Below, in pieces: positions 1-53,649 of a stretch of 53,649 bases of DNA. Where the stretch lies: the IMG/VR virus record IMGVR_UViG_3300013094_000065, positions 1-53,649 of that record. The stretch is one strand, 5' to 3'. The position numbers and the translations under genes were made by a program. Every line of letters begins with the position of its first letter. Position 1 is the stretch's first letter. The notes under the pieces were generated by a model that was not told the DNA's origin, made no database searches, and saw nothing but the letters and a program-made list of their open reading frames with translations. This DNA comes from a virus (lineage: Duplodnaviria; Caudoviricetes).

Positions 1-515
1 TCAAAATTATCATTGTCAATGATTAATGGAGTTATTACACTAAAACTCTGTGTTGAACTACTCCATTGGTTAATACCAAATGAGCTAGTTACTGGATTCA
101 CCCAGTAAGTGCCTGCTACTGGCTTACCTTCTGGTATAGTAGTAGTTGGAACAAGTTGTCCTAAATCAATATCAGCCCGCACAACATATACCTGTGAACT
201 AATTCCCAATAAACTATATGCTGATTGTAAACCATATTCGTTTAATTCGTCGCCGTTAATAGGATTACTAGAAGCATCGGTATAAAATAAAGGTGTACCA
301 AACGTGTCTGTTAAATCGCGCTGGCTTGTGATTACGTAAACAGATCCTGCGTTAGACTGAAGAGTTCCAGTTGCTGTACCTGTTTTACTAGCGTTTTGTT
401 TATTTGCTGCACTAGCAACAAAAATAATTGGAGTGCTTCCAGGGGCAGCCGGAGTGTAGAAACTCTCGTCAATTACTTGTACGGATATACCTGGTGAACC
501 TAATACTGTAGCCAT
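1..515 (-). CDS. gp18: Tail sheath protein, N-terminal part (runs off the window start; absent from the ORF track)
   Basis: Manual translation from ATG at 515 gives MATVLGSPGISVQVIDESFYTPAAPGSTPIIFVA...ITSQRDLTDTFGTP...ELNEYGLQSAYSLLG...VVRAD, open to base 1. SPG-x-x-V-x-x-x-D start and FG-x-P match contractile sheath proteins. AAGGAG RBS upstream. Confidence 0.9.
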   Translation of the reverse strand, partial: MATVLGSPGISVQVIDESFYTPAAPGSTPIIFVASAANKQNASKTGTATGTLQSNAGSVYVITSQRDLTDTFGTPLFYTDASSNPINGDELNEYGLQSAYSLLGISSQVYVVRADIDLGQLVPTTTIPEGKPVAGTYWVNPVTSSFGINQWSSSTQSFSVITPLIIDNDNF

Positions 516-547
516 ATGTTAAATCTCCTTAGTGGATTACTTTGTTT

Positions 548-554
548 TATTTAG
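548..554 (-). promoter_or_regulatory. T4-type late promoter-like motif CTAAATA for the tail sheath gene
   Basis: TATTTAG on + strand 33 nt upstream of the ATG; the same core recurs before many genes here. Confidence 0.6.
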
Positions 555-616
555 CTAGTAATTTGAAAAACTGTAAGGTTAAATACAAATGAAAAAGGGC
601 ACTAAAAGGGCGGGAT

Positions 617-952
617 ATGAGACGACTATGCAAAACCTGTAATCAAAGACCAGTAGCTGTAAATTATTATAAAGATGGAATGCCTTATTATAGATCTAAA
701 TGCGATCACTGTAGTCGCGGAAGTAAAGATGGAACACCGTTATGGGCCTTGGCAGGATACAAAAAGAAAAATGCCTGCGATAAGTGTGGCTACATCAGCA
801 AGCATCCTGATCAATTTAATGTATTTTACATTGACGGAAATTTAACAAACACTAGACCTGTTAATTTAAAAACAGTTTGCGCCAATTGTCAGAGAATTCT
901 TCAGAAAGAAGGAGTTAAGTGGAAACAGGGAGATTTAGTTCCGGATTTTTAA
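617..952 (+). CDS. Zn-finger protein with degenerate HNH-like domain
   Basis: Four CxxC pairs; C-terminal IDGNLTNTRPVNLKTVCANCQ resembles an HNH motif but lacks the expected His residues. Confidence 0.65.
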   Translation: MRRLCKTCNQRPVAVNYYKDGMPYYRSKCDHCSRGSKDGTPLWALAGYKKKNACDKCGYISKHPDQFNVFYIDGNLTNTRPVNLKTVCANCQRILQKEGVKWKQGDLVPDF

Positions 953-1000
953 TCTGATCAAATAATTCATTATTATAAACGATGTGATCAATTTTGCCAC

Positions 1001-1651
1001 TTAGGATATGTCAAGGGGATCTAAAACTAGATCCCTAATATGTTTATACAAGTTGTCTATACTACTATTGTTATCTAATATAGCATCAAAGTTGGTACCA
1101 ATCCAGGAAGTTTCGCTAGCGTGAATTCCTAATTTTTCTAACTTGGTTCTACTGGTAGCCCAAGAAAAATTCCCGTATTCACCGGCATTTGCGTTAATTG
1201 CATCTTCATACCATTCGGGCTCAGGTCCACGAATTACACGTATAACTTGCCCGCCATTAGATTTAATTGATTTAATTTCATTAGGAAATCTACAGTCGCT
1301 AATGACTACGTTATCCTTTGAGTTGCGTAGTTTATTTTCTAATGACGAAATCCAAATTTCATTATGAAAATTATTACGAATAACATCTGTACCCCAATAT
1401 TGCAAGATCCAGCGTGGTGTTAAATTTGGCATATTTAATCGTTGTGCCCACCAAGGATCTACCTGCTCTCGCCATTCACGGGCTTCCTTTGTTCGACCTT
1501 CCAGCATGGTACGATCCCACCCAAATACGTGTGCTACGGCATCTTTTAATGAATTTGCAAAACTTTCTCTTCGATATCCGTGAAAATTAACCAAATAATC
1601 TGCCACTGTATCCTTCCCAGACCCAATCAAACCACATACACCAATAATCAT
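1001..1651 (-). CDS. gp1: Deoxynucleoside monophosphate kinase
   Basis: P-loop GLIGSGKDT, SFANSLKD, R-x-x-LQ-x-x-GTD, VVISDCRFPNE and HASE motifs typical of T4-like dNMP kinases. Confidence 0.92.
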   Translation of the reverse strand: MIIGVCGLIGSGKDTVADYLVNFHGYRRESFANSLKDAVAHVFGWDRTMLEGRTKEAREWREQVDPWWAQRLNMPNLTPRWILQYWGTDVIRNNFHNEIWISSLENKLRNSKDNVVISDCRFPNEIKSIKSNGGQVIRVIRGPEPEWYEDAINANAGEYGNFSWATSRTKLEKLGIHASETSWIGTNFDAILDNNSSIDNLYKHIRDLVLDPLDIS

Positions 1652-1696
1652 ATTATCTCCTCTGTATTACATTTTATTACAAATTTATTAAAATAG

Positions 1697-2440
1697 TCAA
1701 ATATTTTGTTTCAATAAATTTTCCAAAAAGCAATAATCGTCATGATGATCAGTTTGTGTATCTATAATAAATTTAGTGTCAGGAGCTGATAATTTAATCC
1801 AATGCTCGTACGAATATCTGTTATATGTGTCACACAACAGTGGATCTGGTAAAGATTTAACATAGTTGGAATGAGTCCACCAAAAATTTCCACTTATGGT
1901 ATTGTTTTTATCACTATGTAAATCTTTAACGCCCACAACATCGCAGTCGTTAAGCATTTTAACACATTTTGCCCATTCTGTGACGCAGTAATGATTTAAA
2001 ATTTCACGCCAACACGCCACTTGCGGGCTGGCACTAACAACACCCTTGGTATGCAAGTATAATAAATCAAAATCATCATTTTGACATTTATTCCATAATA
2101 AATTTAGCATCTGCCCTTCAAAAATATTAGGTTGCCCGCTATCTCTGATATCGATGATTTGTACAAAGGGATATCGAGTATGTATGTATTCTTGAATCTT
2201 GTGTTCAAAATGAATTGCCGACTCTTTATTACGATTAATTCTAAATGGGATTCGAGTCCCTGGGGAAATTTCCCCATAATGCCTAGGCATAGATATTGAC
2301 ATATTAACTGTTCTGGCTATGTCGCTTAATCTAGATTGAGCAATTAATTGTAGTTGCTGATCAATCCACCAGGTCCAGAGTGTATATCTGTTGTCGGCTG
2401 GAATAAAAACGTGATAAAATACTTCAATTGGGCGCATCAA
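1697..2440 (-). CDS. Putative glycosyltransferase-like protein
   Basis: LYLHTKGV and SGNFWW motifs and a C-terminal R-x-x-x-E-x-WI, as in viral glycosyltransferase-like proteins (recalled, not searched). Confidence 0.5.
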   Translation of the reverse strand: MMRPIEVFYHVFIPADNRYTLWTWWIDQQLQLIAQSRLSDIARTVNMSISMPRHYGEISPGTRIPFRINRNKESAIHFEHKIQEYIHTRYPFVQIIDIRDSGQPNIFEGQMLNLLWNKCQNDDFDLLYLHTKGVVSASPQVACWREILNHYCVTEWAKCVKMLNDCDVVGVKDLHSDKNNTISGNFWWTHSNYVKSLPDPLLCDTYNRYSYEHWIKLSAPDTKFIIDTQTDHHDDYCFLENLLKQNI

Positions 2441-2452
2441 AACATTGTAACA

Positions 2453-3211
2453 TTAACCAGTTACCCATGTCAACGGAGTTCCGCCTTCTTTATAATTAAT
2501 TAGATCTTGCTCTAATACTTCTAATTCTGCTTTACCTTCATTTTTCAATGCCGTGCCATTTAATTGTATTCCGCCCTGCGGACTGGCAATTGTGGCAAAT
2601 TTCTCACGAGCTTCACCTAGAATAATTTTAGCATTGGCCAAAGCAAAATCCTTGACCCATTGCCCGGCAAAAGTATCTATTAAAATATTAAAGTCTGGAC
2701 GATAATTGTACATCCACACCAGCACTTCTTCATTTGATTGGGGACGTTGCATTATGGTAAGTATTTTATTGGTCTTGTTATAAGTAAAATTTATATCGCT
2801 ACCAAACATTTTACCAACCTGCTTTTGATATGAAGCAAAGGCATAATAAGTGGCCAAGCCACCCATGTTTGTACTGGCTAACAAATAAGTATTACTATAT
2901 GCCAAATTAAATGGCTCAAATAAACTGCCTCCATCGCCGCCACCTGTTCTAGATCCAATACTACGTCTAAAAAGTTGACGGATTTCCATAACTTCACTGG
3001 GCATGGTATAGTCGTTTTGATTGAGATTTAAAGTTAAAAATCCAAAACTTTCTTCGGTTGAATTACTACTGCGCTGTCGATATTTTGCCAAAGCACGATC
3101 AATGGCAACATTATAGTGTTTGGGGTCAAGCTCTACATCAATCATACCGTCACCTAGAAAGGTTTTGATATAATCAATTACTTTTTGGCGGGCGTTTTCG
3201 TTTTCAGTCAT
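2453..3211 (-). CDS. gp13: Neck protein (head-tail adaptor)
   Basis: LGDGMIDVELD N-terminus; WVKDFALANAKIILGEAREKF...PQGGIQLNG C-terminus; adjacent to gp14/gp15. Confidence 0.85.
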   Translation of the reverse strand: MTENENARQKVIDYIKTFLGDGMIDVELDPKHYNVAIDRALAKYRQRSSNSTEESFGFLTLNLNQNDYTMPSEVMEIRQLFRRSIGSRTGGGDGGSLFEPFNLAYSNTYLLASTNMGGLATYYAFASYQKQVGKMFGSDINFTYNKTNKILTIMQRPQSNEEVLVWMYNYRPDFNILIDTFAGQWVKDFALANAKIILGEAREKFATIASPQGGIQLNGTALKNEGKAELEVLEQDLINYKEGGTPLTWVTG

Positions 3212-3216
3212 ACAAA

Positions 3217-3233
3217 TATTTATCTAATAAATA
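3217..3233. promoter_or_regulatory. Back-to-back divergent late promoter motifs (GATAAATA on -, AATAAATA on +)
   Basis: TATTTATC at 3217-3224 and AATAAATA at 3226-3233, between the divergent gp13 and gp14 units. Confidence 0.65.
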
Positions 3234-3240
3234 TATCACT

Positions 3241-3318
3241 ATGCCGGACTTCATTCAAAACAAATATACCAAATACTATTTTAACATTATCCTGGGAGAA
3301 CTAAAATTCCTCGATTGA
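3241..3318 (+). pseudogene. Collapsed remnant of an HNH-type homing endonuclease (25 aa)
   Basis: MPDFIQNKYTKYYFNIILGELKFLD*; F-I-x-N-K-Y-T-K-x-Y-x-N-I-I resembles the N-terminus of free-standing phage HNH endonucleases. Confidence 0.55.
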
Positions 3319-4520
3319 GTTTATATAAACCCGAAAAGGGCAACGATTTTAGATTCCTTGATAAAATTATCAATGAAGAATTTCAAGTTGGCGGAACTGA
3401 TGTATTTGTTCACAAATATTTAGGCCCTGTTAATCCCACTGATGGAAATGCTACGCCCACTGTGCCAAATACCAATGCAAATCCCATTCCTGAATTGGGA
3501 ATACAAGATGTATTATTAATGGAAAACAGAGATCGCAATTATGATCCAAATGTATACGTAATACGTGGAATTTACACCATGCAGGATTTGGATTTTAATC
3601 TAAGTCAGTTTGGTATGTTCTTGAGTAATGATAATATCTTTATTATGTTTCACTTGGGAACCAGCGTTGCAGCATTGAGTCGTAAACTAATGCCCGGGGA
3701 TGTCATTGAATTACCACATTTAAAAGACGAGTATGGGATGGATGATAGCTTGATAGCATTAAAAAGATTTTATGTTATACAAGATATTAGCCGACCATCG
3801 GCAGGATATAGCCCCACTTGGTATCCACATTTACTTCGTGCTAAATGTGTACCATTGATAGATAGTCAAGAATACAAACAGATTTTTGATGCTGATAGCG
3901 GAAATGGCGACGGAAGCACACTGGGGGATCTATTGAGTAGCTACAATCAAAGTATAGAAATTAACAATCAAATACTTGCCCAAGCAGAGTTAGATGCTCC
4001 GCAGAGTGGATACGATACCACACCGTATTATATATTACCATTAAAAGATAATGGCGATTTGGACGTTGCTGATGTATCTACTACTGACATAGATGTTAGC
4101 ACCGATCAACCTGCGTATGACGCTAGTATCACGTTACACAGTCCGTCGGGAACAATGTATGTGGGGTATCTAACAGGTGATGGATTACCACCAAATGGTG
4201 CCCCGTTTAGCTCTGGTATAACTTTCCCCGGTAGCGCAATTATTGGACAATTTTATCTAAGAACAGATTACTTGCCAAATGTGTTGTACAGATTTGACGG
4301 TACCCATTGGTTAATGTATGAGCAAGATGTTCGAATGACCATGGACAACTTCGGTAATACTGATGTTGCCGCGGGACAGAAATTTTCTGGAAAAGCTGTC
4401 AGAGAAACAGAAAAAACAAGTTTTATTAACAATACTGCCACTGTTACATTAAGTGATGGGCAAGTGTATAACCAACGACAGGCATTGAGTAAGGCACTAA
4501 AACCTAAAGCGGACAATTAA
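3306..4520 (+). CDS. gp14: Neck / head completion protein, probable ATT start
   Basis: In-frame ATT CCT CGA before the TTG at 3315 gives (M)PRLSLYKPEKGNDF; GGAG at 3295-3298; IQDVLLMENRDRNYD, LSQFGMFL and GDVIELPHL are gp14-like. Confidence 0.8.
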   Translation: MPRLSLYKPEKGNDFRFLDKIINEEFQVGGTDVFVHKYLGPVNPTDGNATPTVPNTNANPIPELGIQDVLLMENRDRNYDPNVYVIRGIYTMQDLDFNLSQFGMFLSNDNIFIMFHLGTSVAALSRKLMPGDVIELPHLKDEYGMDDSLIALKRFYVIQDISRPSAGYSPTWYPHLLRAKCVPLIDSQEYKQIFDADSGNGDGSTLGDLLSSYNQSIEINNQILAQAELDAPQSGYDTTPYYILPLKDNGDLDVADVSTTDIDVSTDQPAYDASITLHSPSGTMYVGYLTGDGLPPNGAPFSSGITFPGSAIIGQFYLRTDYLPNVLYRFDGTHWLMYEQDVRMTMDNFGNTDVAAGQKFSGKAVRETEKTSFINNTATVTLSDGQVYNQRQALSKALKPKADN

Positions 4521-4521
4521 A

Positions 4522-4611
4522 ATGCATATCTATACGTTTACACATATAGAAACAGGAAATTATCAATTGAGAAGAGAAGCTCGTAAAAATAAGGTGCTAA
4601 CAAATGTCTAA
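4522..4611 (+). pseudogene. Internally deleted GIY-YIG homing endonuclease remnant (29 aa)
   Basis: MHIYTFTHIETGNYQLRREARKNKVLTNV*; the start resembles GIY-YIG N-termini and is joined to a basic tail overlapping the gp15 start. Confidence 0.55.
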
Positions 4612-5968
4612 TTTTTTCTATGATGGCCAAATACGCCGATACATTACACAATTTATAAGGATGCTGAGTAATTTCAGTTATCAAGATGCCAACGGTAACC
4701 TTACACAGGTACCTGTTCGGTATGGGGATTTAAGTAGACAGGTTGGAAATATTCTTAGAAAGAACTCTGAGAATACTGTGCCTAGTGCTCCGTTTATTTC
4801 TTGTTATATTAAAGATTTAAAATACGATCGTAGTAGATTGCAAGATCCCACGTTTGTCAGTACTGTTAACATTAGAGAACGAGCGCAAGATTCTGAAGGT
4901 AATTTATTGTTTACTCAGGGAAACAACTATACTGTAGAACGCATAATGCCTAGCCCATACAAAATAACATTTTCAGCAGATATTTGGACTAGTAATACTG
5001 ATCAAAAATTACAATTGATTGAGCAAATTGCTGCAATCTTTAATCCTAGTTTAGATTTACAAACCACAGACAATTACATCGACTGGACCAGTTTAACAAC
5101 TGTAACACTAACTGATCAAGGTACTTGGACCAGCAGACAAATTCCACAAGGTGTAGAGCAGGATATAGACATTTCATCAATGATATTTGAAACTCCCATC
5201 TGGATCACTGCTCCGGCAAAGGTCAAACAATTAAATATTATTACAAAAATTATTGCCAACGTGTTTGATGACACGCAAGGATTAATTAATGGGCTAGAGG
5301 CAGGATATAGTGCTCAGATATTTGGCAATAATGATGCTACTGTTGTGGTTACTCCGGGTAATTATAATTTATTGGTGCTTGACGGGGTTGCTATGCTGCA
5401 GTCGGAGTTGTTTATGAATCAAGATATTAATATACAACCCCTTATTACGTGGAATGCTCTGTTGGGATTATATCCCGGGGAATTTACAGCGGGATTGAGC
5501 CAATTGCGTCTAACCAAACCAAATGGATTGGAAATTGTTGCGTTCATGACATTGAGTCCCACAGACGAAACACAGATGTTATTAAGATTTGACCCCAGTA
5601 CAATTCCAAGTAACAATACTATTGGCGGAAGAACGACCGTGGATGCTATTATTAATCCAGAAACGTTTGATCCCGTAACCAAGGTAGCAGGAACCACATA
5701 TTTGATTTTAGAAAATATTTCGTCTGTTATCAATTTTGGGCCCAAGGCATGGTTAAATCATGATGGGTCAGGATTTACTGCTAAGGCCAATGATATTATT
5801 CAATGGTCGGGCACCACTTGGTTGATCATATTTGATTCTTCTACCGTAACAGAAACAACTTATATAACTAATGCTTATACAGGTATACAATATGTATGGA
5901 ACGGCTCGGAGTGGAACAAAAGTTTTGAAGGTGTATACAACAATGCATCATGGCGTTTAATTCTTTAA
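4604..5968 (+). CDS. gp15: Tail terminator / sheath stabiliser with C-terminal extension
   Basis: FFYDGQIRRYITQF, VPVRYG, MPSPY and QKLQLIEQIAAIFNPSL are typical of gp15. Confidence 0.85.
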   Translation: MSNFFYDGQIRRYITQFIRMLSNFSYQDANGNLTQVPVRYGDLSRQVGNILRKNSENTVPSAPFISCYIKDLKYDRSRLQDPTFVSTVNIRERAQDSEGNLLFTQGNNYTVERIMPSPYKITFSADIWTSNTDQKLQLIEQIAAIFNPSLDLQTTDNYIDWTSLTTVTLTDQGTWTSRQIPQGVEQDIDISSMIFETPIWITAPAKVKQLNIITKIIANVFDDTQGLINGLEAGYSAQIFGNNDATVVVTPGNYNLLVLDGVAMLQSELFMNQDINIQPLITWNALLGLYPGEFTAGLSQLRLTKPNGLEIVAFMTLSPTDETQMLLRFDPSTIPSNNTIGGRTTVDAIINPETFDPVTKVAGTTYLILENISSVINFGPKAWLNHDGSGFTAKANDIIQWSGTTWLIIFDSSTVTETTYITNAYTGIQYVWNGSEWNKSFEGVYNNASWRLIL

Positions 5969-6390
5969 ATCAAATTATATGCAGCGGTGGGATTTTTTTA
6001 TCTGAGGACACCAAACGATTTCTTTTTTTGTTAAGAAGTCAAGGAAAAACTGCCGGCACATGGGGATTGGTTGGGGGTAAAAAAGAGCCAACTGACCTAA
6101 CTGTAGTCGATGCTCTTCAAAGAGAAATCTCAGAAGAAGTAGGCAAAACTCCTAAAATAAAAAAAATAATTCCATTAGAACTGTTTGTTTCTAGCGATGA
6201 TAATTTTCAGTATAATACATATGTATTAATTGTTGAGAAGGAATTTATACCGGTATTGAACCATGAGCATAGCGGATATGCCTGGTGTAGTTACGGGTCG
6301 TGGGTAAAGCCACTACATTCAGGCGTGAAAAATAGCCTTAATAACAGAGTAGTTAAGGCCAAATTAGATATCTTGCTAGAATTAATTTAA
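5950..6390 (+). CDS. Nudix hydrolase
   Basis: Nudix box GGKKEPTDLTVVDALQREISEEVG; LNHEHSGYAW. Confidence 0.9.
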   Translation: MAFNSLNQIICSGGIFLSEDTKRFLFLLRSQGKTAGTWGLVGGKKEPTDLTVVDALQREISEEVGKTPKIKKIIPLELFVSSDDNFQYNTYVLIVEKEFIPVLNHEHSGYAWCSYGSWVKPLHSGVKNSLNNRVVKAKLDILLELI

Positions 6391-6394
6391 ATGG

Positions 6395-6580
6395 TTATTC
6401 AGGCTGTTGTAATGCCTGAAGTTGTTTATTGGTTTGATTAACAATATTTTCAACTATTGGATTACTAAACTTACGTGGGATTTCATCTAATGCTGCCACA
6501 ACAGTTTTAATTTCGGCAAGATTTAATGTTAATGTAATATCTGGCTCTTGTGGTTGAGTAGGTTGCGATTGGTCTGACAT
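6395..6580 (-). CDS. Small hypothetical protein
   Basis: 61-aa ORF with AGGA RBS, co-oriented with the upstream operon. Confidence 0.6.
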   Translation of the reverse strand: MSDQSQPTQPQEPDITLTLNLAEIKTVVAALDEIPRKFSNPIVENIVNQTNKQLQALQQPE

Positions 6581-6596
6581 TCGTTAATTTCCTATA

Positions 6597-6866
6597 TTAA
6601 ATTTCAGTAAGAGTTGGAAGATCTGTTCTAGCGTTTAAAGCATTATCTAAAGTAGTTCTTGGATCCTGGCCAGCTACTGACTGAGCAGTTACTGTAAAAT
6701 TTCCCAATGTTGAAGGCATTGGTCCTAATGGAGCCCCTGCGGGTGTTACAGTGTCCGCTTGCTTTGTATAAATTCCATAATTTCCTTGAAGATTTCCCGA
6801 AGCATCTCCGTTGAAATTTTGTAGTTTAATAAAAACTGTTGCTTGATATGTTGATGTTGATGACAT
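6597..6866 (-). CDS. Hypothetical protein
   Basis: 89-aa ORF with AAGGAG RBS overlapping the end of the upstream gene. Confidence 0.6.
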   Translation of the reverse strand: MSSTSTYQATVFIKLQNFNGDASGNLQGNYGIYTKQADTVTPAGAPLGPMPSTLGNFTVTAQSVAGQDPRTTLDNALNARTDLPTLTEI

Positions 6867-6870
6867 TTAA

Positions 6871-8718
6871 TTACTCCTTGTTATTAATATTTTTATAATC
6901 GCCTAACCTATCGCACTTGATTATCAATTTATTTAGTTCAGGCAGGTAAAGATATTCTATATGACTATTTAGTACCGTATTAACTGCATCAGTCAGTGTT
7001 TCTGATAATACATCTCCGGCTAAATTTAAACTTGTATTAAAAAGTACAGGAACACCGGTTTTTTTATAAAAAGCTTCAATTAGATCGTAATAATTTGGGT
7101 TATCTTCTCTAGATACAGTTTGAATTCGGCATGTGTTATCCACATGTGTAACTGCTGGAATTTGCTGTATTTTTTCTTTTTTAACATCCACGGCATACAT
7201 CATGAACGGGCTGGATTTTAATGTTTCCATTTCAAACCAGTTGTGTGCATGTTCTTCTAATACACTCCCGGCGAATGGCCTGAACCACTCTCTTCGTTTT
7301 ACTTTATTAACGATATCTTTGCCATCAATTCTTCGTGGATCAAACAGAATACTGCGATTTCCTAGCGCCCTTGGCCCGCCTTCGGACCGACCTTGAAATA
7401 AAGCAACAATATTTCCTTGATCAATCAAGTTAGCAACTGCGTGAGTAGTGGTATCTATTACACTAACAATCTCTTTTAATTCTTTTTTAACAGCATCTAA
7501 TTCTAAATAGGTTGGAGTAGTACCTAAGTATAATGATTTTACTGGCCTAATTGTCATATCTTTTGATTTTTTATGCCATATAAATTTAGCCAGGCCAATA
7601 GCAGTACCGCCATCATGCGAAATAGGATCAACGTAAAAGTTAATATTTGGAAAATGCTTTATAATTTTATAGTTTGCAACACAATTTAATCCATAACCTC
7701 CAGATATGACAACATTTGTTTCACCAGATAAATCAATGGCTTTTTGAATTAAGTTAATAACCTGTTTTTCAGTTTCTTGTTGTACTGCCCATGCTAAGTT
7801 TTTATCAACCCGACGGCATAACGAAGAATCGTGATGCCATTTTCTAACTTTTTCTTCAGTATCTGTTAACTCTAAGTACGGATATTGAGTAGAATCAATA
7901 TTTGCCGCTAGCGGATAGAATGGTATTAATAAATTTTTATTACCTTTGCCATTGATAAAAAATTCTGGAATATTCTCATCATATTTGCCATAAGGTGCCA
8001 ATCCCATTGTTTTGCCTGCGTCTATACCAGCAAATCCAAGATAGATAGTCACTGCTTCATAAGCCTTGACAATAGTAATAGATGGATCACATTCGTATAT
8101 TCCATTTACGTATCGTCTGTTTATTCCATCGCAATATCTTTTATGTAAAGGAATAAACTCACAAGGATACGAACATTTATAAATTGATTCTGTTTCAAAC
8201 CCACCTCCAATTCCACGACCTTGCTCATCGTACCATTCTTTATGTGACCCAGACCCGTCAACAACCACAGCAACAGCAGTTTTAAATCCAGATCCATAAA
8301 ATGCCGAAGAAGCATGACCCAAATGGTGCCCGTGCATCATTGGTGTAACTTTAACATTTTTATTAAATTTACGAACAATTGAAGAATAAGGATCCTCCCC
8401 TGTCCAAGATAGAGTTGGCAATTCTGTTTGTGCGCCACCAATTATAAATTCATCAATTGACCCAAGTTGAATTGCGTTCAACATGGCTCGAACTGGATTG
8501 CCGTCGTACTTCAAATGTGTATAGCGATCTTCTTCGCCATAGTAAATCAATTCACCATCAACCACCAATGCAGCTGACGCATTATGTCCGGGATTTATGG
8601 CCAAAATAGTATATGGTTTATTTTGATTTTTTTTAATTCCAGATGGTATTTTTTGGACGTGTGGCGTTTTTTGTTTTGTAATATCGATAATAGTGGGAGA
8701 TTTTAGAATTGGTAGCAT
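6871..8718 (-). CDS. Carbamoyltransferase, NodU/CmcH/TobZ family (paralogue A)
   Basis: Kae1-like domain (HHLGHA, VDGSG, GKTMGLAPYG, GGYGLNCVAN) plus YrdC-like domain (GPRALGNRSIL, KRREWFRPFA, HVDNTCRIQTV, NTSLN). Confidence 0.92.
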   Translation of the reverse strand: MLPILKSPTIIDITKQKTPHVQKIPSGIKKNQNKPYTILAINPGHNASAALVVDGELIYYGEEDRYTHLKYDGNPVRAMLNAIQLGSIDEFIIGGAQTELPTLSWTGEDPYSSIVRKFNKNVKVTPMMHGHHLGHASSAFYGSGFKTAVAVVVDGSGSHKEWYDEQGRGIGGGFETESIYKCSYPCEFIPLHKRYCDGINRRYVNGIYECDPSITIVKAYEAVTIYLGFAGIDAGKTMGLAPYGKYDENIPEFFINGKGNKNLLIPFYPLAANIDSTQYPYLELTDTEEKVRKWHHDSSLCRRVDKNLAWAVQQETEKQVINLIQKAIDLSGETNVVISGGYGLNCVANYKIIKHFPNINFYVDPISHDGGTAIGLAKFIWHKKSKDMTIRPVKSLYLGTTPTYLELDAVKKELKEIVSVIDTTTHAVANLIDQGNIVALFQGRSEGGPRALGNRSILFDPRRIDGKDIVNKVKRREWFRPFAGSVLEEHAHNWFEMETLKSSPFMMYAVDVKKEKIQQIPAVTHVDNTCRIQTVSREDNPNYYDLIEAFYKKTGVPVLFNTSLNLAGDVLSETLTDAVNTVLNSHIEYLYLPELNKLIIKCDRLGDYKNINNKE

Positions 8719-8728
8719 AATTCAGCAA

Positions 8729-10528
8729 TTATATTGATATGGTCTTTACCAATTTTTTTATTTCGGGCAAGTACAGATATTTTATATGACTGTCTAGTAA
8801 AATGTTGATAGCATCACCTAATGTTTCAGCCAGTGGCTGTCCTGCCAAGTTCAAACTGGTATTGAATAATAATGGAACACCAGTTTTTTTATAAAAAACA
8901 TCAATAAGTTCATAATAATTTGGGTTATCTTCTCTAGATACAGTTTGAATTCGGCATGTGTTATCCACATGTGTAACTGCTGGAATTTGATCTATCTTGG
9001 AAGACTTAACATCCACAGCATACATCATGAACGGGCTGGATTTTAATGTTTCCATTTCGAACCAATCCCGGGCATGTTCTTCCATGACTGAACCAGCAAA
9101 TGGCCTGAACCACTCTCTTCGTTTTACTTTGTTAACAATATCTTTGCCATCGATTCTTCGTGGATCAAAAAGAATACTACGATTTCCAAGTGCTCTTGGT
9201 CCGGCTTCTGCGCGACCTTGAAATAAAGCAACAATATTTCCTTCACTAATCAACTCAGCAATTTCTTTTGAAGTAGCGTCTTTAAATTCTACAATACCTA
9301 ATAAATCTTTTTCAACAGATTTTATTAACGAATAGTCAGGAGGAACACTCAGGTATAATGATGTTACTGGTCTAATTGTGTGGTCTTGCGAACGTGTATA
9401 CCATGCTCTTTTTGCCAGTCCAATTGAAGTTCCCCCGTCATTTGATATTGGGTCAATGTAGAATTTAATATGCGGAAATTTTTTAATAAATTTGTAATTG
9501 GCTACACAATTTAATCCATACCCGCCAGATATGACAACATTTGTTTCACCAGAAAGATCAATAGCTGTTTGAATTAAATTAATCATTTGCTCTTCGGTTT
9601 CTTTTTGTACAGCCCAAGCTAAATTCTTTTCAACTGTACGGCATAGTGAAAAATCATTATGCCAATCTTTAATTGCCAACCTTTTATCCTTTAAATGTAG
9701 ATACGGGTATCTACTATCATCAATATATGCTCCCATTGGATATCTTGGTAAAATTAAATTTTTATTACCTTTGCCATTGATAAAAAATTCTGGAATATTC
9801 TCATCATATTTGCCATAAGGTGCTAACCCCATGGTTTTTCCTGCTTCGATGGCAGTAAAACCAAGATACTGGGTAACAGCTTCGTAAGATTTTACTATTG
9901 TGGTTGACGGATCCCATTCGTGTATTCCATCTACGTGTCTTGCGTTTACCCCATCAGAATATCGTTTATATAAAGGAGTAAATTTACAAGGATATGAACA
10001 TTTATAAATTGATTCTGTTTCAAATCCACCGGTAATTGATTCTTGTCGATCTGATCTAAATCCCTCTTTATACGAACCAGCTCCATCAACAATCACAGCA
10101 ACAGCAGTTTTAAATCCAGATCCATAAAATGCCGAAGAAGCATGCCCCAAATGGTGTGATCCAGCCATTTTTGTAACATGTACAAGTGGATTGAATTTAC
10201 GAACAATTGAAAAATAAGGGTCTTCTCCTGTCCAAGATAAAGTTGGCAATTTTGTTTCTGTACCGCCAATTATAAATTCATCAATTGGCCCAAGTTGAAT
10301 TGCATTCAACATGACTCGAACTGGATTTCCGTCATACTTGTAACGGGAGTATCGTTCTTCTTCGCCATAGTAAATCAATTCACCATCAACCACCAATGCA
10401 GCCGACGCATTATGTCCGGGATTTATGGCCAAAACAGCATATGGTTTATTCTGATTTTTTTTAATCTCAGATGTTTTCACTGGTTTCTTAATATCAATAA
10501 TACTAGAAGATTGAGAAACTGGTAACAT
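8729..10528 (-). CDS. Carbamoyltransferase, NodU/CmcH/TobZ family (paralogue B)
   Basis: Same complete motif set: EEERYSR, HHLGHA, GKTMGLAPYG, GPRALGNRS, REWFRPFA, NTSLN. Confidence 0.92.
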   Translation of the reverse strand: MLPVSQSSSIIDIKKPVKTSEIKKNQNKPYAVLAINPGHNASAALVVDGELIYYGEEERYSRYKYDGNPVRVMLNAIQLGPIDEFIIGGTETKLPTLSWTGEDPYFSIVRKFNPLVHVTKMAGSHHLGHASSAFYGSGFKTAVAVIVDGAGSYKEGFRSDRQESITGGFETESIYKCSYPCKFTPLYKRYSDGVNARHVDGIHEWDPSTTIVKSYEAVTQYLGFTAIEAGKTMGLAPYGKYDENIPEFFINGKGNKNLILPRYPMGAYIDDSRYPYLHLKDKRLAIKDWHNDFSLCRTVEKNLAWAVQKETEEQMINLIQTAIDLSGETNVVISGGYGLNCVANYKFIKKFPHIKFYIDPISNDGGTSIGLAKRAWYTRSQDHTIRPVTSLYLSVPPDYSLIKSVEKDLLGIVEFKDATSKEIAELISEGNIVALFQGRAEAGPRALGNRSILFDPRRIDGKDIVNKVKRREWFRPFAGSVMEEHARDWFEMETLKSSPFMMYAVDVKSSKIDQIPAVTHVDNTCRIQTVSREDNPNYYELIDVFYKKTGVPLLFNTSLNLAGQPLAETLGDAINILLDSHIKYLYLPEIKKLVKTISI

Positions 10529-10531
10529 TTT

Positions 10532-12334
10532 TTAATTGGTATGAGTTGATACTTTCTTTACTAGTTGTTGTACTTCGGGCAAGTAAAGATATTCTATCTG
10601 ACTGTTTAATAAAATACCAACTGCATCAGCCAAGGTCTCAACTAATGGTTGTCCTGCCAAGTTCAAACTGGTATTGAATAATAATGGAACACCAGTTTTT
10701 TTATAAAAAGCTTCAATTAGATCGTAATAATTTGGGTTATCTTCTCTAGATACAGTTTGAATTCGGCATGTGTTATCCACATGTGTAACTGCTGGAATTT
10801 GTTCTGCTTTATCCGAGTTTACATCAACAGCATACATCATGAACGGGCTGGATTTTAATGTTTCCATTTCGAACCAATCCCGGGCATGTTCTTCCATGAC
10901 TGATCCAGCAAATGGTCTGAACCACTCTCTATGTTTAACCGCATTTACAATGTCTTTTCCGTCTTGTCTCCGCGGATCAAACAATATACTTCTATTACCC
11001 AATGCTCTCGGACCTCCTTCTGGACGTCCCTGAAATAAAGCAACAATATTTCCTTGATCAATCAAGTCTGCAATATCGTCAGAAGTTGTAGCATCGATAC
11101 TTAAAATACCATCCACTGTTTTCATTAAATGTTCTATTATTCCATAGTCGGGAGATAGTCCCAGATACATTGATTTTAATGGTTTGGGTTGAGTATCGCC
11201 AGAATAGATATGCCATGCGTGTTTTGCCAATCCAATAGCAGTACCGCCATCATGCGCAATAGGATCCACATAGATGTTGAGATTTGGAAATTGTTTAATA
11301 AATTTATAATTCGCAACACAATTTAACGCAAATCCGCCAGACAACACAATATTTGTTTCGCCGGTTTCAGTGGCAGCTTTTTCTATTAATCGCATGACCT
11401 GTTCTTCAGCTTCTTTCTGAATGTTGTATGCTATATTTTTGTCTTGATCTCTTGCCAAAGAGAAATCACGATGCCATTCCATTGGGTCAGTTATTCTAGC
11501 CAGATATGGGAAACGATTTTCATCAATAAAGGCACCCATGGGATACTGGGGAATTAGTAAATTTTTATTGCCTTTATTCTGTACAAAAAACATAGGAACA
11601 TCATTGTCATCAGTTCCGTATGGAGCTAACCCCATTGTTTTTCCGGCCTCAATAAATCCAAAACCCAAATAGTACGATACCGCTTCGTATGCTTTTGTAA
11701 TTGTTACAGCACTGTCAAATTCATCGACCTCATCTTTAAAATATGGGCTTGCCCCATCAGAATATCTTTTATAAACTGGAACAAATTCGTTGGGATATGC
11801 ACATGTATAAATTGATTCCGTTTCAAACCCACCGGTTTTGCGATCTCCGTCAAGAGTTTTGGTATAATAAGATCCGCTACCATCAACAATTACTGCGGCT
11901 GCAGTTTCAAACCCCGAACCGTAAAAAGCTGATGAGGCATGGCCAACATGATGTGTATCCATCATGAACGTTACTTTAACATTGGGATTAAATTTTCGAA
12001 CCAATGCAGTATACGGATCTTCACCAGTCCATTGCATTTGTGGTAGTTGCGGAACAGTTCCTCCAATTACTAATTCATTAATTGGACAATTCATGAGTGC
12101 GTGTAACATAGCACGGAACGGATTTCCGTCATATTTCATACGAGAAAATCGTTCTTCCTCGCCGTAAAACACAAGCTCTCCGTTGACAACCAGTGCCGCG
12201 GATCCATTGTGCCCGGGATTTATCGCCAGCACAGCATATTGGTCACTGCTGTTTTGTTCTACTGCCGCCGGTATTGGGCTGGAAGGCTGGTTTATTTGAG
12301 ATTCTTGGGATGCTGATGTTTTTCTTTTCGCCAC
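10532..12334 (-). CDS. Carbamoyltransferase, NodU/CmcH/TobZ family (paralogue C)
   Basis: EEERFSRMK, HHVGHA, GGFALNCVAN, GPRALGNRS, KHREWFRPFA; GTG start with GAGG upstream. Confidence 0.92.
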   Translation of the reverse strand: MAKRKTSASQESQINQPSSPIPAAVEQNSSDQYAVLAINPGHNGSAALVVNGELVFYGEEERFSRMKYDGNPFRAMLHALMNCPINELVIGGTVPQLPQMQWTGEDPYTALVRKFNPNVKVTFMMDTHHVGHASSAFYGSGFETAAAVIVDGSGSYYTKTLDGDRKTGGFETESIYTCAYPNEFVPVYKRYSDGASPYFKDEVDEFDSAVTITKAYEAVSYYLGFGFIEAGKTMGLAPYGTDDNDVPMFFVQNKGNKNLLIPQYPMGAFIDENRFPYLARITDPMEWHRDFSLARDQDKNIAYNIQKEAEEQVMRLIEKAATETGETNIVLSGGFALNCVANYKFIKQFPNLNIYVDPIAHDGGTAIGLAKHAWHIYSGDTQPKPLKSMYLGLSPDYGIIEHLMKTVDGILSIDATTSDDIADLIDQGNIVALFQGRPEGGPRALGNRSILFDPRRQDGKDIVNAVKHREWFRPFAGSVMEEHARDWFEMETLKSSPFMMYAVDVNSDKAEQIPAVTHVDNTCRIQTVSREDNPNYYDLIEAFYKKTGVPLLFNTSLNLAGQPLVETLADAVGILLNSQIEYLYLPEVQQLVKKVSTHTN

Positions 12335-13268
12335 TTGAAGATGTCCTCTCTATATCTATTATAATTGAATCGTGAATTTTTGTCAACTCTTTATCAGTAA
12401 ATTTCATAGAACTTTCGTTCAACCGATTTGCTAACATTGAATCTAAACCTGTTAATCGAATTGGGCTATATTTTTTGTGTGATTTGTTTTCTATAATATG
12501 AAAAAAGTCTGGGTATGATGTATTAACTGGAAAAGTTGATCCAAAAATAACAGTTCCTGGAATATTGAATGCTCTTGCCAAGTGTTGCCCGAGACTGTCA
12601 CATCCAATGAAATAATCACACTCGCTTACCAGTGCAGCCCATTGTCTAATATCGCATACAAATTTGGCGGAATACTTATCACTCTTTAAATGATAATCTT
12701 GCTCTCCAAAGAATATAACATTGTAACGTGTTGCCAGTCTCATCATTAACGAAACATAGTCTGAACTACTCAGGCTACGAGCTTCGTCGTCAGAAACAGT
12801 GCCCTTGTCTTTATCAATTTTTGCGCCTCGACCAAAAGGTTGAAAAATAATTGTTTTTTGTTTTTTTTGTATTGCTTTAATATCAGCAATACTTTGTTTG
12901 GCAAAAGTTGTTTCGGCAATACTTAGCACCATTTTGGGAGGCAGTAAATCAGAATGATCCGTGGTGTTATTAATTTGTTGATCTATTGCTTGTCCCAGTG
13001 ATATTTTTTGATTAAAATATCCGGGAATTCGATAGGGCTCAACGGTAATTATTTCATCCATCTGAGTAATTAACGTATCAAAAATACCCTTTGTATCAAT
13101 TCCAAAGGTTCTATCTTGTAATTCAGGAATACCCCAATACAAATAATCCCATGCCGGTATTAGAATATACCACTCTTCATCTGGGTGTAATTTGGCATAC
13201 TTGAGAAATGCTGGTATTGCAGCAATAATCCTCCCGGCACCGCCGTCGAGATAAAACATCTTCTTCAT
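12243..13268 (-). CDS. Glycosyltransferase, GT9 (ADP-heptose:LPS heptosyltransferase)-like
   Basis: N-terminal GGAGRII; C-terminal CDYFIGCDSLGQHLARAFNIPGTVIFGST matches the GT9 D-S-x-x-x-H-x-A-x-A...P-x-x-x-x-F-G motif. Confidence 0.75.
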   Translation of the reverse strand: MKKMFYLDGGAGRIIAAIPAFLKYAKLHPDEEWYILIPAWDYLYWGIPELQDRTFGIDTKGIFDTLITQMDEIITVEPYRIPGYFNQKISLGQAIDQQINNTTDHSDLLPPKMVLSIAETTFAKQSIADIKAIQKKQKTIIFQPFGRGAKIDKDKGTVSDDEARSLSSSDYVSLMMRLATRYNVIFFGEQDYHLKSDKYSAKFVCDIRQWAALVSECDYFIGCDSLGQHLARAFNIPGTVIFGSTFPVNTSYPDFFHIIENKSHKKYSPIRLTGLDSMLANRLNESSMKFTDKELTKIHDSIIIDIERTSSSGEKKNISIPRISNKPAFQPNTGGSRTKQQ

Positions 13269-13307
13269 AATCTTCCTTAATTTAAGTCTAGTACACTAAC
13301 TATTTTT

Positions 13308-13314
13308 TATTTAG
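13308..13314 (-). promoter_or_regulatory. Late promoter-like CTAAATA upstream of the glycosyltransferase-carbamoyltransferase unit
   Basis: TATTTAG in the intergenic gap 40 nt before the ATG at 13268. Confidence 0.55.
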
Positions 13315-13347
13315 TGCGTACTTAACGACCTTGGGAAATATTTGAAT

Positions 13348-16300
13348 TTATGTCGGAATACCTTGGGTTTGTTCATAATGACACTGATAATCTGCGCGAG
13401 GTTGGAGAATCTCTTTTTTAGGTTCTTTAACTCGCTCCACAATAACTCTACCAGTATGATCGGTAGCATCATTATCCACCATGAACTGATCGTGTCGTTC
13501 AGCAATCACCATCCAGGACACAGTGGCAACAGAATCAGGATTTTTACATAATATTGTCAACTGATTTCCGTCTAGTGTTCCTTTAACTTCGTCCCAATCT
13601 GATTCATTTGATGTAAAAATTCTTGCGTTTACACACAGCTCCTCGAAGGTTCCGCTGGTCATTCCCGATTCTTGATCTACATCAATTACTGCAATTCCTT
13701 GTGACAACACCGCAGACCCAGAATATATTATATCTGCAAACGGTGATTCAACCGACATATGAATAAGTTCATGTGTATCGTTAAGATCCGGGTGTGGATG
13801 ATCGATACGGAAGGACTTTGCGTTAGCGTAAAATACTCCACTTAAACAAGCGTTACCGCCATTGCACAGCACAAAACTGTATCTTATACCAGTTTGAACC
13901 CAGTTTAACCCGTTACCGTCAAGTTCAGTGTGCCACGAGCAATAGCCGTTACTATCAAATTCAAGCTTTGGACTACACCCAGATACACGAAGCTCACCAG
14001 CACCACCATTTCCATATACCATGAAAGCACGACCCCCGCCAAAGAACCCACCAGGACTACTTGTTCCAATTCCTCCACCAGCACACCCAATTGTACAACC
14101 AGGTGTGCAAACTCCTCCACCAGCACATAACCATCCACCAGCATACATATAACCGCCGGCTATGATACAGCTACTAGCGCACATATAACCAGGCGTACAA
14201 ACTCCAGAACCAGCACACAGCCAATTACTGGTATACGAATAACCATCAGCTATAAGGCAGCCATTGGTGTGTATCATGTTAAGCCCGCAGATACATTGGT
14301 ATGAACAGATATATCCAGCCGCAATGAATCCGTTGTTGGTACAGATACAATTTGGAGCATACAGACACTGAGCCTGGACAAAACATCCTACACACATATA
14401 ACCAGGCGTGCAAACTCCAGAACCAGCACACAGCCAATTACTGGTATACGAATAACCATCAGCTATAAGGCAGCCATTGGTGTGTATCATGTTAAGCCCG
14501 CAGATACATTGGTATGAACAGAAATAACCCGCTGATATCATTCCACCGTTGGTACAGATACATGTGGTAAAATATCCACAACATGACATTACATAATAGC
14601 AAGCACAAATGTATGGAGCAATCACACAAATACCGGCACAACTATATGCACCCGCGTAAACGCAACATCCGGCACATAGATACAACGCACTGATTGATTG
14701 AGCAGAACATATACAGTTATAATAATAGTGTCCTGCGACTGTGTTCGTGTTATTGTATACCCAAGAACTGTTCAGTGGGCCAAAACAATACCAGTAACTG
14801 CAGCTACACATATAAAGATTACCGCCACTGTTTTGCAAAGAAACCCCACCTTGTATACATATCAATCCACAACTACATAACCCACTACCACCATATATCC
14901 AGCCATAGGCCTGTACGTAGTTACCAGTACACATGTAATTGCTAGAGAGTACGCATCCCGATGAATTTAGGCCACAGGATGTTTGTATACATCCAGTGGC
15001 ACATATATAACCGCCTGTGCAAACTCCAGAACCAGCACACAGCCAATTACCGGTATACGAATAACCAGCGGCAACCACACAACCCTGTGAACATACCATG
15101 CTACCAGCAAGCACATAAGTAAAACCGGTTACTTGTGGCGCACCCACACAAATACTTGAACAAATACATCCGGAAGACAACACACAACAACAAGAACAAA
15201 CATTGACGCCGTTGAAAAATGCCCCAGCTCCTGAAACTACACACAATGTTGATGTACATACACACTGGTTTGCTATTACACACCCGCATGTGACAAAGCA
15301 ACAGTTACTACAAGATCCGCCACCTATGGCATAGCTATATGGAGAATAGTGGCATGAACTAGTACAAATCATACCAGCTGAACATACTCCGCCACAAGCA
15401 TACATCAACCCACCAGAGGTAATTGCCCCTTGACCGCACATGTTACCGGCGTAATCAAAGCACCAAAACACAGTTGGGTAACTGTCATTTCCGCCCACTG
15501 CAATAAATGCTGCACCCCAGCCACCGTTGCTAGGGCGATATTGTCCAATAGTCAAATGCTGCCTATATCCATATCCGGACAGTGTAGATATTTGATGGTA
15601 TCCGGGAATGAACCAACAGCCTGAGTTTGATGGTGACGGATCGGCTATTTCAATAGAACCAAAGGTGGCACAGCATAAACAATTGACTGCGGTGGGAGCA
15701 GTGATACGCAAATTATTACAAGAACATAAAAATGCTCCGTAAATACCTCCGGCAGCCTGTATAGTACTGCCTGCACACATCACACTGCTTGTACAAATAC
15801 CACCTGTAGCTAATATACAACAGTTTACATAAAAATTTGATCCGGGCACACTACAACAAGCATATAAAGCGCAACACGCACAGTACGTACATGTTGAACA
15901 ACCATTCAAACAACCCCAAAATGACGCAGAACATACCGCAGTAGTACCGCATATGACCGGACTAATCATACATGTGCCAGCACAACTGTATGCGCCTGCG
16001 TAGATACAGCAGTTGGCACATATATATCCTGCTGAACATAGATAGCAGGTAGCATAGATACAGGGAGAATATAAACAGGTAGCAGAGCATATCATGGCAC
16101 CGGCATTCACGCCGCCCGAGACAACAACTGAACAGTTTACATTAAAATTTGATCCGGGTACGCTACAATAAGCATATAAAGCGCAACACGCACAACAAGC
16201 AGTTGTGGCGCATCCAATTAGTGATCCGCACAGGGTTGGGGCAGATATAACACAACTTGCGCAAAAACTAGCACCGCATCCGGTGGCGCCTGACCCACAG

Positions 16301-17313
16301 ATACATATTGTGTTACTGTTTGCGACAAACATATTGAGATATCCGGATTGCGTCCAGCTTAAACACAACCCAGTACCGCAACAGGTGCCCATGACAATTA
16401 ATGAAGTTTGGGCTTGTACGCATGATGAACCGCATACAACGGGAGAAATAACACAAGTGCCGGCACTCACATAGTTTGCCGCGCAGATACAACAAGCAGA
16501 ACATATTCCAATTACACCGCACACAACATTGCCCATTACACAATTGCCGGCACAAATAATTCCGCCTGTACACCACCCACCTACCGAGCATCCCCAACAT
16601 TGTGGATACACATATGTGCCTATTACACAAGAACCAGAACAAATCATGCCAGCCGATGCAACGCAACAGGCACTACAGATATTTCCAGTTTCGGAACATA
16701 CATATGTACAGGAAATTATACCGCCAGATTGTGTACAAATACATCCAAGATACGCTTGAGGAGATACTATACATCCGCCGGCACATACACAACACGGTGT
16801 TGTTATGTTGCCTGCACACGCACATATCGATGTACCAGCAATGATACAGGTACCGGCAGTAACACAAGTACCAGCGGTAACACAAGTACCAGCGGTAACT
16901 GCGCCACTGCTACAAATAACGGCGCTACACAAACATGTAGATGCTTTGACAATTGTGGTACAAACAGATCCGTTGATCTGAAGTTTATCAGTGACATTAT
17001 CAGTACCGGTTCCTAGTAATACGTTGCCAGAATATTGAGCAATTTTTACCAACCCAGTGTTTATAACTTCAATGCTCGGGATACCAGATATATCGTTTGC
17101 TGAGAATATTGTTCCCGACATTGAATTGGCAATAGAAAACAATTGCGCTGTAGAACCTTCAAACGAGAGAGTACCTGAATTTTGCGGGTATGTTCTTAAT
17201 GTTATATTTTGCGGAGCAGTAGTAGCATTTGCCCCAGAAAATACAATTTTGGGTACGTCGGAAGAACTTCCTATATTAGGAGTAATTACGAGGTTCTGGT
17301 CGGTCAATGCCAT
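13348..17313 (-). CDS. Extremely cysteine-rich tail fibre-like protein
   Basis: Fibre-like N-terminus (LSFEGSTAQLFSI...FSANDISGIPSIEV), about 1000 aa of short G/C-rich beta repeats, C-terminal KSFRIDHP...ESP module. Confidence 0.7.
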   Translation of the reverse strand: MALTDQNLVITPNIGSSSDVPKIVFSGANATTAPQNITLRTYPQNSGTLSFEGSTAQLFSIANSMSGTIFSANDISGIPSIEVINTGLVKIAQYSGNVLLGTGTDNVTDKLQINGSVCTTIVKASTCLCSAVICSSGAVTAGTCVTAGTCVTAGTCIIAGTSICACAGNITTPCCVCAGGCIVSPQAYLGCICTQSGGIISCTYVCSETGNICSACCVASAGMICSGSCVIGTYVYPQCWGCSVGGWCTGGIICAGNCVMGNVVCGVIGICSACCICAANYVSAGTCVISPVVCGSSCVQAQTSLIVMGTCCGTGLCLSWTQSGYLNMFVANSNTICICGSGATGCGASFCASCVISAPTLCGSLIGCATTACCACCALYAYCSVPGSNFNVNCSVVVSGGVNAGAMICSATCLYSPCIYATCYLCSAGYICANCCIYAGAYSCAGTCMISPVICGTTAVCSASFWGCLNGCSTCTYCACCALYACCSVPGSNFYVNCCILATGGICTSSVMCAGSTIQAAGGIYGAFLCSCNNLRITAPTAVNCLCCATFGSIEIADPSPSNSGCWFIPGYHQISTLSGYGYRQHLTIGQYRPSNGGWGAAFIAVGGNDSYPTVFWCFDYAGNMCGQGAITSGGLMYACGGVCSAGMICTSSCHYSPYSYAIGGGSCSNCCFVTCGCVIANQCVCTSTLCVVSGAGAFFNGVNVCSCCCVLSSGCICSSICVGAPQVTGFTYVLAGSMVCSQGCVVAAGYSYTGNWLCAGSGVCTGGYICATGCIQTSCGLNSSGCVLSSNYMCTGNYVQAYGWIYGGSGLCSCGLICIQGGVSLQNSGGNLYMCSCSYWYCFGPLNSSWVYNNTNTVAGHYYYNCICSAQSISALYLCAGCCVYAGAYSCAGICVIAPYICACYYVMSCCGYFTTCICTNGGMISAGYFCSYQCICGLNMIHTNGCLIADGYSYTSNWLCAGSGVCTPGYMCVGCFVQAQCLYAPNCICTNNGFIAAGYICSYQCICGLNMIHTNGCLIADGYSYTSNWLCAGSGVCTPGYMCASSCIIAGGYMYAGGWLCAGGGVCTPGCTIGCAGGGIGTSSPGGFFGGGRAFMVYGNGGAGELRVSGCSPKLEFDSNGYCSWHTELDGNGLNWVQTGIRYSFVLCNGGNACLSGVFYANAKSFRIDHPHPDLNDTHELIHMSVESPFADIIYSGSAVLSQGIAVIDVDQESGMTSGTFEELCVNARIFTSNESDWDEVKGTLDGNQLTILCKNPDSVATVSWMVIAERHDQFMVDNDATDHTGRVIVERVKEPKKEILQPRADYQCHYEQTQGIPT
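14180..14522. repeat. Near-identical ~130-bp direct repeat (213-bp period) inside the Cys-rich gene
   Basis: 14180-14309 versus 14393-14522, with one synonymous mismatch seen. Confidence 0.85.
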
Positions 17314-17336
17314 TAATAATCCTTAAACTTATCAAG

Positions 17337-17343
17337 TATTTAG
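17337..17343 (-). promoter_or_regulatory. Late promoter-like CTAAATA for the Cys-rich fibre gene
   Basis: TATTTAG 24 nt upstream of the ATG at 17313. Confidence 0.55.
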
Positions 17344-17350
17344 TTGATCT

Positions 17351-18022
17351 CTAGATACCGTATCGACCTCTGAGGGCATAGTAATTTTGATATGCTTCTG
17401 TTGCGGATAAAGCACGATTATACATTTTTGCCACCGGCATAAGCCCGGCCATGTATCCTGTGTATACCCCCACATTTAATGCTGAAGAAAAAGACGAACT
17501 ATAATTTACTAGGGTATAGGTGGAAGTAGCAACTTGTGCTCCGTTTATATACAAAACAGAAACACCGTTATAAAAAGTTCCAATAGCATGATACCATGTA
17601 AAATTTGTTAGACCCGATGGACTGGTAAGATCTCCGCCAGTCCCGCTGATAATGTTTTCCCAACGTAGTGTACCATTGCCCGCGGAGTAAAAATTTATAT
17701 ACGTGGGGGAGGTTGAAAAGCTCATAAATCCCTGTGCTCTGCTTTGTATGTCATTAGAGTTAAATATCATCTCCATAGACACCCCACCAGATAGATTTAG
17801 AGTAACCGTTGGGGTAACAACATATCCAGAGGTTCCATTAAGTGCCATAGATCCTCCATTTGTGGCATTGTATGATATACCACCTGTTAATGTTCCAACA
17901 ACACCACTACCTGTTAAATCAGTCCAAACGCTACCGCTTCCGGGATAGGATTTGGTATTAGCGGCATCATATGCCAATATCAATCCACTTGTTGCTATAC
18001 TTGGCCCTATTGCTATACTCAT
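17351..18022 (-). CDS. LamG / concanavalin A-like lectin domain virion protein
   Basis: GLILAYDAANTKSYPGSGSVWTDLTG, WYHAIGTF...LYING and YNRALSATE are typical of phage LamG-like proteins. Confidence 0.8.
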   Translation of the reverse strand: MSIAIGPSIATSGLILAYDAANTKSYPGSGSVWTDLTGSGVVGTLTGGISYNATNGGSMALNGTSGYVVTPTVTLNLSGGVSMEMIFNSNDIQSRAQGFMSFSTSPTYINFYSAGNGTLRWENIISGTGGDLTSPSGLTNFTWYHAIGTFYNGVSVLYINGAQVATSTYTLVNYSSSFSSALNVGVYTGYMAGLMPVAKMYNRALSATEAYQNYYALRGRYGI

Positions 18023-18024
18023 AC

Positions 18025-21000
18025 TTAAAACTCCACTTTCAAATCGTCTATATCTTTACGTATACCGGTAAATGACCAGTAGAATTTATATTCTTTTCTA
18101 TCAAAAAATCCCTGTTTACATCTGACGGTAAACTCGTCCTTGTCTACATTTATATTTTCAACCCAAAGTACTTTACTGTGTTGTATATTAGTTATCTGAA
18201 CTTGCACACCTTGTTGTTTACATAATCCATGAATATAATCTGGTAATTTTACAACACACTTGCCATTGGTTAAGATGTCTTCACCAGTTAATCTTATTCC
18301 ATGATATGGTGATTCTAAACTGCCATAGCATAATTGCATTCCTTCTTTAGTTGGATGATCAATTACAAAAGATTTAGTTGTGGCTGCAAAACTACCATTG
18401 ACTTGAAGTGTATATGTTGTATTAGTGGATGTGCCGATACCAACCTGACCGGTCGAATTAATATCCAATGCTCTTGTAGCTCCACCGGTTCCAACGAACC
18501 AGGTATGAGACAATGCGTAGTTTGACCAAGAAATATATTGAGCTGTACTTCTATTATACGAATTAAAGTATGGACCACTACCAACTGCTGAACCTGACGT
18601 AAAGAATTCAATACCGGCTGCTCCACCAGCACTAACCACTAACGGTCCTTGAGGATTTGTAGAGCCAATACCAACATACCCGGCGGATGTAATGCGCACT
18701 GATTCTGAACGAGTTGCTATATTTCTAAATTGAATATTTCCACCAGAACCGCCAATGTTGTCTATGAATAAATTACCGCTACCGCCATAAAAGATTTCGT
18801 ATCCATCAGACCCCGTAAAAGACAACCCTAAATTTGCCCGGGTGGTGTTGACAATTTGAATTCCGCTGCCAGTCCCAAAAGTAGGTGTAGTTGTACCAAT
18901 ACCAACATTACCGTTAGTTAGGATAACTACGGAATTATTACTTGAATTAGTAACAAATCCTATAGGAGCATAAAGTGATGTGGCTCTGTTATAAGATAAA
19001 AAATCTACGCCATTAATTCCTGTATAATTGCCAGCTGGAGCAATTTCCAATCCCACAGCTCCGCTGTTTGAAACTACTAATTTATTCTGTGGATTTGTAG
19101 TACCAATGCCAACAACATCTGTACTTGGGTTAATAATAAAACTACTTGTGGTATACAAAGATTGTGCGGTTGGGATTGCGTTGTTTGCGCTGACAAATGT
19201 TGGATAATAACTTGCGTTGGTGGCAGTAGACTGTGTCTTGACTTGAGAAACCCCACCAGAAAATGCCCCAACAAATGTTGTAGCGGTAACAATAGTACTG
19301 AAATATCCCCCACCTTCTACACTTAGCTTTGCGCCCTGCTGTGGGGAGGTCCAGTTGGCACTGATCTGTAGGTTCCCATTAATATCCAGATTTATTACAG
19401 TCCCACCACTTATTTGTGTCTGTAATCCGCCTAATGTATTAGTTACGTCGATATAACTGGTACCGCCAGATGTACCAAAACTCATACGATTTGCACTACC
19501 GGATTGTCTTGAATAAATCGGGCCATTCACATCTAATATGTTACCGCCGCCATATACATCAGTATCAGCAGGAGCACTTGTACCTATACCAAATTTGTTA
19601 CCGGTTGGAATATAAACTAATCCGCTGGGACCGTTGGCTTCTAATGTAGCCAATCCAGTTGAAGTATTGGCAAATACCATGTACTGCGGCACTGAACTAC
19701 TTGATAATTGTGTTAAATTAACTGCCGAAACTGTAACAGTAGACCATGTTGGTGGTGAGCTGGATCCTTGACTTTGTAAATATTGCCCGGAGATTCCATA
19801 ACTTGAAGTTGACCCAACTCCCAAAGAACCCGAAAAGTTGAGAGTATTAGTTATTGTTGTAATACCGCCAACATACAATCCACCTCCAATCCCAACCCCA
19901 CCTACTACTTGTAAAGCACCTGTAGTTGTACTTGTGCTTGATAGCGCACTGTTAACAAATAATTGCCCACTTGCAGTAGTAATATTAGTTATTATTAAAT
20001 TAGGAGTACTTAGTTGGCTAACTGACAGCGTGTAAGTTAGCGAGCTTGTGGCGGTAGTTATACCGCTATTATATTGGAATAACAGTTGGCCTGCTGAAAA
20101 TCCGCTAATATTTGATGCAGTAGTTGCAGTTCCTGTTAAATTACCAATAAAAGTTGTAGCAGTAACATCTCCGTTGATATAAGCACCACCATTAATACTC
20201 AACAATGCGCCTTGCTGTTGATTATAGCTGGTAGACGTTGGCGACATTGTTATGCCACCTATGGCATTTATATTAAATGCCGCACCACTATATTCAACCA
20301 ACCCGCCGCTGTTGTTGTCTTTAATATATTGACCGTTAGCAAAGTTAATAGGAGTTGTTTGGGCAAGGCTAACGGTTCCAACAACACTTAATGTTCCTGT
20401 TACAGTGAATATAGACCCATTCCATGTTAAATTATTACTGCCGCTTAACAATCCACCTGTGCCAGCATAAGTAACTTGATTAGTAGTTAATCCTGTGTCA
20501 GTAATATTGGCTGCTTTTAATCCAGTTGCCGCACTGCCGCCAACTACCCAGTTTGTTGTACCATCAAACAAGAAACTTGCATATGGCGTAGAAGTTGTGC
20601 CAATTTCAATACCGCTACTTGCAGCCAGTAATGCAGTAGTACTTGCTGTTGCTAATGCTAAAACTTTATCGCCAGTTAAAATAGCAGTACTGTTGACATA
20701 TGTTTGTGTTCCGTCAACATATAAATCACCAGTTAAGTATAAACTATTTGTAGCCGCATCGAAGGTAAATCCTGTACTAGCAAATGCAGTTTGGTTAGAC
20801 CCTTCTGCCGCAACCATAACAGGATATAATGTGTTTGATGTAGTATTAGTAGCATTAATAATGTTGCTTGGACCAGCACTGCCTGAATATCCAATACTTC
20901 CAGTATACCCCATAGACCCAGCATAGCCTTGAGATCCCGAATAGCCCTGTGATCCGGCATATCCAATACTACCAGCATAACCAATGCTTCCGGTATATCC

Positions 21001-22923
21001 TGACGATCCAGCATATCCAATACTACCAGTGTAGCCTATCGTGCCTTGCGATCCGGTATATCCTGACGATCCGGCATATCCGATACTACCTGCATATCCG
21101 ATACTACCTGCATATCCAATACTACCAGCATATCCAATGCTACCGGTATATCCCTGTATGCCCTGTGAGCCGGTATAACCCACACTTCCCCAGTAACCAG
21201 CACTGCCACTATATCCCTGTATGCCTTGCGATCCAGTATAACCCACACTTCCCCAGTAACCAGCACTGCCACTATATCCCTGTATGCCTTGTGAGCCGGT
21301 ATAACCCACACTTCCCCAGTAACCAGCACTGCCATTATACCCGGCTGATCCACTATATCCCTGTATGCCTTGTGAGCCGGTATAACCCACACTTCCCCAG
21401 TAACCAGCACTGCCGGAATATCCAATACTACCGGTATAACCCACACTTCCCCAGTAACCAGCACTGCCATTATACCCAGCTGATCCGGTGTAGCCTTGTA
21501 TGCCCTGTGATCCAGTATAACCCACACTTCCCCAATAACCAGCACTGCCATTATACCCAGCTGATCCACTATATCCCTGTATGCCTTGCGATCCAGTATA
21601 ACCCACACTTCCCCAGTAACCAGCACTGCCGGTATATCCTACACTGCCATCATATCCGGCAGTACCTCGACTACCAGTATATCCTTGACTACCGGTATAT
21701 CCTACACTACCACTATATCCATATCCAACAGTAATTCCATTGATAGTAATCGGTCCAGATACATTTAATGCTCCGCCAATACCAACACCGCCGCTAACAA
21801 CCAACGCACCAGTAGTGGTCGAAATTGATGTTGTTGTATTAGTAATTGTAAAGATATCTGGTGTGGTTATTAGTGTTGTTGTAATTGTGGTATACTGTAT
21901 GTCTAATTCTTGAGCAATAATTTTACCACCGACATATAAACTTCCACCAATACCAACCCCACCAGTTACTTGTAACGCACCTGTATTTGTGGCAGAGGCA
22001 TTTGTATTATTGGTAATTGTTACTACGTTATTGGTTGTAGAACCTCGACTGGTAATACTTTGTAATGTGCTTGTATTCCATATTGTAACAGCGCCAGTTG
22101 AAGTATTAATTGCAGTATCTGTGCCAGCGGTAATACTAGTAACATATCCAGTACCAGTGCCAGTTCCGGTTAGTACAGTGTTGCCATTGCTATAAATTGT
22201 ACCAGCGTAAATTGCTCCTTGTATGCCAACTCCACCAGTTACAGTTAATGCCCCAGATGTTGTACTAGTGCTTGCTGTACTATTAGTAATATTAATAGAA
22301 TTTGTAGTTGTAAATCCTCGATCAGTTACCAGTTGCAATGTATCAGTATTGCTAATTGAAATAGTACCTGTACTTGTACTTACGCTTATACCGGTACTAC
22401 CTGTAGTTAGTGTCCGTACACCCAAATTGTTAATAGTAAATGATGTAGCAGTACCTGTGCTTATTACGCTAGATACACCAATATATGTACTTCCAGCGGG
22501 AGTGACACTGGTAACAACTCTGTTGTTATTATCATATAATGAATTGGCATAGATGGGATTTGTAGTACTATTGCCTCTATTTGTAATAGTTTGTAGTGTG
22601 CTTGTATTCCAAACTACAACAGGTCCAGTAGATGTGCTAACCGCAGTATCAGTGCCAGCAGTTAAACTTGTGACACCATAGGCGCCAATTGTTGCAGTTG
22701 TAAGGGCCCGAGCATTATTATCATATACTGCGGATGCGTATAAATTTCCACCAACACCAACTCCTCCAGAAATTATTGCCGCGCCTGTTGTGGTAGATGT
22801 ACTTGTTGCCGTTGATGTGGCATTAAATGTTGTGACCGTGGTAGCTTGTGCTACTACGTTTCGATTGCCATCCACGAATAGTGTGCCAGCAATCGATACC
22901 CCGTCTTTGACCTTAAACGTCAT
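18025..22923 (-). CDS. Long tail fibre protein with collagen-like G-X-Y segment
   Basis: TTGALxVxGGVGIG repeats, about 90 G-X-Y triplets, GNVGIGTTxP repeats, C-terminal KSFVIDHP...LESP module. Confidence 0.8.
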   Translation of the reverse strand: MTFKVKDGVSIAGTLFVDGNRNVVAQATTVTTFNATSTATSTSTTTGAAIISGGVGVGGNLYASAVYDNNARALTTATIGAYGVTSLTAGTDTAVSTSTGPVVVWNTSTLQTITNRGNSTTNPIYANSLYDNNNRVVTSVTPAGSTYIGVSSVISTGTATSFTINNLGVRTLTTGSTGISVSTSTGTISISNTDTLQLVTDRGFTTTNSINITNSTASTSTTSGALTVTGGVGIQGAIYAGTIYSNGNTVLTGTGTGTGYVTSITAGTDTAINTSTGAVTIWNTSTLQSITSRGSTTNNVVTITNNTNASATNTGALQVTGGVGIGGSLYVGGKIIAQELDIQYTTITTTLITTPDIFTITNTTTSISTTTGALVVSGGVGIGGALNVSGPITINGITVGYGYSGSVGYTGSQGYTGSRGTAGYDGSVGYTGSAGYWGSVGYTGSQGIQGYSGSAGYNGSAGYWGSVGYTGSQGIQGYTGSAGYNGSAGYWGSVGYTGSIGYSGSAGYWGSVGYTGSQGIQGYSGSAGYNGSAGYWGSVGYTGSQGIQGYSGSAGYWGSVGYTGSQGIQGYSGSAGYWGSVGYTGSQGIQGYTGSIGYAGSIGYAGSIGYAGSIGYAGSSGYTGSQGTIGYTGSIGYAGSSGYTGSIGYAGSIGYAGSQGYSGSQGYAGSMGYTGSIGYSGSAGPSNIINATNTTSNTLYPVMVAAEGSNQTAFASTGFTFDAATNSLYLTGDLYVDGTQTYVNSTAILTGDKVLALATASTTALLAASSGIEIGTTSTPYASFLFDGTTNWVVGGSAATGLKAANITDTGLTTNQVTYAGTGGLLSGSNNLTWNGSIFTVTGTLSVVGTVSLAQTTPINFANGQYIKDNNSGGLVEYSGAAFNINAIGGITMSPTSTSYNQQQGALLSINGGAYINGDVTATTFIGNLTGTATTASNISGFSAGQLLFQYNSGITTATSSLTYTLSVSQLSTPNLIITNITTASGQLFVNSALSSTSTTTGALQVVGGVGIGGGLYVGGITTITNTLNFSGSLGVGSTSSYGISGQYLQSQGSSSPPTWSTVTVSAVNLTQLSSSSVPQYMVFANTSTGLATLEANGPSGLVYIPTGNKFGIGTSAPADTDVYGGGNILDVNGPIYSRQSGSANRMSFGTSGGTSYIDVTNTLGGLQTQISGGTVINLDINGNLQISANWTSPQQGAKLSVEGGGYFSTIVTATTFVGAFSGGVSQVKTQSTATNASYYPTFVSANNAIPTAQSLYTTSSFIINPSTDVVGIGTTNPQNKLVVSNSGAVGLEIAPAGNYTGINGVDFLSYNRATSLYAPIGFVTNSSNNSVVILTNGNVGIGTTTPTFGTGSGIQIVNTTRANLGLSFTGSDGYEIFYGGSGNLFIDNIGGSGGNIQFRNIATRSESVRITSAGYVGIGSTNPQGPLVVSAGGAAGIEFFTSGSAVGSGPYFNSYNRSTAQYISWSNYALSHTWFVGTGGATRALDINSTGQVGIGTSTNTTYTLQVNGSFAATTKSFVIDHPTKEGMQLCYGSLESPYHGIRLTGEDILTNGKCVVKLPDYIHGLCKQQGVQVQITNIQHSKVLWVENINVDKDEFTVRCKQGFFDRKEYKFYWSFTGIRKDIDDLKVEF
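20868..21722 (-). repeat. Collagen-like coding tandem repeats (GYTGSQGIQGYSGSAGYWGSV units)
   Basis: Recurrent DNA such as ACCCACACTTCCCCAGTAACCAGCACTGCC; uninterrupted Gly every third residue. Confidence 0.9.
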
Positions 22924-22973
22924 GTCCTCGTCCCTTTATTAATCAGAGGAAATGATTAACTAGTAATCAATTC

Positions 22974-25160
22974 TTAAATCATTCTTCTAAAACTGAATGT
23001 GTACGTACTTGATCCAGTATTTGTAGTATCGCCCGCGATTTGTAAAGCCATATATCCACCATTTGTCCGTAAAACTTGTAAGAAAATTGCTCCAGCACCA
23101 CTGGCTGCTCCAGCTCTATGTAACGTAATTTCATCATAAGATGATTCGCTATCCACAGCACTATACCAACTCATCACTCCAGTATAGTAAGTATTTACCT
23201 CCCCGCCCCCTTGTGCGCTGTCGTTGGCCAAGCATTGAACCATATAGCTTCCTGTGGGCAAATTACCGTCATAAACACCGGTATTTTGCCAGGATGTGTT
23301 TAGAGTTAAACTTGTGCTTGTGGTATAGATCTGGTCAATATTTGTACCAGAAGTCATTACTAGCCCAGTATGTTGTACTGTACCAGTTGAAACAAAATTT
23401 CCGCCAATGTTTAGATTCTGTCCAATACCAACGCCACCAGTCACAGTCAATGCGCCTGTGGTTGTATTTGTCGAAGTAGTGGCATTTGTTATGGATATAG
23501 CATTGTTTGTTGTGGCACCACGGCTGCTTACACTCTGTAACGTACTTGTACTGTAAACAATAACGCTTCCAGTACTTGTGGTTACTACAGTGTCAGTACC
23601 AGCGGTTAGCGTTTGTACCCCTAAATTGTTAATAGTAAATGATGTAGCAGTACCTGTGCTTATTACACTAGATACCCCAATATATGTACTTCCGGCGGGA
23701 GTGACACTGGTGACAACTCTGTTGTTATTGTCGTACAATCCGCCGGCATAGATAGGATATGTTGTAATATTATTTCTTCCAACAATACTTTGTAGTGTAG
23801 CAGTACTGTATACTATTACGTTACCGGTACTTGTAGTTACAGCAGTATCTGTTCCAGCAGTAATACTACTTACATAACCAGATCCAGCACCACCGCTTGT
23901 CAGTACTTGATTGCCGTTACTATATATTGTACCAGCATATACAGTACCACCAATGCCCACACCACCGGTAACAATTAACGCACCAGACTGGGTGCTAAAA
24001 CTTGTTGAGGTGTTTATAATATCAATTATATTGGTTGTGGTACTTCCTCGATTCGTTACACTTTGAAATGTACTAATATCACTAACCGTCACAGCACCAG
24101 TATTTGTATTAACACTAATATCTGTGCCAGCTGTGATACTTGTAACATACCCTGTACTGGTGCCGCTACCAGTTAATACTGCGTTTCCATTACTATAAAT
24201 CATGCCGGCATAAATTGACCCTGTAACACCTACTCCGCCTGTGACCTGCAAGGCACCGGTTACTTGACTGGTCGCAGAAGACCCACTTTGAACAGCAATA
24301 TTTTGTGTAACCAGTAAAGATCCTGTGCTACCCGAGAATGAATATCTAAAATATAAATCATCGTAGGCAGTCTGTCCACTTGATTGTTGGAATGGAATAG
24401 CGCCCGGGCCCCCACCACTAAAGTTAGTGGCCGTACTAACAGTGACTCCGGCCAATGATGCCCAATACACTGTACCGGTGCCAACCGCTAAAACTTGCCC
24501 TTCTACACCAAGTGGTAGCATTCCGGTTTGGTTGATGTTGGTTTGATACGGTAAACTGGCAACTGCGCCGCCTAATAAATTGCCCGAGTAAGTTGCAGTT
24601 GTAGCAGTGGTAATGGACCCCTGAATCTGTCCTGTACTGGCATTCCAGGTAGCAGTAGTTGCCTGAAGGGTATTGGAAGCATCAACAAAAACTAATCCAT
24701 TCGTTGTTGTGGTCATGCCTTTGACAACAACAGTTTTGGTGTAAATGCTAGACCAAGCGTTATTACTAGAACCTAGTCCATAAAAATTATTTGCGGTGGG
24801 ATAGATGCCACCGTTAGAGATCCAGTTTGAATACCCATCAAAGGTTAAACTTATCCAGGTTTGTGTATTTGTAGTATTATTTGGATCAGTGCCAACTACG
24901 ATTCCTGATCCTATAGCTTGTAAAGCCGATAAATTTGAAAGAGTACTTAGATATATTACTTTAGTACCAATATCAACACTGGTACTTTCTATAGACGTCA
25001 CCGTGCCGTTGACCTGTAGGGCCCCGCCAACAGTCAAATTTCCACCTATATTTGTGCCGCCTAATACCGTTAAAGCATTGGAACTAGTGCTCAATATTGA
25101 CGCGGTATTACTGACTATAAGGCCATTTTTGACCTTGAAATTATTTTCGATAGTTGCCAT
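22974..25160 (-). CDS. Tail fibre-like structural protein
   Basis: NFKVKNGL N-terminus, GALxVTGGVG and TAGTD repeats, Ser/Thr rich. Confidence 0.7.
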   Translation of the reverse strand: MATIENNFKVKNGLIVSNTASILSTSSNALTVLGGTNIGGNLTVGGALQVNGTVTSIESTSVDIGTKVIYLSTLSNLSALQAIGSGIVVGTDPNNTTNTQTWISLTFDGYSNWISNGGIYPTANNFYGLGSSNNAWSSIYTKTVVVKGMTTTTNGLVFVDASNTLQATTATWNASTGQIQGSITTATTATYSGNLLGGAVASLPYQTNINQTGMLPLGVEGQVLAVGTGTVYWASLAGVTVSTATNFSGGGPGAIPFQQSSGQTAYDDLYFRYSFSGSTGSLLVTQNIAVQSGSSATSQVTGALQVTGGVGVTGSIYAGMIYSNGNAVLTGSGTSTGYVTSITAGTDISVNTNTGAVTVSDISTFQSVTNRGSTTTNIIDIINTSTSFSTQSGALIVTGGVGIGGTVYAGTIYSNGNQVLTSGGAGSGYVSSITAGTDTAVTTSTGNVIVYSTATLQSIVGRNNITTYPIYAGGLYDNNNRVVTSVTPAGSTYIGVSSVISTGTATSFTINNLGVQTLTAGTDTVVTTSTGSVIVYSTSTLQSVSSRGATTNNAISITNATTSTNTTTGALTVTGGVGIGQNLNIGGNFVSTGTVQHTGLVMTSGTNIDQIYTTSTSLTLNTSWQNTGVYDGNLPTGSYMVQCLANDSAQGGGEVNTYYTGVMSWYSAVDSESSYDEITLHRAGAASGAGAIFLQVLRTNGGYMALQIAGDTTNTGSSTYTFSFRRMI

Positions 25161-25195
25161 TAGTTTCCCTTTCCACGTAACGGCTGGTTACGCTA

Positions 25196-25202
25196 TATTT
25201 AG
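25196..25202 (-). promoter_or_regulatory. Late promoter-like CTAAATA
   Basis: TATTTAG 36 nt upstream of the ATG at 25160. Confidence 0.55.
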
Positions 25203-25221
25203 TGTAAAAAGAAAAATGTGA

Positions 25222-28035
25222 TCATGCTGTTATGCCAAATCTCACAACTTTAATAGTCATTGAAGTTGCGCCAGTGGGAGTGAAGTTTAATATAACTTGT
25301 CCGCTGGCTAAATTAGCGCCGAACCCGCCGAGCTCTCCTAGATTTGTGCTGGTACCGTATTCATTTATATAAACACTGACCCCATCGTGGAAAACCGTCA
25401 TTTCTGTTATATGACAACTGGTGGTTGATACATTGACCTGGTCTACAATCTGTACTGTGTACCGTGCTGTTCTATATGTGGTAGCATTATAGCTGTCTAA
25501 GGTAACCGGGCTTGATCCAGTTATGAGATTACTGGTGTAACTTGCCACAACGGTATTATTGCTATATAAAGCAGGGACTACATTTCCAGCACTGGACAAA
25601 GTTGTACCAACAGTAATTGGACCACCAGAATAAATGCTTTTTGCTGCCGCAATACCTCCTCTACTTATAATACTACCAGTATCTGTAGACGTAGCATCTT
25701 GTGTACTAGTGGTGAATATATTACCTAGTGTGGCCGTATTTGTTACAGATAGAGCATCATTAGATTGTATGTAATTACCAACTACATAATTACTGGTAAC
25801 AGTATTTGTAACAGTTAAATTCGCAATAGTTACTGTTCCAGTAAAATTACCATTTAGAGCATATATCAAAGATCCAACGGTTAATAGGTTGGTGACAGTT
25901 AGATTATTTGCGGTCGCATTAGTAAATCCAATAGACCCAATTGAAGATAGACCAGTAACTGTTAAATTTGTAACCGTTACGTTGGTGGCAGTGACATTAC
26001 CTAATGTGGTCTCCCCTGTAACTTCTAATGTACTAGATTGTATATCATTGGATGTTAACGTATTTTGAACTGTTAGATTTGTAAATGTGCCTATAACAGA
26101 AAATATATCTGTGGCTGTGACATTATTGGCATAAATTGTGCCTGTGGAAATTACATCTCTAAATGAACCAGTAGTACTAGTAATTGTGTCAACACCAACA
26201 CCCTGTATATAAATTGTTCCATCAACATACAAGTTCCCGTTAATTGTGGCCGACGATGCTATGTTTAAATTTGGAGAAAATAATGTACTGGATGTATAGT
26301 ATAAGTTTCCTACATCAAATGTTGTGGATGATGAGGCACTTTGGAACGGAATTGTACCAGTTGCTCCACCATTTAAGTTATTGGCCTGCGAAATTGTTCC
26401 AACAATAATATTAGTTATTGTGCTATAATATGGTTGTGTATTTTGTAAAAATCCAGAAATATCAGAGTAAACTAAATTATTACCACCCAGATTTCTATCC
26501 TGTACATTTGCCCCGGTAACTGTACCGCCAGAATATACATCTTGATTTACATACACGCCGCCACCGGTTAATACCAGTGTGCCTAGTCCAGTAGATACTG
26601 CGTTAATCGAGCCATTTAATGTGACTACCCCACCAAAACTTGATGCCCCGACTACGGTTAATCCCCCAGTGTCTGTTCCGTTAATGTAAACTTGTTTACC
26701 AAAATATGCTCCACCCGCTACAGATAGTGCTCCAGATCCGTTAAAGGTACCATACGTTGATCCGAATATAGATAAGTTTTCAACATTTAATGTAGCAGTA
26801 GTGGTCCCAGAATTTGTGTAATAAAAATTAGAACCATCAAACGCAGTTACACCTGGCGATGACTGGAACGGAACCGCTCCAGTGGTGCCTGACAATAAGT
26901 TTGTAGAAGTTAGTGCGAATCCAACAGTGGAACCACTGGCACTTGCCCAGGTCAAGGTATTGGCCGAAATTGTTAATATTGTGCCATTGGTCCCAATTGG
27001 TAGAAATACTGTAGTTCCTGTACTATTTTGATAAGGTATACTGCCATACGCACCGTTGGCTAAATTAGTTGATGTGTTTGCGATATTGGAAAAAGTAGCT
27101 GTGGTAACAGTTCCATAAATTGTACCATACACAGTTAAATTATTCGTTATAGTGGTAGAACTATTCACAGTCAACGGGCCGTAGATAGTGGCAGTAGTTC
27201 CAACGGTTAGATCATGACCAATACCAATACCACCAAGGACTGTTAAATCTCCAGTATTTGTATTACCTAAACTGGTAGTGCCTGTTACTAATTGCAGCGA
27301 ACCAAATCGAGCACCACCATAAACAGTACCAGAGGATAGCAAACTATTAGTGCCAGTTGCGCCAGTAATATACCACTCGAGTAATTTACTGTTATCAGAT
27401 AGCACCAATGCCGCACTGGTATCTGTTCCATTATAATAATGAAATCGTAATCCAATATCCTTTCCATCATCTAAAGTCCACCCAACGCCAGGACCGCTAG
27501 GCGGTTCGTGTAATTCTAAAAGATTTTCTGTATAAAATGTATTGGTACTATAAACATAAGTAGCCGTTCCGCTAAATGTTACAGTATCTTTAAATAATGC
27601 AGGACCGCGTACTAATAAATTATTTTGTATTCCGACTCCGCCTGCTACATATAGTGCATTATTGGTTATTGTGGTAAGACTGGATAATGTGCTGTTAATA
27701 ATAACATTTTTAGCAAACGTACTAGTACCGCTAAAGTTTAAATCTCCTGTAAGACTGATGCCACCTGCTACAGATAACGCACCCTGTACAACTAAATCTT
27801 GCAATGTTGTGGTATTGGCAACATTAACAGTATTGTCAAATTGAGCAGGACCGATAACCAGTAAATTTCCAAGTATAGACGCGGTTGTTCCTACTATTAA
27901 GTTTTGCGCAATCGCTGCACCACCAACAACCTGTAAGGCTCCAGATTGATTAATAGAATCAGTAACAGGGTTTTGTCCTAAGACAACAACTCCATTTTTA
28001 ATGATAAAGTCTTGACTAGCTGATGTTATAGACAC
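25222..28035 (-). CDS. Tail fibre-like structural protein
   Basis: DFIIKNG N-terminus, beta-repeat shaft, C-terminal LDSY...YRTARYTVQI...EYG domain shared with the next gene. Confidence 0.7.
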   Translation of the reverse strand: MSITSASQDFIIKNGVVVLGQNPVTDSINQSGALQVVGGAAIAQNLIVGTTASILGNLLVIGPAQFDNTVNVANTTTLQDLVVQGALSVAGGISLTGDLNFSGTSTFAKNVIINSTLSSLTTITNNALYVAGGVGIQNNLLVRGPALFKDTVTFSGTATYVYSTNTFYTENLLELHEPPSGPGVGWTLDDGKDIGLRFHYYNGTDTSAALVLSDNSKLLEWYITGATGTNSLLSSGTVYGGARFGSLQLVTGTTSLGNTNTGDLTVLGGIGIGHDLTVGTTATIYGPLTVNSSTTITNNLTVYGTIYGTVTTATFSNIANTSTNLANGAYGSIPYQNSTGTTVFLPIGTNGTILTISANTLTWASASGSTVGFALTSTNLLSGTTGAVPFQSSPGVTAFDGSNFYYTNSGTTTATLNVENLSIFGSTYGTFNGSGALSVAGGAYFGKQVYINGTDTGGLTVVGASSFGGVVTLNGSINAVSTGLGTLVLTGGGVYVNQDVYSGGTVTGANVQDRNLGGNNLVYSDISGFLQNTQPYYSTITNIIVGTISQANNLNGGATGTIPFQSASSSTTFDVGNLYYTSSTLFSPNLNIASSATINGNLYVDGTIYIQGVGVDTITSTTGSFRDVISTGTIYANNVTATDIFSVIGTFTNLTVQNTLTSNDIQSSTLEVTGETTLGNVTATNVTVTNLTVTGLSSIGSIGFTNATANNLTVTNLLTVGSLIYALNGNFTGTVTIANLTVTNTVTSNYVVGNYIQSNDALSVTNTATLGNIFTTSTQDATSTDTGSIISRGGIAAAKSIYSGGPITVGTTLSSAGNVVPALYSNNTVVASYTSNLITGSSPVTLDSYNATTYRTARYTVQIVDQVNVSTTSCHITEMTVFHDGVSVYINEYGTSTNLGELGGFGANLASGQVILNFTPTGATSMTIKVVRFGITA

Positions 28036-28047
28036 AATATTTTTCCA

Positions 28048-28893
28048 TTAAGGTGTTAAACCAGTTCTAAGAACTACAACTGTTTTATAAGAAGTTTCAT
28101 ACATAGTTACATACAATTCCACAGTTGGTGGATTTGTTCCGGTATTGACCTGACTGCTAAAAACTCCCATTTCCCCCGCATTTGTAGTAATACCGTATTC
28201 ACTCACAGAAGTACCGTACCAGGTTGACCCAGTATTGGCAACAAGCATCAATAATTCGCTTACTTGGTATGAGCTGTTAGAATTATCATCTATTTGTATT
28301 AGATATTTTGAACTTCTGAATTGCGTTACAGGATAAGAATCAATTAATGTAGCAAGAGCAGTTGTGACTATCGTAGACGATGTATCAAATATCGCATGAG
28401 CAATCTGAATATGCTCAGAATATATGGTACCGCCAACATAAACGTCTTCGGCAATACCAACCCCGCCAGACACCACTATAGCTCCGGATACTGTGCTGAT
28501 TGAATTAGTGGTGTTGGCAAATGTTATTACATTGGTTGTAGTTGATCCGCGATCGCTTACTGTTTGAAAAGTCGACGTATCACTAATAACAATTTTTTGA
28601 GTTAAAGTGCTGTAAAGAATTGAAATATCGGTACCGGATGTCAATACTGTTGCCAGGGAAGAAGTAGTTAATACCCCACTACCATTAATAGTAATATTTC
28701 CGCCATTAATAATTACAGTTTGTGTACCTGTACCGATAATGAGCGTACCCCCGGTTATGGTTGTACTATTAATCGGTCCTTGATTGGTTCTATACCAAGC
28801 ATATCCGCTCCATGTATATGTTACCCCATTTAGAGTATAAGTTGCCCCTATATTTGTTCCGGGGGCATAGACTGGAAATCCTAATGATGACAT
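28048..28893 (-). CDS. Short fibre-like structural protein
   Basis: FP...YTLNGVTYTWSGYAW N-terminus; C-terminal IDSY...FRSSKYLIQI...SEYG domain. Confidence 0.65.
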   Translation of the reverse strand: MSSLGFPVYAPGTNIGATYTLNGVTYTWSGYAWYRTNQGPINSTTITGGTLIIGTGTQTVIINGGNITINGSGVLTTSSLATVLTSGTDISILYSTLTQKIVISDTSTFQTVSDRGSTTTNVITFANTTNSISTVSGAIVVSGGVGIAEDVYVGGTIYSEHIQIAHAIFDTSSTIVTTALATLIDSYPVTQFRSSKYLIQIDDNSNSSYQVSELLMLVANTGSTWYGTSVSEYGITTNAGEMGVFSSQVNTGTNPPTVELYVTMYETSYKTVVVLRTGLTP

Positions 28894-28902
28894 TTTATAT
28901 CC

Positions 28903-31269
28903 TTAAATTGTGTTTATCTGGATCCAGAAAGAAATGGCTCCGTCTTGAATAAATTGCAATTGCCCGCCAGCAACTGTATCAATCCAAAAATCACCTACAT
29001 TTGGATTATCTGGGGGAATACCTGTAGCAGATACTGTAACTTTTGGTGTGTACAGTAGATAATTTTGTAATGGATTACCATTAGCACTATAAATGTTACC
29101 TTGTACGCCAACCCCGCCGACCACTGTGACCGCACCAGTGGTTGTACTGGTTGATGTAGCAGTTCCCGTAACATTTAAAGTTGTTATGGTAAGTGTGTTG
29201 GTCCATTCTGGTCCACTACCATTTGATACTAGTACAGAATTATTAGGACCGATTGTCAAGAATGTAGTCGAACTTGTGGCTGCTTGATAAACCAAGGCAC
29301 CGGCGCTACCGCCAGCAATATTACCGGCTTGATTTGCTCCACCGCTGATACTTGCATGTAGCAAACCTCCTAACCATAAATCTCCACTAATACTTGCCCC
29401 ACCAGTAACAGTTAAAGCTCCTATTCCCAGACTAGTAGCAGAAGTGTTGGAAGTAATATGTACATTAGTAAATGTTCCCCAGGCGGGAACAATACTGCCA
29501 ATATTCATATTATTAATATTTCCTGTCGTAACAGTTGGGGCAATTTCAACAGTACCTCCCAATATAGGTTGAATATAAACAGTAGAAGCAGATGGAGAAA
29601 TGTTAGTATCTCCATGCCCCTCAACAATTAGACCTCTGCCAACATTTAAATTACCAGCAATACCAACTCCACCATTGACTACCAACGAGCCCGTGTCTGA
29701 TGATTCAGCTTCTACATAATTTAAAATATTAACCGGTCCACCAATAATTGCGTTATCTGTTATTGCCAATCCACCCAATACTGATAATGCCCCAGTAAGA
29801 TTGTTCAATGTTACAGTACCGCCATTTAAATATGGCGAATATCCGGTACTGCTGTCTAATGGAATTTTCAAATCTATATCTGTATATAGTAATAATGAAT
29901 TAGTAGCAGTTACACGAACATAAAAAGATTGATTATTTAATTGTGTAGTTCCGGATATTCCACTAAGTGTAACATACTGATCACTGACAATTCCGTGCGG
30001 GTCTATTGTTGTAATAGTGGTTTGTGTACCAGTAGAAATTAATCCTATTGTTGCTGTTACCGGAATGTTTGTGGCCGATTCTCCCAAACCAACCCCGGTA
30101 TTTGCGTTAAGCTGTAAATAGCCAGCGCCGTTGTAATAGAATACAGAACCGATATTAACTTGGTTGTTCAACCCATCAACTAAATTATCACCACCGATAG
30201 AAATATTACTGTTACCGCTCTTCATATTTTGAGCAATATCGTGTCCCAAGAAGAAATTGTAACTACCTGTAGTAAAGTTAGTAGCAATTTCGTGCCCTAA
30301 GAAAAAGTTTTCTGTTCCATTAATTAAACTTATACCGGCATCTGTGCCAATAGCAAAGTTATTATTCCAGACTATATCAATAGCCACAGTTCCGCCGCTG
30401 GTATATGTATTAAATCCACGACCGTCGAGTGGATTTCCTAAAATATTGTTACCATACAGAGCAATAGTTGACGAACTAATAACGCCAACATAATAGTTGT
30501 TACCGTTGAGTTCCGTCATTCCGCTAACATGGTCAATATTTACTAGTGTGCCCGACACAAGTTCGTGATCGGGCACTGTTAATATCACTGGTATTTCTTG
30601 TGTAGCAGAAGTAATAAATCCAGCAAACTGAGTCTGTGTGGTACCAATATTCATCAAAGCACTATCACCAATGGCTATAGTGTTTTGTAATAAGGTGCCT
30701 GAGCTGGCAGCATATCGACCTATAGCAATGCTCTTATATGCCGTACTAATGCCCTGTAAACTGCTGTAACCAATATTGATATTTTCTTGACCGTTAGGAT
30801 AAGAATTAGATGAAGTTGTGGCTATACCTGAAATAGATATATTGTTAATACCGCCGCCACTTTGTGTGTTGCTGTAACCTTGGCCAACAGTTAATCCGTT
30901 GATGTTGACATCAGCTCCAGTATAAAATCCTTGCGATATGCCAATGCCACCTTGTACAACAAGTACACCACTGTTTGTTCCAATATTGGCCACCGTGCCT
31001 GAAACAATCACAGTGCCAGTGCCTGTACCGATAATCTGTATGTTCATATCTGGCATATTTGCATACATTGTGCCAGTATTAAACTCAATATTACCTAAAC
31101 TACTGGCATATACGGTGTCTAATTCATTTGGTGGTTTTACATAAGTTATAAGTGTATAACCTGTGCTGGTTGTCGGAGTGGCAGGTAGTTGAGGCTGTGC
31201 GCCTTTAAGGGTAATAAATGTATTTGTACTACCCGATCTTAATGTACCACCGCTTAATAATGCTGGCAT
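28903..31269 (-). CDS. Tail fibre-like protein with two small beta-barrel (E1 FCCH-like) inserts
   Basis: Two copies of H-x-(L/I)-V-S...(V/I)SG-x-T-x-LN-x-x-x-x-YV; AIG repeats; C-terminal PNVGDFWIDT. Confidence 0.6.
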   Translation of the reverse strand: MPALLSGGTLRSGSTNTFITLKGAQPQLPATPTTSTGYTLITYVKPPNELDTVYASSLGNIEFNTGTMYANMPDMNIQIIGTGTGTVIVSGTVANIGTNSGVLVVQGGIGISQGFYTGADVNINGLTVGQGYSNTQSGGGINNISISGIATTSSNSYPNGQENINIGYSSLQGISTAYKSIAIGRYAASSGTLLQNTIAIGDSALMNIGTTQTQFAGFITSATQEIPVILTVPDHELVSGTLVNIDHVSGMTELNGNNYYVGVISSSTIALYGNNILGNPLDGRGFNTYTSGGTVAIDIVWNNNFAIGTDAGISLINGTENFFLGHEIATNFTTGSYNFFLGHDIAQNMKSGNSNISIGGDNLVDGLNNQVNIGSVFYYNGAGYLQLNANTGVGLGESATNIPVTATIGLISTGTQTTITTIDPHGIVSDQYVTLSGISGTTQLNNQSFYVRVTATNSLLLYTDIDLKIPLDSSTGYSPYLNGGTVTLNNLTGALSVLGGLAITDNAIIGGPVNILNYVEAESSDTGSLVVNGGVGIAGNLNVGRGLIVEGHGDTNISPSASTVYIQPILGGTVEIAPTVTTGNINNMNIGSIVPAWGTFTNVHITSNTSATSLGIGALTVTGGASISGDLWLGGLLHASISGGANQAGNIAGGSAGALVYQAATSSTTFLTIGPNNSVLVSNGSGPEWTNTLTITTLNVTGTATSTSTTTGAVTVVGGVGVQGNIYSANGNPLQNYLLYTPKVTVSATGIPPDNPNVGDFWIDTVAGGQLQFIQDGAISFWIQINTI

Positions 31270-31284
31270 AATTGTATTCCTATG

Positions 31285-31665
31285 TTAAGCGTTAGAGCTT
31301 TCTAAAATACTCATTACCAATTGAGCAGAATCAGGTACCGAGCTGTACGCTTTGATGCTATCTAATGCTTCAATAATTAATTTACCGCTTAAACAATTTA
31401 CAGCATCGTTGTTTGGTAAAGCAAAATTATCAACTAAAAAACTATCAACATTGCCCGGTTGAGCATTATTGCCTTGCGCATTTTGCTGAATAGGGATATT
31501 TCTATGATGTATAAGTGTAACCCCGGTTGTAACTGTGGTTAGATTTGCTATCTGAGCCATTAATACAATACTGGTTACTCCAACCGGAGCAACATATATA
31601 GTAGAGGTAGCTGTAGAAAGTACGGCTGTCATTGATCTGAACGAATTTAATGGTAACTGTGCCAT
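31285..31665 (-). CDS. Small virion structural protein (probable)
   Basis: IYVAPVGVTSIVLMAQIAN...GKLIIE...SILE; immediately downstream of the giant structural gene. Confidence 0.6.
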   Translation of the reverse strand: MAQLPLNSFRSMTAVLSTATSTIYVAPVGVTSIVLMAQIANLTTVTTGVTLIHHRNIPIQQNAQGNNAQPGNVDSFLVDNFALPNNDAVNCLSGKLIIEALDSIKAYSSVPDSAQLVMSILESSNA

Positions 31666-31679
31666 GATTTATCCTTTTA

Positions 31680-34600
31680 TTAGAATGTTCCGCCGCCTTC
31701 AATTGCTAATATGAATGGCGTCAAATTAGCGAATAGCGACTTAGTAAATGTTCTACCGCTTAGAACACCCGTTGCTTGACTGATAACCAATCCTGGACCA
31801 ATACGGAAGTCACCGTTTTGGTCTGTAGAAGTAAAAAATACTTTACCGGTATCCAGCTGTACTGTTTCTTTACTTTGTACTGGGTCTGCGATACCAAACT
31901 GCGGCAAAGCTCCATAGTTTGTTCCGGCACCAACATATTCAAATACGTATCCACTAGCACTGATGTAACTGCGTTGATAGAAGTTAACTGTGGCTCCGTC
32001 TGGGAATAAAGTAGCATCTGTTACATTTTCACCTAAACTTACAAGATGGTGAGTACCGTCTTGAGCCCAATAACTCAATCCCACTTGTACGCTATTATAG
32101 TTACCACCTGTTTCGAGATCGTAAATTAATTGTTGTAAAGTAATACCAATATCTCGTTTGCATTTTAATGCCTGAGCAGGAGTTAATTGAATTTGTACAC
32201 TTCCGGGGCCAGTATTAAATGCCGTATTAATATAATTAATTGTTTCGCTAATAATCGTGTCTTGTTGACTAATTAAATAATTGTCTGCTGTCAATAGATT
32301 AGCGTCTGCCCATGATACATCGGGGTAAACTGTAGTATCAGTTGGCGGGGTTGCATTTTGTATGGCATTATAAATTATAGTAAAGTTTGCAGAAATTTGA
32401 TCAGTTTGTACTGTAGATCCGTAATTACCGCTCTGACTCTGCGTTTGTGTATTGCCATCACTAGGGGTTACAAGTTGCCCTAATACAACATATTGAGCAA
32501 TTTGCGATAGATACGAATAAGCCGCGCTTGTAGGTATAACTTCATCCCCGGTAAGAACCGAACCCCCACTAGAATCAAAATATGCGTTGGCACAGATTAA
32601 ACTTGCGCTGTTACCTCCGTACATGACATCGTAACACATTGCGTCAATTAAATACCCAACGTCCCTGGCACACAATGCCGAATTGTATGATAGTGATGGA
32701 AAATTAACAGCGATCCAGGCAATAGTTTCAGCTTGCAAGAATAGTTTATTTGAGGTCAGCTGACTAACAGCATTAATTGTTGCCGTTGTAGCAACGGTTG
32801 GGGCAGGAAATCTAATAATATTAGCAACACTGGCTCCATTGGCTAAAATATTTTTAATCTCGTTAAATGCTTCGGTGTTCCTGGAAACTGCTGTAGCATT
32901 GCTGGCCAGTGCTTGATTACTTTGTTGTTGAGCGAAGTCATAAGCATTAAGTGTTGCTACTAGTTCTGTACTGGTAACTGCTGCCGCGGTGCCTCTTGTA
33001 TACGCTAATCCCGAAACTACCGCATTATAATTTGTACCTAACGCAACATCATAATAATTACCTTGTAACACATATCCTAAATCACGAGCGCATGTAGTTT
33101 GATTATATACAAATGTACTGGTATTTGTTAACTGTGATACAAATGCTGCAATTTCTTCTTCCATGAAATTTATATTTGCTGAAATTAGTGATATTGCGCT
33201 ACCTGCTCCGCTCGGAATGGTTCCAGATGTTTTAACTAAACTTGGTGGCACTGCATTAGCATATGTGCTCGACGTGGCACCAATTATCTTAGTCATTTCG
33301 CCAAATCTTTGATCAATAAATGTAGTTGCTGCCGCACCACCTGTAACTGTTAGCAGGAATGTTTGAGTTGTTGCGTGTGTTCCTGTTTGTAATGTATTAA
33401 CAGGAATATTTCCTACAATATTATCAACTAATTCGTTCAAGAAAAGCAAAGAATTAATGTGAGCTTCAACTTGATCAACTGTGATATTTCTGTTAAACGT
33501 AGACAATATATTAGTGCCGGTTATATATGGATTTGTGGCCACATTACTGCTCAACACCGTGTAGTATGCTTTACCGCAGAAATAAAATGTAAAATAATTG
33601 GGGTTATCAGCGTATCCTCCGCCAGTTGGAAGAGCATAGTTGAACGTTACACTTTGATAATTTACATCAGTAACATACGTGCCGGTAGTAAAATATTGTA
33701 TGCCATAATTGGCATTTGTAATGTAATTAGATGCTGTTGTAGTTATTTTTCCATCGATATCTAAGTAACGACCGAATTCATCATGAACATACGGGAAACT
33801 ATCGTATGTGTAACCAAATTGATCTGTAATATATACAAAATTACCCACAGCAATGCCGGTTATATCAATGTTATTGATTGTGATACTACCAGTTGTTATA
33901 GTGCTGGTACTTGGTTGAGCATTTAGGAATCCTGGGAAGCCTTGACTGTTTGTGTAAGGAACAACATTGCCAGCATAGTTAATATACTCAGTTGGAGGTA
34001 CAACTTCCATAACCAATGATATATGCGGACGATCTATGGGATCAGATATGAATATTTCAACATTACCGTTATTGGGCCAAAATCCTTGTGGATAATATTG
34101 ATTCAATCCGTTTGGTCCTGGGCTATATGGATACGCGGTATACGCAGGATTAAAAACAGTTCCGCTAAATTTACGCAGTCCATACCCCTTGGCTACTAGA
34201 CACAAATCACCAAAGTTAGCATTACTGTTAACGATAGAAGCAATCCCCCCGTTATCGACCTGTACACCCACACTTGAGAAAATAGTGAACACAGAAACTA
34301 ACTGTGCGTATCCATCGTTGGTAATATGAACACCGCGACCACCTTGTGTTAACTGTGTAAAGGCATCATACACAAAAGACTGTATTGGACTACGATCACT
34401 AATAACCGCCCCATCAACCAATGATCCTCCCATGCCTCCAATTGGATCAAATTTACGGAGATCCCATGTACTGGTACTTCCGGTGTATTGTAAAGCAATA
34501 TCCTCAACTTGATTATCCTGTAGCGGCCATATATAGGTGTCACCAAAATATAATGTTGCGTAATCTCCAAACCCCACTGTGGCAGTATTCATACCTATCA

Positions 34601-37600
34601 AATAAGTGTTTGTACTCAACTGTTGTAGGCTAGTTATCCTAGGAGCAATTTGTACATCTAACGCATTTAACCCAGTTGTGTTGACTAGCCCGCTGCCTGG
34701 ATATTCTATAGGAGCGTATAACGGTCCTCGATTAATAATGTCTGTTATAATATTAAAGTTCCTGGCCACAGCCTGACTTGGCATATAAGCACCACCATAT
34801 GAATAGAAACTGTTAATAATCTGTTTAGTCTCAGTTTGTGGCTGAGGAACTACAGGCTGGTTGGCGATAATCTGTAGTGCTAAATCTCTAGCATGACTAA
34901 TTGCTAATGTAGTAGTGGTTTCTTGGCCAGTTACATAATTATATCCCTGATTCCAATATGACAACCCGGCTTCAATGGATTTAGCATTACCGCCTAGCAG
35001 TACATCTTGTGAAACAGCATCAACAATTAATCCCGTATCTCTATAGCAGAGATCTTCGTTGTAACTGAATGATGGGCCCGGTCTTACAAATGTACCATTA
35101 ATAAACGCAATGGTTTCTTCTTGTATGAATGATCTATTGGCTTCTAACAAGTTAAAGGCATTTAAAACATTGGGATTTGGATCCATTGTTTGATTAATTG
35201 GAACTTTTGGTCCTGCTACCTCGGGTCCGTTGTTAATGATATTTGTAATAACAGTCAAGTTACCTTGCAATATTACTACCTCATCATTAGTGGCTGCTGG
35301 TAATGTAATTACTTGTACAGTACCAGTTTGGAATACTCTTGGAGCTGATTCTGCTAGTACAACATAGCGCACTAGATCAGAAACAAAATCATAGGCCGCA
35401 GTAACTTCGGGCAGTTCTGTAGATACCTGACTACTGGTTGAAATATAAGAATAATAGTAAGCCCCAGACTTAATACTTTGTTTATTGCCGCCGTGTAATA
35501 AATCAAAGCTGACACTGTTTATGATATATCCAAGATCTCGATAACAGGTTGATGTGTTATAGTCAAATGTTGGATAGGTATAATTAATCCAATCAATAGT
35601 TTGACTTTGTATTGATGCAATATTGCTTTGTATTATATTATAAGAGGTAACAATAGTACTGGTTGTACTTGGCAAACCATTACTCACTATTTGATCAGTA
35701 ATACCAGTAATCCCGTTGTTAAGAATGGTTGTTATATTAGAGAACAAGCCAGTCACTGTTGATTGCGCATCAGCATCTGATAATAGTGCCACTGTTAATG
35801 AGCTGGCAAAATTTATAGCCGCAGTAGTTGTTGTTAGTTCAACAGCAATTAATCCAGTTAAACCGCCTTGATTCCAGTATTGTAATCCTGCGAATGTGCT
35901 TTCGCTCAAGCTATCATACAACATATCTATAGCAATACTATCAATAATCAAACCAGTATCACGGTAGCAGGTTGATGTGTTATATGTATAAGACATCGAT
36001 TGATAAGTGTTATCAATATATTGTAGTACTTCAGCTTGTATAAAACTTAAGTTTGCTTGTAAAATTGTCAAAGCATTTGCAGCATCTGTTGAAGTTGTTT
36101 CAACTAAACTGATAGGACTTAGATCTGCTGCAACACTTGGACCATTAGTAATAATATTTGTTATAGTACTAAATGCTTGAGTAAACAAACTAATAGTAGC
36201 AGATGTTGTCACAGCCGGTGCCGCAGTTAAATTCTGTGTACTGGTAGATAAGGACAGTACAGGAATATTTTGTATTACCTCGCCGACTAGAGTTGACATG
36301 AATGTAAATGCCGCCACAGTTTGGGTAGTTTCATTTACAATATTAGATACCGTACTTATAAATCCATAATAGCATAAGCCTGCTTGAATACTTTGTTTAT
36401 TACCACCATATAATAAATCAAACGATACGCAGTCAGTCATATAACCAATATCTCGCATACATGTTGCTTGATTGTACGTTGAACTGAATCCTGGATTAGT
36501 TGCGTTGATGTAGGCAATAACTTCAGCTTCTAAATAAGCCTTGTTAGCCTGTAACAAGGCATAGGCATTTTTGACACTTAAAAATCTGCTGGCTGTAAAT
36601 CCAAATTCTAACTGATCAGTCCAACCAGTGGTTTGACCATTTAATATAGTTAAAATATTATTGTAGTTTGCCTGTACAATGGCTGCTTCAGCGGCATTGG
36701 CGGGGGTTAAATTAGTTACCTGTGGTACGGCTGTTTGATAACGTGCCACCAAATCGTCTGCTGGTGTAATATTTTGTACAATTTTAGCACACAAATCGCT
36801 TAGATACGAAACAGCTTCTATTGTTTGATTAATCTCATCAGGTATAATTCCTTGTGTACTTTTGCTTTGACTATAATACTGTAATCCGGCAAATGTACTT
36901 TGGCTAAAAGAACTAGTTGGGAATAAAACATCTTCTATTACAGAATTTAGAACAACTCCAATATCTCTTTCACATTTTACTTTGTTATATGGGAAGGCTT
37001 GGAATGTGTTGTTGATCCAGTTAATTGTATCTTCTTGAATAAATGTTCTATTCAACTGCATCAATACTTCAGCACTTAGATATGCGGCATCGGCAGCACT
37101 ACTACTGAATGATTCAGGTGCGGCAGATGGTCCATTTTGTATAATATTAGTAATGATATTAAAACATGAAGCAATACTAGAACTAGCTACTGAACCGTTG
37201 TTCAATACTGTATTGATAACTTGTGTTCCAGATGAAATTCCATAGACCGGAGCAAGTAAATCACAAGGGGTATTGGTAATAACTTTCTGACATAGTGAAT
37301 TTAAATAATTAATAGCTGCCGCAGTCTGTGGCTGTTGACCAGCAATTATGCTGACTACCCCGTTCCAATATGCTAGCCCAGATTCTATAGATTTAGCATT
37401 ACCGCCAAATGTAGCATCATACGATACATTTTCAATTAAAATTCCAGTATCTCGGTAACACAATTCTCGATTATATGAGAATGTGTTAAATTGACTATTA
37501 ACATAAGCAACTACCTCTGCTTGTATAAAACTTCTATTTGCTTCTAATAAGTTCCAAGCATTTAATACTTCTATATTTCTTGATTCGTTGTATGCTATTG

Positions 37601-40160
37601 GGGTTTTTGGAGCGGCAACACTTGGTCCGTTAACAATAATATTTGTAATTATATCAATATTATTTTGCAAGGTTGAAACTTCGTAAGAAGTTGCAAAATT
37701 GTAACCATTGATAATTTGCCCCGATGTACTATACTGGGTACTTAATTTTACACCGGTTACAATGTTAGGAATAATAGATTTGATATAATCATAAGCTACT
37801 GCGGTTTGAGGTATCTCATTTGGAATTGCTGTACTATTTGAATCATATCCCCAATAGTAAACTCCAGATTTAATACTTTGCCAGTTACTATTTGTTAATA
37901 GATCAAATGCTACACTTTGAATTATATAACCAACATCTCTATAGCAAGTAGATGTATTAAAATTACTTGCGCTGTAATTCAATCCATTACTTGATATAAT
38001 ATATGCCAATGTTTGTTCTTGAATACTTGGTATAGCGTCAATTAACGCATTGTATACTGCTATAGTTGTAGCACTGGTTGATGGTAAACTTGGAGTAATT
38101 AATGCGTTGGTTACACCTGTACCAAACGCATTTGCAGGTCCAGTACTTAAAATTTCTAAAATATCGTTAAACAAATTACTGATGTAATCCGTAGAATTTC
38201 CACTAACATCAAATATAGTTGCTGTATTCTGAACCAAAGTTTGTAGATATACAATAGCATTAGTAGTTGTTGTAATTTCTTCAGCTATTAATCCTGTATA
38301 TCCAATATCTTGATTCCAGTATTGTAATCCAGCAAAATTACTTTCTGTCGTGCCTTGATATAACATATCAAGACCGATAGCATCAATAATCAATCCCACA
38401 TCTCGATAACAGGTAGCCTGATTGTAAGTAAAGTTGCCACTATTAAAAGTTTGATCAACAAAGCTGACCACTTGAGATTGCATAAATGGTATATTGGCCA
38501 GTAATAATGTTCGTGCGTCAAAGAATCCTTTGTGTTGCGGCCCTTGATTGAGTGACATACCTTGACGAATAGTGCCAGTAGATATAGCATCGTTTAGTGT
38601 AACCACCATGCTGGTGGCGTTTGCTACCCATGTAGCAGTACCTATTGCTATAGGTACTTGTACAGTGCCGTCAGGCTGGAATAAACTGGCATCTCTTAAC
38701 CATGGTCCGGAAAGATTTGTACAGTTTTGAATATATGGTGAATGGAATAAATCAATTCTATTATTGCCAGTTTGTGGTGGGAAAGCAGTAGCATAGGCAC
38801 CGCGATTATATCCATTAGCATAATAATTACCTGGTAGTAATCCGCTACGTCCTTGACAGAATTGCATAAATGCCAAATAGCAACCAGAGTTAACATGAAA
38901 TAAATCTTGTGTTTTGTTAATTGGTTCTAATTCTGTTGTACGAATATCACTACCCATAACCGAAGTATACGGTTTCATTGGCAGTGGATTATTTTCAAAA
39001 TAGTGACCGGCGCTAACACGAATCTGTGTACCTGGTTGATAATATGGGCTCTTCATAGCGCCGCCAACTGTTCGGCAAGCACGGCTTGCATCCATGGCAC
39101 GGCCGTCATTGGTATCATCTCCATCCATTGTTACGTACAATGTGTTAGTAACAACCGGACCGGTACCTAGAGGATTAACACCGCGAACACGTATATCGCC
39201 AAAAATATCAGTTAATTGCCCTTCTGGTTTAACAGCAATATTACCTTTTGTACTAGTTAGTAAATTTGTATAAACTGCTTCGGCATAGGCTTTACCGCCA
39301 ATGTACACATCTTGTCCAATACCAGCACCGCCAGCAACTTGTAAAGCACCAGTGGTTGTACTTGTTGAATTGTAGTTAGCGGATACGTGTACTTGATCAG
39401 ACGTTAATTGACCCAAGAATGGATTATAAGTTAATCCACCTGTACTGGTAGTTGTTCCGCTAGAAATATCATCAATATAATTTGGACTATAGACAGCCCC
39501 AGTTGTTATAGTACTAAATTGTGCAAACGTTGGATAGAATATTTGATCAGCATTAGTAGCGGTAACTATAAAACTTTGCGAAGTTGTTGCTTGTTGGATA
39601 CGTCCGTAAATATATCCACCAACGTTTAAATCTTTTTCAACTCCTAATCCACCATTAATATAAACAGCGCCAGTTTCCCTGTGTGCTGCAGTATCATAAA
39701 TGTTTGTATTTGTGTAAACAATATTGAAAGGATTGCCGACATTGTCAGAATTTGGTTTGATAACAATACCAGTTGTAGCAGTTGTAGCAGTACTTGTTAA
39801 TCCCATAACCTCTAAAGTTCCGGTTATAGTTGTATAACTTTGAACAACCAAACTAGATTCTATAGTTGTATTGCTACCAATGAATACGGTACCAGCAATA
39901 CCCACTCCGCCATCAACAACTAATCCGCCAGTTTGCGTACTAGATGAAAGTATCTTGGATAGAATAGTAACCTGACCAGTTAACGTACTTTGCATTGCTA
40001 CCGTTAACGTATTAGCGATATAGGTATTACTGCCAATATTAACAGATCCGGTAATATTTGTACTAGTTGAACTGATAACAACTCCGCCGTTGGGAGCAGA
40101 TAAATTAGTTATCCCTTGTGGAGTTTGTACTCGGGTTCCTGATACCGTTACTGTGGTCAT
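31680..40160 (-). CDS. Giant virion structural protein: beta-helix-like core interrupted by 11 alpha-helical C-x-R-D repeats
   Basis: YVTMDGDDTNDG, SPYIQNCT, FTQLTQGGRGVHITNDGYAQLVSVFT and FTSTDQNGDFRIG segments; 11 CxRD(V/T/I/L)G motifs, consecutive copies 140-171 aa apart. Confidence 0.75.
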   Translation of the reverse strand: MTTVTVSGTRVQTPQGITNLSAPNGGVVISSTSTNITGSVNIGSNTYIANTLTVAMQSTLTGQVTILSKILSSSTQTGGLVVDGGVGIAGTVFIGSNTTIESSLVVQSYTTITGTLEVMGLTSTATTATTGIVIKPNSDNVGNPFNIVYTNTNIYDTAAHRETGAVYINGGLGVEKDLNVGGYIYGRIQQATTSQSFIVTATNADQIFYPTFAQFSTITTGAVYSPNYIDDISSGTTTSTGGLTYNPFLGQLTSDQVHVSANYNSTSTTTGALQVAGGAGIGQDVYIGGKAYAEAVYTNLLTSTKGNIAVKPEGQLTDIFGDIRVRGVNPLGTGPVVTNTLYVTMDGDDTNDGRAMDASRACRTVGGAMKSPYYQPGTQIRVSAGHYFENNPLPMKPYTSVMGSDIRTTELEPINKTQDLFHVNSGCYLAFMQFCQGRSGLLPGNYYANGYNRGAYATAFPPQTGNNRIDLFHSPYIQNCTNLSGPWLRDASLFQPDGTVQVPIAIGTATWVANATSMVVTLNDAISTGTIRQGMSLNQGPQHKGFFDARTLLLANIPFMQSQVVSFVDQTFNSGNFTYNQATCYRDVGLIIDAIGLDMLYQGTTESNFAGLQYWNQDIGYTGLIAEEITTTTNAIVYLQTLVQNTATIFDVSGNSTDYISNLFNDILEILSTGPANAFGTGVTNALITPSLPSTSATTIAVYNALIDAIPSIQEQTLAYIISSNGLNYSASNFNTSTCYRDVGYIIQSVAFDLLTNSNWQSIKSGVYYWGYDSNSTAIPNEIPQTAVAYDYIKSIIPNIVTGVKLSTQYSTSGQIINGYNFATSYEVSTLQNNIDIITNIIVNGPSVAAPKTPIAYNESRNIEVLNAWNLLEANRSFIQAEVVAYVNSQFNTFSYNRELCYRDTGILIENVSYDATFGGNAKSIESGLAYWNGVVSIIAGQQPQTAAAINYLNSLCQKVITNTPCDLLAPVYGISSGTQVINTVLNNGSVASSSIASCFNIITNIIQNGPSAAPESFSSSAADAAYLSAEVLMQLNRTFIQEDTINWINNTFQAFPYNKVKCERDIGVVLNSVIEDVLFPTSSFSQSTFAGLQYYSQSKSTQGIIPDEINQTIEAVSYLSDLCAKIVQNITPADDLVARYQTAVPQVTNLTPANAAEAAIVQANYNNILTILNGQTTGWTDQLEFGFTASRFLSVKNAYALLQANKAYLEAEVIAYINATNPGFSSTYNQATCMRDIGYMTDCVSFDLLYGGNKQSIQAGLCYYGFISTVSNIVNETTQTVAAFTFMSTLVGEVIQNIPVLSLSTSTQNLTAAPAVTTSATISLFTQAFSTITNIITNGPSVAADLSPISLVETTSTDAANALTILQANLSFIQAEVLQYIDNTYQSMSYTYNTSTCYRDTGLIIDSIAIDMLYDSLSESTFAGLQYWNQGGLTGLIAVELTTTTAAINFASSLTVALLSDADAQSTVTGLFSNITTILNNGITGITDQIVSNGLPSTTSTIVTSYNIIQSNIASIQSQTIDWINYTYPTFDYNTSTCYRDLGYIINSVSFDLLHGGNKQSIKSGAYYYSYISTSSQVSTELPEVTAAYDFVSDLVRYVVLAESAPRVFQTGTVQVITLPAATNDEVVILQGNLTVITNIINNGPEVAGPKVPINQTMDPNPNVLNAFNLLEANRSFIQEETIAFINGTFVRPGPSFSYNEDLCYRDTGLIVDAVSQDVLLGGNAKSIEAGLSYWNQGYNYVTGQETTTTLAISHARDLALQIIANQPVVPQPQTETKQIINSFYSYGGAYMPSQAVARNFNIITDIINRGPLYAPIEYPGSGLVNTTGLNALDVQIAPRITSLQQLSTNTYLIGMNTATVGFGDYATLYFGDTYIWPLQDNQVEDIALQYTGSTSTWDLRKFDPIGGMGGSLVDGAVISDRSPIQSFVYDAFTQLTQGGRGVHITNDGYAQLVSVFTIFSSVGVQVDNGGIASIVNSNANFGDLCLVAKGYGLRKFSGTVFNPAYTAYPYSPGPNGLNQYYPQGFWPNNGNVEIFISDPIDRPHISLVMEVVPPTEYINYAGNVVPYTNSQGFPGFLNAQPSTSTITTGSITINNIDITGIAVGNFVYITDQFGYTYDSFPYVHDEFGRYLDIDGKITTTASNYITNANYGIQYFTTGTYVTDVNYQSVTFNYALPTGGGYADNPNYFTFYFCGKAYYTVLSSNVATNPYITGTNILSTFNRNITVDQVEAHINSLLFLNELVDNIVGNIPVNTLQTGTHATTQTFLLTVTGGAAATTFIDQRFGEMTKIIGATSSTYANAVPPSLVKTSGTIPSGAGSAISLISANINFMEEEIAAFVSQLTNTSTFVYNQTTCARDLGYVLQGNYYDVALGTNYNAVVSGLAYTRGTAAAVTSTELVATLNAYDFAQQQSNQALASNATAVSRNTEAFNEIKNILANGASVANIIRFPAPTVATTATINAVSQLTSNKLFLQAETIAWIAVNFPSLSYNSALCARDVGYLIDAMCYDVMYGGNSASLICANAYFDSSGGSVLTGDEVIPTSAAYSYLSQIAQYVVLGQLVTPSDGNTQTQSQSGNYGSTVQTDQISANFTIIYNAIQNATPPTDTTVYPDVSWADANLLTADNYLISQQDTIISETINYINTAFNTGPGSVQIQLTPAQALKCKRDIGITLQQLIYDLETGGNYNSVQVGLSYWAQDGTHHLVSLGENVTDATLFPDGATVNFYQRSYISASGYVFEYVGAGTNYGALPQFGIADPVQSKETVQLDTGKVFFTSTDQNGDFRIGPGLVISQATGVLSGRTFTKSLFANLTPFILAIEGGGTF

Positions 40161-40177
40161 TTCTTATTCCTTTAGAG

Positions 40178-40184
40178 TATTTAT
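40178..40184 (-). promoter_or_regulatory. Late promoter-like ATAAATA for the giant gene
   Basis: TATTTAT followed on the - strand by an AAGGA RBS and the ATG at 40160. Confidence 0.55.
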
Positions 40185-40188
40185 TGTT

Positions 40189-40722
40189 TTAGGATATCTG
40201 TAATTCAACATGGTTGATATAAACACCGTCTCGGTGGGGATATCTTGGGTGTGCTTGGAATCTTAAAATTATTCCAAATGTTGGATCTACTATATCCTGT
40301 ATACTCAATTCTGTTTTCCATAAATCTGTCGGACCCCCATAATATTTTATTGGGTCCAAATTAAGTGTGCCGTAATTACTACCTATTTCAACATCGTTTA
40401 AACACAGTTGAACTGTTTCGTCTGTCACTCTGCCTCTTCTATTGGTTGTTAACCTTAGTTGTATTCCAGAAAATATTGTTGGCAAATTAACAAAATTAAA
40501 TCCGCAAAGTTTTAGATAAAAAGTTTTTGTTGTTAAATCAACTTTAGGAGCACGAGCTATATGCTGTAGGTGCCCTTTAGTGGATAGTGACCCGTAATTG
40601 GTAACTAATTGACTAAAATTTTGAGAATCGTCCCATGGAACATTTGATAATTCTAAACCTTGTTCAGCGCCAGGTTCATCATACTGCGTGATAATTGTTG
40701 GCGATGTCCAAAGTGTACTCAT
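40189..40722 (-). CDS. Hypothetical protein (probably virion-associated)
   Basis: 177-aa ORF with a GTAAATA motif 5 nt before the ATG. Confidence 0.6.
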   Translation of the reverse strand: MSTLWTSPTIITQYDEPGAEQGLELSNVPWDDSQNFSQLVTNYGSLSTKGHLQHIARAPKVDLTTKTFYLKLCGFNFVNLPTIFSGIQLRLTTNRRGRVTDETVQLCLNDVEIGSNYGTLNLDPIKYYGGPTDLWKTELSIQDIVDPTFGIILRFQAHPRYPHRDGVYINHVELQIS

Positions 40723-40760
40723 ACCAATATTTACCTAATCTGTTAGTATGCGTATAGAAT

Positions 40761-40787
40761 AAAAAAAGGGCTATTAGCCCTTTTTAT
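40761..40787. terminator. Intrinsic terminator, potentially bidirectional
   Basis: AAAAAAAGGGCTATTAGCCCTTTTT: inverted repeat flanked by A and T tracts, just after the 40805 stop. Confidence 0.85.
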
Positions 40788-40804
40788 TAAGTTACATATT
40801 CAAA

Positions 40805-41725
40805 TTAATTAGTTTGAATGCCAACCTTTGTACTTGTAGCATTAGCCCAACCAAATGCATAACCTACAACGCTGTCGTTAGCGAATTGCCAGCTAGATCC
40901 AGTGCCAGTCTTTCTCCACAAAGATACTTTGTGAGCTGTTAATTTTTGAACAGTATAGCTGTTACCTGCCAAGTCGTTGGCAACAATTTGCATAGTACCC
41001 ACAGTAACTGATGTTGCAGTTGTCAACTTGCATACTCCGCGAGCACTGCCAGTTCCCAAACCGTTTTGATCGTTTTCTACAACATAAGTTCTAGCGCCTT
41101 TTTGTTTTAGTATTGCTGACTTAACTGCGCTTGTTCCACCATTGGCTGCTGGAATCCATGCTGTTGTATAAATTGTACCTGTGTCAGTTTCTGCATGTGT
41201 CAACCCAGTTGTATATGTAAATCCAGAACCTATATCACTAAATGAAACATTTGTTGTAGTGTTTGAAGTGAAATTATATGTACCAGTTACACTTGTAGGG
41301 CCAACAACTGTAACATAGTTGCTACCAGGCATGCCAGGAGACCCATCCATTCTCATACCAACATAAATTCCAGTTGTAGTAATTCCTGAAATTACAGAAG
41401 TTGTTGTGCTTAATGTTGACAATACATTTACAGTTGCCGGTTTGTTAATAGTAACTGTTGGATTAGCATTGTACCCAGCGCCAGTATTACCAATTGCAGC
41501 AGATGAAATAACTCCAGTAGTTGTATTAATTACTAGTGTAACAGTTGCATTAACACCGTCATTTATGTTTGGTGTATTTGGTGCCGAAACTACGGCTGTA
41601 GCACCCTGTGAATAATGTGTACCACCATTGCTTAGTGTGAAAGTAACACCTTCATAGTTGACTGTATCAACAATTGTTTGTGATCCAGTTCTTACAAAAT
41701 ATTTTTTATTAATCGGACGTCCCAT
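40805..41725 (-). CDS. Virion structural protein (possible head decoration), Thr-rich
   Basis: Follows the major capsid gene; has its own TATAAATA promoter, AAGGAG RBS and terminator; GAGYNANPTVTI repeat-type motif. Confidence 0.6.
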   Translation of the reverse strand: MGRPINKKYFVRTGSQTIVDTVNYEGVTFTLSNGGTHYSQGATAVVSAPNTPNINDGVNATVTLVINTTTGVISSAAIGNTGAGYNANPTVTINKPATVNVLSTLSTTTSVISGITTTGIYVGMRMDGSPGMPGSNYVTVVGPTSVTGTYNFTSNTTTNVSFSDIGSGFTYTTGLTHAETDTGTIYTTAWIPAANGGTSAVKSAILKQKGARTYVVENDQNGLGTGSARGVCKLTTATSVTVGTMQIVANDLAGNSYTVQKLTAHKVSLWRKTGTGSSWQFANDSVVGYAFGWANATSTKVGIQTN

Positions 41726-41810
41726 TTTATTTCTCCTTAATTATTAGAACCGTTCTATGGCCTACGCGGATGGATTACCGCATAAACTCTCATTTAAGAG
41801 TGAACATTTA

Positions 41811-41818
41811 TATTTATA
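41811..41818 (-). promoter_or_regulatory. T4 late promoter TATAAATA
   Basis: Exact consensus (TATTTATA on +). Confidence 0.8.
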
Positions 41819-41828
41819 GATTAGTCAA

Positions 41829-41852
41829 CAAAAAGCCCACCTAAGTGGGCCT
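41829..41852 (-). terminator. Intrinsic terminator after the major capsid gene
   Basis: GCCCAC-ttag-GTGGGC stem followed by TTTTT on the - strand. Confidence 0.85.
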
Positions 41853-41883
41853 TTGTTTTGAAGTTTAATAATCTGTTTAAGGA

Positions 41884-43062
41884 TTATTGGAAACTTACGT
41901 TTGCGCTAGTGATAGCAACTTTACCTAAGTAGTCAGCTGCATTACCTAGAGAAGAAGCAGTGTTGCTTAATTCTACGTAACCGTAACGTGTTAGGAAGCC
42001 AACTACTGGCTCAAATGTTGCTGGATCTAGAACAACACCAGAACTCATTAAAGGAATATATGGGCAATAGAACGCTGCAGCATCTGCTTCGCTAGAACCT
42101 TTATATCCAACCAATACTTGGTTGATGTCTTGTCCTGTGTCGCTCATGTAAGCGTCAACATAAACACGCATAGCGCCATTCAATGTACCAACAAACTTGG
42201 TGTTTGTAGGAGCTTCAAATGTACCTTCTGTTGTACGAGCAAAAGCGCTTGTAGTAGCAGATTGCAGAATTGTCAATGCTTGATTAGAAACAACAGCCCA
42301 GTTACCTGCGCCACGACGTGTACGTTGAGCAATCAAGTTAGCTGTGCGGTTGATTTGAATAGCTAATGCAGCATGTTCGTCACCAACGAAAGTAGCTGTA
42401 CCAGAAACTAAACTTTGATCGTATGTTTGTTCAACACTTGCCAAGCTACGTAGGCTAGCTAGGATTTCTTGATCAATTTCAGTTGTGATTTCTTGTGCTA
42501 AAGCAGCCATGATTTCTGCTTCGATGTCAATGCCTTGTTGGCTTTGTGCATCTTGTGCAGCTTCAAAAGTCCAGCGAGCGCTTAGTTTACGTGACTTAGC
42601 TTCTACTGGGCTCTTTAAGATTTGGATACTCATACGCTTGCCTGGTTGACCCTCAAGCAAACTTGTTGTTGAAGCACCAGGTGTAGTATCAGTATTGTTA
42701 CCGCTATAAGCACTAGCAATCTTGAACGGACTCAATGCTTCCTCACCTGCTGTAACGTTATCGCCAGAATCAGCATAACGAACACGCAATGTGTGGATTT
42801 GGCCAACTGGACCAGTCATTGGTTGTACACCAATGATTTCGTTGGCAATAACTGTAGGCATTACACGACGGATAACAGGTAGAATAACACGGTTAAGTGT
42901 TGCTACGTTACCAGCACTTGTTGCACCAGCAGTTGCGCTCTCAGCCAAATACTTGCGAGTGTTTTCTAAGCAAACTTGCATAGAAGCACGACGAGTACCA
43001 GATAGGCCTTCAAGCAGAGCTTCTTTGGTCTCTGACCATCTTTCATTTAATAGTTGTGACAT
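41884..43062 (-). CDS. gp23: Major capsid protein
   Basis: IIGVQPMTGPVGQI, VEAKSRKLSARWTFEAAQD, EITTEIDQE, FYCPYIPL and TRYG are gp23 motifs. Confidence 0.97.
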   Translation of the reverse strand: MSQLLNERWSETKEALLEGLSGTRRASMQVCLENTRKYLAESATAGATSAGNVATLNRVILPVIRRVMPTVIANEIIGVQPMTGPVGQIHTLRVRYADSGDNVTAGEEALSPFKIASAYSGNNTDTTPGASTTSLLEGQPGKRMSIQILKSPVEAKSRKLSARWTFEAAQDAQSQQGIDIEAEIMAALAQEITTEIDQEILASLRSLASVEQTYDQSLVSGTATFVGDEHAALAIQINRTANLIAQRTRRGAGNWAVVSNQALTILQSATTSAFARTTEGTFEAPTNTKFVGTLNGAMRVYVDAYMSDTGQDINQVLVGYKGSSEADAAAFYCPYIPLMSSGVVLDPATFEPVVGFLTRYGYVELSNTASSLGNAADYLGKVAITSANVSFQ

Positions 43063-43084
43063 TTATTGTCTCCTTGAATATAAA

Positions 43085-44176
43085 TTATTTTAAACCCGCT
43101 AATTTGCGGATATCTAAAATATTGTCTAAGCCTACCTCGGCTTTTATTTCACGATTTCCAGTTACTTCGGTACCCTCACTTAATACAACCTTTTTAGGAG
43201 CTGTGTTACGTGATCGTCCTTCCATTACTGCTGGTAGGTATTTGTCGAATGATTCTGTAAGTTTCTGAGTCTTGGTAGACTCGAGAAGATCTTTCATAAT
43301 CTCTCTTTTATCAGCACTTAATGGTGCCAACAGCTCGGCCATAACAGTTTTACGTTCCATTAAATCTTTTGTTACGCGGATTTCTCTTTGTGTAGATTCA
43401 ATTAGTTGCGTTTTTTCTGCTACGACTTGTTTTGATTCAACTAATTCACGATCCTTCTTTTCAATAATCTTCAACAATTTACTTGTTTCGGATTTTTCAT
43501 TCAAGAATGAACTAGCGAATTCCTGGGCAAATGATTCATAGATCTTACGACCAAAGTCATTGTTACGTGCGCTATCGATATCTTCTTTCAATTGCTTGAT
43601 TTCATTTGTCAATTTCTTAGTAACAGTTCCCTCAACTACCTTGGCGGCACGTTGAATGAAGCTTTGCTTAATTTCCTCAAATTTGTTTTTGGCTTCACTA
43701 ACTAGCTTGACTTTTGTTTCGGCTAGGTCTTTCTTGTCAATTACAAATTCATTGATTTCTTTGGCTAGAGCATGTACTACAAAATTCTCTAGCTTGGCAA
43801 AATTCTCGGATACTTTTTTACGGTCTCCTTGAAATTCAACCAACTCTTTCCCCAATTGCTTGATTACAAATCCTTCTAACTTTTTAGCATCTTCTGTCAT
43901 CTTTTTATGATACTCAGTTTTTGCTTCTGATAGAGCTTGTTTGTCTTCATGCAATTCACTCATCTCTGCGCTCAATCTCTCACTTAACATCTTGTCAACT
44001 GCTTCAATAATAAGACCTTTATCTTGGTTATATTTTTGAGCAAATTCTTCACGAAGTTCAGCGGTCACTTGTTCGCGATTCTCTTGAATCTTTTGTGCAA
44101 AAGCAGATTCGACAACTGATTTTGTCTCCTCTGTCATTACACCTGACTCAACTAATTGTTTGAATGCGTCCAACAT
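43085..44176 (-). CDS. gp22: Prohead core scaffolding protein
   Basis: Coiled-coil E/K-rich protein between protease and capsid genes; GRKIYESF. Confidence 0.8.
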   Translation of the reverse strand: MLDAFKQLVESGVMTEETKSVVESAFAQKIQENREQVTAELREEFAQKYNQDKGLIIEAVDKMLSERLSAEMSELHEDKQALSEAKTEYHKKMTEDAKKLEGFVIKQLGKELVEFQGDRKKVSENFAKLENFVVHALAKEINEFVIDKKDLAETKVKLVSEAKNKFEEIKQSFIQRAAKVVEGTVTKKLTNEIKQLKEDIDSARNNDFGRKIYESFAQEFASSFLNEKSETSKLLKIIEKKDRELVESKQVVAEKTQLIESTQREIRVTKDLMERKTVMAELLAPLSADKREIMKDLLESTKTQKLTESFDKYLPAVMEGRSRNTAPKKVVLSEGTEVTGNREIKAEVGLDNILDIRKLAGLK

Positions 44177-44192
44177 CTATTTCTCCTCGGGC

Positions 44193-44822
44193 TTATTTTA
44201 GACCTTTAATAATATTCAAGAGTGATTCCTGAAGATATTTCTGGGCCTTTGGATCTTCTTTTACTTCTTGTGCTACACGAAACGCTCTATTCCCGCCACG
44301 AGCATTCATTAAATGTTCGTAAACCGGAGTAGGATATGCTCCCGGAGCACTGGGCTGGGCAACTACATCTACTGTGATAATCTCAAAATCGGATACATGG
44401 CCAGTACTGTCATTGACATTGCCACTACCACGAGAACTCACGCCAAGTTTTACACCTGATTCGAGCATAGTACGAATTAGTTGTCCCATTGGCGTAGGTA
44501 AAATTTTCATTTTACCATAGCCATTTGGACCTTCCATCCACATCTGAGTAATCATATGGGATACACGGTCTAAATTTACTTTTAAATCATCAGGATGATC
44601 TACTTCACCTAAAACACTATAACCATTTTTAATTTGATCATTAAGTGTAGCAACTGCACGATCAATTTCGTCCACTGGGTAGACACGTTGATTTGCATTA
44701 CGTATTCCACCTTGAATAGCAATACCTTTTAAGTAAAGGCTTTTGCCGTCGTTGTCATCTGACTCCATCACGATACCAGATTGATCAAAACTCAGGTGTT
44801 CACGTAAGTAAGAATATTGCAT
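44193..44822 (-). CDS. gp21: Prohead core protease
   Basis: NANQRVYP, LGEVDHP, LGVSSRGSG, VDVVAQPSAPGAY. Confidence 0.95.
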   Translation of the reverse strand: MQYSYLREHLSFDQSGIVMESDDNDGKSLYLKGIAIQGGIRNANQRVYPVDEIDRAVATLNDQIKNGYSVLGEVDHPDDLKVNLDRVSHMITQMWMEGPNGYGKMKILPTPMGQLIRTMLESGVKLGVSSRGSGNVNDSTGHVSDFEIITVDVVAQPSAPGAYPTPVYEHLMNARGGNRAFRVAQEVKEDPKAQKYLQESLLNIIKGLK

Positions 44823-44836
44823 CCTGTTTTCTCTAA

Positions 44837-45805
44837 TTAATTAATTTTACGATCAACTACAGATTTAGTGTTTCTTTCGCCTTGGTTTTCATTGTCACCT
44901 GTACGGGCTCCAACATTTAAACCTTTAGGACTAGTTTGTTCACCTTTACCGTAGTCAGCAACTTTTTTCAAGTTTTTAACACCAGCTTTTCCGCCTGGCA
45001 TGCTATTGGTTTCCCAATCTTTACCAGTAAACTGTTCACTCTTTTCTGGAGTAATACCACGGTTTACTTTGCCTGGGCTTGTTCCAACGTTGCTTTGACC
45101 TTCGTCTCCGCCTTGACCAATATTTTTAGCATCAGCACCAGTTGTTGGCTTACCTTTACCAGAACTTACCGGGCTACGACCTTCTACAGGAGCACTGTCT
45201 TTATCACCTGTACCAGCACCTAAGTATTGACCTTGTGATTTTTGTGTACCAGACTTGTCCCAGTCGTTTCCAACTTTCTCAACGTATTCACGTGTCATAC
45301 GGCGGCCTTCCATTGGCATTCCCATCATGTCTTCGTCGGCATCTTCATCATCTTCTTCATCATCTTCGGAATCATCAAAACCCATTTCAGCTTTTTCACC
45401 TTCTTGAGCCGCTTCTAATTCTGCAAATGCAGCTTCTAATTCTTGAATAGCATGTTTAATGTCCATGATTGCAGTATCTTCATCTTTTTCATGATCTGGC
45501 ATTTCTTGTTCATCATCAGCATTCATACCAATTGATTTTCCAAATTCATCAGTGTCGTCACCTTCTGCCCCGCCTTCAAATCCGTCATCGGCTTCCATGC
45601 TGTACGCATCTTCTAATTCCGTAGACTCATCAACTTCTGTATCTTCGTCTTCGGCTTCATCCATTTCCTCATCTTCTTCTTCAGCGATAAGATTTTCATA
45701 AATTGTGCGTGACTTTTCTACAACGATCTCATGAAAAAGTTCATTGGCCTTTTCGTGATTTTCGTTAACAAGATAGTCTAATAATTGTTCAAATTTTGTT
45801 GACAT
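44837..45805 (-). CDS. Acidic prohead core / internal protein
   Basis: Very D/E-rich, in the position of T4 gp67/gp68 between portal and protease; AGGAG RBS. Confidence 0.6.
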   Translation of the reverse strand: MSTKFEQLLDYLVNENHEKANELFHEIVVEKSRTIYENLIAEEEDEEMDEAEDEDTEVDESTELEDAYSMEADDGFEGGAEGDDTDEFGKSIGMNADDEQEMPDHEKDEDTAIMDIKHAIQELEAAFAELEAAQEGEKAEMGFDDSEDDEEDDEDADEDMMGMPMEGRRMTREYVEKVGNDWDKSGTQKSQGQYLGAGTGDKDSAPVEGRSPVSSGKGKPTTGADAKNIGQGGDEGQSNVGTSPGKVNRGITPEKSEQFTGKDWETNSMPGGKAGVKNLKKVADYGKGEQTSPKGLNVGARTGDNENQGERNTKSVVDRKIN

Positions 45806-45847
45806 TTTTGTGTTTCTCCTATTAGGTTAGCGGCAATGCTATACCTA

Positions 45848-45854
45848 TATTTAC
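45848..45854 (-). promoter_or_regulatory. Late promoter-like GTAAATA for the head operon
   Basis: TATTTAC followed on the - strand by a hairpin and the RBS; a second CTAAATA lies at 45941-45947. Confidence 0.55.
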
Positions 45855-45961
45855 AAGGACAGTTAAATAGATGCGTGAAATGTGCCAAAAAACGCCGGTT
45901 TTGACTTATTTGTGACAGAGTTTAGTCTGTTTTATTAAATTATTTAGTGTTTGATATAAAA

Positions 45962-46207
45962 TTACATAGGCCCAGCTTCTGGAGGAGGCGTGGCATACAT
46001 TTTTCTAGTCAACCCTAATTCTTGTTTCTTTTCTTTTTCCCGAGCATCTCCGGCTTTACGCAGATCGTTGAGCATACCTAAAGTTAGCCGAGTTTTTCTC
46101 AGGTCTGTATTTTTTAAAATGCCGGTGTCGTTTTGACTTAGATAACGATCGTCCTCTTGAGGTGCTTCGTTTTCTTTATCAAAATACATAAATTCTCGTA
46201 GTATCAT
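45962..46207 (-). CDS. Small hypothetical head-module protein (start revised to ATG 46207)
   Basis: MILREF...RKTRLTL...MYA; ATAAATA at 46215-46221 lies just upstream. Confidence 0.65.
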   Translation of the reverse strand: MILREFMYFDKENEAPQEDDRYLSQNDTGILKNTDLRKTRLTLGMLNDLRKAGDAREKEKKQELGLTRKMYATPPPEAGPM

Positions 46208-46224
46208 GGTCAAGTATTTATCGA

Positions 46225-47970
46225 TTATTGTGTAGATTGTCCGCCAGCTTCGCCGGTATCGGCACCAGTAGCAGGACTCATGGAACCATCTGTTTGCTCG
46301 GTCTGATCCATTTCAGGCGGTGCCGTATTGTTACCCAAACTACTGATATCGCCGGACATACCATTTGCAGTAATGCCAGCATTGCGTAATTCAGTATTGG
46401 CACCTAATTTGGTATCAGTGTCGATATTTTCTTCTTTCCATAAAGATTCATTCTCTGTGACCTCCTCTGCTGTCAATCCCAGGAAGCGTTTTAACGCAAA
46501 TCTCTTTGAAATCAGAGGGATAGCTACCATTGTATTAAAAGTGTTAACGCGAGCAGTGTCCATTTCTGCTTGACGATATGTCGCAAAGTTTTGCGGAGGA
46601 TTAAATTTAAGGTCAAAAATATTACTATCTATATTGATACCTTTGTTATGTAGGTACAGCTTAAACTCAAGATCAAACGGCTCATTCATCAATGATTGCA
46701 ATCGTTCGCAGTATTTGTTAAATCTCAATTCCTGGATGTATGCTGTTCCAACTCTACCATCATTAAAATTGCTTCCTCCGTCGTCTGACCCGGTAGGAAG
46801 ATAACTTGAAGGTATACGTAAAGCACGAAACAATTTATTAGTAAAATACTTGAGATCATCTATTTCCCCTAAATTTGTACCCCCGGGAAGAATTTCAACT
46901 TTGCTACCTCTTCCCTCTGATGTTTGTGGAAAGAAGTAATCCTCATTCACAGAGAGGGGATTATAACTTGCGTCAATCACGCTTTGACTTCCACCAGTGG
47001 TACTGGGAATTCTACGTTGATTTACTTCATTTTTAACACGTTCAACAAAGCTCATGGCCAAGTGACTGGGCATGTTGCCCACATCAATATAAAATACTCT
47101 ACGCTCAGGAGCACGTTGTATACGATAGATTAAAATGGCATCTTCTAACAATTCTTTTTGTTTGAATACTTTAAAAATACTTTCCATCAAACTATTACCA
47201 AATGGATAGTTACTGTCCAATCCTTCACTCATACTGATATGAATCACGTGTTTAGCATTAATTGCGTATTGGTTTTGATTATGACTAAATCTACTACTGT
47301 TGGCTCCGGTAGGATAACTGCCAACCATGCCTCTTGAGCCTCCGGCGCCACCCTGCCCCGATCCATAACTACCGCCAAATTGACTACCACCGCCGGTTAC
47401 ATTACTGGGTTGAATTGCAGTAGTTGCCAGTGTTTCAAAGTTGGGATTGAAGTCTCGAATAAAATACTGCTCGGGTTTTTTACCATCGCTTTCATTAACA
47501 ATAATCCTATCCAACTTGGCGGGATCTACGTACATCCATGCTTGTGTTTCTGGATCTCGAACAAAAATGCTATCGCCATATTTAAATGCGTTACGCACAA
47601 TTTTAAATATGCGTACAGGAAATTTGTTTAGTTTGCTCCACTGTTGCAGATATTTTTTAATGATTTTGATTTCAGTGTTGGTGGCTTGTTCTTTGAAATA
47701 AATTTGGAAAGGGGTTCCATTTTCTTCATTTGTTTGACTGCAAAATTCAGCCAAAATATCAAATGCCGCGTTAACTTCACTATCGCTATCCATGGTGTCA
47801 TATTGACCGTATCGCTCTAAACGATTGGGATGACCGGCATAAACATCTGGCAAATAGCTGGAGTAGTTGGTGCGGCTAGGATTACTACTTCCCGCGGTAC
47901 TCATGCTACCGCTTACAGGACTTAGTTTTCCTGAAAGATTAACCGGGGTAAAATAACGTTTCCATGACAT
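46225..47970 (-). CDS. gp20: Portal vertex protein
   Basis: LLEDAILIYRIQRAPERRVFYIDVGNMP, EDYFFP, ILPGGTNLGEIDDLKYF, ALRIPSS, ELRFNKY. Confidence 0.96.
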   Translation of the reverse strand: MSWKRYFTPVNLSGKLSPVSGSMSTAGSSNPSRTNYSSYLPDVYAGHPNRLERYGQYDTMDSDSEVNAAFDILAEFCSQTNEENGTPFQIYFKEQATNTEIKIIKKYLQQWSKLNKFPVRIFKIVRNAFKYGDSIFVRDPETQAWMYVDPAKLDRIIVNESDGKKPEQYFIRDFNPNFETLATTAIQPSNVTGGGSQFGGSYGSGQGGAGGSRGMVGSYPTGANSSRFSHNQNQYAINAKHVIHISMSEGLDSNYPFGNSLMESIFKVFKQKELLEDAILIYRIQRAPERRVFYIDVGNMPSHLAMSFVERVKNEVNQRRIPSTTGGSQSVIDASYNPLSVNEDYFFPQTSEGRGSKVEILPGGTNLGEIDDLKYFTNKLFRALRIPSSYLPTGSDDGGSNFNDGRVGTAYIQELRFNKYCERLQSLMNEPFDLEFKLYLHNKGINIDSNIFDLKFNPPQNFATYRQAEMDTARVNTFNTMVAIPLISKRFALKRFLGLTAEEVTENESLWKEENIDTDTKLGANTELRNAGITANGMSGDISSLGNNTAPPEMDQTEQTDGSMSPATGADTGEAGGQSTQ

Positions 47971-47983
47971 AATTTATATTCTC

Positions 47984-50377
47984 TTAGTTAGTTAGATAAT
48001 TACCATTTAATTTTTTTATTGCCGAAACAGTGTTACTGGTATTTTCTGACGTAGCAGACATGTATCGAACCAATGCTGCCATGTTAGTATTTAACTGAGC
48101 TACCAATTGTCGAAACTCTTTTTGATCAGTGCTGGTATTGCTGTTTGCTGATAAAGTTTGGCTTGCCAATTTGGATACTTCTGCAGATACCTGTGGCTTT
48201 TTCATCAGTTCTGTTACTCGATCTGCTTTGGCCACATCAATAGAAGCAACGGCTGCGCCAAATGCCATATAGCCTTGACCAAATGCTTGCAGTGCTGGCC
48301 CAAGAACCGTTAAATCTGCTATACTGCCTTTTAATCTAGAAACACTGTCTATAATAACACTTATGGTATCTTTCTTTCCAACACTACTCATAACTCCGTT
48401 AAGTATGCTACCTAGAATGTTGCCTGCCGCAGCCAACGGACTGCCTACGCCAAATGCGGCCAATGCTAAACCTAATGCGCCAATTCCTTTGGCCGCATCT
48501 ACTAATTTGCCGCCCTCAATTTTAGCAAACGATCCAAATCCTTCAGCAAGAGTCGGTAGTGTTTTTCCTACCAGCCATGTTGCACCTGCAATGGCTGCTC
48601 CTACCTGAATAATAACTGCGGCAATAGCTGTTCCGCCTAAAGCAATTTCTGGAGCCAATGCCCCAAGTCCAGCGATGGCTAACCCAACTTCTTCAATAGT
48701 AGCGGCAACTCCCAGCCCTTTTGCAGCAGTACCAGCCGCTCCGGCAGCTCCAGTAACTCCTTGAGCCACTGAGCCGGCAGCCGATGCCCCGCCTAAAGCA
48801 GTCCGTACTGTATTATAGCCATTAAGCACGCCTATCACTGTTTTCATAGTACCCAGCGCAATAACAACGCCAATAATAGTTTCCACTAATCCTTCCATGT
48901 GATTTTTAAAAGTGTTACTAAACCAATCAATAACGCCAGTAAACACTTTTACAAAAGTTGTAACTAATGGTAGTGATGCATTTACCAAGTTGTTAATTGC
49001 TTCTGTAAAATTTTTTCTAGCTTCTTGTATCTCTTTCTGTCTTTTAATTTCGTCTGCGGCTTCACCAGTTTGTCGTTTGGCGTTGGCTTCTTCTCTTTCT
49101 ATTTCCTTTTCTCTTATACCTGCAAGAGTATTTTGTCCAGTCATCTGATCATCGGCTGCTCGAATAGCCGCGTCGCCAATTTTATCATAAACACCACCAA
49201 CAGTGCCCAATGCTCCGGCAAATTGTTTTAATTCCTGAGTGTTGTGAACTCTACTTTGATTTTCTAAATTTTGTATTTCGGCACTTTTATTACCGGTTCT
49301 TTGAATAGTGCTATAAAATTGACCTATGTCTCTAGCTGCCTGTGGGGCCAAAGCTGACAATTGTTTACCAGCTTCACCGGTTACTGCTCGACCCTGAGCA
49401 GCCGCAATAACAAGGTCCTCGCCGGCTTTTCCATATAATGCTTTACCCCTAGCCATAGCTGCATCAAATGATGTGCGATCCTTTTCGCTTAATGATGCTC
49501 TGAACATTTCAATGTCGGCTTTACGCATAGTTTCTTTTAAATCTTTAGCTTGTTGTTCTCGTGTTTTACCAGTTATGTCAGCTAATCGATCTAATTCTTC
49601 CATATAGGACGCGGCTGAATTTATTAGTTGCGAAGAATTTTCCAACTCACGTGTTGTTCGACCACCAGATATTGAAATATAATCAATAAGACCTTGGCTA
49701 AGTTGCTCAGACGTAAAGCCCAAATTCATCAATCGTGTACCAACATCGCTATTAATTAATTCTGCTCCAAGTCGCTTAAATGCCGCGGCACCGGCATTAG
49801 CACCACCGCCCAATAAAGTAAACTCTTGACTGTTCCTAGTCATTAGATCAGTAAATTGGTCCATAGTTAGGTACAAATCCGAAGCGGATTGCCTTAATTC
49901 AGTCAGCGAACCACCAAGATTAATGCCAGCATTGGTTAATTTTTGATAACTTGCTAAATTGTCTTCTTGGTATTTGGCAACTCTTGACAACCCCGATGCC
50001 ACCAAACCTATACCAAATGGCAAGGTACTAAATGCCATCATCACGTCGCTGGATTTTGCTGTGCCTGCTATTAGTTTAGATAGGGCAGTGTCTAGTGAGT
50101 TAAATATAGGGGCTACTTTAGAAATACCCCGTTCAAATAAATTTAATGCTACATTGGTTTTTTCTAATTTGGTAAGTTGTTCGGCAACTTGATTGTTGAG
50201 ATTATCCCAAGCGTCTTTATCAAACAATCCGCCCTCGATGCCTAATTTTTTTAGTTGATCTAGAGTTTGTTTATTAGCAACCATAGAGCTGGCTAATAAT
50301 AATTTTAACGTGGCTTCGGTTGCCGCGTTGTTTAATTCAACATCTTCATTACCGATTCGACCGTATACATCTGTCAT
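47984..50377 (-). CDS. Tape measure protein (probable)
   Basis: Long helical Ala/Gly-rich protein with hydrophobic stretches; next to the gp26-like gene. Confidence 0.65.
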   Translation of the reverse strand: MTDVYGRIGNEDVELNNAATEATLKLLLASSMVANKQTLDQLKKLGIEGGLFDKDAWDNLNNQVAEQLTKLEKTNVALNLFERGISKVAPIFNSLDTALSKLIAGTAKSSDVMMAFSTLPFGIGLVASGLSRVAKYQEDNLASYQKLTNAGINLGGSLTELRQSASDLYLTMDQFTDLMTRNSQEFTLLGGGANAGAAAFKRLGAELINSDVGTRLMNLGFTSEQLSQGLIDYISISGGRTTRELENSSQLINSAASYMEELDRLADITGKTREQQAKDLKETMRKADIEMFRASLSEKDRTSFDAAMARGKALYGKAGEDLVIAAAQGRAVTGEAGKQLSALAPQAARDIGQFYSTIQRTGNKSAEIQNLENQSRVHNTQELKQFAGALGTVGGVYDKIGDAAIRAADDQMTGQNTLAGIREKEIEREEANAKRQTGEAADEIKRQKEIQEARKNFTEAINNLVNASLPLVTTFVKVFTGVIDWFSNTFKNHMEGLVETIIGVVIALGTMKTVIGVLNGYNTVRTALGGASAAGSVAQGVTGAAGAAGTAAKGLGVAATIEEVGLAIAGLGALAPEIALGGTAIAAVIIQVGAAIAGATWLVGKTLPTLAEGFGSFAKIEGGKLVDAAKGIGALGLALAAFGVGSPLAAAGNILGSILNGVMSSVGKKDTISVIIDSVSRLKGSIADLTVLGPALQAFGQGYMAFGAAVASIDVAKADRVTELMKKPQVSAEVSKLASQTLSANSNTSTDQKEFRQLVAQLNTNMAALVRYMSATSENTSNTVSAIKKLNGNYLTN

Positions 50378-50401
50378 TGTTAATCCCGAGTTTTCTGCGT
50401 A

Positions 50402-50448
50402 TATAAATACTACAAATAAGATAACCGTACTATCTTAAACTTATTTAT
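50402..50448. promoter_or_regulatory. Overlapping divergent late promoters (TATAAATA + at 50402-50409; ATAAATA - at 50442-50448)
   Basis: Consensus motifs in the gap between the divergent tape measure and gp26-like genes. Confidence 0.7.
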
Positions 50449-50462
50449 TCGGAGAAAGAACC

Positions 50463-51329
50463 ATGGAAAATAGTGTAGCCCAACCAGTTAACCCACTGGC
50501 AATGTTTATGCGTCAACCCAAAATTTATATCAAATTGCCAAGCGGGGGGGAGTATTGGGCTAGCGGAAGTTTGGAAATTTCGGAAAATGGGCAATATCCA
50601 GTTTATTCAATGACAGCCAGGGATGAACTGTTGATCAAAGTTCCAGATGCGTTGATGAGCGGTCAGGCCATAGTTGATGTGATACAAAATTGTATACCCA
50701 ACATTAAAAATGCCTGGATGATCCCCAGTATAGATTTGGATATAATTTTAATTGCCATTAGATTGGCCACCTACGGTGAAATGATGGATACTCCAATCAA
50801 ATTTGGGGATCTAGAGTTAACATATGTGGTAGATCTTCGAATCGTAATAGATAGTTTAATGAATCAAATTTCTTGGGATCCAGTAGTGTCAATAAACGAT
50901 GAAATCACAGTGTTTGTAAAACCAGTCAACTATAAAGATATCACCAAAGTGTCCATTCAGTCATTTGAAACACAACGAATCATGAAAGTTGTCAACGATG
51001 ACACAATCTCAGATGAAGAAAAATTAAGACTGTTTCAAGAAAGTTTTAAGAAACTCACCAATAGTACTGTGGCCATGATTGGCGACAGCATTAGCAGGAT
51101 TGAAACAAGCAAGGGTAGCACAGATAATACAGAATTTATTCAAGATTTTTTGTCCAATACAGATAAAAGTGTATTCAATACTATTCAGTCTCATTTAGAA
51201 AAATTACGCGAACAGAACAATGTCAAACCAATGAAAGTTGCTGTCACCGATGAAATGCGTGAACAAGGTATCACCGGTGATATTATTGATGTTCCGTTAA
51301 CATTTGACGCATCAACTTTTTTCGTATAA
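50463..51329 (+). CDS. gp26: Baseplate hub subunit / tail assembly chaperone, gp26-like
   Basis: IKLPSGG, MTARDELL and IDLDIILIAIRLATYGE; GGAG RBS. Confidence 0.75.
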   Translation: MENSVAQPVNPLAMFMRQPKIYIKLPSGGEYWASGSLEISENGQYPVYSMTARDELLIKVPDALMSGQAIVDVIQNCIPNIKNAWMIPSIDLDIILIAIRLATYGEMMDTPIKFGDLELTYVVDLRIVIDSLMNQISWDPVVSINDEITVFVKPVNYKDITKVSIQSFETQRIMKVVNDDTISDEEKLRLFQESFKKLTNSTVAMIGDSISRIETSKGSTDNTEFIQDFLSNTDKSVFNTIQSHLEKLREQNNVKPMKVAVTDEMREQGITGDIIDVPLTFDASTFFV

Positions 51330-51334
51330 GGCTT

Positions 51335-51553
51335 TTGTCCTTGGACCGCGACGGTATCGAATCATTAATTAAAGAATATGATGCCAGTACAAAAGCCCTT
51401 AAAGAAGAACTTGTTAGAATTTGTTGGTTTATGAGAGGTGGGGTAAGTTATAACGAAAGTCACTGCCTGACCTATGATGAACGTTTGATCATATCTAAAG
51501 TTATTGAAAGCAATTTAGCAACCACTAAAGAGACACAACTTCCATTTTTTTAA
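51335..51553 (+). CDS. gp51-like baseplate assembly ORF, probably expressed by -1 frameshift from the gp26-like gene
   Basis: WFMRGGVSYNE...ERLII; only a TTG start with no well-spaced RBS; frame is open back to the slippery T TTT TTC at 51317. Confidence 0.6.
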   Translation: MSLDRDGIESLIKEYDASTKALKEELVRICWFMRGGVSYNESHCLTYDERLIISKVIESNLATTKETQLPFF

Positions 51554-51601
51554 AAGAATAACAAATGTATTTGTTATTTTTATCAACTACCAATAGAGAA
51601 A

Positions 51602-52528
51602 TTAAAGTTTTATTTTCAAGAAACGGCTAAATCCTATATCGTTTTCATCAATTGATGCTGATTCAACTGTTGGGATTTTTGCGTCAATTACGGCCAACCC
51701 ATCTTTTATTTGTTTACGCCCAGTGGCATTCAATTTACTATAAAAGTTAATGACCGATTGTACAGTTAATTGAGTAGACACTCCGGCACCGGATCTACTA
51801 CCACCTTGATTACCCGATGATGCTGTATTCCTGTTTGTTGCACCGCCGTTAGCATTATTACCCGATGATGCTGTATTCCTGTTTGTTGCACCGCCGTTAG
51901 CATTATCCAGTTCAGCAACCGAAGCTGAAATAATTTGCCCAACCATCTTGTTATCTAAAGGAATATCCTGTTCCGCATCTTCTCTAACTGTTTGAAAAGT
52001 TGGATTACCCTGTGCGTCAGCGCCTGTCATTTTTTGTACAGGAATGCCAACTTTTGAATTTTTATACCCGTTGGGGTTATTTTTTAGTCTAGCAGTACCA
52101 CTCAGAGTTTTTTGTTTAGCGGCTGCAATTTGTGCCGGGGTTAGTTTTCCACCAGGGGCAGGAGTTGCCGGTGTTTGAACCGCTGATGATTTTATTTGAT
52201 TGATTAATTTCTCTACTCCGCCAGTCAATGGCAAGTTCTGAGACTGCATCCAAGCGGTTAATATACCTAGAGTAGCATCCTTTCCTCCCTGGCTACTACC
52301 TAAATAAGTTTGAAATTTTTTCATTAACTCATTTGCTTGTTTACCTGTTTGTGAAATCCCTTGGGCTCTTGCACGAGTATTAACGTTAGTAAATGGATTA
52401 ATTCGAGTTATCCCAGTTTTCACCCGTTGACCTAAGCTGTGTGGTACATCTCCCGTGGTACTAGCATTTGCCGCATTAAGATCTAATTCATTTAAATTAA
52501 AATCTTCCATAATATCAGATAATTTCAT
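51602..52528 (-). CDS. Hypothetical late protein (possible internal head protein)
   Basis: MKLSDIME start, AAGGA RBS, TATAAATA promoter upstream. Confidence 0.65.
   Translation of the reverse strand: MKLSDIMEDFNLNELDLNAANASTTGDVPHSLGQRVKTGITRINPFTNVNTRARAQGISQTGKQANELMKKFQTYLGSSQGGKDATLGILTAWMQSQNLPLTGGVEKLINQIKSSAVQTPATPAPGGKLTPAQIAAAKQKTLSGTARLKNNPNGYKNSKVGIPVQKMTGADAQGNPTFQTVREDAEQDIPLDNKMVGQIISASVAELDNANGGATNRNTASSGNNANGGATNRNTASSGNQGGSRSGAGVSTQLTVQSVINFYSKLNATGRKQIKDGLAVIDAKIPTVESASIDENDIGFSRFLKIKL
51809..51906. repeat. Perfect 48-bp tandem duplication (NANGGATNRNTASSGN x2)
   Basis: Two identical in-frame copies. Confidence 0.9.
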
Positions 52529-52553
52529 CGAGCAATCCTTTTTTACTATAAGT

Positions 52554-52561
52554 TATTTATA
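52554..52561 (-). promoter_or_regulatory. T4 late promoter TATAAATA
   Basis: Exact consensus 26 nt upstream of the ATG at 52528. Confidence 0.8.
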
Positions 52562-52566
52562 TATTG

Positions 52567-53050
52567 AATTGAGCTAAAGCTCAATTGCTTCTACGCTATC
52601 GCTTGAAGCAACTTTTTATTTTGAAATTAATGATCAATTACGAAGTAAGTAATTCATGTAGATTGTTACAGTCAGACGGAACCATTTTACAGGTTCCATC
52701 TTTATGTCTTCATGTGAGTTGCACACAGCCAAGACTTTGGAAGTAGGTATTTTTTATTCACCGTATGCTAATGGGCTCTGACCTTTCCCATCCTACGTCG
52801 ACATCGCAGAATTATTCTGCTATCTTAAACTTCGTTCCTAGTGTTTAAGTTTTTATAGCCGGTGATTTCGTATGTTAACATTCATACTATAACAATGCGT
52901 CGAGCTTATGGTTCTACTCTCAAACTCACTTCCAATTTTTCAGGATACTGGATTCCTCCAGGGGAGTGCATTATTACGTTACGTGTCCGGTTATTCCCCG
53001 GTTTTTCCACAGCGGTATTACAAACTGGCCCGCCAACCTTGGGTGTTAAT
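52567..53050 (-). ncRNA. Candidate large structured non-coding RNA (family not recognised)
   Basis: Only long non-coding gap in the window; more than 12 stems found by eye, nested multiloops, two possible pseudoknots; G-U wobbles favour the - strand. Confidence 0.65.
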
Positions 53051-53082
53051 TGATTTTTTAATTATATGTGAGTCGTGATTTA

Positions 53083-53511
53083 TTAAATTTTGCCTTTTAT
53101 ATGTGATTGGTGTATTCTGCAACTTATCTGCCCGTTGTAATACTCATCTGATTCTAATACTTTTCTTTCAAATTGGGTTCTAGCTTCTATATAGGTACAT
53201 TCACTTTTACTTTTGCAATAAAATAATATTTCGCGTTTAAAATTTTCTGTGCCTAAAAGCGCAATGTCCTTACTAAGTTCATCGCTCGAACCATAATATG
53301 TTTGCCAATCGCTGTCTATTTTGCTTCTAATCTTTTTCTTTTTCTTTGTGCCGTTCTTTAACTTTACAGTCTTGTAGGTCGTTTTACTAAATTTTGCTAA
53401 TTTTTTGCCTATATATTTTCTATCATTGGTTGTGTTTACTATACAGTAAACATAACCAACACAATCTTCTGGGAGTTCGGTTACTATTTCACCTTTGTAG
53501 TACCAACTCAT
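53083..53511 (-). CDS. Minimal GIY-YIG family nuclease-like protein
   Basis: GYVY...YIGKK motif, YYGSS, conserved E in TYIE, YYN; no appended DNA-binding domain. Confidence 0.8.
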   Translation of the reverse strand: MSWYYKGEIVTELPEDCVGYVYCIVNTTNDRKYIGKKLAKFSKTTYKTVKLKNGTKKKKKIRSKIDSDWQTYYGSSDELSKDIALLGTENFKREILFYCKSKSECTYIEARTQFERKVLESDEYYNGQISCRIHQSHIKGKI

Positions 53512-53649
53512 TGTACACCCTTTTTAATAGAAGATCTACCGAGTTTCCATCCTTCGCCTGGGCATTCTCTACTTTTTATAGAGATGCTATCCTTACTCCA
53601 CCATTTATTTCCTATAGTAGCACCTGTTCTTTTTGCAATAACTTCGGCA
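53508..53649 (-). CDS. C-terminal end of a probable homing endonuclease (partial)
   Basis: AEVIAKRTGATIGNKWWSKDSISIKSRECPGEGWKLGRSSIKKGVQ*; KWW...ECPGEGW-x-LGR is a typical homing endonuclease tail; ATGA overlap with the next gene. Confidence 0.6.
   Translation of the reverse strand, partial: AEVIAKRTGATIGNKWWSKDSISIKSRECPGEGWKLGRSSIKKGVQ

Follow-up and report, generated by a model that had tools for sequence, protein, structure and literature searches.

Background

In the window, the whole stretch of 53,649 nt of viral DNA analysed here, a gap of 554 nt without a credible open reading frame (ORF; 52529-53082) lies between two genes of the minus strand, and the question is what this gap encodes. 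Read along that strand, its 5' flank is a gene for a 142-aa GIY-YIG protein (53083-53511) and its 3' flank a gene for a 308-aa protein (51602-52528). A first-pass annotation had proposed a functional RNA of about 450-500 nt on the minus strand, possibly of a new class, and had suggested a search of Rfam models and a test of covariation among homologues. Here we report that the minus strand of 52567-53050 encodes a non-coding RNA of ~440-485 nt with a conserved, intricate fold, that this RNA has a large family of homologues, and that it shares its genomic slot and a 3' module with another RNA of ~440 nt, the 5' part of which is a previously catalogued orphan RNA.

A large family of homologues with compensatory variation

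Nine syntenic loci carry full-length copies of the region at 80-88% identity. Related loci were reached through alignment of a baseplate-hub-like protein and, for one locus, of a 797-aa neighbour, while the downstream 308-aa protein led to no confirmed related locus. A 26-nt exact pattern then gave 69 viral stretches with 45 distinct sequences, that of the window included (the first set), and a second, non-overlapping exact pattern from the 5' part gave at least 120 further stretches. The latter hold at least 72 further distinct complete sequences (the independent set), all 72 of which fit the family profile over nearly its full length. The family comprises at least 117 distinct homologues on about 190 IMG/VR contigs, with a median pairwise identity of 68% and at least 95% conservation at 132 of 488 positions; because both sets were gathered by exact patterns, the columns of the patterns are conserved by construction.

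The family is almost confined to uncultured aquatic phages, most of them myoviruses with T4-like structural genes. In a collection of cultured phages, blastn with three members (the window RNA and two divergent ones) gave no RNA homologue, and its sole match was to a palindromic repeat of 47 nt, inserted into the variable hairpin of one member. Five cultured phage genomes gave no match to R1, our covariance model for the central domain, a blank that is uninformative. Among bacterial and archaeal genomes the 5' pattern matched only two short contigs of Flavobacteriales MAGs, too few for naming a host.

Folded singly, the sequence of the region beats its shuffled versions modestly (z -2.97 for the minus strand, -2.44 for the plus strand). 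RNAalifold on the 45 sequences of the first set gave 68 pairs, 34 of them with double changes, and our curated model has 71 pairs in 15 helices. In this model 99.0% of cells are canonical, against 89.7±0.3% in shuffles, and 40 of the 71 pairs show double changes, against 21.0±2.1; none of 500 shuffles, which ignore phylogeny, came as high in either respect. Controls in which the model was slid along the alignment had 33-40% of cells paired and 5-11 pairs with double changes. The same holds for the independent set of 72, with 92.0% canonical cells and double changes at 36 of 70 pairs, compared with 28-38% and 8-12 pairs in the slid controls. We therefore regard it as virtually certain that a selected RNA structure is real. 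The 117 or more distinct members, with over 40 pairs that covary, already suffice for a reliable secondary structure. The first-pass annotation had argued for the minus strand from pairs that are G-U there only; we assign the RNA to this strand on the same grounds, since G·U cells number 760 and A·C cells 99.

The 5' and central domains

The fold consists of a 5' domain (Pa to Ph), a central domain and a 3' module, all on the minus strand. Conservation across the whole region (52567-53050) has its 5' boundary at ~53048-53050, and the core extends down to ~52636, followed by an A-rich linker and two hairpins that reach 52567.

The 5' domain opens with hairpin Pa (UGGCGG/CCGCUG, 53010-53035), which has double changes at four of six pairs and 100% of cells paired, and whose loop begins with a conserved GCCAG. 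All four pairs of hairpin Pb (CCGG/CCGG, 52987-53001) covary, its outer pair being GC in 47 and CG in 25 sequences of the independent set. The long helix Pc (52977-68 with 52898-89, a span of 52889-52977) encloses Pd (52967-64/52927-24), Pe (52961-57/52951-48), Pf (52945-43/52933-31) and Pg (52919-16/52905-02). Pe is the hairpin with a GNRA loop that had been noted earlier at 52948-52961, and double changes at four of its five pairs bear it out. Letters at Pe to Pg are present in only 16-18 of the 72 further sequences, so that the variable Pd-Pg sub-domain is optional or replaced; at Pd they are present in 49 of 72. Hairpin Ph (GUAUG/CAUAC, 52870-52887) falls within the search pattern of the first set and so does not vary there; in the independent set it covaries (AU 48, UA 19 and GU 5 at one pair; UG 38, AU 19 and CG 10 at another).

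A long-range helix of 10 bp closes the central domain, and two pseudoknot helices tie it together. In the closing helix a 5' strand of UCACCG and GCUA (52856-52865) pairs with a 3' strand of UAGC, a 3-nt bulge and CGGUGA (52758-52770); at least 4 bp form in all 45 sequences, in 15 sequence variants. The pairing of 52860-65 with 52758-63 had been proposed before, as a pseudoknot. The pairing stands, whereas the pseudoknot does not, because the helix stacks on GCUA/UAGC (52859-56 with 52770-67) and is nested.

Inside the domain, hairpin Pj (CUUAAAC/GUUUAAG, 52824-52849) covaries at seven of seven pairs, in agreement with the stem drawn there in the first pass, and its loop contains a near-invariant UAGGAACGA. 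A hairpin at 52803-52822, which corresponds to a stem previously placed at 52806-52820, differs in sequence and length among members when alignments are inspected by eye, and it serves as an insertion site. One member (L209) has the 47-nt palindromic repeat inserted in this variable hairpin. The pseudoknot core follows at 52772-52799: Pk (GAC/GUC, 52799-97 with 52782-80), with three of three pairs covarying, crosses Pm (UGGG/CCCA, 52790-87 with 52775-72), with double changes at two of four pairs, and both are upheld in the independent set. The core also bears the 5' strand of Pl (GUAGG/CCUAC, 52796-92 with 52743-52747), which has double changes at three of five pairs and 100% of cells paired. 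Pl spans the closing helix and makes a second pseudoknot; its variants include AUAAG/CUUAU and GCAGG/CCUGC. The initial reading of 52743-52796 as a stem around AUGGG/CCCAU was thus sound for the outer helix and, as UGGG/CCCA, for the inner one.

Most stems of the first-pass annotation are borne out, and its other pairings give way to helices that covary. The second pseudoknot suggested at first, 52777-82 with 52671-76, is unsupported, as 52780-82 pair with 52797-99 instead, and both 52853-58/52887-92 and a closing helix at 52798-802/52899-903 are displaced by covarying competitors. The two pseudoknot helices for which we do see covariation, Pk and Pl, are different ones. We left out a helix given by RNAalifold (AGGU/ACCU, 53039-36 with 52748-45), which is invariant and competes with the covarying GUAGG/CCUAC. 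Loop-loop or kissing pairings, such as GCCAG with UUGGC, were inconsistent between members by eye and were likewise not adopted.

The 3' module and its duplicated motif

The 3' module comprises a hairpin, GUUCCGUCUGAC, two identical copies of an 8-10-nt motif and then two hairpins. Hairpin Pr (GUCUU..GUGUG/CACAU..AAGAC, 52706-52735) comes from the minimum-free-energy fold and from pairing seen by eye in the alignment, and motif copy 1 (52708-52718) lies within its 3' strand. Hairpin Po (AUGGAACC/GGUUCCGU), followed by the near-invariant GUUCCGUCUGAC, occupies 52671-52699 and is helix 15 of the covariation model; its innermost pair is CG in 66 and UA in 5 sequences of the independent set, which supports a 10-bp stem assigned earlier to 52674-52701. 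Conservation is at least 95% across 52682-52671. Copy 2, UCUACAUGAAU in our motif table, lies at 52652-52662. An optional small hairpin with a CUUCG loop follows (52636-52654); 36 of 117 sequences have it with a stem of 3 bp or more, and 16 different stems occur.

Across the 117 sequences, the two motif copies co-vary as identical copies and not as complements, an unusual constraint that needs explanation. A loop change from GGAAC to GGGAC is found in four of four sequences with GGUCCC as the 3' strand of Po, and in none of the 113 others. Such duplication hints that the motifs may pair in alternative ways, as in a switch, and a static scaffold would leave it unexplained.

The two adjacent terminal hairpins (52611-52585 and 52586-52567) are present as first annotated, and they are 86-89% identical in relatives whose proteins share 44-75% identity; their GAGCG..AGCGA motif occurs in 94 of 117 sequences. 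They have no U-tract, the sequence on their 3' side being UUCAAUAUAUAAAUA, and they do not show the G+C-rich stem followed by a U run of an intrinsic terminator. No terminator consensus was found on the minus strand of 52400-53250.

A natural domain swap with Polynucleobacter-1 RNA

The two hairpins are common to the window RNA and to RNAs of the Polynucleobacter-1 type. Polynucleobacter-1 RNA (RF01718) is listed for Burkholderiales from fresh water or estuary (Weinberg et al. 2010, PMC2864571). Its model scores 86.5-93.1 bits in five syntenic loci of the window's relatives (gathering score 37), and related phages carry a conserved region of ~440 nt, in 55 loci (39 distinct), of which the 5' part is Polynucleobacter-1. 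Covarying helices in this region extend beyond the 141-nt Rfam model, and its equivalent of the first 3' hairpin has double changes at four of six pairs. It occupies the same slot as the window RNA, 3' of the same small GIY-YIG gene (upstream in 52 of 52 loci, adjacent in 50) and 5' of the same hairpins and late promoter, a shared setting that is observed here and is not part of the Rfam definition.

The likeness between the two RNA types is limited to the 3' module, where the Polynucleobacter-1 type has GGAUAAU at both equivalent motif places. Matches by nhmmer (E 2e-15 to 1e-4, in 22 of 45 sequences) all fall at profile positions ~285-440. The 5' and central domains of the window RNA (~330 nt), by contrast, match neither the RF01718 model nor the profile of the Polynucleobacter-1-type region. 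RF01718 had no match in window positions 52300-53300 at E<=10 or at gathering scores, and none in 20 member loci at gathering scores; conversely, a covariance model of the window-type central domain matched none of 29 Polynucleobacter-1-type loci at E<=10. By eye, and without statistical support, both types have a hairpin loop starting with GCCA or GGCC and a CUAUCC-loop-GGA hairpin inside a junction.

Since the Polynucleobacter-1-type RNA shares only the 3' module, this module is probably the platform on which both RNAs work or are processed, with the 5' and central domains as probable interchangeable heads. Polynucleobacter-1, a 141-nt orphan in Rfam since 2010, can now be seen as only the head of an RNA of ~440 nt. 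Two unrelated heads on one common 3' module in the same slot amount to a natural domain swap, which offers a handle on the roles of the parts.

Genomic setting and transcription

The 142-aa protein encoded upstream belongs to PF19835 (E 1.3e-32, residues 3-129 of 142) and phrog_447, and is predicted to be a GIY-YIG domain only, of the SegE type. Of 164 loci of the window type, 145 have a GIY-YIG ORF on the same strand no more than 1.2 kb upstream, with the ORF adjacent in 97; the other 19 have the RNA without it. Among 62 distinct loci with at least 3 kb of upstream sequence, a GIY-YIG gene and a gp46-like gene are both present in 52 and both absent from 10. The GIY-YIG gene is never found there without the gp46-like gene, and its co-occurrence with the RNA is for this reason best understood as an effect of synteny. 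In 19 of 45 loci, an upstream ORF of ~90 aa extends 12 nt into the conserved 5' end.

On the 3' side, genes vary widely between loci of the family. Outside the RNA, TATAAATA (52554-52561, minus strand), read from the sequence and conserved in relatives, matches the T4-type consensus for late promoters and would serve the 308-aa gene, whose start is at 52528.

No sigma-70 consensus was found on the minus strand at the RNA locus, and -10-like hexamers upstream of it show no enrichment, with 32 of 114 compared with 30.3±3.9 in shuffles. We considered a perfect TATAAT at 53066-53061 as a promoter and rejected it, because it lacks a -35 partner and relatives do not conserve it. Contigs assembled from RNA libraries cover, at 80% likeness, parts of 52832-53048 and of the neighbouring GIY-YIG gene, and contigs from four libraries, one from each of four studies, match parts of the relatives' 5' domain with a likeness of at least 80%. 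Stretches without cover carry no information. The libraries contain only small shares of the window's words. Assembled contigs are blind to transcript ends, strand and level, and may stem from contaminating DNA; their cover is a weak hint of transcription.

What the RNA might do

The best explanation, and one that we hold to be somewhat more probable than all others together, is a stable folded RNA that acts in trans and carries a common 3' module. In this explanation the RNA would have no promoter of its own and would be transcribed as the tail of an early/middle unit that runs from the gp46-like gene to the GIY-YIG gene. Its 3' end would fall at the two hairpins or close by, immediately ahead of the next gene's late promoter, and the RNA would persist as a compact folded particle acting in trans. 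Its role might be that of a scaffold or decoy for protein, or of a self-assembling RNA, and it would not regulate a neighbouring gene in cis. We arrive at the trans-acting reading only by excluding cis roles, and for a trans-acting particle as opposed to a cis element the chances seem to us about even. Regulation of one particular gene in cis is disfavoured because the downstream genes vary and 10 of 62 loci are without the usual upstream genes.

The strongest rival is a cis-acting 3' UTR of the early/middle operon, which would shield upstream mRNAs against 3' exonucleases, insulate against or gate read-through into the late genes, or do both, with the duplicated motifs providing alternative pairings. 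The RNA does end a string of genes on the same strand, precedes two hairpins and a late promoter, and lacks a promoter of its own; the changes in the motif, being those of identical copies, fit mutually exclusive pairings, as does the restriction of GGGAC to the four sequences with GGUCCC (4/4 against 0/113). However, ~450 nt with at least 15 helices and two pseudoknots far exceed the needs of known stabilisers or terminators, there is no U-tract terminator, and the neighbours are inconstant on both sides, with neither the GIY-YIG nor the gp46-like gene in 10 of 62 loci. We consider this role rather unlikely, though worth keeping in mind.

Improbable, in our view, is a role as the RNA component of a phage ribonucleoprotein of a new kind, or as a machine made of RNA only, with its specificity drawn from the duplicated 8-10-nt motif, an arrangement that the otherwise unrelated Polynucleobacter-1-type RNA has kept too. 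The motif copies might then be twin guide-like or recognition elements that steer the adjacent GIY-YIG nuclease, which lacks a DNA-binding domain, or another factor to a nucleic acid that matches them. Another possibility is that each copy forms one arm of a conformational switch, in an RNA the size of a ribozyme.

A further candidate role is a direct partnership with the GIY-YIG nuclease, in which the RNA would be a guide, a targeting scaffold or an inhibitor of a nuclease without a DNA-binding domain of its own. The gene is upstream in 145 of 164 window-type and 52 of 52 Polynucleobacter-1-type loci, the Pfam domain fills residues 3-129 of 142, and there is a precedent in RAGATH-18, an orphan motif that turned out to guide IS607 TnpB, the nuclease encoded upstream of it (PMC11061315). 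Synteny accounts for the link, however: co-occurrence with the nuclease independent of synteny, as expected of a guide RNA, was absent from the 62 distinct loci (52 with both genes, 10 with neither), and the RNA does without the gene in 19 of 164. The protein family is moreover present, in single copy, in 325 cultured phages, where blastn with three members of the RNA family found no homologue of the RNA and where no long non-coding stretch follows the gene in three of three phages examined. We judge such a partnership to be a poor prospect.

A degenerate or novel ribozyme or mobile intron-like element, self-splicing or self-cleaving and accompanied by a homing endonuclease, is very unlikely. 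Large ribozymes are of similar size and complexity, a gene of the homing-endonuclease type adjoins, and the ~90-aa ORF runs 12 nt into the conserved 5' end in 19 of 45 loci. Yet group I and II intron and ribozyme models had no match at E<=10 in three members, and the flanks are not those of a split gene: contexts vary from locus to locus, with hairpins and a promoter on the 3' side. The family is also resident in one syntenic slot in most loci.

Of a DNA-level element, such as a replication origin or a packaging or recombination site, we would expect neither the helices kept through G·U pairs (760 cells, compared with 99 of A·C), which the opposite strand would read as A·C mismatches, nor compensatory changes in 40 of 71 pairs, long-range and pseudoknot helices included, which DNA sites do not need; relatives in RNA libraries speak weakly against it as well. 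Direct repeats that flank a hairpin, a position at the boundary of gene modules and the about equal folding of both strands in silico notwithstanding, we think this highly improbable. A decayed or very short protein-coding region can be practically dismissed: ORFs of 32-63 aa can be drawn within the region, but no coding signal was found across the 117 members. Their longest runs without a stop codon have a median length of 48 aa, most gap runs have lengths not divisible by three (3498 and 810, as opposed to 1003) and conservation tracks base pairing rather than codons. A CsrA-type sponge, suggested by several conserved GGA motifs, was set aside because the fold is far more elaborate than those of known sponges.

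Comparison with known RNAs

At gathering scores, Rfam 15 had no match in the region or in 20 member loci (110 kb), and at E<=10 three members gave only unrelated sub-threshold matches that differ between members. ARAGORN found no tRNA or tmRNA gene in the region, and the Rfam models of RNase P RNA, 6S RNA and SRP RNA had no match there. The first-pass annotation was therefore right to see no tRNA, tmRNA, RNase P RNA or intron, and its suggestion of a new class is consistent with these results. We found no description of the window RNA in the literature, and consider it quite likely that the RNA as a whole was previously undescribed. Candidate structured RNAs reported by Fremin et al. (2023, PMC10690425) likewise come from IMG/VR intergenic regions with covariation evidence, and are 29-151 nt long (mean 67), so far as that source describes them; pieces of the window RNA may be among them.

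Like ROOL and GOLLD, whose size class had been invoked at the outset, the window RNA is several hundred nt long, has many covarying helices, is associated with phages and has neither an assigned function nor coding capacity. The likeness is one of size and complexity only and does not extend to homology, as the window RNA and its family members match neither Rfam model. Homo-oligomeric RNA-only assembly is a known property of ROOL and GOLLD (PMC12286853). The carriers of the window RNA, aquatic myoviruses with T4-like structural genes, are also unlike the hosts and phages of ROOL and GOLLD. The absence of an assigned function is shared with Polynucleobacter-1 RNA too.

With HEARO, omega-RNA and RAGATH-18 the window RNA has in common that a large structured RNA lies directly beside a small nuclease gene in most loci. 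Guides of the HEARO/omega-RNA type serve IscB and TnpB; the neighbour nuclease of the window RNA is of the GIY-YIG type and not RuvC or HNH, and the RNA has neither an identified variable guide segment nor a match to the Rfam models.

To our knowledge, very few bacterial or phage RNAs of such size and structural complexity are known. RNase P RNA, group I and II introns, OLE, GOLLD, ROOL and HEARO/omega-RNA are ribozymes, guides or self-assembling particles, and beside them the family of the window RNA is a good target for cryo-EM and biochemistry.

A new RNA family and its setting

We conclude that the minus strand of the window between 52567 and 53050 specifies a large structured RNA and that its family, which belongs to aquatic phages, is both genuine and new. 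The window is a full IMG/VR virus record of 53,649 bases (completeness estimate 15%) with structural genes of the T4 type, namely a portal (PF07230, E 7e-106), a major head protein and a baseplate-hub-like protein; the portal is nearest to those of cultured jumbo myoviruses, at 48-50% identity. The RNA lies inside a gene-free gap of 554 nt (52529-53082) between two minus-strand genes, one upstream for a SegE-type GIY-YIG protein of 142 aa (53083-53511; PF19835 over residues 3-129) and one downstream for a 308-aa protein (51602-52528). Directly upstream of the latter, an octamer at 52561-52554 fits the T4 late-promoter consensus, and the 308-aa late protein contains a unit of about 16 residues in tandem duplicate (NANGGATNRNTASSGN, twice; about 51800-51940, minus strand).

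Two further features of the window were noted. A truncated ORF at the contig end (53508-53648, minus strand) precedes the GIY-YIG gene, whose start it overlaps, and is unlike the 65-aa gene found at the same place in 58 other distinct loci; the upstream context of the window may be rearranged. A freshwater-2 RNA (RF02980; 61.8 bits, gathering score 49.9) occupies 41723-41801 on the minus strand, between the genes for the major head protein (41884-43062) and a 306-aa protein (40805-41725).

The first-pass annotation had seen no tRNA or tmRNA hallmarks and left novelty to an Rfam search. ARAGORN returned nothing, and Rfam 15 holds no family matching the RNA, freshwater-2 being found elsewhere in the window only; at E<=10 across 52300-53300 the sole match was a chance-level lysM-Prevotella (19.6 bits, cut-off 66.6). 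Full-text literature searches turned up no account of the family. The IMG/VR survey of Fremin et al. (PMC10690425) gives candidates of 29-151 nt only, and fragments of the window-type RNA may be among its supplementary lists. With three members as blastn queries, the RNA was not found in cultured phage records. A search of 185,579 species genomes with a pattern taken from the RNA's 5' end matched only two short MAG contigs. Of the window's sampled words, 0.91-0.94 occur in three DNA runs whose labels are lake water or metagenome; these runs may include the source sample. Contigs from four RNA libraries (four studies) span portions of the 5' domain in relatives, a weak hint of expression.

Homologues and evidence for a conserved fold

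The first syntenic locus, reached through a protein neighbour, resembles the gap over its final 75 nt alone (89% identity); in place of the window-type RNA it has Rfam Polynucleobacter-1 (86.5 bits). Alignment of the baseplate-hub-like protein gave 80 syntenic loci among 562 relatives, nine of which (five distinct) contain the entire RNA region at 80-88% identity. A 26-nt pattern derived from the alignment of these full-region loci matched 69 viral stretches; with the earlier loci this makes 78, of which 75 are complete, yielding 45 distinct sequences including the window, 65-85% identical to it. The 5'-end pattern, which has no overlap with the first, added at least 120 stretches. Among the matches listed, 78 are complete and 72 distinct; none has the 26-mer, and all 72 align to the family profile nearly full length. 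Median pairwise identity over the 117 sequences is 0.68, and conservation reaches 95% or more at 132 of 488 window positions, part of this being forced because both patterns served to find the sequences.

Folding of the single sequence gave a weak more-than-chance signal (minus strand -129.9 kcal/mol, z -2.97; plus strand -133.2 kcal/mol, z -2.44). RNAalifold on the 45 sequences predicted 68 pairs, 34 with compensatory double changes. Our curated model, built from a column-pair scan and from testing the long-range helix locally, comprises 71 pairs in 15 helices. In the 45 sequences, 99.0% of its 3100 cells hold standard pairs (shuffles 89.7±0.3; 0/500 as high), with double changes at 40 pairs (21.0±2.1; 0/500) and in 263 cells (shuffles 53). 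Sliding partners by 1-3 columns, a control that keeps the phylogeny ignored by shuffling, left 33-40% paired and 5-11 double-change pairs. The independently gathered 72 sequences hold 92.0% standard pairs and double changes in 36 of 70 pairs (slid control, 28-38% and 8-12). Cells with G·U outnumber those with A·C by 760 to 99; the RNA is therefore the window's minus strand, as first proposed. No coding signal was found: the longest stop-free stretch has a median of 48 aa, and gap-run lengths modulo 3 are 1 in 3498 cases, 2 in 810 and 0 in 1003.

Anatomy of the RNA

From 5' to 3' on the minus strand, the 5' domain consists of hairpins Pa (53035-53010) and Pb (53001-52987), the long helix Pc (52977-68 with 52898-89) around Pd, Pe, Pf and Pg, and hairpin Ph (52887-52870), which is invariant by construction in the 45 sequences and covaries in the 72. 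Pe (52961-52948) is the GNRA hairpin of the first-pass annotation. The Pd-Pg sub-domain is absent or replaced in most of the 72 sequences, with letters at Pe-Pg in 16-18 and at Pd in 49.

The central domain is closed by UCACCG-GCUA (52865-56) with UAGC...CGGUGA (52770-58). The pairing of 52860-65 with 52758-63, once read as a pseudoknot, forms in 45/45 sequences but is nested. Within the domain, Pj (52849-24) was rightly called, all seven of its pairs covarying. The variable hairpin (52822-03) differs in sequence and length between members; a hairpin does stand at 52806-20 as proposed, but its sequence is not conserved. The pseudoknot core consists of GAC (52799-97) with GUC (52782-80), covarying at 3/3 pairs, which crosses the UGGG/CCCA helix (52790-87 with 52775-72). 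GUAGG/CCUAC (52796-92 with 52747-43) places its CCUAC strand outside the closing helix, and the predicted element at 52743-96 with its inner helix was recovered. Three other proposals are unsupported, since covarying helices compete with each: 52853-58 with 52887-92, 52798-802 with 52899-903, and a second pseudoknot of 52777-82 with 52671-76.

The 3' module opens with a hairpin (52735-06) whose 3' strand is motif copy 1 (52718-08). There follow Po (52699-76), in agreement with the stem expected at 52674-701, the near-invariant GUUCCGUCUGAC, motif copy 2 (52662-52), an optional CUUCG-loop hairpin (36/117 sequences), an A-rich linker and the two anticipated terminal hairpins (52611-52567). These hairpins and the TATAAATA octamer (52567-52621, minus strand) are 86-89% identical between relatives, in phages whose neighbouring proteins are only 44-75% identical, and a GAGCG..AGCGA motif recurs in the first hairpin in 94/117 sequences; this may be a protein-binding or processing signal.

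One member (locus L209) has its variable hairpin interrupted by a palindromic repeat of about 47 nt, two copies of an ATACGGTnTAGCGTAT-like unit (L209:6440-6490; also L269:1501-1547 and L270:1501-1545). Further occurrences are between genes of the roseophages DS-1410Ws-06 and RD-1410Ws-07 and within the tRNA cluster of the Caulobacter phage CcrBL9; the element might be a small repeat that is mobile or binds protein.

Across the 117 sequences the two motif copies vary jointly as identical copies, not complements, in five or more variant pairs (e.g., CACAUGAA/UACAUGAA, CGCAUAAU/UGCAUAAU and CACAGAAA/UACAGAAA). The Pj loop changes from GGAAC to GGGAC only in the four sequences that have GGUCCC as Po 3' strand. 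Such patterns of variation suggest one of two explanations, alternative pairings or a pair of sites for the same ligand.

Neighbouring genes and possible function

Of 164 window-type loci with at least 500 nt upstream, 145 have a small same-strand GIY-YIG gene before the RNA, adjacent to it in 97; the gene is also upstream in 52/52 Polynucleobacter-1-type loci. This co-occurrence suggested a nuclease-RNA pair, but three results speak against one. In 62 distinct loci that have 3 kb or more of upstream sequence, the GIY-YIG gene and a gp46-like gene occur together in 52, neither in 10 and one alone in none; the GIY-YIG-only protein family (phrog_447) is single-copy in 325 cultured phages; and no long non-coding stretch follows the gene in 3/3 cultured phages examined. 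Synteny is therefore the preferred explanation of the association. The phages carrying phrog_447 are myoviruses of water or soil, T4-like cyanophages among them; in many records it is labelled "NAD synthetase", which looks like a propagated annotation error. In 25 distinct loci a 92-aa protein without a Pfam or PHROG match is encoded between the GIY-YIG gene and the RNA. This family of about 90 aa (L023:6037-6315, minus strand, and 24 other distinct loci) has an HxxH...CxxC pattern, and the stop codon of its gene falls within the RNA's conserved 5' end, 12 nt in.

Neither a promoter consensus nor a -10-like enrichment was found upstream of the RNA, and the genes downstream of it vary between loci. 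Our best guess is that the RNA would be produced as an early/middle operon's tail and would act in trans as a stable folded particle; the main rival is that it serves that operon in cis, as its end-piece.

Relationship to the Polynucleobacter-1 RNA

In five syntenic loci of related phages the same slot holds Polynucleobacter-1 at 86.5-93.1 bits. The whole gap of about 440 nt in such phages is conserved end to end (55 complete loci, 39 distinct; e.g., L007:4275-4730), and the 141-nt Rfam motif is only the 5' part of this non-coding region. Covarying helices reach well past the Rfam model; a 7-bp helix in the example locus (4462-4468 with 4487-4493) has double changes in 7/7 pairs.

Compared with window-type RNAs, the Polynucleobacter-1-type profile shows likeness only in the 3' module (profile positions ~285-440), where it matches 22/45 sequences at E 2e-15 to 1e-4; GGAUAAU stands at both places equivalent to the motif copies. 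A covariance model built on the central domain of window-type RNAs, scoring 120.8 bits on the window, matched 0/29 Polynucleobacter-1-type loci at E<=10. These are therefore two different large RNAs with one slot and one 3' module, and in these two respects the window-type family is sister to a longer RNA of which Polynucleobacter-1 is a part.
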